Shown here: piece after piece, positions 1-64,000 of the stretch
How the letters are laid out: each line of letters begins with the position of its first letter
How positions within the stretch are numbered: the first letter of the stretch is position 1
From: an uncultured delta proteobacterium
GTDB lineage: Bacteria; Desulfobacterota; Binatia; UBA9968
Assembly (NCBI GenBank): GCA_963804165.1
Contig: CAWDPO010000046.1
Coordinates: 224,001-288,000, forward strand
Reading direction: 5' to 3'
Length of the DNA stretch: 64,000 bases
The notes under the pieces: generated by a model
The model's input: the letters and a program-made list of their open reading frames with translations, nothing else
The model's database searches: none
Told to the model about the DNA's origin: nothing
Made by a program: the position numbers and the translations under genes

Positions 1-116
1 CGCATGGTGCTTTCCGATTCGGCGCCGCCGCTGAGATAGTGCCAAACATTGTCAGGCAGATTGCGTCGCGCCGCCATGATAATTTCCTGATTGGTCACAA
101 ACTCTAGCGGTGCCAT
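1..116 (-). CDS. FMN-dependent alpha-hydroxy acid oxidase/dehydrogenase, N-terminus (runs off window start)
   Basis: Manual translation MAPLEFVTNQEIIMAARRNLPDNVWHYLSGGAESESTMR matches the family N-terminus (AR..LP..++Y+.GGA..E.T+R); GAAAGGAG RBS upstream. Confidence 0.8.
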   Translation of the reverse strand, partial: MAPLEFVTNQEIIMAARRNLPDNVWHYLSGGAESESTM

Positions 117-384
117 CTGCTCCTTTCGCGATTTTTAAAAATCTGTGCCACAATGGCTTCGATTCTGGTTAGCGCAAAGCGCAACGTTTAACAATCCTCG
201 GAAAACGGTTGGCAAAGATTTTAAAGTGAGCAGGGCGAGAGGAAATGGCGGCTAGGAGTGAAAAACTCCGCGGAGCGCAGCGTGCCTTCAGCGTTAGATC
301 CAAATTACTGCGAGGGGTCCGACGGAATGAAATCGGACCCTCGCGTTTTAAAAATTGCTCGACCCGGGAGTGAGTCACTTGCGC

Positions 385-620
385 TCAATCATTATAGTAA
401 TCCCTGGAGGGATTGCTCCGGCTGTAGCGGCGATCATAGTCGCGATCATAACGCCCGTAGCGCCAATCGCGATCGCGATCGTAGCGATAGCTATAGCGTC
501 GCTCAGGGTGGCGATGGTATCCCCAGTGGTCATCTCGATCGTAGTAACAGCCGGCCGCAAACATCGTCATTAAAGCCATGAGCACTAGCGCAAAATCGAT
601 CCGCGTTTTGCTGGTTTCAT
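385..620 (-). CDS. Small Arg/Asp/Tyr-rich lipoprotein with an apparent 1-nt frameshift in the signal peptide
   Basis: AAAGGAG RBS then ATG at 620 (MKPAKRGSI); one extra T in the run at 592-595 joins it to FALVLMALMTMFAAG-C-YYDRDDHWGY (lipobox), followed by low-complexity RYDRD repeats. Confidence 0.65.
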
Positions 621-660
621 AAGTACTCCTTTCCCTGTTTGTCTCTCGATTTGAGATTTG

Positions 661-676
661 CGCAATGCCCATGCCA
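661..676 (-). promoter_or_regulatory. Sigma-54 (-24/-12) promoter
   Basis: Minus strand TGGCAT-GGGCA-TTGCG fits TGGCAC-N5-TTGCW, about 40 nt upstream of the lipoprotein ATG. Confidence 0.65.
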
Positions 677-778
677 GGGAAACGAAATCTTTGAAAACAC
701 GGAGTTCCACGCATATATGAATATTATGTGCATAACGATGTGGAAAATTCGCAGAAACGGGCGGAGGAGAAAACCGAG

Positions 779-796
779 TGTCGCAATTTTGCGACA
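779..796. promoter_or_regulatory. Palindromic operator / putative enhancer-binding-protein site
   Basis: Perfect inverted repeat TGTCGCAA-TT-TTGCGACA about 100 nt upstream of the sigma-54 motif. Confidence 0.55.
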
Positions 797-895
797 GGCA
801 GAAGCCGATGATATATGTGATAACAGAGGCGGCGCATGATTCGTAATGAAATACTAATGCAGAAGCTGGAGGGAGCAAGCTCGCGCAATCCGAAC

Positions 896-1504
896 ATGAA
901 ACAAGCGGCTTTTGTAATCGCTATAGTCTTCGCCATCACAGTCGCTGTGCGGAATGCTGTGCTCTGCGCCGATGAGATGCCGGTGAAGCTGGTGCCGGTG
1001 TTGAAGATCAACAAGGAATACGACAAGCGGACAACGATAAAGCCTTCGACCGTGCCGAATGGCGGCGATGGCCTGTTTGCCGTCGCACCAATTAAAAAAG
1101 GCGAAGTGATCGGCGAGCTCGGCGGCCGGCTCGTTACGGCCGAGGGTCACGCGGGAAATCATCATTATCTCGCCTCGATACCGGAGTGCGCGTGGGAAGA
1201 AACTCAACCCTACAGATACCTCGATAGTAAGGATTTCGGCGGCAACGTGAGCCGAACTAATTTCGCGCCGAGCAAGATCAATGGCGTAGAGACAGAGTTC
1301 CAGAATGCGGCGATCACTCAACTTTGCGCGTATCCCTATTTTGTTTTTGTTGCTTTGAAAGATATCGAGCCGGGGGCAGAGATCTGGTCGAGCTACGGTC
1401 CGCACTATGAATATGACAAGTTCATGTATGCGCCGGAGGTGCGGGATTTCTTCTGCGATTTAATAAAGATCGACTGCCACGAAAAATATGCCTACGAGTA
1501 CTAA
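896..1504 (+). CDS. SET-domain protein with N-terminal signal peptide
   Basis: GGDGLFAVAPIKKGEVIGELGG, SRTNFA and ALKDIEPGAEIWSSYG match SET motifs; MKQAAFVIAIVFAITVAVRNAVLCA resembles a signal peptide. Confidence 0.8.
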   Translation: MKQAAFVIAIVFAITVAVRNAVLCADEMPVKLVPVLKINKEYDKRTTIKPSTVPNGGDGLFAVAPIKKGEVIGELGGRLVTAEGHAGNHHYLASIPECAWEETQPYRYLDSKDFGGNVSRTNFAPSKINGVETEFQNAAITQLCAYPYFVFVALKDIEPGAEIWSSYGPHYEYDKFMYAPEVRDFFCDLIKIDCHEKYAYEY

Positions 1505-1586
1505 GAAAGAACGGGACATGACTCGGCGCAGTTTGGTTGATTGGGTGGAATCAGAAAACTTACCCATCATCGTTTGAGGAGGCGTT

Positions 1587-2384
1587 ATGGAGATTTTCGA
1601 TATTCATCACCATCTTGGCGCGTTGACGGGAGGGAGTCTGCAGGAGGGCGATGATTGGCAGGAGCGCGACTACAGCAACCGGGTGCGGATGATGGAAGCC
1701 AACGGTGTCACGATGGCGGCGATCCTGGCGGCGACGGGATACATTCAGGCAGACGGCATCAAGGATACGATGCGTTGCAATGATACGGTGGCCGCCTATC
1801 GCAAGCGCGACCCGAAGCGTTTCCCTGTCGCCTGCGGCATTGTCGAGCCGCTTCATGGGGTACGCTCGCTCGGCGAGCTCGAACGAATGAAGCATGAACT
1901 GCAGCTCGATGGTGTCGTGTGGCATAGCCGGTTTCAGGGCGTTGCCGTCGACCATCAACTGATGCGGCCGCTATTAAAAAAAGTCGGCGAGGTTGGACTC
2001 GTGCCGCTGATACACACCAACGCCGAGTCGAACCTCGAAGCGGTGTGGCGTCTGGAGCGGCTGGCGTTGGAATTCCCCGATCTGACGTTCGTTTCGATGG
2101 ATGCCTTAACGACGAATACCAATAGTCAGCTGGCGCTGGATATCGCCAAACGCACGAGCAATATTCTCTTCGACACTGCGCACGTGCGCGGCCCGGCCTA
2201 CATCCGTCAATTTGTCGAAGCGGTGGGCTCGCACCGGTTGATCTTTGGCAGTCTGTTTTATTCTTATCCGGCAAGTTATGAGCACTGCGCGACCCTAGAC
2301 GAGATCAAAGCGGCAAAAATTGGCGACGAGGACAAGGCCAAGATTCTTGCTCTCAATGCGAAAAAGCTTTTTAAGCTGGCCTAA
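1587..2384 (+). CDS. Amidohydrolase family protein (Amidohydro_2)
   Basis: N-terminal DIHHH metal motif, PLIHT, LFDT, RLIFGS; GAGGAGG RBS. Confidence 0.8.
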   Translation: MEIFDIHHHLGALTGGSLQEGDDWQERDYSNRVRMMEANGVTMAAILAATGYIQADGIKDTMRCNDTVAAYRKRDPKRFPVACGIVEPLHGVRSLGELERMKHELQLDGVVWHSRFQGVAVDHQLMRPLLKKVGEVGLVPLIHTNAESNLEAVWRLERLALEFPDLTFVSMDALTTNTNSQLALDIAKRTSNILFDTAHVRGPAYIRQFVEAVGSHRLIFGSLFYSYPASYEHCATLDEIKAAKIGDEDKAKILALNAKKLFKLA

Positions 2385-2893
2385 CCGCCCTGCCACCTAT
2401 TTGGACTCCGGGAGTCGGCATCGCGGCGAGATGGACAAGCCTCGGGACTCAGGCATCATCGATACGGACCGATAACGAAACTGCGGGGCATGCGGGGAAT
2501 CAGAGGTGATGATTGGTGTTAAAGGCGTGGTGCGGAAATAGATATGCCCCTTCCTACCGGTAACAATTACGTTCTCAAAGTGACAAATAGACTCGGAGAG
2601 ATTTTCGCCGCAAAGTCTTACTCCTTCTTATGGCCGGTGGTCCAAGTCTGCGTTTCAACGCATCGTCTACATGCCTCGACCAGACTGTCACGGCTCAGTT
2701 TGTGCAGCTCGACATTTCATTTTTCATGTCGAAGCGTTATTTACCCTCTGGAAACAAGGGGATCGGATGTTATGTTGCAGTTTGTCCCGTCGGCAACCCC
2801 CGCGTGACAAAGTTTTTGGCTAACGGAGACACAGAATAGTCGCCCAGTGATGACCGGTCTAGGACGTTCCGCGGCGACCGTGGAGAGAAACTC

Positions 2894-3514
2894 ATGCGAA
2901 CGCTATTTTTACGCATTGTTGGGATCTGCCTTTTGACGCTTGGTCTTGCTAGTTGTGCCACCACAAATCCCATCGTCAGCGAGTGGCGCAATCCCGGCTA
3001 CAACAAGGCGTCTTTCCATCGCGTTATGGTCGGTGGTCTTGGCGGGGCGACCAGCGTCCGGCGCAATTTCGAAGATGAATTCGTCAGCCAACTCCGGGCG
3101 GGCGGGATCGATGCGCTGCCGAGCTATCGCTACATATCCGACGATGAAGAAGTCGATGAAACCAAGATCAAAGAAGCAGCACAAAAGGCCGGCGCCGATG
3201 CCACGATCTTTACGCGATCGATTCAGGTGGAGCGAAAGACGCAACCCGGCGCGAGCTATTATCCCGGTCCCTGGTTCGGATTTTACGGCCCTCACGGCGG
3301 GGTCAGTTGGAGCGGCCTCTACGGCGTGCCGAGCGTGCATCGTTACAATGAGTATACATCGGAAGCTACGCTGTATGACGTGGCGAAAAACGAGTTGGTC
3401 TGGACCGCGACGATCCGGACCACCGAGCCGGACGACGTCAAGACCGCCATCAAGAGCTACGTCGCAGCGGTGATCCATACGCTCGATGAAAAAGACCTGC
3501 TGGGCAGAAGATAG
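2894..3514 (+). CDS. Lipoprotein (DUF4136-like)
   Basis: Lipobox LASC; RRNFEDEFV, Tyr/Gly-rich segment, LYDVAKNELVW. Confidence 0.7.
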   Translation: MRTLFLRIVGICLLTLGLASCATTNPIVSEWRNPGYNKASFHRVMVGGLGGATSVRRNFEDEFVSQLRAGGIDALPSYRYISDDEEVDETKIKEAAQKAGADATIFTRSIQVERKTQPGASYYPGPWFGFYGPHGGVSWSGLYGVPSVHRYNEYTSEATLYDVAKNELVWTATIRTTEPDDVKTAIKSYVAAVIHTLDEKDLLGRR

Positions 3515-3789
3515 AGCGATAAGACAGCTTCTTGGTAAGCTCGTTGTGAATCACGGCAATCCTCAATTTCGTGGAGCAACGCGGCATCCGCGCGTCGTGG
3601 CGTTTTGCTTTCTCGCCGCCGGGTGTGCTGTCGTCAATTACGCAGCTTGACGGCTTGTGTCATTTGAGCACGCCAGAAGAACGTACCAGTTGAAGTTGTT
3701 CCACCGGCGATTTGACAAGCTCAGTCGCCTATGATTCCTGAGAAAGCATCGAACTCGAACAGGAGTAGGCGCCCGCTAAAACACTGCCG

Positions 3790-4398
3790 ATGAAAATATA
3801 TTATTTTCTTGAGCTACTTATCGCCACGGTATTTATCGTTCCGGATTCAAGCTTGGCAGCCGCGCAAAAAAGGGAGCCGCAGCAGGTCGCACTGATAAAA
3901 ATCGATAAAAAATATGAAACCAGAACTGTCGTTAAAAAGTCGACGGTCCCTGGCGCCGGCAATGGCCTGTTTGCCGCGGTGAAAATTAAAAAAGGAGAAG
4001 TGATCGGTCAACTGGGTGGGCGGCTGGTTTCGGATGACGATTACCCCAAAGGCAACCCTTATCTGGCGACTATCCCGGAATGCGCGCTGGAGAAAACCAA
4101 GCCGTACAAATATATCGACAGTAAAGACTACGGCGCTCACGTGAGCCGCATCAATTTCGCGCCGAGCAAGATCAACGGAAAGGATACCGACTTTCAAAAT
4201 GCCGCCATCAAGCAACTTTGCGATCATCCGTATTTCGTTTTCGTCGCTTTGAAGGATATCGAGCAAGGCACGGAGATTTGGTCCAGTTACGGTCCCAACT
4301 ACGATTACGAGAGGTTTATGAAAATCCCGGCAGTGCGCGATTTTTTCTGCGGGTTACAAAAGATCGATTGTCGTGAAAAATACACCTATTCATATTAA
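3790..4398 (+). CDS. SET-domain protein with N-terminal signal peptide (paralog of 896-1504)
   Basis: GAGNGLFAAVKIKKGEVIGQLGG, SRINFA, ALKDIEQGTEIWSSYG; colinear with the 896 protein. Confidence 0.8.
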   Translation: MKIYYFLELLIATVFIVPDSSLAAAQKREPQQVALIKIDKKYETRTVVKKSTVPGAGNGLFAAVKIKKGEVIGQLGGRLVSDDDYPKGNPYLATIPECALEKTKPYKYIDSKDYGAHVSRINFAPSKINGKDTDFQNAAIKQLCDHPYFVFVALKDIEQGTEIWSSYGPNYDYERFMKIPAVRDFFCGLQKIDCREKYTYSY

Positions 4399-4619
4399 GA
4401 TTCTGCCGAATACCCATTTACCCGCGGCATGGCCGTGGGCGTAATCGTCCCGCCAATGGTTCTTCCCAAGAGAGTGTTCGCTTCGTGCCCTGTTGCATCA
4501 TCGGTCGTCGTTCCGCGGGTTTAAGCTCGGATCGGAGCCGCGGTCAGACCGCTTGAGCGCTGCTTAGCACTGTTCCCGTTGTGGACTGTAATAGTGCTAT
4601 TTTGTTAAGAGTGTGGTGA

Positions 4620-5765
4620 ATGGATATGGACTACAAAACCGACGATTTGCGGATACGCGAGATCAAAGAGCTCGTTGCGCCGGTGGATTTACTTAGCGAG
4701 TTTTTCATCACTCGAAGGGTCGCAGAGACTGTCTGGCAGACGCGGCAAGCAATCCACCGAATCTTGCACGGCGCGGACGATCGCTTATTGGTCATCATGG
4801 GGCCGTGTTCGATTCACGACGTAAGAGCAGCGATGGAATTTGCCGGCAGACTCGGCGAAGCGAAAGGCCGGCTCGCCGCGGATTTATTGGTCGTAATGCG
4901 AGTCTATTTTGAAAAACCGCGCACCACGGTGGGATGGAAAGGGCTGATCAATGATCCCGACCTGGACGGCAGCTATCGCATCAATGAAGGATTGCGTATA
5001 GCACGCCAATTGCTGCTTGAGCTCAATGAAGCGCGAATGCCGGTCGGTTGCGAGTTTCTTGATATGGTCATTCCGCAATACATCGGCGACCTCGTCTCCT
5101 GGGGCGCCATCGGCGCCCGCACCACCGAAAGCCAACTGCACCGTGAGCTCGCGTCCGGGTTGTCCTGCCCGGTGGGTTTCAAGAACGGCACGGACGGAAA
5201 TATACGCGTCGCGCTCGACGCGATCCGCGCGGCGCAGGCGCCACATCATTTCATTGCCGTGACCAAGGCGGGACGCTCTGCAATCGCGGCGACGACCGGT
5301 AATGAAGATTGCCACATGATTCTGCGCGGCGGAAAACGGCCCAACTATCACGCTGCAAACGTTGCTGCCGCGGTAAAACACCTTACGGAGGCCGGCATCC
5401 AACCGCGGATCATGATCGATCTTAGCCATGGTAACAGCGCCAAAGATCCGCAAAAACAAGTTGACGTCGGACGCAATGTGGCGGCCCAGGTCGCCGGAGG
5501 CGACAGAAGTATTTTCGGTGTCATGGTCGAAAGCCATTTGAAGGCGGGCCGGCAAGACCTGCTGCCGGGCAAGGCTCTCGTGTACGGCCTAAGCATCACT
5601 GACGCTTGCATCGGTTGGGAGGAGAGCGCCGCGCTGCTGGACACGCTCGCTGCCGCGGTGCGTGCGCGCCGCCGAAAGATGGCCGGGGATGTTGATCCCG
5701 GTGGTGGGGCCGTCCAGGACGACGCTACGGTGAATGGACACGTTAAGTTGACACTTCATGATTGA
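4620..5765 (+). CDS. aroG: DAHP synthase, type I-alpha
   Basis: GPCSIHD, MRVYFEKPRTTVGWKGLINDP, GAIGARTTESQLHRELASGLS, SITDACIGW. Confidence 0.95.
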   Translation: MDMDYKTDDLRIREIKELVAPVDLLSEFFITRRVAETVWQTRQAIHRILHGADDRLLVIMGPCSIHDVRAAMEFAGRLGEAKGRLAADLLVVMRVYFEKPRTTVGWKGLINDPDLDGSYRINEGLRIARQLLLELNEARMPVGCEFLDMVIPQYIGDLVSWGAIGARTTESQLHRELASGLSCPVGFKNGTDGNIRVALDAIRAAQAPHHFIAVTKAGRSAIAATTGNEDCHMILRGGKRPNYHAANVAAAVKHLTEAGIQPRIMIDLSHGNSAKDPQKQVDVGRNVAAQVAGGDRSIFGVMVESHLKAGRQDLLPGKALVYGLSITDACIGWEESAALLDTLAAAVRARRRKMAGDVDPGGGAVQDDATVNGHVKLTLHD

Positions 5766-5795
5766 AATTAAACCGCTCACAGGGAGTCGCGCCCG

Positions 5796-6788
5796 ATGAA
5801 TATTCGATCGCTCCGGTTGCTCATTCTGCTTGGCACTTTGTTGGTGTCTTATCGTAACGTTCATCCGGCGACAGCGCTGACTAAAGTGAATCTGACGTCC
5901 GGTTCCGCGAGCGAGCGCGACGGCGTGATTTACGTCGCTCAGGAGCAAGGTTTGTTCCGCAAATACGGACTGGATGTAAGCTTTGTGCAGGTTCGCAGCG
6001 GTCCTGTGGCCATGTCGGCGCTAAGCTCGGGTGAGACGCACTTTCATTGGGGATCGGTTTCTGGAGCTAACCTCGGGGCGATTGCCGAGGGCGCGGATTT
6101 GGTATTCGTCGCTGGGTTTATCAATCGGCTCTCCGGTATATTCGTCGTCAATCCGCAGATCAAGTCCCCGGCAGAGCTGAAGGGAAAAAGTGTAGCGGTG
6201 AACAGTTTGAGTGGCGGCGGTTGGATTTTTTCGATGCTGATGCTGGACTATTGGGGACTTGCGCCGGAACGGGACAAGATTCAGTTCAGGACCTTGGGCG
6301 AGCAGGCGGTGATGGCGCAGGGAGTATTGAGCGGCACGGCGGACGCAGCGTTCTTGAGCTACACCTTCGGCAAGATGCTTCAAGGCAAAGGGTTTCGCGT
6401 TCTGGCGGATAGCGAAAAACTGCCGATTCCTTATCAAGGCTCGGGCATCATCACCAGGCGAAACGTCATAAATTCGTCACCGGCGATGCTGGAAAATTTG
6501 CTGCGCGCGTTACTCGATAGCGCGGCTTTCATTCGCAATCCTGAAAACAAGGCGCAAGTCACTAAAACTCTGGCGAGAGCGCTGCGCTTCAAACGGGTCG
6601 AGGACGCCGATGAAGGCTATCAAAGCATGGTGAATCTTTACGAGCGAAAGATTTATCCCAGCGTCGATGGCATTCGTAACGTGATCCGCCTGCTCGGCGC
6701 GAGTAATGAGAAAATCCGCCGCCTTAAAGCAGAAGATTTGGTCGACGATAGCGCCGTGCGCAAATTGGAGAAGGAAGGGCGGTTCTAG
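5796..6788 (+). CDS. ABC substrate-binding protein, NMT1/SsuA/TauA type (no adjacent permease)
   Basis: Signal peptide, VAQEQGLFRKYGLDV, ELKGKSVAV. Confidence 0.8.
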   Translation: MNIRSLRLLILLGTLLVSYRNVHPATALTKVNLTSGSASERDGVIYVAQEQGLFRKYGLDVSFVQVRSGPVAMSALSSGETHFHWGSVSGANLGAIAEGADLVFVAGFINRLSGIFVVNPQIKSPAELKGKSVAVNSLSGGGWIFSMLMLDYWGLAPERDKIQFRTLGEQAVMAQGVLSGTADAAFLSYTFGKMLQGKGFRVLADSEKLPIPYQGSGIITRRNVINSSPAMLENLLRALLDSAAFIRNPENKAQVTKTLARALRFKRVEDADEGYQSMVNLYERKIYPSVDGIRNVIRLLGASNEKIRRLKAEDLVDDSAVRKLEKEGRF

Positions 6789-6935
6789 GCGGGCGCTTTG
6801 TCGGCGGCGATCCGCTGCTTGACGTCATCCACGCCTTTAAAAATATCAGTGGTTGTGTCATAGAGGATGCGTTCTAAACGGGAGACAGCTTACGGCGGAA
6901 CATTTCCGCGCTAGATCAAGTCGGAGGAGAGAACA

Positions 6936-7844
6936 GTGGCCTTTCAAAAAATCGGTATCATGAGCATCGGCGAGATGGGATTTCACTGGGCCAAGCTGCT
7001 CAGGAGCCATGGCGTGGAAGTCCTGACCTACGACAAGGATCGCGGCGAGGTGAGCCGCAAGCGAGGCGAAAATGCCGGTGTAAAATCGCTAGGATCGATG
7101 GTCGAGCTGGTGCGCGAAAGCGAGTTGATCGTTTCCATCGTCGTGCCCTCAGCCGCGACGCGGGTGGCGGGTAAGGTTTCGGACGCGGTGAATAGCTCCG
7201 GGCGCAAGGATCTCCTTTATCTCGACGCCAATGCGATCTCGCCGATGACCGCAGATGAAATCGCCAAAATCTTAAAGCCCGCGGGCGTGAATTTTGTAGA
7301 TGGGTGCATTATCGGCGCGGCCGCTAGGATGGGCAAGGGGACAATCGTCTACGTATCCGGCGCCGAAGCGAGCCGGCTGCAGGTATTGGAGGCTTTCGAT
7401 ATTCCGACCAAAGTGCTGGGACCCAACACCAACCAAGCATCGGCGTTTAAAGTCGTCTACGCGGGTCTCACCAAGGGGCTGCAAGGGCTATTTTGCGAGC
7501 TCTTTATGGGCGCGCGCCGGTTTGGTCTGCTCGATGAGATTCGCGCCCAATATGAGGAAAGCTTTCCCGGACTGCTCGATAAAGTGTCCGGCTCCATCGT
7601 TGGCTTGCAGGTTCACGCCGGCCGGCGCGCCGAGGAGATGGATGAGCTAAAACGAACATTTAATCACCACGGCATGAACTCTTTCATGGCGCCTGCGGTG
7701 CAGAAGGTATTGGAAGCGATCGCGGCTTTGGAAGTGGGGCAGGCTTCGGCCAGCGGCGCACGCCAGGGCGACCTGCAGGAGACGCTGGAGCTCTTCTATA
7801 AAAAGGGGCTATTACAGTTGAGTTCTGCTAAGCCAGAATTCTAA
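6936..7844 (+). CDS. NAD(P)-dependent oxidoreductase (6PGD/3HIBDH-like, DUF1932 C-terminus)
   Basis: IGIMSIGEMG Rossmann motif, DANAISP, ASAFKVVYAGLTKG, HAGRRAEEM. Confidence 0.8.
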   Translation: MAFQKIGIMSIGEMGFHWAKLLRSHGVEVLTYDKDRGEVSRKRGENAGVKSLGSMVELVRESELIVSIVVPSAATRVAGKVSDAVNSSGRKDLLYLDANAISPMTADEIAKILKPAGVNFVDGCIIGAAARMGKGTIVYVSGAEASRLQVLEAFDIPTKVLGPNTNQASAFKVVYAGLTKGLQGLFCELFMGARRFGLLDEIRAQYEESFPGLLDKVSGSIVGLQVHAGRRAEEMDELKRTFNHHGMNSFMAPAVQKVLEAIAALEVGQASASGARQGDLQETLELFYKKGLLQLSSAKPEF

Positions 7845-7917
7845 ACGACACCTATAGCCATAGGGCTATATTCTTGGTATGCAGTGCAGAACACGAATTT
7901 GAGGGAGGGTTAAACCA

Positions 7918-9687
7918 GTGTCCAGAGTGGAGAAGAAACAACCGCAATACGGTTCCGACGTCGTCGTCGATTTGATGAAGGCGTTCGATATCGAGTACGC
8001 CGCATTCAACCCGGGCGCAACCTTTCGTGGCATTCACGACTCTATAGTCAACTACGGCGGCAACTATAAACCTGAAGTGATCTTCTGCCATCATGAAGAA
8101 ATTTCGGTGGCCGTCGCGCACGGCTATGCCAAGGCCAAGAACAAGCCGATGATCGCCATCGTGCACAACATGGTCGGTTTGCAGCACGCCAGCATGGCAA
8201 TCTTTAACGCCTACATCGACCGCGTGCCAATGATGGTCCTCGGCGGCACCGGACCGATGAATTCAAAACGGCGCCGCCCGCGCATCGACTGGATCCACAC
8301 GGCGCTTGTCCAAGGCAATCAGGTGCGTGATTACACCAAGTGGGACGACCAGCCGTATTCGTTGGCGGATGTGCCGGATTCCTTTATCCGCGGCTATCGG
8401 ATTGCGACGACGGATCCGACGGCGCCGGTTTACATCAACTACGATGCCGACATCCAAGAAGATGCGCTCACGAGCGCGTTCGATGTTCCCGATGTCAGCC
8501 GCTACGCCGCTCCGGCTTCCATGCAGGCAAACCCGGACGCGCTACGGAAAGCGGCGGAGTTGCTGGTCAACGCCCAGGCGCCGATCATCATCGCCGATTC
8601 GCTCGGGCGCAATCCCAAATCCGTGCCTGCACTGATCCAGTTGGCGGAATTGCTGGCCGTGCCCGTGGTCGACAAGGGCGGGCGCTTTAATTTTCCGTCC
8701 GTTCATCCATTGGATGCAACGGATGGTGCGCGCGAACTCCTGCAGAAAACCGACTTCATTTTAGCTTTAGATGTGGCGGATCTTTTCGGCTCCTTGACCA
8801 CCGTGAGCAAACAGACGCGCAACTGTGAATACATCACCGCGCCCTCGGTAAAAATTGCCACCATTTCGATGAACGACATGCTGGTCCACTCGTGGGCTAA
8901 TGACTATCAGGCGTTACAAGCGGTGGATGTGCCGATGAGCGCGGACACGGCGGTGGCGGTGCCGGAACTGACCCGGCTGTGTCGGGAGTTGGTGGGTAAC
9001 GACAGCAAGAAAAAAGCCGCCATCGAAACACGTCAAAAAGAATTGGCCGAAAAGCACAAAAACCGGCGCGCGAAATGGCGCGCGGACGCTGAAGCCAAAG
9101 GCTCGCAGAAAGAAATTTCCACCGCCTGGTTGGGTCTGGAAGTCGGCGAAGCCGTCAAGCGCGAAGACTGGGTATTGGTCAACGGGACTTCCAATGGCTG
9201 GACGCGCCGGTTATGGGATTATACCAAGCCGAATCAGACTCTCGGCGGCAGCGGCGGCGCCGGCCTCGGCTACGGTCCCGGTGCGTCGATCGGCGCGGCT
9301 TTGGCGCTCAAGGGCGGCGGCAAGCTCCCCGTGGCGATTCAGTCCGACGGCGACATGTTGATGACCTCGAGCGCGCTGTGGACCGCGGCGAAGCACCGCA
9401 TCCCGCTGCTTATGGTGATGCACAACAACCAGTCTTACTACAACTCCGAAGAACACGGCATCGAAGTCGCCAAGTTTCGCAATCGACCGGTGGAAAATGC
9501 CGGCATCGGCACCCATGTCGATGATCCCGCAATCGATTTTGCGACGATGGCAAAATCATTCGGTGTCAGCGGCGAAGGACCCGTGCGCAACCCCGCGGAT
9601 CTCCGACCCGCCATTGAACGGGGCGTAAAATACGTAAAGGAAAAGCAGCTGCCGTACCTCGTCGACGTCATCGCCGAGCCACGCTAA
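7918..9687 (+). CDS. Thiamine diphosphate-dependent enzyme (acetolactate synthase/decarboxylase superfamily)
   Basis: NPGATFRGIHDS, HHEEISVAVAHGYAK, SDGD...NN ThDP-binding motif. Confidence 0.88.
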   Translation: MSRVEKKQPQYGSDVVVDLMKAFDIEYAAFNPGATFRGIHDSIVNYGGNYKPEVIFCHHEEISVAVAHGYAKAKNKPMIAIVHNMVGLQHASMAIFNAYIDRVPMMVLGGTGPMNSKRRRPRIDWIHTALVQGNQVRDYTKWDDQPYSLADVPDSFIRGYRIATTDPTAPVYINYDADIQEDALTSAFDVPDVSRYAAPASMQANPDALRKAAELLVNAQAPIIIADSLGRNPKSVPALIQLAELLAVPVVDKGGRFNFPSVHPLDATDGARELLQKTDFILALDVADLFGSLTTVSKQTRNCEYITAPSVKIATISMNDMLVHSWANDYQALQAVDVPMSADTAVAVPELTRLCRELVGNDSKKKAAIETRQKELAEKHKNRRAKWRADAEAKGSQKEISTAWLGLEVGEAVKREDWVLVNGTSNGWTRRLWDYTKPNQTLGGSGGAGLGYGPGASIGAALALKGGGKLPVAIQSDGDMLMTSSALWTAAKHRIPLLMVMHNNQSYYNSEEHGIEVAKFRNRPVENAGIGTHVDDPAIDFATMAKSFGVSGEGPVRNPADLRPAIERGVKYVKEKQLPYLVDVIAEPR

Positions 9688-9702
9688 GTCACGACGGAAC
9701 AT

Positions 9703-10536
9703 TTGTCTCACGATCCCTACCGCGAATTTCGTCAGGCCGTCGACCGATCGGAAGCTAAAATCGACCTCGGTCGCGCGGCCTTGACGATCGCCTTAAGCGA
9801 CTATCCTCATCTCGACATCACCAGTTATCTTGCGCGTATCGACCGGCTCGCAGGCGACGTGATCAATCGTTGCGGCGATGAAATCGACGTATACCGAAGT
9901 ATCGCGGCGCTCAATTACGTGATGTTTAGTCGCCATGGTTTTCGCGGCAATGGCGAGGCCTATTACGATCCGAAGAACAGTTTCTTGAACGAAGTCCTAG
10001 AGCGCAAAATGGGAATTCCGATTACGCTTTCGGTTCTCTACATCGAGGTCGCGCGACGTGTCGGTCTCGCGCTTCAAGGCGTGAACTTTCCCGGCCATTT
10101 CCTCGTCAAGCATGAAAGCGCCGATGGGGAAATCGTCATCGATCCATTTCATGCGGGTGCCATTAAGACAGCGGAAGATTTGACAGCCACCCTCAGGGAT
10201 TTGTATGGCACCAATGTAGCGCTCAAGCCGGAATTTCTCGAGCCGGCGAGCAAAAAACAAATCCTCAAACGCATGCTCGGCAATCTTAAAGCGATTTACT
10301 TGAGGGGCGGTGATTTCGGTAAAGCGTTATCTGTCAGCGACCGCTTGATCGTCCTCGATGCGGCAGCGAACGAGGAGTTTCGCGATCGTGGCGCGATTTA
10401 TTTGCAGATGGAGTGCTTTGTCCAAGCGCGGGAAGACTTTGAAAACTACCTCAGGCTGGCCCCCAACGCCCCCGACGGCGCCGCGGTGCGCGAACAGCTC
10501 GTCGCATTGACTAAGCGGGCGACGCTAATTCATTAA
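9703..10536 (+). CDS. SirB1/YchA family transglutaminase-like TPR protein
   Basis: FRGN..YYDPKNSFLNEVLERKMGIPITLS, FPGHFLV, IDPF, C-terminal TPR. Confidence 0.9.
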   Translation: MSHDPYREFRQAVDRSEAKIDLGRAALTIALSDYPHLDITSYLARIDRLAGDVINRCGDEIDVYRSIAALNYVMFSRHGFRGNGEAYYDPKNSFLNEVLERKMGIPITLSVLYIEVARRVGLALQGVNFPGHFLVKHESADGEIVIDPFHAGAIKTAEDLTATLRDLYGTNVALKPEFLEPASKKQILKRMLGNLKAIYLRGGDFGKALSVSDRLIVLDAAANEEFRDRGAIYLQMECFVQAREDFENYLRLAPNAPDGAAVREQLVALTKRATLIH

Positions 10537-12764
10537 CCCGGACCGAGTTCGGATCCCGACTGTTTCGAAAACTCGCGAAAACTGTAGGCGAATGACGTCG
10601 TCAACGAAAAGTCTTTGAACATCGCCTTGGTAAACCTCCACGGACGGATTTGCCAAAGCTTCAATTGACGCAGGTTGAGCAAGTTCTGCGTCCATATGCG
10701 TTGCAACTCCTGGCGTGAATAAACTACGCGGTTGTTAATGGCGTCGAACTTGATCAGACTCAGCTGTCCCTTCGAAGGCAGGATTTCGCGCAGCCGCGCA
10801 TAGGCTTCCTGCCATTCTTGAATGCGATCGCCCAAACGGATCCCGGCCTGAATATTATAGATCTCATCCAGCAGGACCCGCGCGGCGCCATTTTCGCGCG
10901 GCCGCAGATCCTGAATATTATCGAGTAATTTCCCCCACTGCTTTAAGAAACGATTGAGATCGTTGCGGTTATACACAACGCGTGACGAGAGATCTTCCAA
11001 GGGCTCGAGCAAAACCCGCGCGCGCTCCGGCAAAGTCTCCTTCGCATTATTGAAGAGGTTTTGGATCTCGCCGATTCGCAAAGCCTGCCAGACATCGGTT
11101 TGAATCTTTTGTATCTGCTCCACCCAGCGCTCTTCAGTCTCGCTTTTCTTCCGTGTCTGCAGCCAAACCTCTTCCATTTCCTTGAGAAATTTTGCCCACG
11201 TGATCAGCAACGCGGTGATTTCCTTGGTGCGTTTCCACAGGTGCGCGGGACTGGAGTCGACGGCAAAGCCAGGGCGGCGGATCTTGCGATCCTTGAGGCG
11301 GAAAAAACCGGCGACCATCGGGTGTTGTTTTTCGATGAGCGCGGCGTTCTTATACCAAAAAAAGATCGACATCAGATTCCAATAATTTTTCGGTCTGTCC
11401 GTCCAGCGCGCCAAGTTCCGGATCATATTGTCTTTGCTGTAAAATGTCTTCCACGCATTCTCGTATGCCTCGGTCCACTCTTCCGCGCTCATGAGCGGGT
11501 GCTTGATGGTCGCGTGAAACGAATCGCGCTTGTTGAAATCGGGATCCATCCAGTCGCCGCGCTTTTTCATCTCGCGATGATCGTGGGAACCGGGAAGGGG
11601 CGTCAACATGAAAAACGAGGCTTGATCCGGACCGACTTCGTTTATCAGGAAACGCATGTCTTCGGTGACCTGTTCTTTGGAGTCCCAAGGCAGACCGATG
11701 ATATACCCCGTGTGCACCAGCACGCCGGCGTCGTGCCACTCTTTGATGATGCTGCGGTATTCTTCGACCTTGTTTTGCTTCTTGCCTTCGGCCTCGAGAT
11801 TTTGCGGGTTGACGCTCTCCATGCCGATGAATACTTGAGTGCAGCCTGCCTTGGCCGCCAGCGGGACGAAGTCCTTGGGTTTTTTCGCCAAATCGACCTG
11901 CATCATGAAAGAAACATCGAGGCCTTCTTCGCGCAGCTTGATAATTTCTTCAAAGGTCTCGCGCCAGAGTTTTTTACGGGCGAAATTGTCGTCGGTAAAG
12001 AAATAGAAAGACAATCCGTTCTCGATATAGTTCTTACGCATCATGGCGGCGATGCTCTGCGGGCTGCGCTCGCGCATTTTGCGCCCTTGCACATTAATAA
12101 TCGTGCAGAAGGTGCAGGCAAACGGGCAGCCGCGCGAAGTATCGGCGGTGGCAAAGCTCGGATACGCGAAGTGCTTCATCGTTTTCGCGCTGGTTTGCGG
12201 CAGCGGCGCTTCCTCGATGTCGACGAGATTTTGCAGATCCTGGGCGAAACTATAGAGCGGTCTTAATTGTCCGTTGAGAAAGTCGCCAAGAATGCCTTCC
12301 CATTTTCCCTCGACTTCGCCCGACACCATACAGATGCCTTCACGATAGAGTTCCTGAATGTCCGGCTCCTGGTCGCTCAGCATGTTGATCGTGCCGCTGG
12401 TGTGAAATCCGCCCATGATGACCGCGATGCCCTGGGCTTTGAAGATGCGCGCCATGTCCAACGCACGGGGAAATTGGTTGGTTTGCACGCCGACGAGACA
12501 GATGAGCAGCTTCGTGCCCGGAGCCTTGCTCCAACGGATTATTCGCGACATAGGCACTTTTTCCGCGGTCTCATCGAAGGTAGTGACTTCGATGGGCAGA
12601 TCGCCAAAGACGCCGCGAGTCTTGATGTCTTCAGTCAGGCCGTGCAAGACATTGAGAGTATTGCTCGGCAACACGCCTTTCCAAAAACGGATTACGTAGC
12701 CGTCGTCGTCGTACTTCGACGGTTTGATCAGAACGATGTGAAATTTTTTGATTTGCTCCAGCAT
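10533..12764 (-). CDS. Cobalamin-binding radical SAM protein with long duplicated C-terminal extension
   Basis: GGFH B12-domain motif, SRGCPFACTFC (CxxxCxxC), FTDDNF, FIGMES, LTPLPGS. Confidence 0.85.
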   Translation of the reverse strand: MLEQIKKFHIVLIKPSKYDDDGYVIRFWKGVLPSNTLNVLHGLTEDIKTRGVFGDLPIEVTTFDETAEKVPMSRIIRWSKAPGTKLLICLVGVQTNQFPRALDMARIFKAQGIAVIMGGFHTSGTINMLSDQEPDIQELYREGICMVSGEVEGKWEGILGDFLNGQLRPLYSFAQDLQNLVDIEEAPLPQTSAKTMKHFAYPSFATADTSRGCPFACTFCTIINVQGRKMRERSPQSIAAMMRKNYIENGLSFYFFTDDNFARKKLWRETFEEIIKLREEGLDVSFMMQVDLAKKPKDFVPLAAKAGCTQVFIGMESVNPQNLEAEGKKQNKVEEYRSIIKEWHDAGVLVHTGYIIGLPWDSKEQVTEDMRFLINEVGPDQASFFMLTPLPGSHDHREMKKRGDWMDPDFNKRDSFHATIKHPLMSAEEWTEAYENAWKTFYSKDNMIRNLARWTDRPKNYWNLMSIFFWYKNAALIEKQHPMVAGFFRLKDRKIRRPGFAVDSSPAHLWKRTKEITALLITWAKFLKEMEEVWLQTRKKSETEERWVEQIQKIQTDVWQALRIGEIQNLFNNAKETLPERARVLLEPLEDLSSRVVYNRNDLNRFLKQWGKLLDNIQDLRPRENGAARVLLDEIYNIQAGIRLGDRIQEWQEAYARLREILPSKGQLSLIKFDAINNRVVYSRQELQRIWTQNLLNLRQLKLWQIRPWRFTKAMFKDFSLTTSFAYSFREFSKQSGSELGPG

Positions 12765-12921
12765 CGGTCCCGTCGCCTCCCGAGTGCTTGTATGTTAGCG
12801 CGCCATCTTTTATAGATAGCCGAGGAAAATCGAGATTTCACTAACTCTAACAACCGCCCCTCTGCATGTCAAGGTAACTAATCTTTAAATAGTGATTCTC
12901 ACTGCAGAATTTGCAGTTTCG

Positions 12922-13611
12922 ATGATTCAGCTTTTTCACGTCTCGAAATCCTATCCGCCGAATTACCGGGCGCTCACTGACATTAACCTAGAAATCGCCA
13001 AGGGCGAGTTCGTTTTCGTTTGCGGCGCCAGCGGCGCGGGCAAATCAACCCTACTGAAACTGCTGTTTCGCCAGGAGGAGCCGACGGAAGGGCAGATTTT
13101 GATCGACGGCCGCAATGTGACTCGCTTGGGTAGCCGCAGGGTTGCTCAATTGAGAAGAAAAATCGGCTTGGTATTTCAAGAGTTCAGGCTATTGCCCGGT
13201 TTAACCGTGCTCGACAACGTGGCTCTTGCCGCCCAGGTAATAGGTAAGTCGAAGCGCGAGAGCCGCACTAAAGCGTATCAGCTCTTGCGCGAGCTCGGTC
13301 TGAAGGAACGCTATGAGGCCAAGCCTTTCACGCTTTCCGGTGGCGAACAGCAGCGCGTCGCCATCGCCCGGGCATTGATCAACGAGCCGATGTTAGTCTT
13401 GGCCGATGAGCCGACGGGAAATATCGACGACGAAATGGCGGAAGAAATCATGCGATTGTTCTTGAAGATTCGCGATAGAGGCGCGACGATCGTCGTCGCC
13501 ACCCATGATCGCGCCATGGTGAAGCGCTACGGCACACGAGCGCTCTATTTGCAGCGCGGAGTTCTCACGGATGATCAGTTCGTTGCCACTAAACGGGAGT
13601 ACAGTTGGTGA
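12922..13611 (+). CDS. ftsE: Cell division ATP-binding protein FtsE
   Basis: GASGAGKST, LSGGEQQRV, ADEPTGN; followed by ftsX. Confidence 0.92.
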   Translation: MIQLFHVSKSYPPNYRALTDINLEIAKGEFVFVCGASGAGKSTLLKLLFRQEEPTEGQILIDGRNVTRLGSRRVAQLRRKIGLVFQEFRLLPGLTVLDNVALAAQVIGKSKRESRTKAYQLLRELGLKERYEAKPFTLSGGEQQRVAIARALINEPMLVLADEPTGNIDDEMAEEIMRLFLKIRDRGATIVVATHDRAMVKRYGTRALYLQRGVLTDDQFVATKREYSW

Positions 13612-14531
13612 AACTGTCGCTGATCGGCGTCGTACTGCGGCAAGTTCGCAGTAGCCTGCGCCATTTGTTTTGGACTCATGTGCTGACGTCGGGCACCATG
13701 GCAATGACGCTTTTCGTGTTTGGCGCGTTTATGCTTTTGCAGGTCAATTTGGAACGTCTTCTCAAGATTTGGGGCGACGAAATTCAAATTACGGCCTATT
13801 TGAACAACAAGATTGGCGCGGGCGATGTCCAAGCGCTGCTCGAGCGCATCGAGGCGTTGCCCGAAGTCGCGCGGGTCAGGCACATCAATCAAGAGCAAGC
13901 TTGGCGCGATTTCCAAACCGCATTGGGAACTCAGTCCGGCTTGCTGGCCGGTTTGCCGCGCGACGTATTGCCGGCTTCACTTGAAATCACGCTGAAGCCG
14001 AGCAATCGAGACAGTCCTGTGGTCGAGCAGCTCGCCGAGCGTCTAAAAACCGAGAAGGAGATCGCCAGCGTTGAGTATCCGCAGGAGTGGGTCGAGCGGT
14101 TGGGATTGGCGGTGCTCGCCGTGGAGTGGGGCAAATGGATAGTCGGCGGGATATTATTTATGGCGACGTTTTTCATTGTCGGCAGCACTGTCAAGTTGGC
14201 GATCTTCGCCCGTAAAGACGAAGTCGAGATCATGCAGCTCGTCGGCGCGTCGGAAACATTGATCCAGGCGCCGTTTGTGCTCGAAGGTATGATTCAGGGA
14301 TTGGCCGGCGCAATCATCTCCCTGGCGGCGCTCTGGGCAGCCTATGTACTGTTGCGCGAACAAACGCCGTCGATGGGAGGTTTTTTGCAGCCCCTCGGCC
14401 AGCTGCAATTTTTGGATCTACAGCGCGTGGCTTTGCTGGTTGCGATCGGCTTTCTTCTGGGTGCGGCGGGAAGTCTGTTTTCGCTGCGGAGGTTCGTTAA
14501 GACGTGGTACGCTTCACCCGTAAAATACTGA
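13605..14531 (+). CDS. ftsX: Cell division permease FtsX
   Basis: LPASLEI, EVEIMQLVGAS, PFVLEG; four TM segments. Confidence 0.92.
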   Translation: MVKLSLIGVVLRQVRSSLRHLFWTHVLTSGTMAMTLFVFGAFMLLQVNLERLLKIWGDEIQITAYLNNKIGAGDVQALLERIEALPEVARVRHINQEQAWRDFQTALGTQSGLLAGLPRDVLPASLEITLKPSNRDSPVVEQLAERLKTEKEIASVEYPQEWVERLGLAVLAVEWGKWIVGGILFMATFFIVGSTVKLAIFARKDEVEIMQLVGASETLIQAPFVLEGMIQGLAGAIISLAALWAAYVLLREQTPSMGGFLQPLGQLQFLDLQRVALLVAIGFLLGAAGSLFSLRRFVKTWYASPVKY

Positions 14532-15676
14532 TTTCTTTCCTTGCGACGTTGCTCATGGCACCGTCGTTTGCGTGTCCAGCCACGCCGAGCCGCGACCTTG
14601 AAGGCATCAGGAAAAAAATTGAAAGCGAAAGGAAGGGGCTTTCCCAACTGCAAATTAAGGAAGGCTCGGTGCTGGAATCTTTAGACAAAATTCAAAGCGA
14701 GCTCGACAAGCGCACTAAAGAGCTCAAACTCGCCAATACTCGATTGTCGAGTGTGGCGAGCGAATTGGCGCTTAAGGAAGCCGAAGCGCAATCGTTGACT
14801 CGATCCATCGCCGCGCGCCAGCCCATTCTCGCCAAACGCGCTGCGGCGCTTTACCGTTGGCAAAAAGGCGGCAGTCCGTTGATGGTTCTCAACGGCGACG
14901 TGTCGTTGAGTCAATTTCTCCAGCGGCGAAAGTATTTAGCGACGGCCGTGGCGTTTGACCAGACGCTTCTGACCAAGCTCCAAGAGGAAAGTGCGCATCA
15001 GGAAATCTTGCGCGACGAGCTGGCGCGTAAGAAAGAAGAGCTCAACGAGCAAAAACAAGTGCTCAACGTCGCCAAGGAAGGCGTCCGGCGAGAGGCGGAG
15101 AAAAAGAAAGTGCTGCTGGCGAGTCTGCGCCGCGAAAAAACCACGCGTCTTCGGGTTTTGAAGGAGATGGAGGCGGCGGCGCAACGGCTCGAGAAAATGA
15201 TGGAAGAGATCTCGAGGCGGGCGATGATTAAACCACGCGAGACGCCCTCGCCTCGTTCGCCGGGCGTTGGACTTGATGCGCTACGTGGCAAGCTCGATTG
15301 GCCTGCGCAAGGGCAAGTAACCGCACCCTTCGGCAAACATCAACATCCTGAATTTGCCGCTGAGATCGTCCGCAAGGGGATCGACATCGATGCGGCCCTC
15401 GGCGAAGTGATTAAAGCTGTGGAAAAAGGCACGGTCGTTTACGCCGATCGTTTTTCCGGCTACGGTAAAATGGTGATCGTTGACCATGGTGAGCGTTACT
15501 ATACAATTTACGGGCATCTTTCAGAAATTCTTAAGAAAACCGGTGATGACGTTAGGCGCGGAGAGGTCCTCGGACGGGCCGGCGACAGCGATTCTCTGGC
15601 GGGGGCAAAGCTTTATTTTGAAATGCGCAAAGACGGCCGTTCTGTGGACCCCGTGCCGTGGTTTAGGAAGCAATAG
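14504..15676 (+). CDS. envC: Murein hydrolase activator EnvC (coiled coil + degenerate M23)
   Basis: Signal peptide, long coiled coil, GIDI, YGKMVIVDHG, LYFEMR; position after ftsEX. Confidence 0.88.
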   Translation: MVRFTRKILISFLATLLMAPSFACPATPSRDLEGIRKKIESERKGLSQLQIKEGSVLESLDKIQSELDKRTKELKLANTRLSSVASELALKEAEAQSLTRSIAARQPILAKRAAALYRWQKGGSPLMVLNGDVSLSQFLQRRKYLATAVAFDQTLLTKLQEESAHQEILRDELARKKEELNEQKQVLNVAKEGVRREAEKKKVLLASLRREKTTRLRVLKEMEAAAQRLEKMMEEISRRAMIKPRETPSPRSPGVGLDALRGKLDWPAQGQVTAPFGKHQHPEFAAEIVRKGIDIDAALGEVIKAVEKGTVVYADRFSGYGKMVIVDHGERYYTIYGHLSEILKKTGDDVRRGEVLGRAGDSDSLAGAKLYFEMRKDGRSVDPVPWFRKQ

Positions 15677-15748
15677 CATTTTTATTTATCTTGGGATACA
15701 CTTAGCCCTTAAATCGTGCGTACTTTTTGCGTTTTTAGGAGAGCTGCC

Positions 15749-17119
15749 ATGCGAATAGTTCGTAAACACGGAACACCCTTACTGCTTTTGTTCGTCGGGC
15801 TAGCTTTGGGGTTTTTTCTTTCAGCTCACTGGGTGCCCAACGTTTCTGCCGTCGGGCGGCAGGACTACGAGAGCCTGGAAGCATTTAGCAATATACTTTC
15901 GATCGTCAAAAAGAATTATGTCGAAGACGTCGAAACCAAGAGTTTAGTCAGTGGCGCGATCAATGGCATGTTAAGTTCCCTCGATCCGCACAGCGCGTAT
16001 CTGACGCCGGAACTTTATAAAGAGCTGCAGAGCGACACGCAGGGCCGTTTCGGCGGATTGGGCATCGAAATTACCGTGAAAGGCGGCATCCTGACGGTCG
16101 TCTCGCCGATCGAAGACACTCCCGCGGCCAAAGCCGGCATCAAGCCCGGCGATCAAATTTTTAAAATCGAAGAAGAGTTTACGAAGGACATGTCACTGAT
16201 CGACGCGGTAAAAAAAATGCGCGGACTCAAAGGGACAAAGATCAATCTCACGATCAAACGCGAGGGAGTCGCCGACCTGATGGACTTCACGCTGGTGCGC
16301 GACGTTATCCGTGTGCAAAGCGTGCGCAGCCGCTCCCTGGAGCCCGGTTACGGCTATATTCGTTTGGCGCAGTTCCAGGAGCGCAGCGACCGTGACATGC
16401 AGCGGGTGTTGGAGAAAATGGCGGCGGAAAAAGGCGGCCTGAAAGGACTGGTGCTCGATCTGCGCAACAACCCGGGCGGACTTTTGACTCAGGCGGTGCG
16501 CGTCTCCGACATGTTTTTAGAATCGGGTATGATCGTCTACACGGAAGGCCGGATCGAAGCGCAGAAGCAGAAATATTTTGCGCAGAAGGACGGAACATGG
16601 ACGGACTTTCCTGTGGTGGTATTGGTTAACGGCGGCAGCGCGAGCGCGTCGGAGATCGTAGCGGGCGCTTTGCAGGATCATAAAAGGGCGGTGGTATTGG
16701 GGACGAAGACTTTCGGCAAGGGATCGGTGCAAACCATCCTACCGCTGGACGACAATTCGGCGCTGCGCTTGACCACGGCGCGCTATTTTACGCCGAACGG
16801 CCGATCGATACAGGCGACCGGGATCGTGCCAGATATCAACGTCGACAACGCATCACCTCCGGACGGCAAAGCGGAGGCGCCCAAGCGCCCCGGTTTGCGC
16901 GAGGAGAATTTACCGGGTCATTTGCTGAACCCCCAGCCGTCCGCGCCTAGTTCTCCGACGGAGCCCCCGGAGAGGGACAAAGAGAAGGAAAAGCAAATCC
17001 CGTCTACTGGGCCCACAGGCGACGAGACTATCGATAACGATACGCAGCTAAAACGAGCACTGGATCTGCTAAAAAGCTGGGATGTGTTTAAGCAAATCGT
17101 GCAGAAAAAGGCGGCATAG
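15749..17119 (+). CDS. ctpA: S41 carboxyl-terminal processing protease
   Basis: LDPHS, PDZ GGLGIEI, DLRNNPGG, SASASEI, FGKGSVQ. Confidence 0.92.
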   Translation: MRIVRKHGTPLLLLFVGLALGFFLSAHWVPNVSAVGRQDYESLEAFSNILSIVKKNYVEDVETKSLVSGAINGMLSSLDPHSAYLTPELYKELQSDTQGRFGGLGIEITVKGGILTVVSPIEDTPAAKAGIKPGDQIFKIEEEFTKDMSLIDAVKKMRGLKGTKINLTIKREGVADLMDFTLVRDVIRVQSVRSRSLEPGYGYIRLAQFQERSDRDMQRVLEKMAAEKGGLKGLVLDLRNNPGGLLTQAVRVSDMFLESGMIVYTEGRIEAQKQKYFAQKDGTWTDFPVVVLVNGGSASASEIVAGALQDHKRAVVLGTKTFGKGSVQTILPLDDNSALRLTTARYFTPNGRSIQATGIVPDINVDNASPPDGKAEAPKRPGLREENLPGHLLNPQPSAPSSPTEPPERDKEKEKQIPSTGPTGDETIDNDTQLKRALDLLKSWDVFKQIVQKKAA

Positions 17120-17156
17120 CCGTTGCGCAGATTCTTTTTTCATCAACATAGACACT

Positions 17157-17192
17157 AAAAATTAGCCCTCCCCTCGGAGGGCTAATTTTTTT
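17157..17192. terminator. Intrinsic terminator, bidirectional form
   Basis: AAAAATTAGCCCTCC-CCTC-GGAGGGCTAATTTTTTT after ctpA. Confidence 0.85.
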
Positions 17193-17211
17193 GTGCTACA
17201 GCTATTCCAGA

Positions 17212-18450
17212 ATGGTCAGAGACGTTAACCCAGAATACGATTTACCTCTGTTCGCTGTTCCCGCCCGCAAGTTTTTGACCGTCAGTGAGCTGAACGAGCT
17301 CATCAAAGGAACTCTGGAGTCTCGGTTAGACACTATCTGGGTGCAGGGCGAAATCTCCAACTTTCGCGTGCCGCCGTCTGGTCACTACTATTTCACGCTC
17401 AAAGATGACAAGAACCAAATTAGCGCCGTTATGTTTCGCCGCCAAGGTGTGGGGCTGCGCTTCCTCCCGGAAAACGGCATGGCGGTCCTTTGTTTCGGTA
17501 AGGTCAGTCTTTATTCCGTGCGCGGCGACCTGCAGCTTTATGTCGACGATATGGAGCCGCAAGGACAAGGCGCGCTTTATCTGGCCTTCGAGCAACTCAA
17601 GAAAAAACTCGCGGCTGAAGGGCTATTTGCCCAAGAGCAAAAAAAGCCGCTGCCATTTTTGCCGGCTACGATTGGCATCGTGAGTTCCGATCGCGGCGCT
17701 GCTCTGCACGACGTGCTGCGGATCATTCGCGACCGTTATGCCGACCGCCGCGTCGTGATTCGCCCGGTGAGAGTGCAAGGCGATGGCGCGGCCAAGGAAA
17801 TCGCCGAAGCCATCGCCGATCTGAACCGCTTCGCCGGCGTCGACGTGATCATCGTCGGCCGCGGCGGCGGCTCGTTGGAGGATTTGTGGGCCTTTAACGA
17901 AGAGATCGTCGCGCGCGCGATCTACGCGTCGCAAATCCCGATCGTTTCAGCGGTCGGCCACGAGGTCGATTTTACGATCGCCGACTTCGTCGCCGATCAT
18001 CGCGCGCCGACGCCCAGCGCCGCCGCTGAATTCATCCTGCCGCGCAAACGAGATTTGTTGGCGCAAGTCGAAATGCTGGAAGACCAGCTCCGGCGAAATA
18101 TGGATCTCAAGCTGGAAACGGCGAGGGATCATTTTCGCTCATTGGTAAAGCGGCTCGCCGATCCGGGGCGCAAGCTCCGCGAGAATCAGCAGCGATTAGA
18201 CGAATTGTCCGTAGATTTGCTGCGTCGGTTTCACCAGTGCTTGCGCCAGAGCAAGGATCGTCTGGCGGAAATTGCCGGACGGTTAAACGCCTTGAGCCCA
18301 CTCGCGGTGCTCGAGCGTGGCTACTCCATCACGCACAAACTGCCTGAAGAGCGGATCGTGAAAACCGCCGCGGCTTTGGACGTCGGCGACGCCATCCGGG
18401 TCACGTTTGCTCGGGGAAAAGCGCTCTGTCGAGTCGAGGGGAAAGAATAA
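17212..18450 (+). CDS. xseA: Exodeoxyribonuclease VII large subunit
   Basis: GEISNF, SGHYYFTLKD, RGGGSLEDLWAFNEE, AVGHEVD. Confidence 0.96.
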   Translation: MVRDVNPEYDLPLFAVPARKFLTVSELNELIKGTLESRLDTIWVQGEISNFRVPPSGHYYFTLKDDKNQISAVMFRRQGVGLRFLPENGMAVLCFGKVSLYSVRGDLQLYVDDMEPQGQGALYLAFEQLKKKLAAEGLFAQEQKKPLPFLPATIGIVSSDRGAALHDVLRIIRDRYADRRVVIRPVRVQGDGAAKEIAEAIADLNRFAGVDVIIVGRGGGSLEDLWAFNEEIVARAIYASQIPIVSAVGHEVDFTIADFVADHRAPTPSAAAEFILPRKRDLLAQVEMLEDQLRRNMDLKLETARDHFRSLVKRLADPGRKLRENQQRLDELSVDLLRRFHQCLRQSKDRLAEIAGRLNALSPLAVLERGYSITHKLPEERIVKTAAALDVGDAIRVTFARGKALCRVEGKE

Positions 18451-18451
18451 C

Positions 18452-19372
18452 GTGAAACTGTGCCTGGGACTCGCGCTCGTGTTCTCGCTCGTCCAAGCGG
18501 CGCAGCTACATTCTGGTAGTGCGGTGGCGGTGCAATGGCCGAGGACGGTTGAGGTGCTTCAGGGCGGACTGACGGAGGTTCACGTGAGTGGCCAGAATCT
18601 GGCAGGCGTTGAGGGACGGTTGCATACCACGCCGATTTTTTTCTATCTCAGCGGCGCGGATTCTTTTACGGCGATCATCGGCGCCGATGTCGAAGCCAAG
18701 CCCGGGTCGTCCAAGCTTGTGCTGAGGGCGACCAATCGGGCCGGCACGTCGGTGGATCGCGTCATCCCATTCAAGGTCAAGGCGAAAGCATTCCGAACGG
18801 AATCCTTTAATGTTCCTCCAGCCTTCGACGAGATGAGTTCAGAAACGCTCGAAGAGATTCGCCGCGAGCAGGCGGCATTCGCGCGGACGTTTGCGTTTTC
18901 TGCTCCCGAACGACTATGGGAAGCCCCGTTTGAGCGTCCCGTCCCGCAGGAGGCGTCAGCATCCTCCTTCGGATCGCGCCGAGTGATCAACGGCACGCCC
19001 CGCGCGCCCCACAGCGGGACGGATCTGTCCGCGCCGATGGCCACTGAAGTGTTAGCGGCCAATCACGGCCGAGTGGCGTTGGTGGGTAATTTTTTCTTCG
19101 CGGGCGGCAGCGTCGTTCTCGACCACGGCGGAGGGCTTTTCACCATGTATTTTCATCTATCGGAATTCAAAATAGAAGAAGGCGCGTTGGTTCAGCGCGG
19201 CGACGTCATCGCTTTATCAGGATCTTCCGGGCGTGTCACTGGACCGCATCTGCACTGGGGCGCGCGCCTGGCCAATGCGCGGATCGATCCGCTCCAGCTG
19301 CTCAGCAAAATTTCAGTTGACTCGGCACGCGGCGGTAATTTCAAATCGGTCATTAACCCGACGGAGAAGTGA
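18452..19372 (+). CDS. M23 family metallopeptidase
   Basis: HSGTD and GPHLH zinc motifs; signal peptide. Confidence 0.9.
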   Translation: MKLCLGLALVFSLVQAAQLHSGSAVAVQWPRTVEVLQGGLTEVHVSGQNLAGVEGRLHTTPIFFYLSGADSFTAIIGADVEAKPGSSKLVLRATNRAGTSVDRVIPFKVKAKAFRTESFNVPPAFDEMSSETLEEIRREQAAFARTFAFSAPERLWEAPFERPVPQEASASSFGSRRVINGTPRAPHSGTDLSAPMATEVLAANHGRVALVGNFFFAGGSVVLDHGGGLFTMYFHLSEFKIEEGALVQRGDVIALSGSSGRVTGPHLHWGARLANARIDPLQLLSKISVDSARGGNFKSVINPTEK

Positions 19373-19373
19373 C

Positions 19374-19637
19374 ATGGCGCGCAAAGAAACGGTAAATAAG
19401 ACGTTCGAATCGGCGCTAGAAGACATCGAGCAAGTCGTCGAGCAATTAGAAACGGGCGAGCTTTCACTCGAAGACTCGTTAGCCGCTTTCGAGAAGGGTG
19501 TGGGTCTAACCAAATATTGTTACCAGAAACTTGACGAAGTGGAGAAGAAAATCGAACTGCTAGTGAAAGACAAAGAAGGCAAGTTTCAATTGAAAAACTT
19601 CGAAGAACCTGGCGATAAGATGAGCAACGACGATTGA
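19374..19637 (+). CDS. xseB: Exodeoxyribonuclease VII small subunit
   Basis: FESALEDIEQVVEQLETGELSLEDSLAAFEKG. Confidence 0.93.
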   Translation: MARKETVNKTFESALEDIEQVVEQLETGELSLEDSLAAFEKGVGLTKYCYQKLDEVEKKIELLVKDKEGKFQLKNFEEPGDKMSNDD

Positions 19638-19984
19638 TCTTAGCGTGATCGCGACACTGTTAATTCCACGCTCACAGACTACAGATGCGATCACATCGTC
19701 GCGCTCCCCAAAAAACCGCATTTAGGAGTCAAGGACCTGGGTTATATCGAAATTGAGCCATGAATCACGCAATGTTTCGTCGATCGCTAAGTACTGAAAA
19801 GATCGAGCCGCTGTGGTCTGTCGGATACGTTCAAGGCGCTGACAAGCCCAATCCGATTTTGACTCCCATGGGACTATCCTGCCACATTAACGTGAATGAT
19901 TGTTACGGAAATTTGAAGGAATTGATCTGTTGATGCTAAAATAAGCAAGATGTGGGATTTACTCGATCACAAGCGGCGATTTAG

Positions 19985-20926
19985 ATGACGGCGGATTCGA
20001 TGTGCAATTTCGATCTGACTGATTACCTGCATAGGCAATCCGCCACCGTTGACCACGCGCTCGAACACTACCTGAGCAAGTACCCGGGAGCCTCGCAGAC
20101 GATATTTCGCGCGATGCGGTACGGAATTTTTCCTGGAGGTAAGCGAATTCGACCGGTTCTAACCCTTGCGGTCGGCGATTTGTTTGGTGCTGCACAGCAT
20201 CTCGTATTACCCTTTGCGTGTGCCGTTGAAATGATTCACGCCTACTCTCTGATTCATGACGACCTTCCCGCGCTGGACGATGACGATCTGCGCCGCGGGG
20301 AGCCTGCCGCGCATAAAGTCTTTGGCGAGGGCATGGCGTTATTGGCGGGGGATGGATTGTTGACCGAAGCTTTTCGTTTAATGGCCGACGCGGAGGCGAT
20401 GCGCGGTTTAGCCGCGGACGTCGTAGTTGAGGTGATTCGTGAATTGGCGCAGGCCGCCGGCGCGCTGGGTCTGGTCGGCGGGCAGGCGCTCGACTTAGAA
20501 GCGGAAGAGAAAGACGTAGATTTGCCTACCGTTGAAATGATTCATGTGCGGAAAACCGGCGCACTGATTCTTGCGTCGATTCGGATCGGCGCGCAGCTGG
20601 GCGGCGCCGCACCTGGCGATTTGACGAAAATCTCACGCTATGGCGAGTATCTCGGCTTGGCATTCCAAATCGCCGACGACATCCTGGACGCCCAGGAGGG
20701 GGCGGTGACCGAGTCCGGTCACAAAGAACGAAAAAAGGCGACGTATCCTTCGGTCGTAGGACTCACCTCGGCCCGGAATCGATTGAAAGAACTATTACAA
20801 TTATCATTAGCCGAACTGGAGCCGTTCGGCGTGCGCGCGCAGCCGCTCGCCGCTATAGCCGGGCATATAGTCAATCGAGTCATTCAAACCGAGATTGAAT
20901 TTCCGGCAAAGGAGACCCATGGATAA
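19985..20926 (+). CDS. ispA: Farnesyl/geranylgeranyl diphosphate synthase
   Basis: [28 protein letters not shown]. Confidence 0.93.
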
Positions 20927-22844
20927 AGTGACGCGGTTGTTGGATGAGGTTGAATTCCCGAGTGACATTCGCGGGTTTTCTATTGAGCAATTGAACCAGC
21001 TTGCCGCTGAGATCCGAGAAGAAGTCATCTCGGTCGTCTCGGAGGTGGGAGGCCACTTTGCCTCGACGCTCGGCGCGGTCGAATTGACGCTCGCGCTGCA
21101 CTATGTGTTTCGCACACCGGAAGACCGCATCGTGTGGGACACGGGCCACCAAGCCTACGCGCATAAACTGATCTGCGGGCGGCGCGATCGTCTGGCGACG
21201 ATTCGCCAACTTAACGGCCTGAGCGGATTTTTAAGCCGGGAAGAAAGTGAATACGATGTTTTCGGCGCGGGTCACGCCGGGACGTCGATCCCGGCGGCTT
21301 TGGGAATGGTCGAAGCGAAATTTCTCGAAGGATCGAATCGTAAAGTCGTCGCCGTGATCAGCGATGGCTGCTTGAGCGCGGGTCTGACTTATGAGGGACT
21401 GAATTCCGCGGGCCATCTCGATCGCGATTTAATTGTCGTGCTGAACGACAACGAACATTTCATCGATCCCAGAGTCGGCGCCGTGTCTTCCTTCCTCAGT
21501 AAACAATTTACCACGGATTTAGGGGTTCGCCTGCAGAAGAACCTGTCAAATCTGCTGCGCAATTTGCCCAGCGGCGAAAATCTCAAACACGCGGCGCGCA
21601 AGCTGCGCGACTCGTTTTTGGGTTTGGTGACGCCCGGGTTTTTGTTCGAGAGTCTCGGGTTTCAATATGTCGGACCGATCGACGGCCACAACCTGAGTGA
21701 AATGATCACGACGCTGGAAAACGTCAAGAAAATCGAAGGGCCGACGCTCGTGCATATCATGACGAAAAAGGGCAAAGGCTATGCGCCAGCGGAACAAGAT
21801 CCGATCAAGTTTCACGCCGTGACGCCGTTTCACGTGCTCACGGGCAAGGCGAAGAAAGAAAAGGGACCGATTCCGACGTACACGGAGGTGTTCGGCCAAT
21901 CGCTCCTCCGCATCGCTAGACATAATCCCAAAGTTGTCGGCATCACCGCAGCTATGGGCAGCGGCACGGGCATCGATCGACTCGCGCGTGAGATTCCCGA
22001 ACGCACCTACGATGTCGGTATCGCCGAGCAGCACGCGGTGACTTTCGCCGGTGGCTTGGCGACGGAAGGTTTCATTCCGGTGGTGGCGATCTATTCGACG
22101 TTTTTGCAACGTGGCTACGACGAGATCTTGCACGACGTTTGCCTGCAAAATCTCCATGTGGTGTTCGCCCTGGACCGCGGTGGGCTGGTGGGCGCGGACG
22201 GGCCGACGCATCATGGAGTTTTCGACTTTGCTTATATGCGTTCGATGCCGAGCATCGTCATCATGGCGCCGAAGGACGAGAACGAATTGCAACATATGCT
22301 CAAGACCGCTGTTGAGTATTCCGGTCCGATCTCTTTGCGCTATCCACGCGGTGAAGGTTGGGGTGTCACGCTGGACGCCGAGACGAAGAGTCTGGAAATC
22401 GGTAGGGCTGAGTTGTTGCGTGAGGGTGGCGATGTAGTCATCGCGGCGATCGGCCAAACAGTTATCCCAGCGCTGAAGGCCGCGCAGGATCTCGCGCCGC
22501 TCGGTATCAACGCCGCGGTCGTCAACGCTCGCTTCGTCAAACCTCTGGACAAGGACTTGTTTCGTGACTTACTGACTCGCGTGCCGCGGCTGATCACGGT
22601 CGAAGATCACGTGATTGCCGGCGGTTTCGGCAGCGCGGTCATCGAATTCCTAGCTGACGAGGGCATCAGCGGTGTTGAAGTCAAGCGGCTCGGCGTGCCT
22701 GACCGATTTATTCCGCACGGCACCCAGGATGAGCTTAGAAAAATGTGCGGCTTCGATAAGGATGCGATCGCCCAGGCGGTGTTGCAGATGGTTCGACGCG
22801 GCAAGAAACGAAGCAGGGAGGGATGGGAAAGAGGCAGCGCTTAG
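20919..22844 (+). CDS. dxs: 1-deoxy-D-xylulose-5-phosphate synthase
   Basis: GGHFASTLG, DTGHQAYAHK, DVGIAEQHAV, DGPTHHG. Confidence 0.97.
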   Translation: MDKVTRLLDEVEFPSDIRGFSIEQLNQLAAEIREEVISVVSEVGGHFASTLGAVELTLALHYVFRTPEDRIVWDTGHQAYAHKLICGRRDRLATIRQLNGLSGFLSREESEYDVFGAGHAGTSIPAALGMVEAKFLEGSNRKVVAVISDGCLSAGLTYEGLNSAGHLDRDLIVVLNDNEHFIDPRVGAVSSFLSKQFTTDLGVRLQKNLSNLLRNLPSGENLKHAARKLRDSFLGLVTPGFLFESLGFQYVGPIDGHNLSEMITTLENVKKIEGPTLVHIMTKKGKGYAPAEQDPIKFHAVTPFHVLTGKAKKEKGPIPTYTEVFGQSLLRIARHNPKVVGITAAMGSGTGIDRLAREIPERTYDVGIAEQHAVTFAGGLATEGFIPVVAIYSTFLQRGYDEILHDVCLQNLHVVFALDRGGLVGADGPTHHGVFDFAYMRSMPSIVIMAPKDENELQHMLKTAVEYSGPISLRYPRGEGWGVTLDAETKSLEIGRAELLREGGDVVIAAIGQTVIPALKAAQDLAPLGINAAVVNARFVKPLDKDLFRDLLTRVPRLITVEDHVIAGGFGSAVIEFLADEGISGVEVKRLGVPDRFIPHGTQDELRKMCGFDKDAIAQAVLQMVRRGKKRSREGWERGSA

Positions 22845-23560
22845 ATCTTTTGCTGGTCGATCGCGGGCTTGTCGATAGCCGCGAAGTCGGCCGTCGCAAG
22901 ATTTTGGCCGGCGAAGTGCTGGTCGATGATCAACCGGTCACGAAGGCCGGTAGTCTGATCGATATTGGCGCGCGCGTAACTCTCAAGTCCGCGCCTCGCT
23001 ACGTCAGCCGTGGCGGGCTAAAACTTGAAAAAGCTCTGCAAGAATTCTCGATTAAATTGCGCGGAAAGACGGTGCTCGATGTTGGCGCATCCACGGGTGG
23101 ATTTACCGACTGTTTGTTAACCCACGGCGCGGCTAAAGTATTTGCGATCGACGTTGGCTACGGTCAGTTCGATTGGAAACTACGCAACGATTCACGCGTG
23201 TTGCTCCTCGAGAAAACCAATATCCGTTATCTCGACATTGGGCGCTTACCGTATGCTGCGGAGTTGGCGACGATCGACGTGTCCTTTATCTCGCTCACCT
23301 TGGTCTTACCCCGCGTAAAAGCGCTGCTCGCACCCGTTCACGAGATCATCGCTCTGATCAAACCGCAGTTCGAAGTCGGCAAAGGCAAAGTCGGCAAAGG
23401 CGGAGTGGTGCGTTTGCCGGAAGAACGTACGCGCGTGATCGGCCAAATCCAAGACGCGGCGATAGGCTTGGGCTATCAGGTGCATGGCCTGATCGAATCG
23501 CCGCTGCTCGGGCCAAAGGGAAACAAGGAGTTCTTGGTCTACCTTGGCATCGACGGATGA
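22823..23560 (+). CDS. tlyA: TlyA family rRNA methyltransferase
   Basis: S4 domain, YVSRGGLKL, DVGASTGGFTD, KPQFE. Confidence 0.93.
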   Translation: MGKRQRLDLLLVDRGLVDSREVGRRKILAGEVLVDDQPVTKAGSLIDIGARVTLKSAPRYVSRGGLKLEKALQEFSIKLRGKTVLDVGASTGGFTDCLLTHGAAKVFAIDVGYGQFDWKLRNDSRVLLLEKTNIRYLDIGRLPYAAELATIDVSFISLTLVLPRVKALLAPVHEIIALIKPQFEVGKGKVGKGGVVRLPEERTRVIGQIQDAAIGLGYQVHGLIESPLLGPKGNKEFLVYLGIDG

Positions 23561-23619
23561 AGCTTGTGCGGATCGTCGCGCAAGCTTCGCGGTAATCAGG
23601 CGTTGTTCAATGACACAAT

Positions 23620-24363
23620 TTGATTGTCAGTAATATGGCCGGTTTTAAGAGAATCGCGCATCGTGGCGCGTCAGGTCAATATCCAGAAAACACCGCTCTG
23701 GCTTTCAAAAAAGCCATCGAGGCAGGGGTCGATATGATCGAGCTCGATTGCCAGCTTTCTCAAGATGGCCATGTGGTTGTCTTTCATGATGAACGATTGA
23801 CACGCACCGCCGGCGTTAGAGGTGCCGTCAGAAGCAAGACCTTGGCGCAACTAAAGAGACTTGATATCGGGCGGTGGCGCAAAGAATCTTTCAAAGGCGA
23901 GCGCATTTTGACCTTGGAGGAAGCCTTGGAGTGCATGGCTGGTAACGCGGATCTTTGTCTCGAAATTAAATCCTACGCCGACTCGGAGCCAGGGATTGAG
24001 CTCAAGATTTTGTTCATCGTCAGTCACTATGATTATCTGGATCGAACGATCATTTCGTCATTTAATTATCATTGTCTCTCCCGCGTGCGAGAGTTGGCTC
24101 CGGAGGCATCGATCGGAATCCTTTTCGGTTCTAACGTCAACGATAACCCTTTCGAAGCGGCCAGGCGGCTGGCGGCGAATTCGATCCAAGTCCAAAAGCA
24201 AAACGTCACGGGGGAGTTTTTATCGCGAGCATGGGAGGACGGGTTGGACGTCTACGTCTGGACGGTGAACGAGGTTAAAGATATGGAAGCGTTGATTTCG
24301 CTAGGCGTGCAGGGTTTGATCTCGGACTTTCCAGAGCGATTTAGAAAATTCAGATGCGGCTGA
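23620..24363 (+). CDS. Glycerophosphodiester phosphodiesterase
   Basis: IAHRGAS, PENT, ELDC, VVFHD, WTVN. Confidence 0.92.
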   Translation: MIVSNMAGFKRIAHRGASGQYPENTALAFKKAIEAGVDMIELDCQLSQDGHVVVFHDERLTRTAGVRGAVRSKTLAQLKRLDIGRWRKESFKGERILTLEEALECMAGNADLCLEIKSYADSEPGIELKILFIVSHYDYLDRTIISSFNYHCLSRVRELAPEASIGILFGSNVNDNPFEAARRLAANSIQVQKQNVTGEFLSRAWEDGLDVYVWTVNEVKDMEALISLGVQGLISDFPERFRKFRCG

Positions 24364-24535
24364 AGGCTCGGACGTGGCTGAACGCCGAAGGCTGTTGGCA
24401 AGTCCGTTGCGAATTTTTATATGTAGTCAAATTTTCATGCTAAGGCATGATTAGCTAATTGCTCTTGGCGCTTTGATAGAAGTGGTCATTCGTTCATCAA
24501 TTGCCTTCAAACCGTTCATTTTTAAAGTGAATTGC

Positions 24536-24563
24536 TTGACTTGGGAAGTAAATGCGCTAGAAT
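24536..24563 (+). promoter_or_regulatory. Putative sigma-70 promoter of the rpsU operon
   Basis: TTGACT-N16-TAGAAT about 50 nt upstream of rpsU. Confidence 0.55.
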
Positions 24564-24614
24564 CACCCGCTGACATGTAAATGGTCAGTCGGCGATCGGG
24601 GGTGATGCAGGTTT

Positions 24615-24809
24615 ATGACCGGAGTCCGAGTTCGAGAAAACGAATCCATTGAAAGCGCTATCCGACGCTTTAAAAAACTGTGCGAAAAGGCGGGTATCCT
24701 CGCTGAGCTACGCAAGCGAGAACACTACGAAAAACCGAGTGTTAAGAAGAAAAAGAAGGCGATCGCGGCAAAAAAGAGAGCATTGCGACGGGTACGTCAT
24801 TCTTTTTAA
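24615..24809 (+). CDS. rpsU: 30S ribosomal protein S21
   Basis: [12 protein letters not shown]...[12 protein letters not shown]. Confidence 0.97.
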
Positions 24810-24842
24810 GATTCCCGTGCGGAGAGTACGTGTCAACTGGCC

Positions 24843-25289
24843 GTGGAACTTAAGGCTGAATTAAAAGAGGCCGTGAAGACCGCGATGAAAGGTGGCGACA
24901 CCGTGACCCTTTCAACGCTCAGGCTTCTTTTATCGGCCGTTCATAACGAGGAAATTAGGGTCAGGAGAGAACTTGTCCCTGAAGAAATTCAACGCACCAT
25001 TGCCACACTTTGTAAACAGCGAACCGAAGCGATTGAATTATACCGCAAGGGCAAGCGAGAGGAGCTTGCGGAGAAAGAGGAGGCCGAGCTGGCGGTGCTC
25101 AAGCGCTACTTGCCTCAGCCGCTCTCCGAAGATGAAATTAGAGGTTTGATTCAAGCTGGTATTGCCGAGGCAAGCGCCAAGGGAATTCAAGATCTTGGTA
25201 AAGTCATGAAGTTGGTTATGCCGAAAGTGGCTGGCAGAAGCGACGGCAAGCAAGTCAACGAGCTGGCAAAAGCGCTTCTGGGTGGCTGA
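24843..25289 (+). CDS. GatB/YqeY domain protein
   Basis: AMK, YLPQPLSE, LGKVMK, GRSDG; position after rpsU. Confidence 0.92.
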   Translation: MELKAELKEAVKTAMKGGDTVTLSTLRLLLSAVHNEEIRVRRELVPEEIQRTIATLCKQRTEAIELYRKGKREELAEKEEAELAVLKRYLPQPLSEDEIRGLIQAGIAEASAKGIQDLGKVMKLVMPKVAGRSDGKQVNELAKALLGG

Positions 25290-25486
25290 CGTTCCGGCGC
25301 TGCGCGTGGGACTCCCGGGCAGGCTGAGAAGTCTCCGCGCAGAGATGCATTATTCAGATCGCGCATTGGCGATTGTTTGCTTTTCGGGACGTGTCCAGGG
25401 CGAAATGATTTCGTGAGGCTTTGATACGCGGCGCGCATGCAGACTCTGAAATTGACCGAACCGCGCATCCGCGGTGGTTTCTGCTC

Positions 25487-26020
25487 GTGAATGGGGTCGA
25501 TCTGATTCTCGTCCTAGTGCTGGCCCTCTTTGGCCTGAGGGGATTTTTTCGAGGCCTCTTTCGAGAAATTTTGTCTGTGGTAGGTTTAATTGCCGGTTTC
25601 ATGTTGGCCGTTGCCTTTCTTCAACCAGTGGCCTCCTATGCCGCGGGTTTCTGGAAAACGCCGCCGTTAATTCTCAAAGGTTCGATCTTCGTCATCATTT
25701 TCTTTCTGGTGTACTTCTTGTTTAATGTTGCTGGCTGGTTGCTGCATCGTTCGGAAAGTCTGTTGTTTCTCAAAACGGTGAATCGCGCCGGAGGTGTCGC
25801 TATGGGCTTAGCCAAGGGCGTGGCTATCGTGGCGTTGATCATCTTTTTTCTGAGCGATGCGGCGTGGTTACCTAAAGCAGGCCGGGAGAAATTTCACGGG
25901 TCATATCTCGTCTCGCCGCTGTCACACTTTGCGGAGAGCCTGATTCGTATTGGCAAACAGAGGGTACTTTATAGCGCGGAGTTGGAGCGGACTTCATCCC
26001 CCGGCGCCAAACGCCTGTAA
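25487..26020 (+). CDS. CvpA family membrane protein
   Basis: GFFRGLFRE, NRAGGVAMGLAKG; TM segments. Confidence 0.85.
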   Translation: MNGVDLILVLVLALFGLRGFFRGLFREILSVVGLIAGFMLAVAFLQPVASYAAGFWKTPPLILKGSIFVIIFFLVYFLFNVAGWLLHRSESLLFLKTVNRAGGVAMGLAKGVAIVALIIFFLSDAAWLPKAGREKFHGSYLVSPLSHFAESLIRIGKQRVLYSAELERTSSPGAKRL

Positions 26021-26029
26021 CTTCCTGCA

Positions 26030-27829
26030 ATGATTAGCCAGGAAAAAATCGCAGAGATTCGCAATCGCGCTTCGATCGTTGAGGTCGTTTCCGACTACGT
26101 CACCTTAAAAAAGGCGGGCCGCAACTACATGGGGTTATGCCCCTTTCATGCGGAAAAGACGCCGTCGTTTACGGTCAGCGAAGACAAGGGAATCTATCAT
26201 TGTTTCGGCTGCCAAACCGGCGGAAGCATTTTTCATTTTCTGATGCAGTACGATCAGTTGACTTTTCCCGAAGCGGTCGAGCGAGTAGCGAAACGTTACG
26301 GGATCATCGTCGAGCGAAGTGATCGGCAATTGACTTCTGACGGGTCCGGCGAGCGCGAGCTTCTCTATCGAATTAACGAGCGTGCTGCCGCCAACTACCA
26401 GAAAATACTTTTTCACCATCCGGACGGCGCCAAGGCTTTAGGGTATTTGAAATCCCGGGGTGTCGACGAAGCAACTGCGCGCAAATTTATGTTGGGCTAT
26501 GCGCCTCAGGGTGGTTCGGGACTTGTTAATCTGCTCCGGCAGGAAAAGATTGCGCTGCAAGACGTACTCCGTCTCGGCTTGATCGGTCAGCGCGGGCCGC
26601 AAGAATTTTACGAAAAATTTTTTGCTCGGGTTATCTTTCCAATCGCCAATCCGGCAGGAAAAATCGTCGCCTTCGGTGGCCGTGTGCTCGACCAAGGCCT
26701 TCCCAAGTATCTGAATTCGAGCGAAACACCTCTTTTCCACAAAGGCGCAACTCTCTACGGGCTTTATCAAGCAAAGGATGGCATCCGCAAATCAGATCGC
26801 GTGGTGGTGGTCGAAGGTTATCTCGATGTCATCGCTTTGTCGCAACACGATATTGGTTACGCCGTCGCAACCCTCGGCACGGCGTTGACAGTGGATCATG
26901 CGCGCGCTCTGTCGCGTTATACGAAGAACATTATCGCGCTATTCGACGGCGATGACGCCGGGCAGAAGGCGGCGGCCCGGAGCTTTGAGATCTTTGTCCA
27001 AGCCGGTCTGCTCGGTCGCGCGGCCTTTTTGCCAAAAGGAGACGATCCCGACACCTTCGTGCGCCGCCACGGCAAAGCGGGGTTGGAAACGGTTCTCGAC
27101 GGAGCCGTGCCGCTGGCGGATTATTTTTTCTCCTGGCTCGAACGCCGTTTTGGCAAAACCCTCGAGGGAAAGAGCCAAATTGCTGGCGAAGTGAGTCGAG
27201 TTTTGACCAAAGTGAGCAATGCTTTCGAAGTCGACTTGCTGGTGCGCCGGGCGGTCGATATGTTGGGAATCCGCGAAGAACTGTTGCGCCGGCCCGCGCC
27301 GGTCGCTGGTTTGCCACGTCGCGACTCTCGCAGCGCAATGGCGACAACGGGAACGGAAGGGAATCGTGACGACGTCGCCGAGCGGTCGCTGGTGAGTTTG
27401 ATGCTGCGAACAACCTCCGCGGTTGCAAAAATTGCCGCGGAGAAGGAGGCAGCGAATTGGTTCGGGCCCAAATGGCGCGGGGTGGTTGACGGAGTAGTGA
27501 GCGAATGGCTAGAAGGTAGGAATGTCGATGTGGCGGGACTCACCCAACGACTGCCCACGAATTTGGCGGGTGAGGTCGCGGCCCTAGCGATGGCAGGAGA
27601 GGATCCGACCGATGCTGAATGCGCCCGAATGATCACAGATTGCCTCGCTCATTTGCGCCGCAAGTATCTCAAGGGAATGGAGCGCGAGTTGCGCATCGCA
27701 ATCCGCGCCGCCGAGGAGCAAAACGACGAGAAAGCTAAGAGAGAAAGGATACTAGAATGGCAAGACCTCGTACGAAAAGAGCGCCAACTAGAACGCCGAA
27801 AGCTCGAGCCGAAGCGACCCGTCCGGTAG
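26030..27829 (+). CDS. dnaG: DNA primase
   Basis: [11 protein letters not shown]...CFGC zinc finger, KYLNS, EGYLD TOPRIM. Confidence 0.97.
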
Positions 27830-29631
27830 CAAAATCTTTATCCGGCTCAGTCTCCGCCGGGGCGCCGGTGGAAAAGAAGAATCTGAAGGAGGTCAAGAAG
27901 CTCATCGACCTGGGCAAAGAGAAGGGCTATCTGACCTACGACGATGTGAACGACATGCTGCCGGCGGAAGTCGTTTCTCCGGACCAGATCGACGATGTCA
28001 TGTCGATCTTCGGCGAAATGGATATCGAGGTCGTAGATGCCAATCAACGAATGACGCTCGGTGGCGCGGGCGAGGAGCTTGTCGAAGAAGAAGAGGAGGA
28101 AAAAGAAATCGATGGCGACGTGGACGGCGACGTCGTCGGTAAAACCGGAGATCCGGTGCGCATGTATTTGCGCGAGATGGGCACGGTATCGCTACTTAGC
28201 CGCGAGGGCGAAGTCGAAATCGCCAAAAAGATCGAAGAGGGCGAGAACCGGGTTATTAGCGAAGTCTTGTCGAGTCCGTTGGCTCTGACATACATCTTGG
28301 ATCTCGGTGAGAAACTAGCGCAACACGAAATTCGCGTGCGCGAGATTATCAAAGAGGAGGGGGAAGAAGACAGCGAGGACTTCGAGGATGAGGAGGTACA
28401 CGAAAAGAGATTGCTTGATCAGATTGGCAAGATTCGGCGGTTGACCAACGATCGAGAAAAAATCAAGCGCCAACTCGACGGCAAACGAGTATCCGCGCAG
28501 CGGCGCCGCTCGCTTTTAGACAGTGTGACAAAGTACAGCGATAAAATTATCAATGCCCTGATCGGCATGCAGCTTAACCGAAAGCAAACCGAGGCGATCG
28601 CAGACGGACTGAAACGCGCAATGGAGCGAATGCAGTCACTCGAACGGAGAGTCAGAGAATTCGAGCACAGAGTTGGCAAGCCTTCGGCCGAAATCTTGAG
28701 GCTGGTCGCCGACGCCGACGGTCGCAAGAAGAATTGGCAAAAGATCACCGGATCCATGCGCATGGGGCACGACGCGATCGTGCACATGGCCGAGGAGATT
28801 CGTAACGCCCGGCGTGATATACGGCATATCGAGAAAGACCTTGAGATTCCAGTGGACGAGATCAAGCGTCGGGTCTATTCGATCATCGAGGGAGAGACCA
28901 AAGCCAACTTGGCGAAGAAGGAACTGATTGAAGCCAACCTTCGTTTGGTCGTGAGCATCGCCAAGAAATATACCAATCGTGGCTTGCAATTTCTTGATCT
29001 CATCCAGGAGGGTAATATCGGCTTGATGAAAGCCGTGGACAAGTTCGAGTATCAGCGCGGTTATAAATTTTCCACCTATGCGACCTGGTGGATCCGTCAG
29101 GCGATTACCCGAGCGATTGCGGACCAGGCGCGCACGATACGCATTCCCGTCCACATGATCGAAACCATTAATAAATTGATCCGTACGTCGAGATATCTGG
29201 TCCAGGAAATCGGCAGGGAGCCGACCCCGGAGGAGATCGCCACTAAAATGGAGATTCCGCTGGATAAGGTGCGCAAGGTGTTGAAAATCGCGAAAGAGCC
29301 AATTTCGCTAGAGACGCCCGTTGGCGAGGAGGAAGACAGCCATCTTGGTGACTTCATCGAGGACAAGCGCATTATTACCCCCTCTGACGCAGTGGTGAAT
29401 ATTAACTTACAAGAACAAACGCGCAAAGTCTTGGCCACTCTGACACCGCGCGAAGAGCAGGTCTTGCGCATGCGCTTCGGCATCGGCGAAAAATCCGATC
29501 ATACGCTGGAAGAAGTAGGACAGAAATTTACCGTTACGCGAGAGCGGATTCGCCAAATCGAGGCGAAGGCTTTGCGCAAACTCCGTCATCCCAGCCGGAG
29601 CAAACGGCTGAAAAGTTTCATGGAAACTTGA
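27757..29631 (+). CDS. rpoD: RNA polymerase sigma factor RpoD (true start may be GTG at about 27868)
   Basis: [46 protein letters not shown]. Confidence 0.97.
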
Positions 29632-29687
29632 GACCGCCCCGCTTGAACCGGCGAAAAAGAACTTCTCACTCTTATTTAATTCTCATC

Positions 29688-29764
29688 GGGCCCATAGCTC
29701 AGTTGGTTAGAGCCACCGGCTCATAACCGGTTGGTCCCTGGTTCGAGTCCAGGTGGGCCCACCA
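29688..29764 (+). tRNA. tRNA with CAT anticodon, most likely tRNA-Ile2 (lysidine)
   Basis: GGGCCCA...TGGGCCC-ACCA acceptor, CCGGC-TCATAA-CCGG anticodon arm, GTTCGAG T-loop; lacks initiator features; located downstream of rpoD like E. coli ileX. Confidence 0.9.
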
Positions 29765-30053
29765 ACTTTCCTTGTCATTGATATCAGCGGTACGATTGTC
29801 GGTGGGTTCAGCCTTGCGTGCTCGCCCGATGCAGATTCCCCGTGGCTAGCGTGTAGATCAAACACGTGAATTTTCTCAACAGTCAGGTCGTTCAACTGGA
29901 GGTTCATCTGGTCGGTCAGAGAGGTATTTTAGACCAAATTTCAATCGGGCTAGCCTGCCTTATTTAGTCCACCTCTAGTGATTTGGAGCATTCGCGTACC
30001 TAGAGCCTTGGGAAATAGGCGACGATTCTGAGACTTCTGAGATAAACCTGTGC

Positions 30054-30069
30054 TGGTACTACCCTTGCT
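30054..30069 (+). promoter_or_regulatory. Putative sigma-54 promoter
   Basis: TGGTAC-TACCC-TTGCT just upstream of the TPR gene. Confidence 0.5.
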
Positions 30070-30086
30070 TTAGTAGCTTGCCCAAT

Positions 30087-30752
30087 ATGAATCCTACGGA
30101 CAAGAAAACGACTTTGCTCGCAGCACCGGAAGATCCTTTAGATACCGAAAAGCTTTTGCTCGACCGGATGAAGAAGAGTTCAAGCAGCGAGGATTACTTT
30201 CGCTGGATGCTTTTCGTCGTTGGTTTCTACCGAGGCATCAACAATATTGAAGCGGCCAGTGATTTGCTCGAAGGCTTTATCAAAATCACCAAAGATACCG
30301 AGCAGTCCGCTCATTGTTATTTGGCGCTTGGACAGATTGCCACCGACGAGCAGCGGCACGAAGATGCTCTCAAACATTTCACTATTGCGCTGGAACTTGC
30401 ACCGAAAAAACGAAAAGTCATCTATGTACTGCATAACAATATCGGTTATTGTCTCAATGCGCTCGATCGCTTCACCGAAGGAGAGCGGCATTGTCGATGT
30501 GCCATAGAAATCGACTGGACCCGCGCGAGTGGTTTCCGCAACCTTGGAATTAGTCTGAATGGCCAGGGAAATGTTTTCGGTGCTCTATGGGCGTTGACCG
30601 AGGCCGTGCGGGCGGACCCTGCCGACAGCCGAGCCGCTAACACTTTGGCAAATCTCATAGCATTGCATCCGGCTGTCGCAGTTCAATGTCCCTGGGTTAC
30701 GCAGGCTTTAACGGCTGATTTCAGTGCTAACCCTGACGTTCCTCTGATGTAA
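30087..30752 (+). CDS. Tetratricopeptide repeat protein
   Basis: TPR patterns CYLALGQI...ALELAP, HNNIGYCL, FRNLGISL...AVRADP. Confidence 0.75.
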   Translation: MNPTDKKTTLLAAPEDPLDTEKLLLDRMKKSSSSEDYFRWMLFVVGFYRGINNIEAASDLLEGFIKITKDTEQSAHCYLALGQIATDEQRHEDALKHFTIALELAPKKRKVIYVLHNNIGYCLNALDRFTEGERHCRCAIEIDWTRASGFRNLGISLNGQGNVFGALWALTEAVRADPADSRAANTLANLIALHPAVAVQCPWVTQALTADFSANPDVPLM

Positions 30753-31171
30753 GTCAAGCACGCTGGTTTTCCGACGTCAGCGCATTTTTTCTGCTGTGCT
30801 CGGTCGCATGCGAGTAATTTGACGGCCAGTTTTGTCGGATCATATTAAGTTCTTTCACCAACCTAAGTACTTCGGAATAAGTCCCCGTCGTCGCTCTGAA
30901 CCTGCACATTTGCAGCGTCGGACTGATAGTCAGCGTTGCCGTCGTTCGTAATGCGATTGCGTTCGCCGAAACTCACCTCAATAGCCTACACCGCTTTTGT
31001 AAAAAGTTGAGTCATTCGATCGCCACTGGCTCGTGGCGGTCGTTGATGGCTCTCGAGCACGCAATCGTATCGAGAAAATTTTGCGTTTTTATACTAAGAC
31101 AGTTGACTCCCGCAAGTTTGAATGACATAAGAATCTTAGGCTATTAAAGCATTTCGACTAATATTTTTAAC

Positions 31172-31657
31172 TTGTTAGACCACATAGATTTAAAAATACT
31201 TTATATTCTTCAAAATGACGGTCGACGGCGACTCGCCGATATCGCCGATGAGGTCGACTTGTCCGCGCCTGCCGTGATGGAGCGAGTCAAGAAGTTAGAA
31301 GCGAGCGGCGTCATTAGGGGTTATCAAGCTCTCATAGACGGCAAAAAAGTCGGTAAGGATATCACCGCGTTCATCGGTGTTTCGATCGGCAATCAACGCG
31401 ATATGGATAAGTTCGCGCATCAGATGATCGACTATCCGGATGTATTGGAGTGTCACCACGTTACCGGCGATGAAAGCTTCATGCTCAAAGTGAAATCAGC
31501 GAACACCGGCTCGTTGGAGAAGTTGCTTGGAGAGATTCGTTCCGTCGAGGGCGTGACCCGAACGGTTACGAAAGTGGTCTTATCCACGACAAAGGAGGGA
31601 CAGGCGCTGGAACTTGATGCCGGACTCGCGGAAGCGTCGCCTGTTAGAAAGAAGTGA
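31172..31657 (+). CDS. Lrp/AsnC family transcriptional regulator
   Basis: LDHIDLKIL..LQNDGR, ERVKKLE..GVIRGY, ECHHVTG. Confidence 0.92.
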   Translation: MLDHIDLKILYILQNDGRRRLADIADEVDLSAPAVMERVKKLEASGVIRGYQALIDGKKVGKDITAFIGVSIGNQRDMDKFAHQMIDYPDVLECHHVTGDESFMLKVKSANTGSLEKLLGEIRSVEGVTRTVTKVVLSTTKEGQALELDAGLAEASPVRKK

Positions 31658-31770
31658 CTTTTCCGATGTACGAATCGGCAAATGACTCGTCATGGATTGT
31701 TCGACAAACTCGCATGACGGCGTTGCAATCCAACGGCGATTCACGTTGAAATATATTGAAAGGTGAAATC

Positions 31771-36371
<4,601 letters not shown>

Positions 36372-36527
36372 ACACCGGCCCTTGCTGCACGGGTCATCGA
36401 CAAGTTTAGGATTCTTGTTTTGAGTTAGCTCAACTCGGCTCAAAATCAAATATTCGAAACTGAAAGCTTGGAAGTTTCACGCCGCGCGCCGGGTACGTGG
36501 ATTGTATTGCTAAGAGAAGGGTAACCG

Positions 36528-38012
36528 ATGGGTAAACCGACTGGCTTTATGGAATATGAGCGCGAGCTACCCGAAGATCGCTCGCCGCTGGAACGGGTAA
36601 AGGACTGGAACGAGTTCCATGAACATTTCTCGGAAGAAAAGTTGCGCCATCAGGGCGCGCGCTGCATGGATTGCGGTATTCCGTTTTGCCATACCGGCCA
36701 ATTGATCAGCGGCATGGCTTCCGGTTGTCCAGTTAATAATTTAATTCCCGAGTGGAACGATCTCGTCTATCGCGGTCTTTGGCAAGAAGCGCTCAAGCGC
36801 TTACATAAGACGAACAACTTTCCGGAGTTCACTGGCCGCGTGTGTCCGGCGCCTTGTGAAGGCTCTTGCGTGCTCGGGCTAAACGAGCTGCCGGTCACGA
36901 TCAAAAACCTCGAGTGCGCGATTATCGATAACGGTTTCGCGCAAGGGTGGGTGAATCCCGACCCGCCCGAAAAGCGCACCGGGAAAAAAGTTGCCGTTAT
37001 CGGTTCGGGCCCGGCCGGTCTGGCGTGCGCGGACCAGCTCAATCGCGCGGGCCACATGATTACTGTCTACGAACGCGCCGACCGGATCGGTGGCCTGCTC
37101 ACGTACGGCATTCCCAACATGAAGCTCGACAAGACGATCGTGCAACGGCGTGTTGATTTAATGGCCGCGGAGGGCGTGGAGTTCATAACCAACGCTCATA
37201 TCGGAGTAGATCTGCCGGCGGCGAAATTGAAAAATGATTTCGATGCGGTGGTCATTTGCACCGGCGCCACCAAGGCGCGGGATTTACCGATTCCCGGGCG
37301 CGAGCTCAAGGGAATTCATATGGCCATGGAATTTCTTCTAGCCAACACGAAGAGCTTGCTCGACTCACAACGCCAGGATGGCAAATTCATCTCGGCCAAA
37401 GACAAGCATGTGATCGTGGTCGGTGGTGGAGATACTGGAACCGACTGTGTCGGCACGGCGATGCGGCACGGCTGTAAAAGCTTGACCCAATTGGAAATCT
37501 TACCGCGCCCTCCAGATACGCGCCAGCCCGACAATCCGTGGCCGGAATGGCCGAAAGTTTACAAGCTCGATTACGGCCAAGAAGAGGCCGCCGCCCGGTT
37601 TGGCGCGGACCCCCGCGTCTATCTGACCACGGGTGAAAAGTTCGTTGGCGACGACGCTGGCAACGTCAAAGAACTGCATATCTACGACGTCGAGTGGACG
37701 CGGAACGAACAGGGCGCATTTGTCCCAAGGCGAGTTCCAGCTTCCGAAAGAGTTTTGGCAGCGGAATTGGTTTTACTTGCGATGGGCTTCCTGGGACCGG
37801 AAGATACAGTGCTAACGCAGCTCCGCGTGGATCGCGATCCTCGGTCCAACGCCAGAGCCGAATACGGTCAGTTTGCCACGAACGTGCCGGGAATTTTTGC
37901 GGCGGGCGACTGCCGCCGCGGTCAGAGTCTGGTTGTTTGGGCGATCAACGAAGGGCGCGGCGCCGCGCGTGAGTGCGATCGCTTCCTCATGGGCGGAACG
38001 AATTTGCCGTAA
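36528..38012 (+). CDS. gltD: Glutamate synthase small subunit
   Basis: [44 protein letters not shown]. Confidence 0.96.
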
Positions 38013-38186
38013 GTACCCGCATGGTCAACTTGACAAAGGACGTGCCGACGACCGCAGCTTCGCGCAAGTTCGAGGCGGCATGACCAGATCTTGGTCGTCG
38101 ATGATATAGCCACATTTCTCGAAATTCTCTAACGTTCTTAAAACTCCTCGACGGTATTATTAAGTTGCCCTTTACCAATGGCACCT

Positions 38187-38232
38187 GTCGGGAACGCGAC
38201 TTTCCCGACTTGACACTGTGTCAGTGATGTCA
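38187..38232. promoter_or_regulatory. Tandem palindromes, putative enhancer (UAS) for a sigma-54 activator
   Basis: GTCGGGAA-N7-TTCCCGAC (38187-38209) and TGACAC-T-GTGTCA (38211-38223), 75-110 nt upstream of the -24 box. Confidence 0.5.
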
Positions 38233-38296
38233 AAATCGAGGCCAATAGGGTGTCCAATTACACCGATTTACGGTCGTAACTAGTCTATTTTGGGCA

Positions 38297-38312
38297 TGGC
38301 ACTGGCGTTGCT
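38297..38312 (+). promoter_or_regulatory. Sigma-54 (-24/-12) promoter
   Basis: Consensus match TGGCAC-TGGCG-TTGCT. Confidence 0.75.
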
Positions 38313-38367
38313 TTAGGTAGCATGCGGAGGAATTAATTCTAGACGCGATATCGCGATAAAAATTAAC

Positions 38368-38477
38368 TCGCCTGAAAAAGCCGAACTCTCCGGGAAGGGA
38401 GGGCGGAAAGCCCCGGGTCCAGCGGCTGTCGGCGCTAGCGCTAAGCCGAGTCCGACTGCCGAGCCGGCCGAAAGCGA
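38368..38477 (+). ncRNA. Cyclic di-nucleotide riboswitch, c-di-GMP-I (GEMM) class
   Basis: P1 TCGC/GCGA; GCCGAAC-TCTCC-GGGA(GNRA)-AGGGA-GGGCGG-AAAG junction; P3 GCCCCGGGTC...GACTGCCGAGC; 3' GCCGAA; layout resembles deltaproteobacterial GEMM-I RNAs. Confidence 0.7.
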
Positions 38478-38513
38478 TGAGACTGAGGAAAACAGAACAC
38501 TCGGAGTTGCACT

Positions 38514-39197
38514 ATGAAACAAAATACCGCTCAGGTCGCGGAATCAATGGTTACCGTGGATCGTGATCAACTAGACAAAGTAAACGGCTCAGCCGCCGCC
38601 GATGTTCGGGGTTTCGCGAAACAGCTACGCGCTTTGGGACAGGCGCTGGAGAAATTCAAATTCTCCGCCTTCGATCTCCAGTTGCAAAGCGGCATATACG
38701 TTGTTACCGGAAGAGCCGCAACGGCGGAGCAGATAAAGTTTTCGTTTTCCCGATTCATGCGCGAATTGTTCGAGGGCGTGATGCCACGGACCACACATAC
38801 GTACACCCAAGACCAGATGGACTTACGCTTTTCACTCGAGGAGATCGAGCGGTTCGACGTGCGCGGCCGGGTAAAGCGCCAGGACTCAAACAAGATGCCC
38901 GACCCTTATAGTATCTCGCAAATCTTGCGTGGTGCGGGTGCTTATCTGGACAATCGCGAGGTCGCGAACCTCTCTGCAATTTCGTTGCGCGGCAAATGGG
39001 TGACAGTGGCGTATGAGAGCCCCGAAGGCCGATTGGAGCAAGCCAAACAAGATTTAGAATACTTTTACGACTACTGGGTAAGGATGTATATGCGCCGCAG
39101 CAATCGCGTAAAGGTACCGGCGCCCAGCGAACCGACGCTTTTCGTGACGTGGGAAGGAATCCAAAAAGCCCACAGGCTCACGAACGTTCCTGGATGA
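38514..39197 (+). CDS. Uncharacterised protein with internal duplication (LRxxGxxL[ED] twice); paralog of 59530-60036
   Basis: GGAG RBS; LRALGQALE and LRGAGAYLD halves; homologous to the second copy in the window. Confidence 0.75.
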   Translation: MKQNTAQVAESMVTVDRDQLDKVNGSAAADVRGFAKQLRALGQALEKFKFSAFDLQLQSGIYVVTGRAATAEQIKFSFSRFMRELFEGVMPRTTHTYTQDQMDLRFSLEEIERFDVRGRVKRQDSNKMPDPYSISQILRGAGAYLDNREVANLSAISLRGKWVTVAYESPEGRLEQAKQDLEYFYDYWVRMYMRRSNRVKVPAPSEPTLFVTWEGIQKAHRLTNVPG

Positions 39198-39537
39198 TTT
39201 CAAATATATTGCGTCCTATCATGGGCGAATCGGTATCCCCGGCCTCCATAGAATCACCCTGGGTGTTTCTTAGCTTCACGTTGCGCGCCATTATCATCCG
39301 GCGGCATGAGCCGCGATGACTTGATATCGCCTTTATCTCGATCGAAGCGCTCTTCAGTTGACAATTTAGAAGATCGGTTGTTATGTTTCGCAAGGCTTGG
39401 GAGCATGCGATCGATGCATTGTAAGTTGGCCGCGCGCAGGTTCTGCCAGGTGATTGCTCGCGCGCTCGGTAATTGGGAATAGGTTTTAGCTCGCGCTGTC
39501 GTCCCACGTCTGTACATTCAAAAGTAGAAGGATTGTG

Positions 39538-40389
39538 ATGGCTCAATATTCGATGAAATGGCCGAATAATGCTCGCGTTGCGTTTGTGCTCGGCATCGCG
39601 TTGGAAGCATGGGATCGGACGAAGCCGACACAGGGAGCCGCCCTGCAGTCGCCGCTGCCCAAAGACGCGCTTTACAAATGGGACTGGTCCACGGAAACTT
39701 TCCGAGACTTCGGCCCGAAGATCGGCATGAAGCGACTCCTCGATATCTGCGACCAATACAAGCTCAAAGTCAGTATTCCGTTAAACGGCCTGACGTGCGT
39801 CTACTATCCCGACCTGGTGAAAGATTGTTACGAACGCGGGCACGAGCTGGTCGCGCACGGTTGGGAAATGGGCGAACGCCTTTATATGTTAACGCGCGAA
39901 CAGGAGCGCGACAATATTCTAAAAACTATCGATGCGATTGTAAGAGTCACGGGCGAACGTCCCACCGGTTGGTCATCGCCCGGTGTGCGTCCGAGCGACA
40001 ATACGGTCGAGCTCCTGGTGGAAACCGGGTTGGAGTACCACTGCGATTTTCACGACGATGAGATGCCCTATCCGATCTGGGCGGGCGATAAGCTTCTAGT
40101 CGAGTTTCCGCACCAATACACGATCAACGATCATCGAACTCAGGAAGAGGGTACGCGCCACGAATTCTTTGAGAAATTCAAAGACGAGTTTGATTACCGT
40201 TACAAAATCGGCGATGCGAACCCGACGATGATGAACGTAATCACCCATGCTTACCTGAGCTCGCGCATTCCCTTGATCGATACATTCGAGCAGATCGTCG
40301 CTTATGCGACGAGTCATAAGGACGTATGGCTGGCCCGTCGCGGCGATGTAGCGGCATGGGCGCGTAAGCAGTTCTTGGCGAACCGATAA
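39538..40389 (+). CDS. Polysaccharide deacetylase (PuuE/allantoinase-like) family protein
   Basis: WPNNARVA, GHELVAHG, PTGWSSPG, DDEMPY, NDH. Confidence 0.85.
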   Translation: MAQYSMKWPNNARVAFVLGIALEAWDRTKPTQGAALQSPLPKDALYKWDWSTETFRDFGPKIGMKRLLDICDQYKLKVSIPLNGLTCVYYPDLVKDCYERGHELVAHGWEMGERLYMLTREQERDNILKTIDAIVRVTGERPTGWSSPGVRPSDNTVELLVETGLEYHCDFHDDEMPYPIWAGDKLLVEFPHQYTINDHRTQEEGTRHEFFEKFKDEFDYRYKIGDANPTMMNVITHAYLSSRIPLIDTFEQIVAYATSHKDVWLARRGDVAAWARKQFLANR

Positions 40390-40425
40390 GTCCCGTCAAG
40401 TATCTCGGTTAAAAGCCAACCGGAG

Positions 40426-41397
40426 CTACTTGATCCAGAGATTGTTCAGATCGCCGATATTCGGCAGCAGGCCCAATGAAATTCCCGACTGCAAAATTTT
40501 GTTTTGTGACTGGAAGAAGCCCTCGCCCCACTTATCGGCAAAGTTGGCTTTGTTCTGCTTCAGCCCTGCGGCGATCTCTTCCGGCGTGCTCAAATTGAAA
40601 AGTTCCTTGGCTTTCACCTTGAAGAAGTCCTCGTCTTGACCCAATTTAATCACTTGGACCGCATCGATATAAGCGCTGCGTATGGCCTTGACCAGCACCG
40701 GCTGTTTTTCTACGGTCTCCCTGAGCATACCTACTGTCGATTTGAGTGGCGGCGCGCCAAAGATATTCTCGAGCTCGATGTCGAAATCGGCGAGCACGCG
40801 ATACTTGCCGGACATCACCAATCTCGTCGTGTGCGGCTCGAACATGTTGATCGCCTCCACTTCGCCGCGTTCTAAAAGCGCGATCAGGGCGCCGGTTTCA
40901 GCGGGCACGTTTTGAAAATCTTTCTCGATGTCGAGCTTCTGCTCCTTTGCTATTACGGCGGAAAAAAAATAGGCGCCGGTGACACGTGCGAAGTTGCCGA
41001 TCTTTTTGCCCTTGAGGTCGCCGAAAGATTTGTACGGCGCGTCCTTACGCACTACCCAGGAGTTGCCGGACCATATTTGCGGCGTGATCAAACGAATATC
41101 CGTGCCGCTCTTGACCAGATTGACCGCGGTGCTCGGTTGCATGGCGCTCGCCACGGTGCGGCCGAGCTTTACCGCATTCGCCGCTTCGGTGAAGTCCATC
41201 ATCATGTTATTGATCTTAATGCCGTATTTGGTGTCGAGCTTTTTGCTTTCAATCAGGGCGGCGATGTAACCCGACTGGCCGGCGGCGCTGGTGGCGATAT
41301 TCACTGTCGGCAGCGCCTGGCCGGCAAGCGCCGGCGCGCCGAGACCTGATGCCAACAAACAAAAAAGCATGGCCGAATAATCCCGTCTCGTCATCAT
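40426..41397 (-). CDS. ABC transporter substrate-binding protein (SsuA/TauA/NMT1 type)
   Basis: Signal peptide, DLKGKKIG, LERGEVEA; in an operon with ATPase and permease. Confidence 0.85.
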   Translation of the reverse strand: MMTRRDYSAMLFCLLASGLGAPALAGQALPTVNIATSAAGQSGYIAALIESKKLDTKYGIKINNMMMDFTEAANAVKLGRTVASAMQPSTAVNLVKSGTDIRLITPQIWSGNSWVVRKDAPYKSFGDLKGKKIGNFARVTGAYFFSAVIAKEQKLDIEKDFQNVPAETGALIALLERGEVEAINMFEPHTTRLVMSGKYRVLADFDIELENIFGAPPLKSTVGMLRETVEKQPVLVKAIRSAYIDAVQVIKLGQDEDFFKVKAKELFNLSTPEEIAAGLKQNKANFADKWGEGFFQSQNKILQSGISLGLLPNIGDLNNLWIK

Positions 41398-42155
41398 AAT
41401 TCGTCATCCTCCTTCAGACTCACTTTGGTTTCCAGCTCGGCAGCAAAATTATAAATCTCCGGGCACCAGCGACGCGGAGAAGGCAGCGGATTGGTCACGT
41501 AGGCATCGAGACGCGCCGGTCGGTTGGTCAGCGTGACAACGTAATCGCTCATATAGGCCGCTTCGGCGAGATTGTGCGTGACGAAAAGAACCGTGCGGTG
41601 CAATTGCTCACAGAGGCGCCGCGTCGTCTGGCGAAGTTTGCGCGCCGTAAGCTCATCGACGCTGGCGAAGGGTTCGTCCATGAGGACGATGTCGGACTCG
41701 ATTGCCAATGCGCGGGCTAAGCCGACGCGTTGGCGTTGGCCGCCGGAAAGATAGAGCGGAAATTGGTTGACGTATTCTTCGAGTCCGACAAGCCGCAGAT
41801 AGTGAGCGACACGCGACTCCCACTCGCTGTGAGCAACGCCGGCGGCTTTCAAGACGAGGCAAATGTTTTCGCCGATCGTTTTCCACGGCAGCAGGCGCGG
41901 GCTTTGAAACACGTAGCCAATGAGCGGCCGTGGTTGACTCCTGCCTGCGGTGAGAAATAGGAGATCGCCGCTGTCGAGTTTTTCCAGTCCGACGATGGAA
42001 TTGAGCAGGGTCGATTTGCCGCAGCCGGATGGCCCGATCAGAACCGTCACGCAGCCCTCGTGCGCTTCGAAGGACAGCCGGTCAATGACTTTCAGCGGCT
42101 GACCATCCTCGCGGCGAAACCACTTCTCCGCGTCCTGAACCAAAAGCTCGGCCAC
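41394..42155 (-). CDS. ABC transporter ATP-binding protein (SsuB/TauB type)
   Basis: GPSGCGKST, LSGGQRQRV, MDEPFASVD. Confidence 0.92.
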   Translation of the reverse strand: MAELLVQDAEKWFRREDGQPLKVIDRLSFEAHEGCVTVLIGPSGCGKSTLLNSIVGLEKLDSGDLLFLTAGRSQPRPLIGYVFQSPRLLPWKTIGENICLVLKAAGVAHSEWESRVAHYLRLVGLEEYVNQFPLYLSGGQRQRVGLARALAIESDIVLMDEPFASVDELTARKLRQTTRRLCEQLHRTVLFVTHNLAEAAYMSDYVVTLTNRPARLDAYVTNPLPSPRRWCPEIYNFAAELETKVSLKEDDEL

Positions 42156-43019
42156 CTAACGTCTCCAAACGTCGATTTTCGGGCGCCAAGCCGTGAGGCG
42201 TCGCTCGGCGAAGTTGATGATGCCGTATTCGATCACGATCATCGCGACCACGAACGTGAGCGTCCAGGCGATGACCCCTTCCATGTTGAAGACTTGATAG
42301 GATTTCATCACTTGATAGCCGACGCCGTTGCTGGTGCCGAACATTTCCACGACCACGACGACTTTCCAGGCAAGTCCTAAGCCATAGCGCGTCGCGGCAA
42401 AAATATTCGGCACTAGTTGCGGCAGGATGACCTGAGAGATCTTCATCCACTTGGTAAAATGAAAGACGTGGCTCATATCCATGAGCTCTTTATCGAGGGA
42501 TTTTACTCCCGCCCAGATGTTGATGACCAGCATGGGAAAAATCGTGACCGTCACGGCGAAGTAGGGAGAAAACTCATTGATGCCGAAGAGCATGACGGCG
42601 ATCAGCGCCCACATCAAACCGGGGATGGTTAGCCCGAGCACGACCAAGGGCTGAAAGAAACGTTCACCCATGACGACCGTACCCATATAAATGCCGACGC
42701 CGACGCTGAAGAACATCGCGATCACCGCACCGACGAATACCCGCCGCAAGCTTTGATACATATGGAAAAAGAACGTGCCGTCCGAAACCAACCGGGTCGC
42801 TTCCCGAACCGTGCTCAGCGGACTGGGCAACAGGCGCGGATAGATCGCCCAGAGTGCCCACCAGACGAGGACCACGCTTGATACGGCCAGCAGCGGCGGC
42901 AAAAGGCGTGCAGTCAAAGCGTGCGCCGAAGAGCTGGCGAAGGGCGGCACCGTTTCTGCGCCGGCGACGCCCGCACTTTGCCCCGCCATGGTTGCTTGGT
43001 TGTTTTGCTCGAAGGCCAT
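42156..43019 (-). CDS. ABC transporter permease (SsuC/TauC type)
   Basis: LPSP, SLRRV, EAA-like loop, AWKVVVVVEM. Confidence 0.9.
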   Translation of the reverse strand: MAFEQNNQATMAGQSAGVAGAETVPPFASSSAHALTARLLPPLLAVSSVVLVWWALWAIYPRLLPSPLSTVREATRLVSDGTFFFHMYQSLRRVFVGAVIAMFFSVGVGIYMGTVVMGERFFQPLVVLGLTIPGLMWALIAVMLFGINEFSPYFAVTVTIFPMLVINIWAGVKSLDKELMDMSHVFHFTKWMKISQVILPQLVPNIFAATRYGLGLAWKVVVVVEMFGTSNGVGYQVMKSYQVFNMEGVIAWTLTFVVAMIVIEYGIINFAERRLTAWRPKIDVWRR

Positions 43020-43159
43020 TTATCGAATGGATCTCATAAAGAGTGCAACTTTGTAAATCGCCGATTATTTACTAAATTGCAACGGAGCGTTGACTTGACC
43101 GTTGGGCTTTGTTTAGGCTCGGTGCTGTTCGAGCCAGTCCGGCGGGGGGAGGAATCAAT

Positions 43160-44281
43160 ATGGCAATCGCCGAGAGCGTCTTCGAGGCGCGGCCGATCGA
43201 AGAAGTGAAGGAAGAGCTGCTTGGGCGGGCGAAGGGAAACCGAAACCCGTTTCTCTACACGATTTTTCAAGAGGTCGCGCCGGTGATCAATGGGCTGCAT
43301 TCCGTCGATAGGGAAGAATGGGCCAAAGCGTTCAGCGCGTTGGCGGCGGCGCACGAGGAGCGGGCCGCGCAGGCTGAAGCCAAGGGCGATAGCGATACCG
43401 CTCGCAGGGAATATTTGATTGCCTACGACTATAACCACGTGGCGCGGTATCCGGCACCGAATTCGCCCGGCAAACTGGTTGCGTACCGAAAGTCACAGGA
43501 ATTTTTTCACAAGGCGGCGCGGTATTTCGATCCGCCGCTCGAGAGGGTCGAGATGCCGTTTAACGGACGGACCGGGGAAGGGAAGGTTTCCGTCGGACTC
43601 CTGCGAAAACCCAAGGGTATTGCCAAGCCCCCGGTTGTCGTCGTCTGGGGCGGCATCGATGCCTTCAAAGAAGAGCGCGCCAGCGATCCATATCTAAAGG
43701 CCGGACTCGCCCCGCTTGCGATCGATATGCCCGGCGTGGCCGATGCGCCTCTTGCCGGCTCGGAGGATGCTGAGCGACTCTGGGATGCAGTTTTTGATTT
43801 CATCGCGAGTCGGTCGGACCTCGATTCGGTTCGCGTCGGTGTTCATGGCGGCAGCACGGGCGGCTATTGGGCGACGAAGGTCGCGCACACGCACGCAGCG
43901 CGATTGCGCGCCGCGGTGAACCAAGGCGGTCCGGCCCATTTCGCCTTTCAAAAGGATTGGATTGCCAAAGCCCAGCGCGGCGAGTATCCGTTCGAATTGG
44001 CCGAAACTTTGGCGTGCGCGTTCGGCCGCTCCACGGCTAAGGAATGGGTTGAATACGCACCGAAGCTTTCGCTGCTCGATCAAGGAATTCTCGACAAACC
44101 ATGCACGGCGCTTCTGTGCGTCAACGGCGTCAACGATAGCGTTTTTCCCATCGCCGACATGCATCTCTTGCTCGAACACGGCAGTCCGAAGGCGGCGCGT
44201 TTTTATCCGGGTGGCCATATGGGCGGCGGCAATGCACAGGCGGCGATCATTCAGTGGCTGAAGGAAAAATTGACTGCATGA
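43160..44281 (+). CDS. Alpha/beta hydrolase, FrsA/DUF1100 family
   Basis: GGIDAFKE, IDMPG, GGSTGG nucleophile elbow, GHMG. Confidence 0.8.
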   Translation: MAIAESVFEARPIEEVKEELLGRAKGNRNPFLYTIFQEVAPVINGLHSVDREEWAKAFSALAAAHEERAAQAEAKGDSDTARREYLIAYDYNHVARYPAPNSPGKLVAYRKSQEFFHKAARYFDPPLERVEMPFNGRTGEGKVSVGLLRKPKGIAKPPVVVVWGGIDAFKEERASDPYLKAGLAPLAIDMPGVADAPLAGSEDAERLWDAVFDFIASRSDLDSVRVGVHGGSTGGYWATKVAHTHAARLRAAVNQGGPAHFAFQKDWIAKAQRGEYPFELAETLACAFGRSTAKEWVEYAPKLSLLDQGILDKPCTALLCVNGVNDSVFPIADMHLLLEHGSPKAARFYPGGHMGGGNAQAAIIQWLKEKLTA

Positions 44282-44336
44282 GGGCGGAGCGAAAGGAAGG
44301 TGGCGCGGCGCCGTTTGTCAACCGCGTTATTGAGCG

Positions 44337-44369
44337 CCCTCATCCCTTCACTCTCCCAGAGGGCGAGGG
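44337..44369. repeat. CCCTC...GAGGG intergenic palindromic repeat (related copy near 57213)
   Basis: CCCTCATCCCTTCACTCTCCCAGAGGGCGAGGG between convergent genes; shares CTCCCAGAGGG with 57213-57227 (opposite strand). Confidence 0.45.
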
Positions 44370-44405
44370 TTCGCGAAAATCGATCCTGAAAGGACGACGT
44401 AATTT

Positions 44406-44915
44406 CTAGCGTAAATTCTGCTGCTGGCGCATGCGGTCCAAGTCCTGGTGGTTCTGATTGCGGCGAATTTGATCCTGCAGCGAATTAATCTGCTGTTGGC
44501 GCTGCAAGTCGTTCAATTGCTGCTGCTGGCGCAGTGGGTCGGGCTCGCGCTGAATTCGATTGATTTGCTGGTCGGTTTGCAGGCGCTGGAGCTGCTGATC
44601 GTTTCGCTGCTGATCCAGTTGGCGCTGAGCTTGATTGGTTTCAGGCTGGTTGGGCTGTGCCGGCTCGATTTTCCGCTGCTTGACTTGATCCAATTGGCGT
44701 TGTGACTGTGCGCTTTCCCGGTCGCGCCTGAGATTCTCGATTTGCTCCTGCCGTTGTAACTCCTTTGTTTTTACTTCGTTACGAGCCTTGGTTTGTTCCT
44801 GCAAGATTTCTTTGATCTGATCTTCGGCTGCCCATGTTCGCATGGGGACGATGACCAAGACGCTGACGATACACCAAGCCAACCCGGCCGCAGCGAATTT
44901 CATAGGAACTCTCAT
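44406..44915 (-). CDS. Secreted glutamine-rich low-complexity protein
   Basis: Hydrophobic N-terminus then repeated Q(R/Q)QL(D/N)xx(Q/K) helical units. Confidence 0.65.
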   Translation of the reverse strand: MRVPMKFAAAGLAWCIVSVLVIVPMRTWAAEDQIKEILQEQTKARNEVKTKELQRQEQIENLRRDRESAQSQRQLDQVKQRKIEPAQPNQPETNQAQRQLDQQRNDQQLQRLQTDQQINRIQREPDPLRQQQQLNDLQRQQQINSLQDQIRRNQNHQDLDRMRQQQNLR

Positions 44916-44932
44916 ACCTACATCAAAGCAAA

Positions 44933-45889
44933 CTAACGCGGCGATGGCAACATGGAGAAATCCACCAGTTTTTCGGCGTCGAGAGTTTCCGGCACCGGCC
45001 GTTCTTCGCGAAGCAAATTTAAATAGCCGCGCACTTTCTTTATATCGATACCACCGTCGGGCGAAAGGATGCTGACGATGGTCTCGTAAGAGCGTTCCGC
45101 CTCGCTTTGGCTGATTTTGTATCGCGCCGCAATCATTCTGACCGCTTCGGCGCGGTTGGCGCGCTGCCAGGCGACGGCCGCCATCACCGCCGCTATTGTG
45201 TTTCTGATTCGGTCGCGGTGGTCACGAATCTCAGTCTGGGAGGTGAACAGTCCGACGTAGGGAATGTCGGCGAGGTCGCCGAGAAAGAGAAATTTCTTAT
45301 AGCCCGATGACACTGCCTTTTCGTCGAACGGCGGACTCAAGACCGCGCCGGACACCTGATTCGTCGCGAGCGTCGCAAAGCTGTTCGAAGTTCCTCCGGT
45401 GGTGACAAGACTCACTTGTTTCTCGTCCAATCCGAGTTTTTTGAATCCCGCGCGCGCGAAATAATAGGGCGACGATCGGATGTCCGAGATAGCAATCTTT
45501 TTGCCGACGAGATCGTGGGCTTTGGAAATGTCCTTGGTCGTGACCAAGACCCACGGCGTATCGCGATAGAGCGACAGTACGACCACGAGCGGCAAACCGG
45601 CCACCGCGGCGTTGATCGCGGCTTGCGGCGAAGTGAAGAAGTTAATATTACCGTTGAGGATCGCTTGCGGGCCGATGGCGCTGCGCATCTGAATGTATTC
45701 GACGTCCAACCCCGCTTTTGCGTAAAAGCCTTTTTCTTTTGCAATGTCGAAGGGCAAGGTGGAAACGGCGGACGATGGATAGCCGATGCGGACTTTCTGC
45801 GGAGCGTCTGCTGGCCATGAAGATCGAGGCAATAGCATTCCTGCGAAAAAAAGCCAAAGCGCCACCAAGGAGTTTCTAGCCATCAACAA
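44933..45889 (-). CDS. ABC substrate-binding protein, NMT1/SsuA type (no adjacent permease)
   Basis: IAKEKGFYAKAGLDV, DLVGKKIAI. Confidence 0.8.
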   Translation of the reverse strand: MLMARNSLVALWLFFAGMLLPRSSWPADAPQKVRIGYPSSAVSTLPFDIAKEKGFYAKAGLDVEYIQMRSAIGPQAILNGNINFFTSPQAAINAAVAGLPLVVVLSLYRDTPWVLVTTKDISKAHDLVGKKIAISDIRSSPYYFARAGFKKLGLDEKQVSLVTTGGTSNSFATLATNQVSGAVLSPPFDEKAVSSGYKKFLFLGDLADIPYVGLFTSQTEIRDHRDRIRNTIAAVMAAVAWQRANRAEAVRMIAARYKISQSEAERSYETIVSILSPDGGIDIKKVRGYLNLLREERPVPETLDAEKLVDFSMLPSPR

Positions 45890-45903
45890 TTCTCGCGTTC
45901 CGA

Positions 45904-47037
45904 TTACATTCCGACGACGCCGTAATAGGCCGCGCAGTTATCCCAGAGAATTTTTCGCTTGTCTTCGTCAGTGAGCGGCAGTTGGAGAAAGCGCTCGACG
46001 GCTCTCGGATACTTGGTGTCCACATGAGGAAAGTCGGTGGAAAAAACCAGCCGCTCGTTGCCGAGGTAATCGACCGCGTATTTCACCGGCTCCTCGTCGC
46101 ATTCGACCGACGCATAGCACTGTCGCTTGAAATAATAGCTCGGCGGCTTCTTTAGCTCCGGCGCCCACTGGTCGCCATACAATTCCCAGTGTTCATCGAG
46201 ACGCCACATGAGGAAAGGCAGCCAACCGCAATTGCCTTCCAGAAACGCCACGCGCAGCTTTGGATGACGATCCAAAACTCCGCCGCCGCAGAAACTTCCC
46301 ACGGCGAGCATTTGCTCGACGGGATGCGAATAGGTGTGGCGCAGCATGAAATCGTAACCGAACTGCTCGCCAACCTGACGTGCCGCGGAATTGTTCGCTT
46401 CGTGAAAGCCCAGCGGCACCCCGAGACCCTCGAGAGTTGACCATAGGGATTCATAATAGTCGTCGTGCCAGTTGTGCCCATTGACGATGTTGGCCCGGAG
46501 AAAAATCGCGCGAAAACCCAGTTGCTCGACGCAGCGGCGCGTCTCGGCGATGGCGTCGTCGAGGTTGAAGGGCGAGATCATCCCCGCGCCGACGAGCTTG
46601 CTCGGATCAGCCTGGCAAAATTCGTAAAGCCAGTCGTTGTACGCGCGCGCCAGCGCGGCGGCGAATTCGCGATCCAAGTCCGGAATGCTGAGTACGTTCA
46701 GCCCGCGGCTCGGATAGAGAATCGCGAGATCTATCCCTTCTTCTGCCATCGCGTCGAGCTGGACTTGCGGCGACCAGCCACGCTCGTTGTGAGTTTTAAA
46801 CAGCTTCTGGTTCTTATGAAAAATGTGACCCGGCGGTGGCAGTGCTCCCGCCGGAGGATCGGCAGGACGCCCCCATGCCCGGCCGTCCGGGCCGACCAAA
46901 CGCAGATCGCGTACGTGATCGGTTGTGCCAATGGGAGCGAGGTGTCTAAATTTTTTATCGATGTAGCGCTGCCAGAGATCGGCGGGCTCGAGGATATGCA
47001 TGTCGCTGTCTAAAACCTTGAAACCGTTGTTTGCCAT
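45904..47037 (-). CDS. Amidohydrolase family protein (Amidohydro_2)
   Basis: DSDMH, AYNDW, RVAFLE, FSTDFPH. Confidence 0.88.
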   Translation of the reverse strand: MANNGFKVLDSDMHILEPADLWQRYIDKKFRHLAPIGTTDHVRDLRLVGPDGRAWGRPADPPAGALPPPGHIFHKNQKLFKTHNERGWSPQVQLDAMAEEGIDLAILYPSRGLNVLSIPDLDREFAAALARAYNDWLYEFCQADPSKLVGAGMISPFNLDDAIAETRRCVEQLGFRAIFLRANIVNGHNWHDDYYESLWSTLEGLGVPLGFHEANNSAARQVGEQFGYDFMLRHTYSHPVEQMLAVGSFCGGGVLDRHPKLRVAFLEGNCGWLPFLMWRLDEHWELYGDQWAPELKKPPSYYFKRQCYASVECDEEPVKYAVDYLGNERLVFSTDFPHVDTKYPRAVERFLQLPLTDEDKRKILWDNCAAYYGVVGM

Positions 47038-47053
47038 AGGTCACCTCGAAATT

Positions 47054-47080
47054 TGTTCAAGCCGTTCAAATCGTTCAAAC
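47054..47080 (+). repeat. 9-bp tandem repeat cluster (CGTTCAAAT-like), copy 1
   Basis: TGTTCAAGC CGTTCAAAT CGTTCAAAC. Confidence 0.65.
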
Positions 47081-47117
47081 AACTTAAGCTGTTTGGGCTC
47101 GCATCGGTGCCGAACGT

Positions 47118-48074
47118 TTACGCCGTTTCCGGATTCGTTGAGATATATTTTCCCGCTTGCTGCGGGTCGATACCGTTGGCGCGTAGTTCAACCTGCGCCG
47201 CTTCTTCCTGAAGTTGAAAGGTGACGGTGTAGGCTGACTTGTCGCCCAGACCGCGGTTGACGGCGGCCACGAGATTCTGTTCGGCGATGTTGGCCAGTGG
47301 CAAGGGCACGTTCAGTTCCCGGCCGAGCGCCGTCGCCAGGCCGACGTCCTTGCGCAGTAATTTGAGGGGGAAAGTGTCCGTCGTATAATTATTACGAAAA
47401 ACCGTCTGCGGCACTTGCACGTGCAGCACATGCATCCGTCCCACCATCCCGCGCCGGACGCATTCCCACAGCGCTACGGTATCGACCCCGGCTTTCACGC
47501 CCAAGGTGAGTCCTTCGGCGATCGATTGGGATATGGTGCTGTTGATCATTTGATGGACGAGCTTGCAGACGCTCCCGGAACCGAGCGGCCCGGCATAGAG
47601 CACCTGGTCGCCGAACGCTTCGAGCACCGCCTGGGCGCGCTCGAAGATATTTTTCTCGCCGCCTACCATCACTTCATGAATACCACGTGCCGCGCCGGGT
47701 TGGCCCGAAGCCACCGGCGCATCGAGAACATGCGCGCCCTTTTGCCGAAACAGGGGTGCTAGTTTTCGAATAAGCGACGGCGGACTCGTTGAGATATCGA
47801 TGTAGATTGCGCCAGGTCGGATTCCTTCGACGATACCCGCCGCGCCGCAAGCGACTTGCTCCACATCGTTGGGCATCGGTAGTGCCGTGATGATCACGTC
47901 GCTCCGGCGCGCTAAGTCTGAGACGCTGTCGGCAACCTTCGCACCGAGGTCTTCAAACGGACGGGTGGCTTCCTCGCGTAGATCGAACACGATCATCGGG
48001 AAACCCGCTTTCTGGATGTGGCCGGCGACGGGTCCGCCCATGTTGCCAAGACCGATAAAACCGACTGTTTCCAT
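47118..48074 (-). CDS. NAD(P)-dependent oxidoreductase, 3-hydroxyisobutyrate dehydrogenase family
   Basis: GFIGLGNMG, LDAPVAS, CKLVHQ, LRKDVGLA. Confidence 0.88.
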   Translation of the reverse strand: METVGFIGLGNMGGPVAGHIQKAGFPMIVFDLREEATRPFEDLGAKVADSVSDLARRSDVIITALPMPNDVEQVACGAAGIVEGIRPGAIYIDISTSPPSLIRKLAPLFRQKGAHVLDAPVASGQPGAARGIHEVMVGGEKNIFERAQAVLEAFGDQVLYAGPLGSGSVCKLVHQMINSTISQSIAEGLTLGVKAGVDTVALWECVRRGMVGRMHVLHVQVPQTVFRNNYTTDTFPLKLLRKDVGLATALGRELNVPLPLANIAEQNLVAAVNRGLGDKSAYTVTFQLQEEAAQVELRANGIDPQQAGKYISTNPETA

Positions 48075-48327
48075 TTTAGCTCCCGCTTGCAGCAAATTCT
48101 TTTCCAGCTTATCGCAGAACGTCTATTCCGGTGTCAACGTTGGCACACGGGAATCTGCACCGGGGATACGCATGTTTGATTAGCTCACCACGTGCGGAGT
48201 TTCTCACACCCCGTGCATTCCGATCTTCTTCGAAGCACGCGTCCTCTGTTTCTCTGTTGCGTTGCCTGCCTTTTTCGTTTGCAGGGATTTTGATACAAGT
48301 CGTATTACCAGGCGAAAGGAGAATTCT

Positions 48328-49314
48328 ATGGGCCACATGATGAACGGCAGGTGGGTGGACGATGACCGCATCACGGCCGATGTACGCGGTGCATTTGTGC
48401 GTGCCGACTCGCAGTTCCGTAGCTGGGTTACGGATGATGGCAGCGCCGGACCTTCGGGCAGCGCCGGTTTCAAAGCCGAGCCTGGACGTTACCATCTTTT
48501 TGTTTCGTACAATTGCCCTTGGGCTCATCGGACGATCATCTTCCGCAAGCTTAAGAAACTAGAAAACGCGGTTTCGATGTCGCTGGCCGATAGGCCGAAA
48601 ACCGCGGGTTGGGCATATTCCGAGACGATCGACGACTTTCAACCGGAAAAAGACGGCGTCTTTCGTCTACATCAAGTTTACGCGGCCGCGGATGCCAACT
48701 ATGCGGGCAAAGTGACCGTACCGACGCTCTGGGACCGCGAGCGGCGCACGATCGTGAACAACGAGTCGTCTGAGATCATCCGTATGTTCAACTCCGGTTT
48801 TTGCGCGCATACGAATGTGACTTACGATTTCTATCCGGAAGAGCTGCGCGGCGAAATCGATCGGATCAACGATTTCGTTTATGGCCATTTCAACAACGGC
48901 GTGTACCGGGCAGGCTTTGCGCGCAGCCAGGAAGCGTACGACGAAGCGGTGAAGAAAGTTTTTGTTTGCTTGGATCAAATGGAACAGTGGCTCAATGACC
49001 GGCGCTATTTGGTCGGCGAGCGCATCACGGAAGCCGACTGGCGCGCCTTCCCGACCTTGCTGCGCTTTGATCCGGTTTATCATGGGCACTTCAAATGCAA
49101 CCTGCGCCGCGTGCAGGATTATCCAAATTTGCGAAACTACTTGCGCGAGCTGTACCAGTGGCCGGGGATCAGAGAGACGTTCGATCTGCAAAAAACCAAA
49201 TCAGGGTACTACAGCCAGCGCAACGTCAACCCGACGGGTATCGTGCCGATCGGACCCGACATGAGTCATCTTGAATTGCCGCATGATCGCGAGCGGCTTC
49301 GTGCGGCGGTCTGA
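48328..49314 (+). CDS. Glutathionyl-hydroquinone reductase (Xi-class GST, YqjG-like)
   Basis: CPWAHR, VTVPTLWD, NNESSEI, NNGVYRAGFA, HFKCN. Confidence 0.92.
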   Translation: MGHMMNGRWVDDDRITADVRGAFVRADSQFRSWVTDDGSAGPSGSAGFKAEPGRYHLFVSYNCPWAHRTIIFRKLKKLENAVSMSLADRPKTAGWAYSETIDDFQPEKDGVFRLHQVYAAADANYAGKVTVPTLWDRERRTIVNNESSEIIRMFNSGFCAHTNVTYDFYPEELRGEIDRINDFVYGHFNNGVYRAGFARSQEAYDEAVKKVFVCLDQMEQWLNDRRYLVGERITEADWRAFPTLLRFDPVYHGHFKCNLRRVQDYPNLRNYLRELYQWPGIRETFDLQKTKSGYYSQRNVNPTGIVPIGPDMSHLELPHDRERLRAAV

Positions 49315-49356
49315 ACGCGACCCGCGCAAATTTATCGTGCGATGGATTCGAATCCC

Positions 49357-49383
49357 AGGGCGACCGCCCTGGTCGCCCCTACG
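49357..49383 (-). repeat. GTAG-type REP element
   Basis: Minus strand GTAG-GGGCGACC-AGGGC-GGTCGCCC. Confidence 0.7.
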
Positions 49384-49412
49384 GGTTTTTTGCGCCCTCT
49401 GCGTTCTTTGTG

Positions 49413-49832
49413 CTAAATTCGATTAACGCTCTGGGGGCCGACTTTCTCGATGTTGACGCGAATGATCACGCGCTTTTCGTCGGCCATCTGCTTTTTGTAG
49501 TCTTCCCAGTTCTTGTGCTCGCCGCGCACCTGCTTGTACCAGTAAATTAACGTGTCCATCGCCGCGGGTTGCTCGATGATCTCCGTAGTGCCATGGATCT
49601 GCACGAACTTGGAGCCACTGTACTGCTCGCCGAAGATCAGCATTGACACCCGCGGGTCGCGGCGCAGGTGTTTGATCTTGTAGGTGGTGCCGCGCGAGGT
49701 GATGATCACCCGTCCTTCGGGGTCGATTCCGGGCGTGACGAAAGTCATCTGCGGCCAGCCATCTTTCTGGCGGACCGCGATACAGGCGCGGTGGTTCTCT
49801 CGCAGAAATTTTTGCGCGTCAGCAATTTCCAT
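49413..49832 (-). CDS. PPOX-class (split beta-barrel), probably F420-dependent oxidoreductase
   Basis: DGWPQ, KIKHLRRDPRVS, EKRVII. Confidence 0.8.
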   Translation of the reverse strand: MEIADAQKFLRENHRACIAVRQKDGWPQMTFVTPGIDPEGRVIITSRGTTYKIKHLRRDPRVSMLIFGEQYSGSKFVQIHGTTEIIEQPAAMDTLIYWYKQVRGEHKNWEDYKKQMADEKRVIIRVNIEKVGPQSVNRI

Positions 49833-49857
49833 TTTCCCCTCCTGATTGAATGAGCCG

Positions 49858-50097
49858 TCAGCCGTGACCGTTGGTGCCCCAGGTTCTTCCGTCGATCCAC
49901 ATTTTAGCGAGTTCAAGCACGTAGGCGTCGGCCTGTTTCCGGGTGTCAAACGTCGCGCGCCGTCGGCCGAAAATCGGAATCCTTTTGGTTTGCTTGTTTT
50001 CTACGATCACGATCGTGGCGCGGGCAAACCATTCGCCGGCGCGGACCTCTTCGGAATCGAGCTCGACGCTGTGATCACGGTAGGTCTTGGTTCGCAT
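49858..50097 (-). CDS. Small hypothetical protein (79 aa)
   Basis: YRDHSVEL...FDTRKQAD...AKMWID; protein-like composition, co-oriented with neighbours. Confidence 0.6.
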   Translation of the reverse strand: MRTKTYRDHSVELDSEEVRAGEWFARATIVIVENKQTKRIPIFGRRRATFDTRKQADAYVLELAKMWIDGRTWGTNGHG

Positions 50098-50169
50098 GCC
50101 GGTGGAAACAACCTGAATTCGAATATCCGAGCGCGGCAGTGGACCGCAGTTTTTATCCGTCAATTTGTT

Positions 50170-50228
50170 GTGGGGCGACCCTATGTAGTCGCCCGTTCGG
50201 AAGGGCAGACACATAGGTCTGCCCCTAC
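50170..50228. repeat. Inverted pair of GTAG-type REP elements (REPIN/BIME-like)
   Basis: GTGGGGCGAC-CCTATGTA-GTCGCCC and GGGCAGAC-ACATAG-GTCTGCCC-CTAC in opposite orientation. Confidence 0.7.
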
Positions 50229-50234
50229 GATAGA

Positions 50235-51065
50235 TTAAATACTGACCTTTCCGCCGTTTAATTTGATGCCCAATTTCGCAAGCGCTTCGACTACGGGAAT
50301 GTCGGCGCCGAGACTCTTGCCCACCTCGGCGGCCAGCGGTAGGTCTTTGTCATAGAGATTGGTGCCGGGATTGAACTTCAGTTCATCGTCGGAAAGATCG
50401 TAGCGCATGTCCCAGCGATCCAAGATATGTTGCGACTTGGTTTTTTGCATCAAATCGAGCGCGGCTTTGTAACTCACTCCGCCGGCCTTGGCAATTTGCA
50501 GGGCCTCGTAGACGACCAGCGCTTCGGACGCGGTGACCATGTTTTTGAAAAGCTTGGTGACGTTGCCGCAGCCAAGCGGTCCCATATGAACCGCGTCCTT
50601 GGCCATATTGAGCAGATGCGGTTTGGCGCGCTCGAAGAAAGCTTTTTGTCCGCCAACAAGAAAGGTCAGCCCGCCCTGGCGCACCGCGCTCGGGATCGCC
50701 GTCATGCAGGCGTCGATTACGTTCACCCGCTTATCAGCCGCTAGTTCGGCAACTTTCTTTGTCGTCGCCGGCCGGATCGTGCTGTGCAGCAGCACGAGGG
50801 AGCCCGGCGCTGCGCCTTCCAACACGCCGTCGTTGCCGAGCATGCATTGGAGCACTTCCTGGTCGGTGCGCACGACCACGTCGATGATCGTCGAATTCTG
50901 CGCCACTGTTTTCGCCGACGACACCGTCTCGGCGCCTTCTTTGCGCGCGGCCTCCATGGCAACGGGCGCGATGTCGAAGGCGATCGCGTTGCCGCCGGCC
51001 AATTTCAAACGCGAGAGCAATGCGCTGCCCATGGCGCCCGTCCCGACAAAGCCGATTTTTTCCAT
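50235..51065 (-). CDS. NAD(P)-dependent oxidoreductase, 3-hydroxyisobutyrate dehydrogenase family
   Basis: GFVGTGAMG, HSTIRP, TKLFKN, DKDL. Confidence 0.85.
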   Translation of the reverse strand: MEKIGFVGTGAMGSALLSRLKLAGGNAIAFDIAPVAMEAARKEGAETVSSAKTVAQNSTIIDVVVRTDQEVLQCMLGNDGVLEGAAPGSLVLLHSTIRPATTKKVAELAADKRVNVIDACMTAIPSAVRQGGLTFLVGGQKAFFERAKPHLLNMAKDAVHMGPLGCGNVTKLFKNMVTASEALVVYEALQIAKAGGVSYKAALDLMQKTKSQHILDRWDMRYDLSDDELKFNPGTNLYDKDLPLAAEVGKSLGADIPVVEALAKLGIKLNGGKVSI

Positions 51066-51076
51066 GTAATTCTCCT

Positions 51077-52087
51077 TTAGTTGGTGCCCTTTAGGTTCGG
51101 CATGACGTGCGTGCTGAACAATTGCACCGAGCGCAACGACTCGGCGAGCGACAGATCGCCGAAGCCGAGTTGTCCGACCAAATAGTTCGCCGCCGATACG
51201 TCGAGCTCGGCCTGAAGAAATTTCGTGACTGTGTCCGGATTGCCGGCCACCGCCTGGCCACGTTCCATCATCATTTCGAACTCGGCCGGGCGCGGGTGCG
51301 CCGGATTACCGCCCTTCAAGGAATACAAATAATAAAAATGTTTGTGCCACACCGGATAGGCGCGGCAGGCTGCGGCAAGAGCTTCGTTTGCTTTTTCGGC
51401 GATGACAACAAAACGGCTCAATCCGAGCTTCGGCGTCGGCTGATCGCCGTGCAATTCCCGCCAGACTTGGCGATAGCGATCGTTGTAGCTGCGCGTGTCC
51501 TTGGCCGAGTCGAGGCTCACCATGTTGAGGCCTTGCTTCGCCGCGCGCTCAGCGGATTCCACCGAGTGCACGCCGTACCACATCGGCGGGTGGGGTTTTT
51601 GCAGCGGCTCCAGCTCCATCGGGATGTCTTTGAAGGAAAAATACTTTCCCTCGAACGTGAGCTTCTTTTGCGTCAAGCCGCGCAGGATCAGCTCCCGCGC
51701 TTCGGTGTAAATGTCTTGTGCCTTTGCCGGATCTTGGCCGTAAAATGAGATTTCCGTGTTCGACGAGCCGCGGCCAAAACCGATCTCAAGCCGCCCGCCG
51801 CTCAATTGATCGACCATGCAGATCTCTTCGATCAGCCTTAACGGATGGTGCAACGGGAGAGCATAAACCATCGGTCCGAAACGCAGCGTTTTCGTGCGCT
51901 GCGCGATGGCGGTAAGAAATATGCTCGGTGACGGCGCCATGCCGATCGGCGTCGAGTGATGCTCCGCGACATGGTAGGCGTAAAAGCCCGCTCGCTCGTA
52001 AGCTTCGATCAGCTTGAGCCGTGCCTCGTAAAACTCATTGAGTGGAAGATCGTTCCGATCCAGATGGTCGAAGATGCCATATTCCAT
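51077..52087 (-). CDS. LLM class (luciferase-like) flavin-dependent oxidoreductase
   Basis: AEHH, HPLRLIEE, GRLEIGFGRG, QKPHPP. Confidence 0.9.
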   Translation of the reverse strand: MEYGIFDHLDRNDLPLNEFYEARLKLIEAYERAGFYAYHVAEHHSTPIGMAPSPSIFLTAIAQRTKTLRFGPMVYALPLHHPLRLIEEICMVDQLSGGRLEIGFGRGSSNTEISFYGQDPAKAQDIYTEARELILRGLTQKKLTFEGKYFSFKDIPMELEPLQKPHPPMWYGVHSVESAERAAKQGLNMVSLDSAKDTRSYNDRYRQVWRELHGDQPTPKLGLSRFVVIAEKANEALAAACRAYPVWHKHFYYLYSLKGGNPAHPRPAEFEMMMERGQAVAGNPDTVTKFLQAELDVSAANYLVGQLGFGDLSLAESLRSVQLFSTHVMPNLKGTN

Positions 52088-52316
52088 ATCACGCCGGATA
52101 TATCGTGAATCGCGAGCAAATCAAAGGCTATAGGGACAGATAAATCGATCCGGGGGCAGCAGAGTGCATCTTCGCGCTCTGATCGGATGGGACCGAGCCG
52201 CTTCAATCGCTCTGGCAAGCGTCGATATCGGCCGGTCAACCGTGGGCAATAAACCGACAAAGGTCAGCGCGATTCGTCTCAACCGCTGAACTATTGGGCC
52301 GATCGCGCCGTGGATT

Positions 52317-52360
52317 CCTAAACGACTGGAACGGCTCGAACGTTTGGAACGATTTGAACG
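52317..52360 (-). repeat. 9-bp tandem repeat cluster, copy 2 (reverse orientation)
   Basis: CCTAAACGA CTGGAACGG CTCGAACGT TTGGAACGA TTTGAACG. Confidence 0.7.
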
Positions 52361-52376
52361 CTCCCCGTGCAATCCC

Positions 52377-53444
52377 TCAATGCGCCGCGCTCGCCCGCTG
52401 CTTGGTCTCCAGGCTCAGTCCGACGATGAACGCCGGGTTCACTGTGCACATCGTGTAGATCTCGTCTTCCGTGCAACCAAACGCCGCCATGTAGCCGCGC
52501 AAGAGTCTGAGCGACTCGACTGAATTGGGAAACAGCGGCTCGCCCGCGTCCGACGACAGCGTGCAGTGCTCGGGCCCCACCGTGCGTATGGCCTTGTACA
52601 TGTTGGCCGGGTCGATGCCTAAGAGCGGCGATAACTCATCGAAGGTGAAATTGAGCCATAGGCCGGCGCTGGCTGCTTCCTTCATTTCCTCGATGGTCAA
52701 ATTGACAAAGGGGCTGAAGGGATGATCGACGACTCCTTTCTTGAAGCCGATCTTGTGGCTGAACTCCGCCATGGCCTTGAACTCCGGCTTGGTCGGATGG
52801 CCGAAAAAGATCGCTGCGTTGTGATCATGGGCCAGGCGGAAGATCTCTTCGATCTCAGGTAACAATCGGCCCTTGTCGTCGAGCAGGTAGTGGCCGTATT
52901 TGAGCGAGTCGGCCCAGGACAGCGGTTCGGTATGGGCATTGGGATCGGCGCTCTTGTCCCAGGCGCTGGGCTTGCCGCCGACAATGGAGAGGGTGTTGGC
53001 CGAGGTGTTGTTGGGCATCCACAGACCCACGACTCCGGCTTTCAAGTTCTTGTCACACCAGGCTGGCTCGATCTTCGAGAGAAAACCTTGCGTGACCGAA
53101 GCGCCGGGCCAGAGGTGTGCAGGTATCAAACCCTGCTCCGCACACCAAGATTCCAGCGCTCTGCGCACGCCGTCGACCGTCCCCGCCGGATCCTTCCGTC
53201 CGACGATTGTTTTGTAGAGTATGCCTTTCATGCCGCTCTTCGAGGCGAGCTTGGCGACGCCGAGAGCGTCTTGCTGTCCCTCGTGCGCGTGGCAATGAAT
53301 GTCGATCGCGTCCTCGACTCCGATCACGTGATCGAGCGAAGGATCGACGGGCCCCTGCTTGAAGCCGCGGCGAGCGGGATACGATGTTACTGAACGAACG
53401 GAGCTCGGCGTGGAATAGTTTGGATTTGTCTCGGCCATGGTCAA
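52377..53444 (-). CDS. Metal-dependent hydrolase-like protein (DUF6282-like)
   Basis: IDIHCH, LWMP, GH, DHP, LSSDAG, NPA. Confidence 0.7.
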   Translation of the reverse strand: MTMAETNPNYSTPSSVRSVTSYPARRGFKQGPVDPSLDHVIGVEDAIDIHCHAHEGQQDALGVAKLASKSGMKGILYKTIVGRKDPAGTVDGVRRALESWCAEQGLIPAHLWPGASVTQGFLSKIEPAWCDKNLKAGVVGLWMPNNTSANTLSIVGGKPSAWDKSADPNAHTEPLSWADSLKYGHYLLDDKGRLLPEIEEIFRLAHDHNAAIFFGHPTKPEFKAMAEFSHKIGFKKGVVDHPFSPFVNLTIEEMKEAASAGLWLNFTFDELSPLLGIDPANMYKAIRTVGPEHCTLSSDAGEPLFPNSVESLRLLRGYMAAFGCTEDEIYTMCTVNPAFIVGLSLETKQRASAAH

Positions 53445-53522
53445 TCCCTCCCTGTTATCGATTTGATTGGACAGTATCGCTTCGCGGCGCGCCAGGCAAT
53501 CGTTTTCTGTCAGCCGAAAGAC

Positions 53523-53562
53523 CGTTCTAATCGTTCCAGCCGTTCAAATGTTCAAATCGTTT
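53523..53562 (+). repeat. 9-bp tandem repeat cluster, copy 3
   Basis: CGTTCTAAT CGTTCCAGC CGTTCAAAT GTTCAAAT CGTTT. Confidence 0.7.
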
Positions 53563-53599
53563 TGCTCATTGCGGCATACCAATGGCGCTCGCGTGTGCG

Positions 53600-54499
53600 T
53601 TATTGCTGTTTAAATCCATGCAGCCGCGCGGGGTTGTCGACCAGGATCTTGTGCAGCAGATTCGCATCGCCGTCGACGTAGCGGTAAAGAAGCTCGACCT
53701 CCTCCGCGTCGTTCATCATCCGCTTTGTCCACTGCGGATGGGGCCAGTCGGTGCCCCAGATGATGCGGTCGGGCGCTGCCTCAATGAATGCCTTGCCATA
53801 GGGAATCGCGTCGTCCCATCCCTCATCCATTTTCGAATCGCGATTGCCGTTGGACACCATCATCCACCAATTCGCCTGCTTCAGCATGTCGAGCACCCAA
53901 CGGATTACCGGCCGGTCGAGCCCGCCCTCGAACCCGACGTGGCCGAAATGGTCGATCACCATCGGCACGTCCTTGAGGGAACGCAACAAATCCGAATTGT
54001 TGAGAAGGTCCTGCCCGTTCACGTGCAGCCGCGCGTGCCAGCCGAGCTCGCGCAGCCGCGCCATCGATCGCCGTACTTCCGCTTCGCGCTGATCGAGGGT
54101 AAGAAAGCGCACGAAATTGAAGCGCGCGCCGCGCACGCCGGCCGCGTGCATGCGCTCGAGCTCCTTGTCCGAAACCCGGTCATCGACGATGCCGATGCCG
54201 CGGTAGCGGTCGCGATCATCCAAGCTCTCGAGAGCGTGGAGCAGCAGGCGGTGATCGCTGCCGTAGATCGCGCTATGGACGATGACGCCACGATCGAAGC
54301 CGATCGTTTTGTGCATCCTCTGCGCTTCGTTAAACGTTGCGCTTGTGATCGGCGGGTATGGCGGATCGGACCGCGGCGGAAACTTTGCTGGATCTTCGTA
54401 GATGTGAAACTGGCAATCGCAGCTTCCCGCCGGCGGCGCGGGCACCGGCATGCGAGGTTGTCTATCCCACTCGTAAATTTTCTCTCCGACTGTTGCCAT
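53600..54499 (-). CDS. Amidohydrolase, 2-pyrone-4,6-dicarboxylate lactonase (LigI)-like
   Basis: CDCQFH, YGSDH, GVRGARFN, IDHFG, WGTDWPH. Confidence 0.8.
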   Translation of the reverse strand: MATVGEKIYEWDRQPRMPVPAPPAGSCDCQFHIYEDPAKFPPRSDPPYPPITSATFNEAQRMHKTIGFDRGVIVHSAIYGSDHRLLLHALESLDDRDRYRGIGIVDDRVSDKELERMHAAGVRGARFNFVRFLTLDQREAEVRRSMARLRELGWHARLHVNGQDLLNNSDLLRSLKDVPMVIDHFGHVGFEGGLDRPVIRWVLDMLKQANWWMMVSNGNRDSKMDEGWDDAIPYGKAFIEAAPDRIIWGTDWPHPQWTKRMMNDAEEVELLYRYVDGDANLLHKILVDNPARLHGFKQQ

Positions 54500-54741
54500 T
54501 ATTACTCTCCCATGTTTCTCAGTTTTGACCTTGAACTAGCCTGTCAGCGCTATCGCTATCCGTGATCGTCTACTTCAAAACCTTATAAAAACGAATCCGT
54601 TTTCCAGTCAATGGGATCGTAGGCAAAGGAGAGAGAATGTCGGACGTTGTTGACTAAAGAGAATTATTTTTTTCTGACAAGGCACAAAGATAGTCAAGCT
54701 TTACCGTGCACGGACGCGGGCCGGCGGTTCCACGTACTGGT

Positions 54742-55806
54742 CTATCGCGCCGGAAGCGGCGCGGGACCCGAGAGAGTTTTGAACATTTCTATCAATTCGG
54801 CGTCACGTGGGGTGTCGCGAATGGCCTTGGTCAATTCCTCCGGCATCAAAGGATCGGCGTCTTCGCCGACGAGTTTTCGGTATTCACGATGGAAATCTGA
54901 ATCTTTCAGAGTCTTGCGCATAGCCTCCTGAATGACCTCCACCCGATCTTTAGGTGTTCCCGGAGGCAAAACATAGGGCGAGCCTGTCAGTCTGAAAATT
55001 CGCGAGATGGTGAGGAGCTTGATCTCTTTTTCAGACTTAGCGAAGCTCTCGATCTCAGGGAGGTGGCCGAAGCGGGGATGCTTGAGTCCCTTGGGAACCT
55101 CCAAAATGGCGTGGAAATCCATCAGACCTTTTTCCACCCAATCGGGATTGCGCTGCCAGACCGATGTCGCCGTGTTCGCTCTGGCATCGACTTCCCCGCG
55201 CAGCAGGGCAACGTCCAGTTCGGGAGCCGCGTAGCCCGGGATAAACTTCGTATCTTTTAAACCCAGAAAGTAGGCAAAAAAACGAGATGCGATATAGGCG
55301 CTGTGTCCTACCGGCCGGGCGCCGACTTTGACCCCGGACGCCGCTCGGAGCTTTTCCAGATTGCTCAGGCCCGCTTCCTTTCGGGTGTAGAACACCAGGT
55401 GGCTGGTGCTTTCCGGTGAACCAAGGTAGAAAAATTTATCGATGTCGTACATCACTCCGCTCTCGCGCAGAATATTCAGTGAAACTACCGCGCTGCTGAA
55501 TGCTCCGATCGTGAGCCCGTCCGGACGAGCGTTGCGGTACATATGATTGCCGACCTGTCGGCCGCCGCCGCCGTCCATGTACTCGACCACGATGGCCGGA
55601 CTTCCCGGGATGTACTTGCGCAGAAAGGGGACCATAGACTTAACGCGCGCATCGCCGATTCCTCCCGGCGCGGTGCCGGCGATGACCGTTATGGTCTTTC
55701 CCTGGTAAAACGGCACTTGCGGAAAACCATGATCGGGTGAAAGACCAGCGAACACGAGTAGCGCGCCGAAAGCGGTTATTTTAAAGGCTACTCTATGAGT
55801 ATTCAT
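54742..55806 (-). CDS. Bug/TctC tripartite tricarboxylate transporter substrate-binding protein
   Basis: FYQGKTI, APGG, PDGLTI, RGEVD, PPGTPKDRV. Confidence 0.88.
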   Translation of the reverse strand: MNTHRVAFKITAFGALLVFAGLSPDHGFPQVPFYQGKTITVIAGTAPGGIGDARVKSMVPFLRKYIPGSPAIVVEYMDGGGGRQVGNHMYRNARPDGLTIGAFSSAVVSLNILRESGVMYDIDKFFYLGSPESTSHLVFYTRKEAGLSNLEKLRAASGVKVGARPVGHSAYIASRFFAYFLGLKDTKFIPGYAAPELDVALLRGEVDARANTATSVWQRNPDWVEKGLMDFHAILEVPKGLKHPRFGHLPEIESFAKSEKEIKLLTISRIFRLTGSPYVLPPGTPKDRVEVIQEAMRKTLKDSDFHREYRKLVGEDADPLMPEELTKAIRDTPRDAELIEMFKTLSGPAPLPAR

Positions 55807-56068
55807 TAAAGGCCTCCCTATGCTTTTGTCGCTGTTATCTCGCAAACGGTGACCCTGCAGTGGAGAGTTTGTTGATTCAAATCAACGGCCTCCCATCGCG
55901 GGCAGCTTCCTAACGCGACCTAACATGCAGCGAGCAATTTTCTCCCGTTGATAGTTTGTCGTCGACGGTACTGAATGGGAGCGGCCGATGCAAATGAGCA
56001 CCCGCTGTGCCGCTCCCTCTTGAAGTGCGGTTTATCGCGAGCGAAACAAGAATCGGCGTGACATTTTT

Positions 56069-57046
56069 CTACCTGTAGTGGGATTTCGTGATAGGCCGAC
56101 TGTGAATTCCTCTGATTATTCCCGGGATCTCCAGCCCATGAATCATTATGGCATAAAAGATCAACGCAGGAACCTGATACCATCGAATTCCATAGTCGCG
56201 GTAAAAGAGAAGGCTCTTCCACCAGCTCTGCAATAAGCTTCCGCCAAAGATCAGCGGAACGGAAAGATAGCCAAGACGTCCAAGGACGGCAAACGGCACG
56301 TTGGAGTCTAGCTTGCGGGTGACTATCCGTGCGTAGCCTTTGTGGCGTCGAATGTCCCGCTCCATGTGCCAACCATAGTAGGCGTGGGTGACGCGCGCCC
56401 GAGGCTCGAAAAAGAGCCGGCCGCCGTCGCGCATGATCGCTTCGGCATGCATTCGCGAAGCGAACGGTCCTGCGTTCAAGGGCAGTGGATGCGCGAGCAA
56501 TACGGACCGACGAAACGCGGCGTTGTTATTGGAGATGGTTTCAGTATGGGCAGATCTAAAGCGGTCTACGTAGGCACGTTCGAGAAGAGCGGAGCAACGC
56601 TCGATCAGATTTCGGCCTTCATACATTGTTCTTCCGCTAACGACCGCAGGTTGAGATGGCAATCGCATCGTCTGGACCATGTGACGAAGCCAGTCCGGCG
56701 CCGGCGCACAGTCTGCGTCGAGCAAAATTACGAAATCGGCCCGAGCTACACTGGCGGCCTCACTTTTTAGGGCATACTGCAATTCTTGTAGAGAAAGGAT
56801 GATTTTCAGCCGGGGTAGAATTTGGCTTAGATCCGGCGGAATGTGATCTTTGTGTTTCACATTTTCAAGAAAGATAAACTCTGCGGGCTCGGCAAAGTCC
56901 TGTGCCGCAAGCCTTCGGAGAGTAGCCCTCAAGTCATTCCATGCTAGGGATGATCCCACTTTGTAGTCGGAGATGACGACAACGCTGGCGACTGGTTTTA
57001 CTGTGGGGTCCATGTTTTTCCCGGCCCATTCTTTAGTAGCGTCCAT
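56069..57046 (-). CDS. Glycosyltransferase family 2
   Basis: ASVVV, LDADC DxD motif, NNAAFRR, FFEPRARVTH. Confidence 0.8.
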   Translation of the reverse strand: MDATKEWAGKNMDPTVKPVASVVVISDYKVGSSLAWNDLRATLRRLAAQDFAEPAEFIFLENVKHKDHIPPDLSQILPRLKIILSLQELQYALKSEAASVARADFVILLDADCAPAPDWLRHMVQTMRLPSQPAVVSGRTMYEGRNLIERCSALLERAYVDRFRSAHTETISNNNAAFRRSVLLAHPLPLNAGPFASRMHAEAIMRDGGRLFFEPRARVTHAYYGWHMERDIRRHKGYARIVTRKLDSNVPFAVLGRLGYLSVPLIFGGSLLQSWWKSLLFYRDYGIRWYQVPALIFYAIMIHGLEIPGIIRGIHSRPITKSHYR

Positions 57047-57252
57047 TATGCACCCCGAGAGCCTAACGTACGCGAACTATACTAGCCTTGTAAGTCTTTG
57101 TCACCTATCCGCTCTATTCCTCCACGGCCCATTTCCGAAGTGCGGGAATCGTCCGCTAGTTCAATTCGTAATAGCGCGGGAACGGAATAAAGGGGTTGTG
57201 AGTCTTTAATGTCTCCCTCTGGGAGGGTTGAATCCTTCGCCCTCAGGCGAAG

Positions 57253-57318
57253 TGAAAGTTTGTCATGCGGGGGAACGCCGACGATAAAGAAAGTCGGATG
57301 CGAATAGTTCTTTCTCAT
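57253..57318 (-). pseudogene. Possible N-terminal remnant of a sulfotransferase
   Basis: MRKNYSHPTFFIVGVP resembles the PxFFIVGAPK PAPS-binding start; similarity is lost where a palindromic repeat begins. Confidence 0.3.
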
Positions 57319-57410
57319 TCACATTTCCTTAAATGGTCCGGCAAGGCAAAATAAAAAATCGAAATGTTTGGCGTCTGAAACATTCCATCCGAACTATTGG
57401 GGTCATACCG

Positions 57411-58439
57411 TCACTTCCCCAAGAGATTCTTCATCCTATCGATGGTCTCTCGATCTGAGGTGGTGACTTCTTTAGCGAGAGTCTCCAACTCCTCGCCGCT
57501 CGTCGGATCTATCTCTAGCTTTTTCTTCTTGACGTCGGCCACGACGTCAGCATCGCCGAGGGTCTTTGAGAAAGCCTCGCGCAGGATCTTCACCCGATCT
57601 GGTGGGACGCCTGGAGTCGTAACGATGGGCCGGCCGAATTCGCCGGCAGCCAACACCAGGGTCGCCAAACGCCGGGTCGCTTGGGGCGTCTTATATTCGT
57701 CCATCAATTCGTAGACGGTCGGTACGTCGGCCATTCTCGGATCGCGTTTTTTGCCGGTCTGAACCAGGACTCGAACGAACCCCTTTTTGCGCCAAGTATG
57801 GAACGGCTCACGGGCGAAGAAGCTCGTGACGGTAAAAGCTCGGCAGTGTACCTCTCCTCTTTCCACCGCCAGATCGATTTCTTGTCCGCCTTGGTATCCG
57901 GTGACGATGTTAAACTTAGTGCCGATCGCTTCATTTAAAAGCAGCATGAAGGCATGGGCGAGCCCGCCAGTCCCGGTGGAGCCGCACTTGGGCGGGTCCG
58001 AAGCCTTGGTCACGTCATGGATGGTTTTGAAAGGAGTATCCGCGCGCATATAGAGCAGATTGTACGAACGTTCAAAGCTTCCCAGCCAAGTAAACTTGGC
58101 CCAGTCGAACTGAACCTCCTTTCTGCCGATCAACTGATCGAAATAAAGCGCCGGCAAGAAAATGGCGAAAGTTAAACCGTCCGGCTTGGCGACGTTATAA
58201 ACATAGTTAGCGGCGGTCATGGTGGATGCGCCGGGCATGTTTTGAACGATGATGTTGGGATTTCCTGGAATATACTTGCCCATGTGCTCGGCCAAGATGC
58301 GCGCATAGATATCGTACACGTCGCCCGCGGGGAGTCCCACGATAATTCTTATTGTCTTTCCCGCGAAGAACTGAGTCTGAGCTTGAACGTTGGACACCCA
58401 TAGAAAGAAAAACGTGAACGCGACAGCGATTTTCTTCAT
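57411..58439 (-). CDS. Bug/TctC tripartite tricarboxylate transporter substrate-binding protein
   Basis: FFAGKTI, IPGNP, PDGLT, ERGEV, PGVPPDRV. Confidence 0.9.
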   Translation of the reverse strand: MKKIAVAFTFFFLWVSNVQAQTQFFAGKTIRIIVGLPAGDVYDIYARILAEHMGKYIPGNPNIIVQNMPGASTMTAANYVYNVAKPDGLTFAIFLPALYFDQLIGRKEVQFDWAKFTWLGSFERSYNLLYMRADTPFKTIHDVTKASDPPKCGSTGTGGLAHAFMLLLNEAIGTKFNIVTGYQGGQEIDLAVERGEVHCRAFTVTSFFAREPFHTWRKKGFVRVLVQTGKKRDPRMADVPTVYELMDEYKTPQATRRLATLVLAAGEFGRPIVTTPGVPPDRVKILREAFSKTLGDADVVADVKKKKLEIDPTSGEELETLAKEVTTSDRETIDRMKNLLGK

Positions 58440-58560
58440 GGAATAATCTCCTTCCTTGCGGTCACCGGAAAACCAACGGGGAGAACCAACACTGTCAAGT
58501 TTTTGATTCTGCTATTCGCACACAACATCAGTCGTAATCGACGGGATCTGGGAGAGATAA

Positions 58561-58992
58561 TCATTTTTTCTTGCCGGGTTCCGCTTGGTAACCTTGTTCT
58601 TTCCACTTGCTGACGGGACAAAATGTTGTGCTGGTGAATCCGAGGTCTTCGGCTAGCTTCGCAGCCTGCGAGCTTGATGCTCCGGTGCCTCACGTGAAGA
58701 CGATGTAGGTATCCTTGGAAATCTTTTTCAGATAACCCTCGAGCTGATCCAAGGGAACGTTGATGGCGTCGGGGATGGTTTCTTTTTCAAAATTGGCCGG
58801 CGGTCGGACGTCGATGATCATCACCGTGCCGGCATCAAGTTGCTTCTTGAGCTCGTCGGCCGGCGTCGGTTTGGCGCCGACGGCCCATCTCGTTTTCGGA
58901 TCTACCTCATATTTGCGCTGTTGTTGGGCGAAGGACGACGCGGCAAAGAGTAAAAGTGAGGCAATGGCTAGCTCCACGATCAACGATTTCAT
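58561..58992 (-). CDS. Exported rhodanese-domain protein, probable selenoprotein (in-frame UGA at 58690-58692)
   Basis: Signal peptide, IIDVR, IPDAINVP, IVFT-UGA-GTGASSSQAAKLAEDLGF...W; frame stays open to TGA at 58561; AAAGGAG RBS. Confidence 0.8.
58655..58674 (-). promoter_or_regulatory. Putative bacterial SECIS hairpin
   Basis: AGC-TCGCA-GGC-TGCGA-A-GCT; G-starting apical loop 23 nt after the UGA. Confidence 0.65.
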
Positions 58993-59109
58993 AAATTCTC
59001 CTTTTCAAAGGATCGTTTGGATGGGCGCAGGCTAACCGGAAAAGCTTGCCGTCGTCAATCCCGGGCGTGGTAAGACGCGTCCCTAATTCGAGCCGGGCTT
59101 TTGAAGGGT

Positions 59110-59125
59110 TGGTGCCGGGGGCGGG
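59110..59125 (-). mobile_element. tRNA-Leu-like 3' fragment, putative att site / island boundary
   Basis: CCCGC-CCCCGGC-ACCA = T-stem 3' strand + acceptor strand + ACCA, with no tRNA 5' part. Confidence 0.6.
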
Positions 59126-59529
59126 CCTAAATCTGGATTCTATCTCAGGTAGTTCGTGGGGTCATCGGCGGACGAAAATTTCGGGCGAAATTCCAAATTG
59201 CAGCCACTGATGATCTTCGAACGTGTTCAACGACGTCGACCGTTTGGTAGCACTGGATCGGGTAATTGTCGTGTTGAAAAAACCTGGGCCGGTGGAGGCG
59301 ACGATGAAGTGGGGCGGTCGTCTGAAGCGAACAAGGAAAGACTCTCGCCCCCTTTGGTCTTTTAGGATTAAAGGGATGAATCAGCCGCAGCGTACTTCAA
59401 TGAAATTCCTCTTTATGGCTGCCGCGGCGTGAGCGAAGTCTTGGTTCGGGTAACCATTCTTGAAGTGTCAGTGCAGTATGATCACCAGGACAAAGAGAAC
59501 AGCCTCCGTTCTGGACTCGAAGGGGGATA

Positions 59530-60036
59530 TCACTTTCGAAGTCGACAAGACCTCCGCAGGTGCATATCGACTCCGTGATCATGCAGATTTTGTGGCGTGA
59601 AACTTGTCTCCTCGTAACCACCGTCACGGGTTTCGTATTTAACCACTACCGACTGAATAGTCCACCTTATATCAAAGGCTACGGCTCTATTTCTATCCAA
59701 ATAGTCACCGAGTACACGCAGGCCTGCCGAAAGCTTGTGAGCGTCCAGATCGTCGCTTGAACCTCGTCTTGACCGTCCCTGAGTTTCTAACCGGGTAGTG
59801 TCGGAGTTGGTATAGACTAGAAGTTCCGGGGACCGTTGGGGCGTTGAAACCATTTGATCGGAATCGCCCCTTCCCCAAACCTCACCAGTGACACTCTTTA
59901 GAAAGCTTGGTTCCCAGTTATGCACAACGTATTTTTCGCCAGTTTTTTTTAATGCGAAAGCCTTAATGCGGAGCACCTCTAATGCCTGCCCGATGACTCT
60001 AAGAGATTGGGAGTATGATTTAGTGGTAGGTGCCAT
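59530..60036 (-). CDS. Uncharacterised protein with internal duplication; paralog of 38514-39197
   Basis: LRVIGQALE, AFAL, YVV, LRVLGDYLD, VVVKYET, MHLRRS colinear with the 38514 protein. Confidence 0.75.
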   Translation of the reverse strand: MAPTTKSYSQSLRVIGQALEVLRIKAFALKKTGEKYVVHNWEPSFLKSVTGEVWGRGDSDQMVSTPQRSPELLVYTNSDTTRLETQGRSRRGSSDDLDAHKLSAGLRVLGDYLDRNRAVAFDIRWTIQSVVVKYETRDGGYEETSFTPQNLHDHGVDMHLRRSCRLRK

Positions 60037-60217
60037 CAATAGCCGATCCCCGCCGTATAGAAAGCAATTTGTTTGAATTTGCGAGAAGGCCAGCAACCGC
60101 GGAAGCAAATAGCGTTCTTCAAATCAGTCACGCAGCTTGCCATCTGGGCGCGCAGTTTCCCGCAGAACGTAACAGAGTAATTGGCACAAAATAGAAGAAT
60201 CAGCACGTTGTCTCGAA

Positions 60218-61263
60218 TTACATCCCAGACGTTTTGTCTCGAACCAGGCGCTGAACGTAACATAGACTGTCTCTTGAGTCGAAAACATTCTGGCCGCAAG
60301 TGACTGTTCCCTGGAGCTTACCTGGGCCCGGGAATGCGTCGTCGGTGTTATTGCCTTTGTCGGGACAAAAGCTGCGCCCAATCTGTGATGTTCTGGCACT
60401 GGGTTAAGTTGCCGCCATTTTTTATCACCGGAATCAAGTAGCAACGATTACGGGTCGGCTTTGAACATCGGCTTGAGGTGGCCATTAACGATCGTTTCAT
60501 TCACACCGTTTGCGACATTTCCACAATAGCCAACATCGATTGCGGGCTGGCCCGCGCAATAAGGCAGCTTTTCGAACAGGGCGCGAACCTCATCGCGTGC
60601 TGGCGTTGTCTATTTGATAAGTTTCCCAGCCGCCGGTGCTATTGCCTCCCGACTGGAAATCCAAAATTACAGTCACGATTCGGGCCTTTGCAGAGACCTT
60701 CCACGACTACGATCGGCAGTCCGGGAAGCGCCTGGTTCACAGCAACGGCGCTGACGCTCACATCGGCTGTCGTTCTAGCTGGCTTGCCCAAACAAATTGA
60801 GCAGTGGCGTCAAGAACAGCGGGGATTTCATGGCTTTCGCAGCGCTTCCGCCGTAGGGGTTGGTATTTTCTAATGCCACTCGAGCTCCGTTCGCATTGTT
60901 GATGTTGACTCCTGACGTGGTAAATTCGCCGGTCCCGTTGTCATATTTCACGAGGGTCACGTTCTTTTGATCGATTTGATTGTTAGGACTGTCGAGATAA
61001 TTGTTTCCGGTGCCGGGATTTGTTCCGCCGGGGTTAAACTTTGCCGCTCGGTCTGTAACTGTCGACCAGTTTCCACTCGGGATTGCCGATGCGGCAGCCA
61101 GCGCCGCCGCATCCACGGCCGGCTGACCCTGAGATCGCACATAGGCCAGATGTCCTGTGTCTAATCCCATGCCGACCATGATCAAGAGCAAAACAATCAT
61201 CAGAGTCATGAAGACGAGCGCATAGCCTTGTTGATTTTTTAACGGCTGCATATAAGCCTCCAT
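60218..61263 (-). CDS. TadG-like pilus assembly protein, broken by about five frameshifts
   Basis: QQGYALVF..TM..GLDTG..Y..VDAAALAAA N-terminus; coding-like frames continue (VSVSAVA..LPIVV, GWETY, CYLIPVI, RLVRD) to TAA at 60218. Confidence 0.7.
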
Positions 61264-61267
61264 TGAC

Positions 61268-61786
61268 CTAAGCGGAATAGGGTCCGTAACTGGTCGGAGT
61301 CGTGCAATAATTATTATTTATGTAGGGCTGATATTTGTAGTGCATTTGCGTTCCCCGAGAGATCGTCAGAGTGTTTGGAGCGCTACCGCCAAACAATCGT
61401 ATTAACTGATACATGAAAAATTTGTATTGACCCTGTGCCTTCACTTCGACAAATTCCATACAGGCCGTTCCCGTGTAAAATGTCACCGTGACGGTCTTGT
61501 TTGTCAGGTAGGCTGGCAATCGGCTAATGACTTCTGTTTTCACCGTATCGGCTTCAGCCGAGCTAAAGATTAGGTTGGGAACGTTGCCGCTCTTTTGAAG
61601 TCCGCTGCCGATGCGCGCTCCCTCCCGAGCCGCGGTCTGAATCAGGTTACCCATAAAAAACGAAACACCGAAATCGACGGGTATATACAACGCAATCAGC
61701 AAGAGCGGAGTAATGAGCGAAATCTCGACGATTCCCTGACCTCTTTGATTATTGCGCATCGATCCATTTTCACTCACAGCGTTCAT
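61268..61786 (-). CDS. TadE-like pseudopilin
   Basis: RGQGIVE prepilin cleavage motif, TM helix, AAREGAR. Confidence 0.88.
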   Translation of the reverse strand: MNAVSENGSMRNNQRGQGIVEISLITPLLLIALYIPVDFGVSFFMGNLIQTAAREGARIGSGLQKSGNVPNLIFSSAEADTVKTEVISRLPAYLTNKTVTVTFYTGTACMEFVEVKAQGQYKFFMYQLIRLFGGSAPNTLTISRGTQMHYKYQPYINNNYCTTPTSYGPYSA

Positions 61787-61831
61787 TGGTTGGCCCTCCC
61801 TGTTTTCGCTCGTTCACTTCGAACTCACGCG

Positions 61832-62335
61832 TTAGCATCCCGCTTGCGCCTCCCACCTCATGCGTGTTTGACGCGTGATCGGCGTATCGTTTAAGTTTCC
61901 TGAGACGCCCACCCAATGGAGGAGCTGGTAGAAAAAGAAGTGGTAGGTTCCGGATACCGCGACTGTCACCATCCGGTTGCAATTTGTTCCTATATCAGGA
62001 TCTAGGTTCACCGTGATCGTCGCGGCTGGAAGGAGCGCCGCCGAAATCCTTCCTGCGGTTTCCTTAAATATGTTTCCTGTACAAGAAGGCACGACGCAGC
62101 TGGTCGTTCCGCTAACGAGCGTGCGATCGGCCGACGCGATTCTGGCTCCTTCACGCGCGGCGTTCTGAGCGAGCTGCCCCGTATAGAACGCAAGCCCAAA
62201 ATCTGCCGGTATCCAGGCGACAATCAGCAGGATTAGAAACGTCAGCGTGAACTCGACCACGGCTTGGCCTGACGAACCGGTTAAACCCATTAGACCCTTT
62301 CGACTTAGAAGCGGGGAAGATGAATCAAGTGACAT
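61832..62335 (-). CDS. TadE-like pseudopilin
   Basis: SGQAVVEF, TM helix, AAREGAR; AAGGAG RBS before ATG at 62335. Confidence 0.88.
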   Translation of the reverse strand: MSLDSSSPLLSRKGLMGLTGSSGQAVVEFTLTFLILLIVAWIPADFGLAFYTGQLAQNAAREGARIASADRTLVSGTTSCVVPSCTGNIFKETAGRISAALLPAATITVNLDPDIGTNCNRMVTVAVSGTYHFFFYQLLHWVGVSGNLNDTPITRQTRMRWEAQAGC

Positions 62336-62856
62336 CTTTCGAACTCCTTCTGCTTTCCGCACATTTATTGTTTTGCTACTGTCGCCCGCTGTGATTGAGC
62401 AACACTGTTGCTATTTACGGGCCGTGAGACAGCGATGACGAAACCGACATTCGAATTGACATTGCCGTCATTGCGCCGTCCGATTTCGTGTAGAGAGACC
62501 TGGCGGACGAACAGAATTGCTCTGTTCATTTCTGGCAAAACTAAATGGCAAAAGACTTTTGCGGCAAAGCGTGATGTGAATAGGAAGAAACTGGGATGCT
62601 CGTAGTCAATTCGTGTTGATAGTTCTTTTGGGAGTATGTCAGGTGCTTAAACGTCAAGACATGACGTGCAGGAGATTGCAGTGCGATCAGGCGGCGTCTA
62701 CGACGACTCCAGAAGAACAGCAAAGCATTCAAACCCCACGGTCAAAGAGAAATGCTGCGCCTAAGGGTTTGGGATGTTAAAAGTCCGAGCACTGCTGGAG
62801 TTCCCTTTATTTTTGGGAACAATGTGAGAGAAAAAATATACTTGTATGACTTTATG

Positions 62857-63289
62857 TCAGTCCTTCTTCATCGACACGCGCCCATCTTCCTGTATCGTCC
62901 AAAAAGGGTTGTAGGCAATCTCCCACGTATGGCCGTCCGGGTCGGAAAAATAGCCGGAGTATCCACCCCAAAAGGCTTTCTGCGGTTTTTTGACGATGGT
63001 TACGCCGTGGTTTTCTAGCCGAGCGAAGATTGCATCGGTTTCCTCTTCGCTTCGGACATTGTGAACGAGGGAGTAACCTCGGTAGGCAGGGACCGTGTTG
63101 GCCGTGATGCCGATGTCTTTCGCCAGCTCATCGTGTGGCCACAGGGCGAGGACAACTCCGTTCAGATCAAAAAGGACAACCCCAGGCGGGCTTGATTCTG
63201 CCTTCCAACCGACGATGCGCTCGTAGAAAGCGACGGCTGCGTTGCAGATCAGCGACACCGAGCGTGATTAGGCTTAATCGTTGTTCCAT
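62857..63289 (-). CDS. VOC/glyoxalase family protein with one frameshift (about 63228)
   Basis: MEQRLSLITLGVADLQRSRRF joins YERIVGW...FWGGYSGYFSDPDGHTWE; AGGAGG RBS. Confidence 0.85.
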
Positions 63290-63312
63290 AAGTCCTCCTA
63301 AATAAGCCTATC

Positions 63313-64000
63313 CTAGTCGTCGTCGCAGTCGTCGGTATTGAACAAATCGGACATCGCGAGGGTGCTGCCAACGCGGGTCAACAACGTTTGTGTTGTCGCA
63401 TCTGCGAGCTCGCGAAACTCACGGCACATGTGGGCCTGGTCCGCGTAGCCTGCCGCGCAAGCTAGGTCCGCGAGATTTTGTTGTACCAGGTCAGTGACCG
63501 AAGAATAATTTAGCAATCGTTGAAACCGCATGATGCGTTGGAAGGTCTTTGGTCCGTAGCCGACCGCTGCGACAAAACGTCGCTGCAACTGCCGGTCGCT
63601 TATACCGATCAATCGAGCGAGATCGAGTACTCGTCCTGCCTGGTGTCGTGCGAGCCATGGGATCGCGAATCGAATCGCGGGATCGGGATCAGGTGCGACC
63701 GCCAGACGATTCGCCAGTGCGGTTGTGATGTCGCGGAGTTTGGCGGACTCCGATTGGTGATTGAACGGTCTATCCGTCAGTGTTTCGCGTGAATGGGCCA
63801 GATATCAGCCAACGGCACATCTTGGTTTAACATCTCATTTGCCGGCAGACCAAGCGAGCTCGCGGCACAACCGGGCCTAAACCGGATGCCGATAAGGCTC
63901 GTTCCCACAAATAATTGGACAACGATGCGGCACGTCGCCGGTCCCGCGACGATGGGCGCGGCTCTGCCGATCCAGACGATATCCACGCAACCGTCCGGTA
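63313..64000 (-). CDS. AraC family regulator (DUF6597-type N-terminus), partial, one frameshift (about 63797)
   Basis: PDGCVDIVW, GIRFRPG; ISDRQLQRRF..VGYGPK, GYADQAHM HTH. Confidence 0.85.

Follow-up and report, generated by a model that had tools for sequence, protein, structure and literature searches.

A putative enhancer-dependent promoter and a predicted c-di-GMP-I riboswitch in front of a gene from an undescribed protein family of Binatia-like bacteria

What controls the gene for a 227-amino acid protein that lies behind the glutamate synthase genes of an uncultured, soil-dwelling, Binatia-like bacterium, and what might its product do? A first-pass annotation of the 64,000-nucleotide stretch of DNA analyzed here (the window) had proposed that an enhancer, a sigma-54 promoter and a c-di-GMP-I riboswitch are stacked in three layers in front of this gene, and that the gene is an unrecognized output of a lifestyle switch. 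Records of homologues carry mostly the labels Candidatus Binatia or uncultured deltaproteobacteria. The locus is made up of the following elements:

29688-29761, + strand: tRNA
31172-31657, + strand: Lrp/AsnC-type regulator, upstream of gltB
31756-36371, + strand: gltB, glutamate synthase large subunit, present as three overlapping ORFs owing to frameshifts
36528-38012, + strand: gltD, encoding the small subunit of glutamate synthase (808.9 bits to TIGR01317, exceeding the cut-off)
38187-38194/38202-38209: first palindrome; left arm not conserved, right arm overlapping the conserved upstream element
38211-38216/38218-38223: second palindrome, present in the sequence
38203-38233, + strand: putative upstream activator sequence for an enhancer-binding protein, at roughly -120 to -90 relative to the predicted start
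38297-38312, + strand: sigma-54 -24/-12 box, TGGCAC-N5-TTGCT, with a predicted start near 38323
38330-38369, + strand: imperfect hairpin, predicted to lie at the 5' end of the RNA (20-nt arms, 75% complementary)
38368-38477, + strand: predicted c-di-GMP-I (GEMM-I) aptamer of a C21-G46 subtype (G20 = 38380, A47 = 38407, C92 = 38468)
38396, 38413 and 38465, with an extra G at 38466, + strand: private deviations of the window's aptamer in the leader alignment
38453-38464, + strand: 3' strand of aptamer stem P2, predicted anti-Shine-Dalgarno sequence of the ligand-free fold, pairing with the ribosome-binding region
38503-38506, + strand: Shine-Dalgarno sequence GGAG, conserved in the leader alignment
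38514-39197, + strand: gene of the 227-aa protein, with its ATG at 38514
39535-43019, opposite strand: polysaccharide deacetylase and ABC transporter, downstream of the gene

The frameshifts that split gltB are probably assembly indels. The ribosome-binding site and the ATG at 38514 are both present as had been annotated. The tRNA, the Lrp/AsnC regulator and the deacetylase with its ABC transporter are frequently syntenic with the gene.

The -24/-12 promoter is the part of the leader that we hold with the greatest assurance; it is almost certainly real. A search of the 64-kb window with TGGCAC-N5-TTGCW returned a single match, the exact consensus that had been called at 38297-38312, against 0.03 expected by chance, and this site carries the GG-N10-GC signature. 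A corresponding box is found in 43 of the 49 distinct homologous leaders, a set derived from 94 loci by requiring a protein identity of 59% or more and 380 nt of DNA upstream, and by removing duplicates. The genome encodes rpoN, and the sigma-54 activator domain has 34 matches in it, 28 of them near full length.

Upstream of the box, the segment 38203-38233 contains TG(T/C)CA half-sites, one inverted and three direct, at a fixed spacing to the promoter; the second block of this element lies 76-80 nt 5' of the sigma-54 box in 35/35 training leaders. When the window was held out, the resulting enhancer model scored it at 28.1 bits, and none of the genome's remaining 2692 sigma-54-like sites exceeded 11.1. 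The element was detected in 43/49 distinct leaders, a count that is partly circular because the 35 training leaders were mostly drawn from the same set. It is this segment, a putative protein-binding site at constant distance, that represents the conserved upstream activator sequence. Both palindromes previously noted at 38187-38223 exist, but the first has no counterpart (a perfect inverted repeat of at least 7 bp occurs at its site in 0 of 43 homologous leaders), and the conserved element falls partly outside of the palindromic region.

Searching this genome with the full enhancer model yielded no second site, and the promoters of Flp, tadE and polysaccharide genes score low with it. Counting half-sites gave another picture: at least three are present in 9 of 11 promoters of this kind, and three each in front of both sigma-54-led Flp-like pilin genes of the genome, versus 0.63% of background sites. 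This counting rule, which was set after inspection of the data, alone links the element at 38203-38233 to the Flp, tadE and polysaccharide promoters. Five further high-scoring sigma-54 sites with at least three half-sites lead mixed genes, none of them pilins. The arrangement may resemble what we take to be the PilR site of Pseudomonas aeruginosa, with its four TGTC-containing sites. Apart from this, three sigma-54 boxes (G000:C46:204036, C32:28073 and C3:70422, + strand) share a related element in the DNA upstream of them, in which two TGTCA half-sites enclose a GCCAA/TTGGC core, and two of the boxes precede genes for secreted repeat proteins; they possibly belong to a separate regulon of another enhancer-binding protein.

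Does the leader RNA contain a genuine aptamer? A covariance search matched 38371-38473 to RF03167 of the c-di-GMP-I clan (39.1 bits, E 1e-7). The GEMM-like RNA annotated at 38368-38477 holds as regards the clan and the outer P1 arms (38368-38371 and 38474-38477), but its score falls below the Rfam gathering score of 59, and no riboswitch in the 64-kb window attains its gathering score. Seven of 13 homologous loci from named genomes exceed a cut-off of the clan, so that the family passes the threshold that the window copy misses; two of the loci have class-II aptamers. Class-I aptamer matches were found in 46/49 distinct leaders, two of these being decayed remnants. An alignment of 41 of 53 distinct leaders, in which kinship can inflate the covariation test, has 94.2% of the cells of the aptamer structure paired, with 27 two-sided changes and six base pairs showing a two-sided change; none of 500 shuffles scored as high and slid controls remained at or below 53%. 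The proposed check by covariation across homologous leaders hence came out in favor of the aptamer, and covariation supports the P1/P1b/P2 three-way junction with its GNRA loop. Enhancer element, sigma-54 box and aptamer occur together in 41/49 distinct leaders, so the expected conservation of the leader upstream of homologues was borne out. A glutamine (glnA) riboswitch, considered because gltBD adjoins the leader, was rejected, the c-di-GMP-I clan being the sole match. Hairpins of differing sequence are seen by eye at the position equivalent to 38330-38369 in several homologues. The C21-G46 subtype could already be contained in riboswitch lists that supplement papers from Rfam or the Breaker laboratory.

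The ligand can be approached through the contact bases, whose numbering we transferred through the Rfam alignment. The G at 38380 aligns to position 20, as had been claimed, and G20, A47 and C92, to which ligand roles are assigned (PMC6140456; PMC5888326), are present in 41/41 leaders including that of the window. G20 reads a guanine of c-di-GMP, and wild-type Vc2 discriminates against cGAMP (PMC6140456); A20, the mark of cGAMP sensors (PMC6140456; PMC5888326) and of GEMM-Ib, occurs in none of the 41 leaders. RF03167 (c-di-GMP-I-GGC) gives the best score, though its G47 is replaced by A47 in 41/41 leaders, and C21-G46 replaces the G21-C46 pair of the model. Hypr GGDEF enzymes carry a Ser at the specificity position, nine residues past a conserved Asn (PMC6456294). 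The genome, which is 81% complete, has 15 GGDEF matches, 13 of which could be aligned and 12 of which cover this position: 11 have Asp, one has Asn and none has Ser. Since G20 is combined with the lack of a Hypr-type Ser in the 12 readable domains, c-di-GMP is the favored ligand, as first suggested from the base at 38380, and we consider it very likely that the aptamers of this family sense it.

The C21-G46 pair, which presumably resembles that of Geobacter GEMM-I aptamers, would suit an aptamer for 3',3'-cGAMP, or for both dinucleotides; we regard this as very improbable. Bispecific GEMM-Ib aptamers do occur naturally (PMC6140456), and a genome just 81% complete leaves some room for such a reading, but the invariant G20 and the residues at the Hypr position argue against it, as does the use of a c-di-GMP-II aptamer in a branch of nine family members described below. 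As a separate observation, locus L144 (G089:C181:1702-1792, - strand) has a c-di-GMP-I aptamer with, by eye, an A at position 20, possibly a cGAMP or bispecific sensor.

The window's own copy of the aptamer, predicted as above to bind c-di-GMP, is not a typical one. The extra G beside C92 is found in this copy alone (1/41 leaders); its other deviations, A36, C53 and C90, occur in two, three and four of the 41 leaders, respectively, and the window leader folds no better than shuffled sequences. An assembly error was considered because gltB is split, and was rejected: an independent 189-nt contig, possibly from a related sample and with a depth of 2.4, has zero differences from the window over 38322-38510. 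The deviations adjoin the binding pocket, and for this reason the window copy may not respond. One could hence imagine that the architecture is real in the family and that the aptamer is decaying in this genome, the gene now standing under the sigma-54 promoter alone. Four departures from a near-invariant consensus, one of them an insertion beside C92 in what the independent contig indicates is real sequence, speak for this, and the closest homologue (L013) also breaks two aptamer pairs. Moreover, the aptamer is wholly gone from several homologues (L014, L078, L085 and L097 retain promoter and enhancer), and L102 and L105 contain decayed remnants. However, the window copy keeps G20, A47, C92, the C44-G83 pair and P1, its long P2 extension still pairs, and three of its four changes appear singly in other homologues. 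On balance we judge decay to be the less likely of these outcomes, and a window copy that still responds to its ligand to be reasonably probable.

In which direction would the switch act? Because the 3' strand of the aptamer pairs with the ribosome-binding site, an ON switch at the level of translation is predicted, and we think this likely. Over the 41 leaders the helix between anti-Shine-Dalgarno strand and ribosome-binding site is 86.8% paired (slid controls at most 39.7%), with one compensatory column pair that reads U-A in 15 leaders and C-G in nine; 39 of 500 column shuffles match this degree of pairing, which is therefore not clearly above shuffle. The duplex is stronger than that of shuffled tails (p<0.05) in 25 of the 41 leaders, and no better than shuffled in the window copy (z -0.7). 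With the ensemble constrained to the aptamer fold, the ribosome-binding site is more open in 32/41 leaders (median unpaired 0.25 vs. 0.61). Between aptamer and ATG, no terminator of the sigma-70 type, nor any site resembling one, was found on the + strand.

How unusual is such a leader? All four c-di-GMP riboswitches of this genome (three class-I, one class-II) have a sigma-54 box upstream, and of the best 30 RF01051 loci across 90 genomes of the bacterial family, a strict box lies no more than 300 nt away in 24 (0.7% expected by chance); most of these 30 loci lead genes for secreted surface proteins. The three-layer stack is thus not special: the control layout is routine in this lineage and a variant of known parts. 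A limited literature search found no paper describing how sigma-54 promoters and c-di-GMP riboswitches are paired throughout this lineage, a combination that would give the surface genes of an uncultured soil group a simple gate with two inputs. Two canonical c-di-GMP-I riboswitches behind sigma-54 boxes (G000:C42:142336-142422 and G000:C23:14977-15065, both on the - strand) lead secreted repeat proteins whose first domain is fibronectin-like by eye. At L050 (G000:C30:108301-108385, - strand), a c-di-GMP-II aptamer that scores 53.1 bits and has a U run resembling a terminator lies downstream of a sigma-54 box; a Flp-like pilin gene and an apparently decayed family member follow it.

The constant neighbor of the 227-aa gene is gltD, no pilus gene. 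Of 118 homologous loci, counting duplicates, 68 keep the gltD cluster upstream, and gltD precedes 23/23 aptamer-led gene copies (among 30 loci). A role in nitrogen assimilation together with gltBD, under a nitrogen-controlled sigma-54 promoter, would fit this constancy. NtrC-type enhancers have the consensus TGCAC-N7-GTGCA. The element at 38203-38233 is not of this type, and its half-sites are common to Flp-like pilin promoters; the gene has its own promoter, and copies away from gltD have moved to a pilin gene. Although glutamate synthase of Geobacter is under RpoN control (PMC2725144), we consider a role of the gene in nitrogen assimilation improbable.

The product itself is a basic, cytoplasmic protein with 283 close homologues. 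Its family forms 512 clusters at 50% identity and has 35 ORF hits in this genome (about 32 loci after merging split pieces); it is present in 80/89 other genomes of the bacterial family, in 0/142 sampled genomes from other families of the class and in 0/300 sampled genomes of the phylum (10 candidates scored per genome). Pfam had no match to the gene product, and among 119 members no Pfam or NCBIfam family was matched by more than two at E 0.1; two profiles run against PDB sequences and a search of the ESM Atlas returned nothing. None of the 119 members has a hydrophobic segment, their median pI is 9.1, and an Arg, a Tyr and a Gly are near-invariant. A structure model (pLDDT 80.5, pTM 0.70) predicts two alpha-beta-beta-beta-alpha units, and the two halves of the protein align to each other (internal repeat probability 75.6). 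Foldseek comparison of both models with the PDB, and of the second with viral structures, gave nothing at E 0.001 or below; a wide structure comparison (VIA), run twice, gave best Z scores of 5.6 and 5.3. None of these comparisons produced a known nucleic-acid-binding fold. The PepSY-like tandem proteins FoxB (7abw; Z 5.3, rmsd 3.8, 101 aligned) and CD1622 (4exr; Z 4.4, rmsd 4.2, 106 aligned) share with it a weak likeness, a repeated unit of a helix and a small sheet, at scores within the range of common arrangements and at 5-8% identity; they are exported or membrane proteins, whereas the family here lacks hydrophobic segments. No homology to PilT or PilU was detected (probability 0.3 and 0.2), and 8000 candidates contained no fusions of 456-2000 aa, which is weak evidence. 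By eye, some members (P0240; P0188, P0178; G000:C35:167321-168220, - strand) carry an extension that is either receiver-like and C-terminal or Cys-rich, zinc-finger-like and N-terminal. Judged by these searches, the protein family is undescribed, large and restricted to a single family of Binatia-like bacteria, and it is a more valuable lead than the regulatory layout.

What its members do is suggested by the neighborhoods of paralogues. Three tandem paralogues (G000:C20:53787-55553) lie directly after pilT-pilU, the whole segment being G000:C20:51189-55553 (+ strand; L181), an arrangement conserved in relatives: pilT/pilU is found just upstream in 15 of 20 regions, 15 of which had been picked for tandem hits (14/15 with pilT/pilU) and five for single hits (1/5), the kin genomes not being independent. 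A second member of the family is present in the window:

59530-60036, - strand: family member, downstream of tadE/tadG-like genes
59530-62362, - strand: three genes, two of them TadE-like and one TadG-like, and after them this family member (TadE and Tad Pfam matches above cut-off at 60775-62362)

In addition, a quick tree of 88 rows nests a branch of nine rows (support 99) in the gene's own 44-row clade (support 100). The genes of this branch follow a 62-aa Flp-like pilin gene, a label that rests on weak Pfam matches missing the cut-off (best E 6.5e-4), and upstream of the pilin gene lie a sigma-54 box and a c-di-GMP-II aptamer; the class-II cut-off was passed by 10 of 16 loci tested. Three of the nine branch members had been labelled before checking, and the pilin was present in 3/3 and the class-II cut-off passed in one. 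A decayed class-I leader lies between the Flp-like pilin gene and the family gene at L102:1550-1679 and L105:2372-2503, apparently an intermediate of a regulatory hand-over from class I to class II. Beyond the family, the C21-G46 aptamer subtype leads tadE-like genes in 3/5 and polysaccharide-type genes in 2/5 regions (labels assigned by eye).

Among the paralogue loci listed (about 32 in the genome), most have neither a pilus neighbor nor a sigma-54 box, and these unrelated contexts leave room for another view, in which the family consists of general cytoplasmic regulators that bind nucleic acids or proteins and have no special tie to pili, the pilus neighbors belonging to a few of many copies. 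The basic, segment-free character of the members, their near-invariant Arg, Tyr and Gly residues and the extensions seen by eye would agree with this view. Yet the pilus-linked contexts are three separate ones, one of them conserved across genera, and structural matches to known nucleic-acid-binding folds were lacking; we deem general regulators rather unlikely. A pilus-related function of the 227-aa protein, in turn, we put slightly short of an even chance. Our best guess for the gene product is a c-di-GMP-induced cytoplasmic accessory of pili or of surface attachment, and the earlier suggestion of a lifestyle-switch output gene fits these pilus-pointing neighborhoods.

Collectively, we are slightly inclined toward an AND gate, in which enhancer- and sigma-54-dependent transcription is combined with a c-di-GMP ON switch and an accessory protein of pili as the product. 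An enhancer-binding protein at 38203-38233 would activate sigma-54 polymerase at 38297-38312, with transcription starting near 38323 as judged from conservation, and the leader would then fold as a c-di-GMP-I aptamer, the fold being indicated by covariation and the ligand by the contact bases. In the absence of ligand, 38453-38464 would pair with the ribosome-binding site and translation would be off; bound c-di-GMP would lock the aptamer, free the ribosome-binding site and permit translation. Gene context suggests that the product might assist or modulate the activity of type IV pili (PilT/PilU or Tad) in a surface-attachment switch. More tentatively, and with considerable doubt, one may envisage an undescribed two-repeat family, possibly with a new fold, that has expanded to up to 30-odd copies tuning the motors of type IVa and Tad pili, with this gene as a c-di-GMP-inducible member. 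Its clade would have stood under two unrelated classes of c-di-GMP riboswitches in turn, the decayed class-I remnants marking the hand-over, within a sigma-54 regulon whose enhancer-binding proteins gate c-di-GMP riboswitches. If the family does modulate pilus motors, c-di-GMP outputs and PilT/PilU accessories would each gain a new class. The riboswitch class itself is known; the predicted translational ON design, with its covarying anti-Shine-Dalgarno pairs, lends itself to testing and might be of use in biosensors.

Compared with known systems, the leader shares with Vc2 of Vibrio cholerae and the clan CL00126 (RF01051, RF03167) the three-way junction, the GNRA loop, G20/A47/C92 and the C44-G83 pair; it differs from the Vc2 model in its C21-G46 pair, which replaces G21-C46, and in a long, variable P2 extension. 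Vc2 is a translational OFF switch (PMC9262584), whereas the leader described here is predicted to be a translational ON switch that uses its own 3' strand as the anti-Shine-Dalgarno sequence. The GEMM-Ib cGAMP riboswitches of Geobacter (pilM, pgcA, Gs1761) have the same fold, are ON switches and lie upstream of pilus or polysaccharide genes (PMC6456294, PMC9262584), that of pilM acting on transcription (PMC9262584). They carry A20, act by way of a terminator and depend on the Hypr GGDEF enzyme GacA, in contrast to the G20 found here, where neither a terminator nor a Hypr signature was detected in leader and genome. With respect to the promoter, the closest parallel is provided by pilin genes under RpoN-PilR control (PMC7170775): PilR-activated sigma-54 pilin promoters likewise have several short half-sites upstream of a -24/-12 box.

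Follow-up and report, generated by a model that had tools for sequence, protein, structure and literature searches.

A probable selenocysteine rhodanese with a putative signal peptide, annotated only up to its in-frame UGA, in an uncultured Binatia bacterium

The locus described here raises the question of whether an in-frame TGA at the active site of a small rhodanese ends the protein or is read as selenocysteine (Sec). It lies on the reverse strand of a window of 64,000 nucleotides, the whole stretch of DNA that was analysed (positions 224,001 to 288,000 of contig CAWDPO010000046.1, assembly GCA_963804165.1), from an uncultured delta proteobacterium of the Binatia lineage, and all coordinates given below are those of this window. 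Under translation table 11, the open reading frame at 58690..58992 (−), the coding part of which is 58992..58693 (−), yields a product of 100 amino acids whose C-terminus, KDTYIVFT, is followed directly by a TGA at 58692..58690. The same frame runs past this TGA for 42 more codons, GTGASSSQAAKLAEDLGFTSTTFCPVSKWKEQGYQAEPGKKK, up to a second TGA at 58563..58561, which by translation is the true stop (58561..58563 (−)) and has no SECIS element behind it. When the first TGA is read as U, a protein of 143 amino acids results (143 codons, 58564..58992 (−)), in which residue 101 is the TGA-encoded one, and an AGGAG that resembles a Shine-Dalgarno sequence can be read at 58998..59002 (−), 5 nt before the ATG at 58992. 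The Pfam family Rhodanese (PF00581) spans the TGA, matching residues 45-121 with an E-value of 1.3e-16 and 61.3 bits (cut-off 22.2), and TGA101 (58690..58692 (−)) occupies the position of the catalytic Cys of rhodaneses, at the head of the loop U-G-T-G-A-S-S. The full-length coding sequence is supported in addition by an AlphaFold2 model and by orthologues, which are colinear with the 143-residue protein along its full length. The original prediction, according to which the annotated frame stops at IVFT, exactly where rhodaneses carry their catalytic Cys, and then stays open to complete the fold in 143 residues, thus agrees with what we find on both counts. Judging from the comparisons with related sequences, we put the probability that this is a genuine, working selenoprotein gene at about 0.9, and we regard the original interpretation of the gene as a hidden selenoprotein as supported.

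The identity of codon 101 was examined among relatives in two sets of loci. A species-level scan, in which each GTDB species was represented by a single genome, returned 35 loci from metagenome-assembled genomes labelled 'uncultured delta proteobacterium', Candidatus Binatia, Thermodesulfobacteriota and Syntrophobacter sp., as well as from Acidobacteriota, Vicinamibacteria and Terriglobia; these loci were chosen by peptide patterns that include SS[QR]AAKLAE and TFCP, so that amino-acid conservation within these two motifs is partly a result of the selection. A metagenome scan, on the other hand, used a Cys-form query and peptide patterns outside the hairpin region, and of its 50 loci L074-L110 were analysed. 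Together with the window's own locus, these make up 73 loci, in which the catalytic codon is TGA in 58 (representing 47 distinct 72-nt segments), TGC in nine and CGA in three, and three further loci were unplaced: two are too short to anchor, and L071 was mis-anchored and has TGC by a separate alignment. Identity to the query among the TGA forms goes down to 44%. The original prediction expected Cys or UGA in this column, and named TGC or TGT in place of TGA, or homologues that end at the codon, as outcomes that would speak against it; we find TGA and TGC in the column, the TGA standing in 58 of the 73 loci from independent assemblies, and beyond the codon the frame is open and conserved, with the Cys of the Cys forms aligned to the TGA. 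In the three contigs with CGA (Arg) at the catalytic codon, the hairpin downstream is intact, which means that Sec has been lost without a gain of Cys in some lineages.

Searches of wider scope give a consistent picture of how the family is distributed and recorded. Matches occur in 15 of 61 related genomes (E <= 1e-10), with one TGA in 14 of the 16 matched places, and none was found at E <= 1e-12 in 400 other sampled genomes of the phylum. Among the best 120 matches in a collection of 5.8 billion proteins, 106 stop just before the catalytic codon (103 recognized by pattern, together with P0027, P0065 and P0116), and these fragments of ~100 residues go by the names '3-mercaptopyruvate sulfurtransferase SseA' or 'rhodanese-like domain-containing protein'. 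The remainder of the 120 consists of eight proteins that have Cys and continue with LVFTCGTGRTSSQAAKLAEELGF, three that are frameshifted, two JGI gene calls (P0003 and P0004) in which the codon is translated as W and the frame continued, and one (P0047) with a different, ordinary rhodanese C-terminus. Furthermore, a pattern-free HMMER search of 1.84 billion representatives added full-length single-domain proteins that are more distantly related (31-59% identity), each of them with Cys in the column of TGA101.

Purifying selection on the protein is equally strong after and before the TGA. Over the 32 Sec loci of the species-level set (496 pairs, uncorrected Nei-Gojobori proportions), codons −30 to −1 have a pS of 0.694 and a pN of 0.220, giving a pN/pS of 0.32, and codons +1 to +37 have a pS of 0.605 and a pN of 0.197, giving 0.33; when the hairpin codons are left out of the latter stretch, pS is 0.741 and pN 0.241, and the ratio is again 0.33. 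The frame after the TGA is open to a common end in all 32 loci, and the two other frames contain stops in 23 and 22 of the 32. The equal pN/pS, combined with the open frame, thus rules out the truncated product as the functional one.

Behind the TGA, the nucleotide sequence itself is also under constraint. A 20-nt hairpin, AGCUCGCA-GGC-UGCG-A-AGCU at 58655..58674 (−), folds into eight pairs with a single bulged A and has its GGC loop at 58666..58664; its energy is −7.7 kcal/mol (RNAfold), and it lies across codons 107-113 (S S Q A A K L). The original prediction placed a hairpin with a G-starting loop 23 nt after the UGA, a figure that coincides with the first G of this loop, and the hairpin itself, by way of refinement, starts at 15 nt. 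The 20-mer AGCUCGCAGGCUGCGAAGCU is invariant in all 32 distinct Sec sequences and is variable on both flanks, and the RNAalifold consensus of the 32 Sec loci is exactly this 20-mer, ((((((((...)))).)))). Codons +6 to +11 (AGC TCG CAG GCT GCG AAG) are each represented by one codon in 32/32 Sec loci, whereas two or more synonymous codons occur in each of the remaining degenerate columns between −30 and +37, and pS in codons +6 to +11 is 0.111 compared with about 0.7 elsewhere. Across all 58 TGA loci, 57 have the 20-mer exactly, synonymous sites included, and the other one (L096) has a single stem mismatch; none of the nine TGC loci has it, the Cys loci showing 1-5 differences from the 20-mer even though most of them encode SSQAAKL. 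Two Cys loci, L061 and L078, keep 19 of the 20 positions and look like recent Sec-to-Cys conversions. Since the 20-mer is exact in the TGA forms and altered in the Cys forms, the constraint is tied to the TGA and not to codon usage. On this comparative evidence we take the 20-nt hairpin to be the SECIS element of this gene.

This assignment draws on the relatives, as the fold is no better than chance on the present sequence alone: z is 0.14 for the 81 nt around the site, and 108 of 200 shuffles gave a fold as good or better, so that it is the comparison with relatives which lifts the hairpin above chance. Furthermore, the stem positions are all invariant across the 32 Sec loci and thus offer no compensatory changes to count, so that the only support for the structure comes from synonymous-site constraint. 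Only one stem pair, formed by the third positions of codons +6 and +11, can be changed synonymously on both sides, and both the lack of covariation and the frozen primary sequence are explained by the overlap of the stem with the conserved peptide SSQAAKL. An alternative hairpin, GGCUGCGAAGCUAGCC (−5.1 kcal/mol), which starts at the +23 base and would also suit the wording of the original prediction, was rejected as a conserved element because its 3′ arm lies on the variable third positions of CTN and GCN codons and is unconserved among orthologues. A scan of 58500-59050 against Rfam found no family, its two chance-level matches (E 2 and 5.6) lying far below the gathering score. Elsewhere in the genome, there is no second exact copy of the 20-mer; one match with two mismatches was dropped, as it is antisense to an unrelated open frame. 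A comparison of the hairpin with the selD SECIS of the same genome showed no clear common hairpin.

The genome encodes the machinery needed for Sec. In the assembly (7.5 Mb in 46 contigs, 81% completeness), the search for selA, selB, selC and selD that had been suggested as a check finds all four present: tRNA-Sec scores 76 bits (cut-off 47) and has the anticodon TCA according to ARAGORN, and selA, selB and selD score 610, 357 and 385 bits, all four lying above curated cut-offs. The genes selD, selB and selA are adjacent on a single contig (C16). One in-frame TGA is found in selD, between KAAG and AAKLGP, which indicates a SelD of the Sec type, and selA and selB are without internal stops, which shows that TGA is not a sense codon genome-wide.

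The AlphaFold2 model of the protein (mean pLDDT 79.4, pTM 0.67) has the alpha/beta pattern of rhodaneses, in the order strand 96-100 (YIVFT), U101, helix 104-116, strand 120-124 and Cys125, and according to this model a product of 100 residues would lack not only the catalytic loop but also a helix and a core strand. The best PDB matches in Foldseek are all rhodanese domains, including BH2092 (3nhv), 3gk5, TSTD1 (6bev), PRF (5ve3) and YgaP, and a profile search of PDB sequences returned 1yt8, 6bev and PspE (2jtq). The original prediction drew attention to the non-basic loop (UGTGAS) as unusual; the loop is indeed non-basic in this gene, but this is not a trait of the family, as loop position +4 is Arg in 13 of the 32 Sec orthologues and the Acidobacteriota forms have U-N-T-G-R-R-S.

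At the N-terminus, residues 1-22, MKSLIVELAIASLLLFAASSFA (58927..58992 (−)), can be read by eye as a putative signal peptide of the Sec export type, with cleavage probably after SFA. They contain no twin-arginine motif and no lipobox Cys, and appear as a low-confidence helix in the AlphaFold2 model. The N-termini of the orthologues are variable in sequence, always hydrophobic, and end in a small-x-small motif before a conserved QQ..Y.VDP; these features suggest that the protein is exported. A second conserved feature is Cys125 (codon at 58618..58620 (−)), which belongs to a T-F-C-P motif 24 residues after the Sec. It is present in 32/32 Sec loci (encoded by TGT in 18 and TGC in 14), a set partly chosen by the TFCP pattern, and also in every one of the 11 full-length single-domain relatives (31-59% identity) that the pattern-free HMMER search returned. 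Rhodanese domains pair the strand that comes after the active-site helix with the catalytic strand. Sec101 and Cys125 would thus be expected at neighbouring strand ends, where a selenenylsulfide bond could reasonably form, and we regard Cys125 as the candidate partner of Sec101, their closeness being deduced from rhodanese topology.

Gene context gives few pointers to function. Downstream on the same strand lie a periplasmic binding protein of the TctC family (57411..58439) and then a family-2 glycosyltransferase; upstream there is about 1.8 kb without a Pfam-recognisable open frame, followed by Tad-pilus genes. Periplasmic binding proteins (TctC or NMT1-like) are the sole recurring neighbours across the related loci, and TctC/NMT1-like genes are probably numerous in these genomes; in one subclade, the neighbours are MmgE/PrpD, an unknown protein of 173 residues, an NMT1-like gene and an HpaB gene. 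No partner from a sulfur or selenium pathway is evident among the neighbours, either here or across the related loci, and a promoter and terminator scan produced consensus-level matches only. In three RNA-library runs, contigs run across the TGA, and none is listed with a change at 58690-58692; these contigs belong to close relatives and not to the organism itself, none of the sequencing runs examined holding more than 0.17 of the words, and a stretch without cover carries no information. The contigs are a weak hint of expression, since the presence of a relative's contig in an RNA library falls short of proof that the gene is transcribed.

We propose that, at UGA101, the 20-nt SECIS hairpin would recruit SelB carrying Sec-tRNA(Sec), upon which Sec would be inserted and translation would continue to give a pre-protein of 143 residues. 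Its N-terminal 22 residues would act as a signal peptide for the Sec export pathway, and the mature product would be a periplasmic single-domain rhodanese of ~121 residues, in which the selenolate may serve as the nucleophile of the loop U-G-T-G-A-S-S. The selenolate could accept sulfane sulfur or selenium from a thiosulfate, polysulfide or persulfide donor, and a Se-S(-S) intermediate would then form, from which the atom would be handed to an acceptor. Cys125, at the end of the neighbouring beta-strand, would probably close a selenenylsulfide with Sec101, and this bond may protect or reset the site in the oxidizing periplasm.

Several other explanations have to be weighed against this proposal. 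The simplest is that the TGA is a true stop, so that the locus is a pseudogene or encodes a truncated rhodanese fragment of 100 residues without its catalytic residue. The table-11 frame does end at the TGA, 106 of the best 120 database homologues are called as proteins of ~100 residues, and the hairpin is not significant on a single sequence. However, a true stop is extremely improbable given that the 42 downstream codons are open in 32/32 Sec loci with a pN/pS of 0.33 compared with 0.32 before the TGA, and that the Cys homologues carry on with the same sequence; it would, moreover, give an incomplete fold, with the catalytic loop missing together with a helix and a core strand, and would leave the 20-nt freeze of synonymous sites after the TGA without explanation. 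If the ribosome does read through, the residue inserted might be an ordinary one: either Trp or Gly, as under genetic codes 4 or 25, or else Cys or Trp supplied by near-cognate suppression, in which case the nucleotides conserved after the TGA would have a different role. The JGI calls P0003 and P0004 translate the codon as W, in keeping with such a reading, and the identity of residue 101 as Sec is deduced from comparison of sequences. Yet the gene's own terminator is TGA, and selA and selB, being without internal TGA, indicate the standard code, which counts against an ordinary residue; the genome holds the full Sec machinery and a selD with TGA at a known Sec/Cys site, and, among homologues that look functional, no sense codon other than that for Cys takes the place of the TGA. 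The position of the hairpin and its G-containing apical loop are also as expected of a bacterial SECIS element, for which a spacing rule of 16-37 nt was reportedly set out by Zhang and Gladyshev in 2005. We thus judge insertion of an ordinary residue to be very unlikely.

A further explanation accepts Sec at position 101 and differs in the function assigned: the protein would be a thiol/selenol redox or selenium-handling protein and not a sulfane-sulfur transferase. In the redox version, U101 and C125 would form a couple that works as a reductase or a redox sensor; in the handling version, the protein would bind selenium so as to deliver or detoxify it. The second Cys is kept in every close and distant single-domain relative examined and, in the model, Cys125 stands at the end of the strand beside the Sec strand. 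It is also said, in work by Ogasawara and colleagues from 2001, that a rhodanese can carry selenium as perselenide, which we count on the same side. Most predicted prokaryotic selenoproteins are, according to the available text of PMC9312934, thiol-oxidoreductase-like. On the other hand, the solved structures that come nearest in sequence and in fold belong to thiosulfate sulfurtransferases and single-domain rhodaneses, and no conserved redox partner gene lies nearby. The active-site loop, too, has the short length of sulfurtransferases, with Ser instead of Arg, and Arg at that loop position presumably marks the phosphatase and arsenate-reductase type of Cdc25/Acr2. A redox or selenium-handling role is possible, if unlikely in our view. 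At its most novel, the gene could represent a sixth and uncatalogued form of Sec-rhodanese that would be exported, single-domain, marked by a U-x23-C selenenylsulfide pair and a frozen SECIS, and would act as a selenium-based periplasmic carrier of sulfane sulfur or selenium; we offer this assignment tentatively and regard it as doubtful. Such a form would be common in soil genomes of the 'delta proteobacterium'/Binatia type and of Acidobacteriota, with annotation shortening the protein almost everywhere, and overlap with a conserved helix would have fixed a single 20-nt SECIS sequence in different phyla.

Public databases shorten the whole subfamily to a fragment of 100 residues that is without its catalytic residue, as in 106 of the best 120 matches, and a curated selenoprotein model for the subfamily would put right hundreds of records from soil metagenomes. 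The gene adds a Sec enzyme, apparently an exported one, to lineages of soil bacteria for which few accounts of selenium use exist. Furthermore, the protein is small and tractable (~121 residues when mature), and its natural Sec, Cys and Arg variants make it useful for asking what benefit a rhodanese draws from selenium. The 20-nt hairpin shows neatly how a SECIS can be held in place by coding for a peptide at the same time, and its fixed sequence makes it a ready probe for the family in metagenomes.

Sec-rhodaneses have been predicted and catalogued since 2005, and the present gene adds a subfamily that is covered by no NCBIfam model. As far as the available texts go, a 'rhodanese-related sulfurtransferase' was given as a new family of the Sargasso Sea selenoproteome in 2005 (PMC1088965; Zhang, Fomenko and Gladyshev), eight Sec-rhodanese genes were described for the Olavius symbionts (PMC1976440; Zhang and Gladyshev 2007), and the rhodanese selenoprotein family is also listed for GOS (PMC2398784). 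In its accessible part, a 2026 review distinguishes five rhodanese selenoprotein forms, with the motifs UxxS, UxxG, CxU, UxxG and UxxxxU, and gives MBM9537886.1 and MCY3690685.1 as catalogued reference proteins (PMC13188914). The catalogued Sec-rhodaneses, as presented in these partial texts, share with our gene the PF00581 domain, a UGA-encoded Sec in the active-site loop, homologues in the Cys form and a bacterial SECIS a short way past the UGA. At the site itself, U-G-T-G fits the 'UxxG' of forms 2 and 4 as the accessible part of the review words them, a likeness by motif alone. There is no CxU or UxxxxU motif in this gene, the residues before U being F-T, with no Cys; NF041203 (rhodanese_LYCAU, form 3, CxU), the only Sec-rhodanese model touched, failed with 35.2 bits against a cut-off of 115, and no NCBIfam model passed. 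The terms 'signal peptide' and 'periplasm' have 0 occurrences in the accessible part of PMC13188914, and the available parts of the Sec-rhodanese reports make no mention of a signal peptide, of U-x23-C or of a distribution over soil Binatia and Acidobacteriota. Our literature search found no description of this apparently exported Sec-rhodanese subfamily.

Among proteins with Cys at the active site, PspE, the periplasmic thiosulfate sulfurtransferase of E. coli (2jtq), is comparable in that both are small single rhodanese domains behind a signal peptide, which is putative in the present case, and residues 61-121 of the present protein align to PspE in the PDB search with an E-value of 5.6e-10. 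The present protein differs from PspE in having Sec for Cys, an extra conserved Cys125 and a conserved mature N-terminal extension of ~20 residues, and the PspE models NF007627 and TIGR02981 failed (32.1 against a cut-off of 102 and 28.7 against 126.3), as did the GlpE model NF001195 (27.5 bits against 102). Sud of Wolinella succinogenes is a periplasmic polysulfide-sulfur transferase, an exported single-domain rhodanese that uses its active-site Cys, a single residue, to carry sulfane sulfur destined for a partner in respiration. As a periplasmic sulfur carrier, it may be the closest analogue in function, with the difference that no polysulfide reductase gene adjoins the present gene.

For the recoding signal, the textbook bacterial Sec insertion element is the SECIS of E. 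coli fdhF, a short hairpin directly 3′ of the UGA and within the coding sequence. We take the two to share an apical loop that contains G and lies some 20 nt from the UGA, as well as a single bulged base, and the apex of our hairpin, GCA-GG(C)-UGC, appears to us to resemble that of fdhF. The present hairpin differs in its loop of 3 nt (5 nt if the closing A-U opens) and in its bulged A on the 3′ side. Finally, whereas SECIS elements are usually not fixed in this way, the element found here is frozen in primary sequence across two phyla.

The genome to which the window belongs (G000) encodes selD, selB and selA next to one another on one strand at G000:C16:139949-144339 (L009, L010, L018), with tRNA-Sec lying apart from this cluster, at C24:201780-201870. 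The selD gene itself contains an in-frame TGA, within KAAG*AAKLGP, and thus, judged by its sequence, is a Sec-type SelD. Around the rhodanese gene, the roughly 1.8 kb immediately upstream (window 59000-60775) contains no Pfam-matching ORF; the only long frame there, at 59530..60108 on the minus strand, encodes 192 aa and is likewise without a Pfam match. Tad-pilus genes (TadE/TadG-like) follow at window 60775-62362.

At the catalytic codon, three contigs of separate records (L042, L089 and L108) have CGA, an Arg codon, in place of TGA (positions 2649-2651 in L042). The 20-nt SECIS hairpin is unbroken in all three, their 72-nt surroundings are identical, and the close relatives L041 and L090 retain the TGA. 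From these sequences, CGA looks like a recent Sec-to-Arg change within one lineage rather than a sequencing error, and this change should abolish catalysis.

The orthologue L049/L030 (G022:C434:1275-1700) has an additional in-frame TAA five codons upstream of the Sec TGA (KDA*IVFT*), at a position that is Tyr in other orthologues, probably reflecting a pseudogene or a misassembly. Another copy (L033/L036/L057; G024:C69, 1130-1545) is split by a frameshift at about residues 63-74. Although its contig is titled Verrucomicrobiia, the sequence shares 90% identity with 'delta proteobacterium'/Binatia-type genes, and the contig may therefore be mis-binned.

The Cys-form homologue L071 (2614-2898), from a MAG labelled Syntrophobacteraceae, has an in-frame TAG instead of the AAG that encodes Lys in the SSQAAK stretch of the others, and past it the reading frame seems to run on; possible explanations are pseudogenization, misassembly or a further case of recoding. 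In L061 (2557-3354), from a Candidatus Acidiferrales MAG, the Cys-form homologue lies within a 265-aa open frame, in which the rhodanese part comes after an N-terminal extension of about 150 residues that itself begins like a signal peptide, and the former SECIS stretch differs by one base, changing Gln to Glu.

TGA likewise occupies the catalytic codon (LVFY*QGGGRAS...) of L035 (G043:C333:12128-12412), a distant homologue with 38% identity from a genome of the same order and another family. Downstream of this TGA the sequence differs from that of the gene under study, and so L035 should carry a SECIS of its own.
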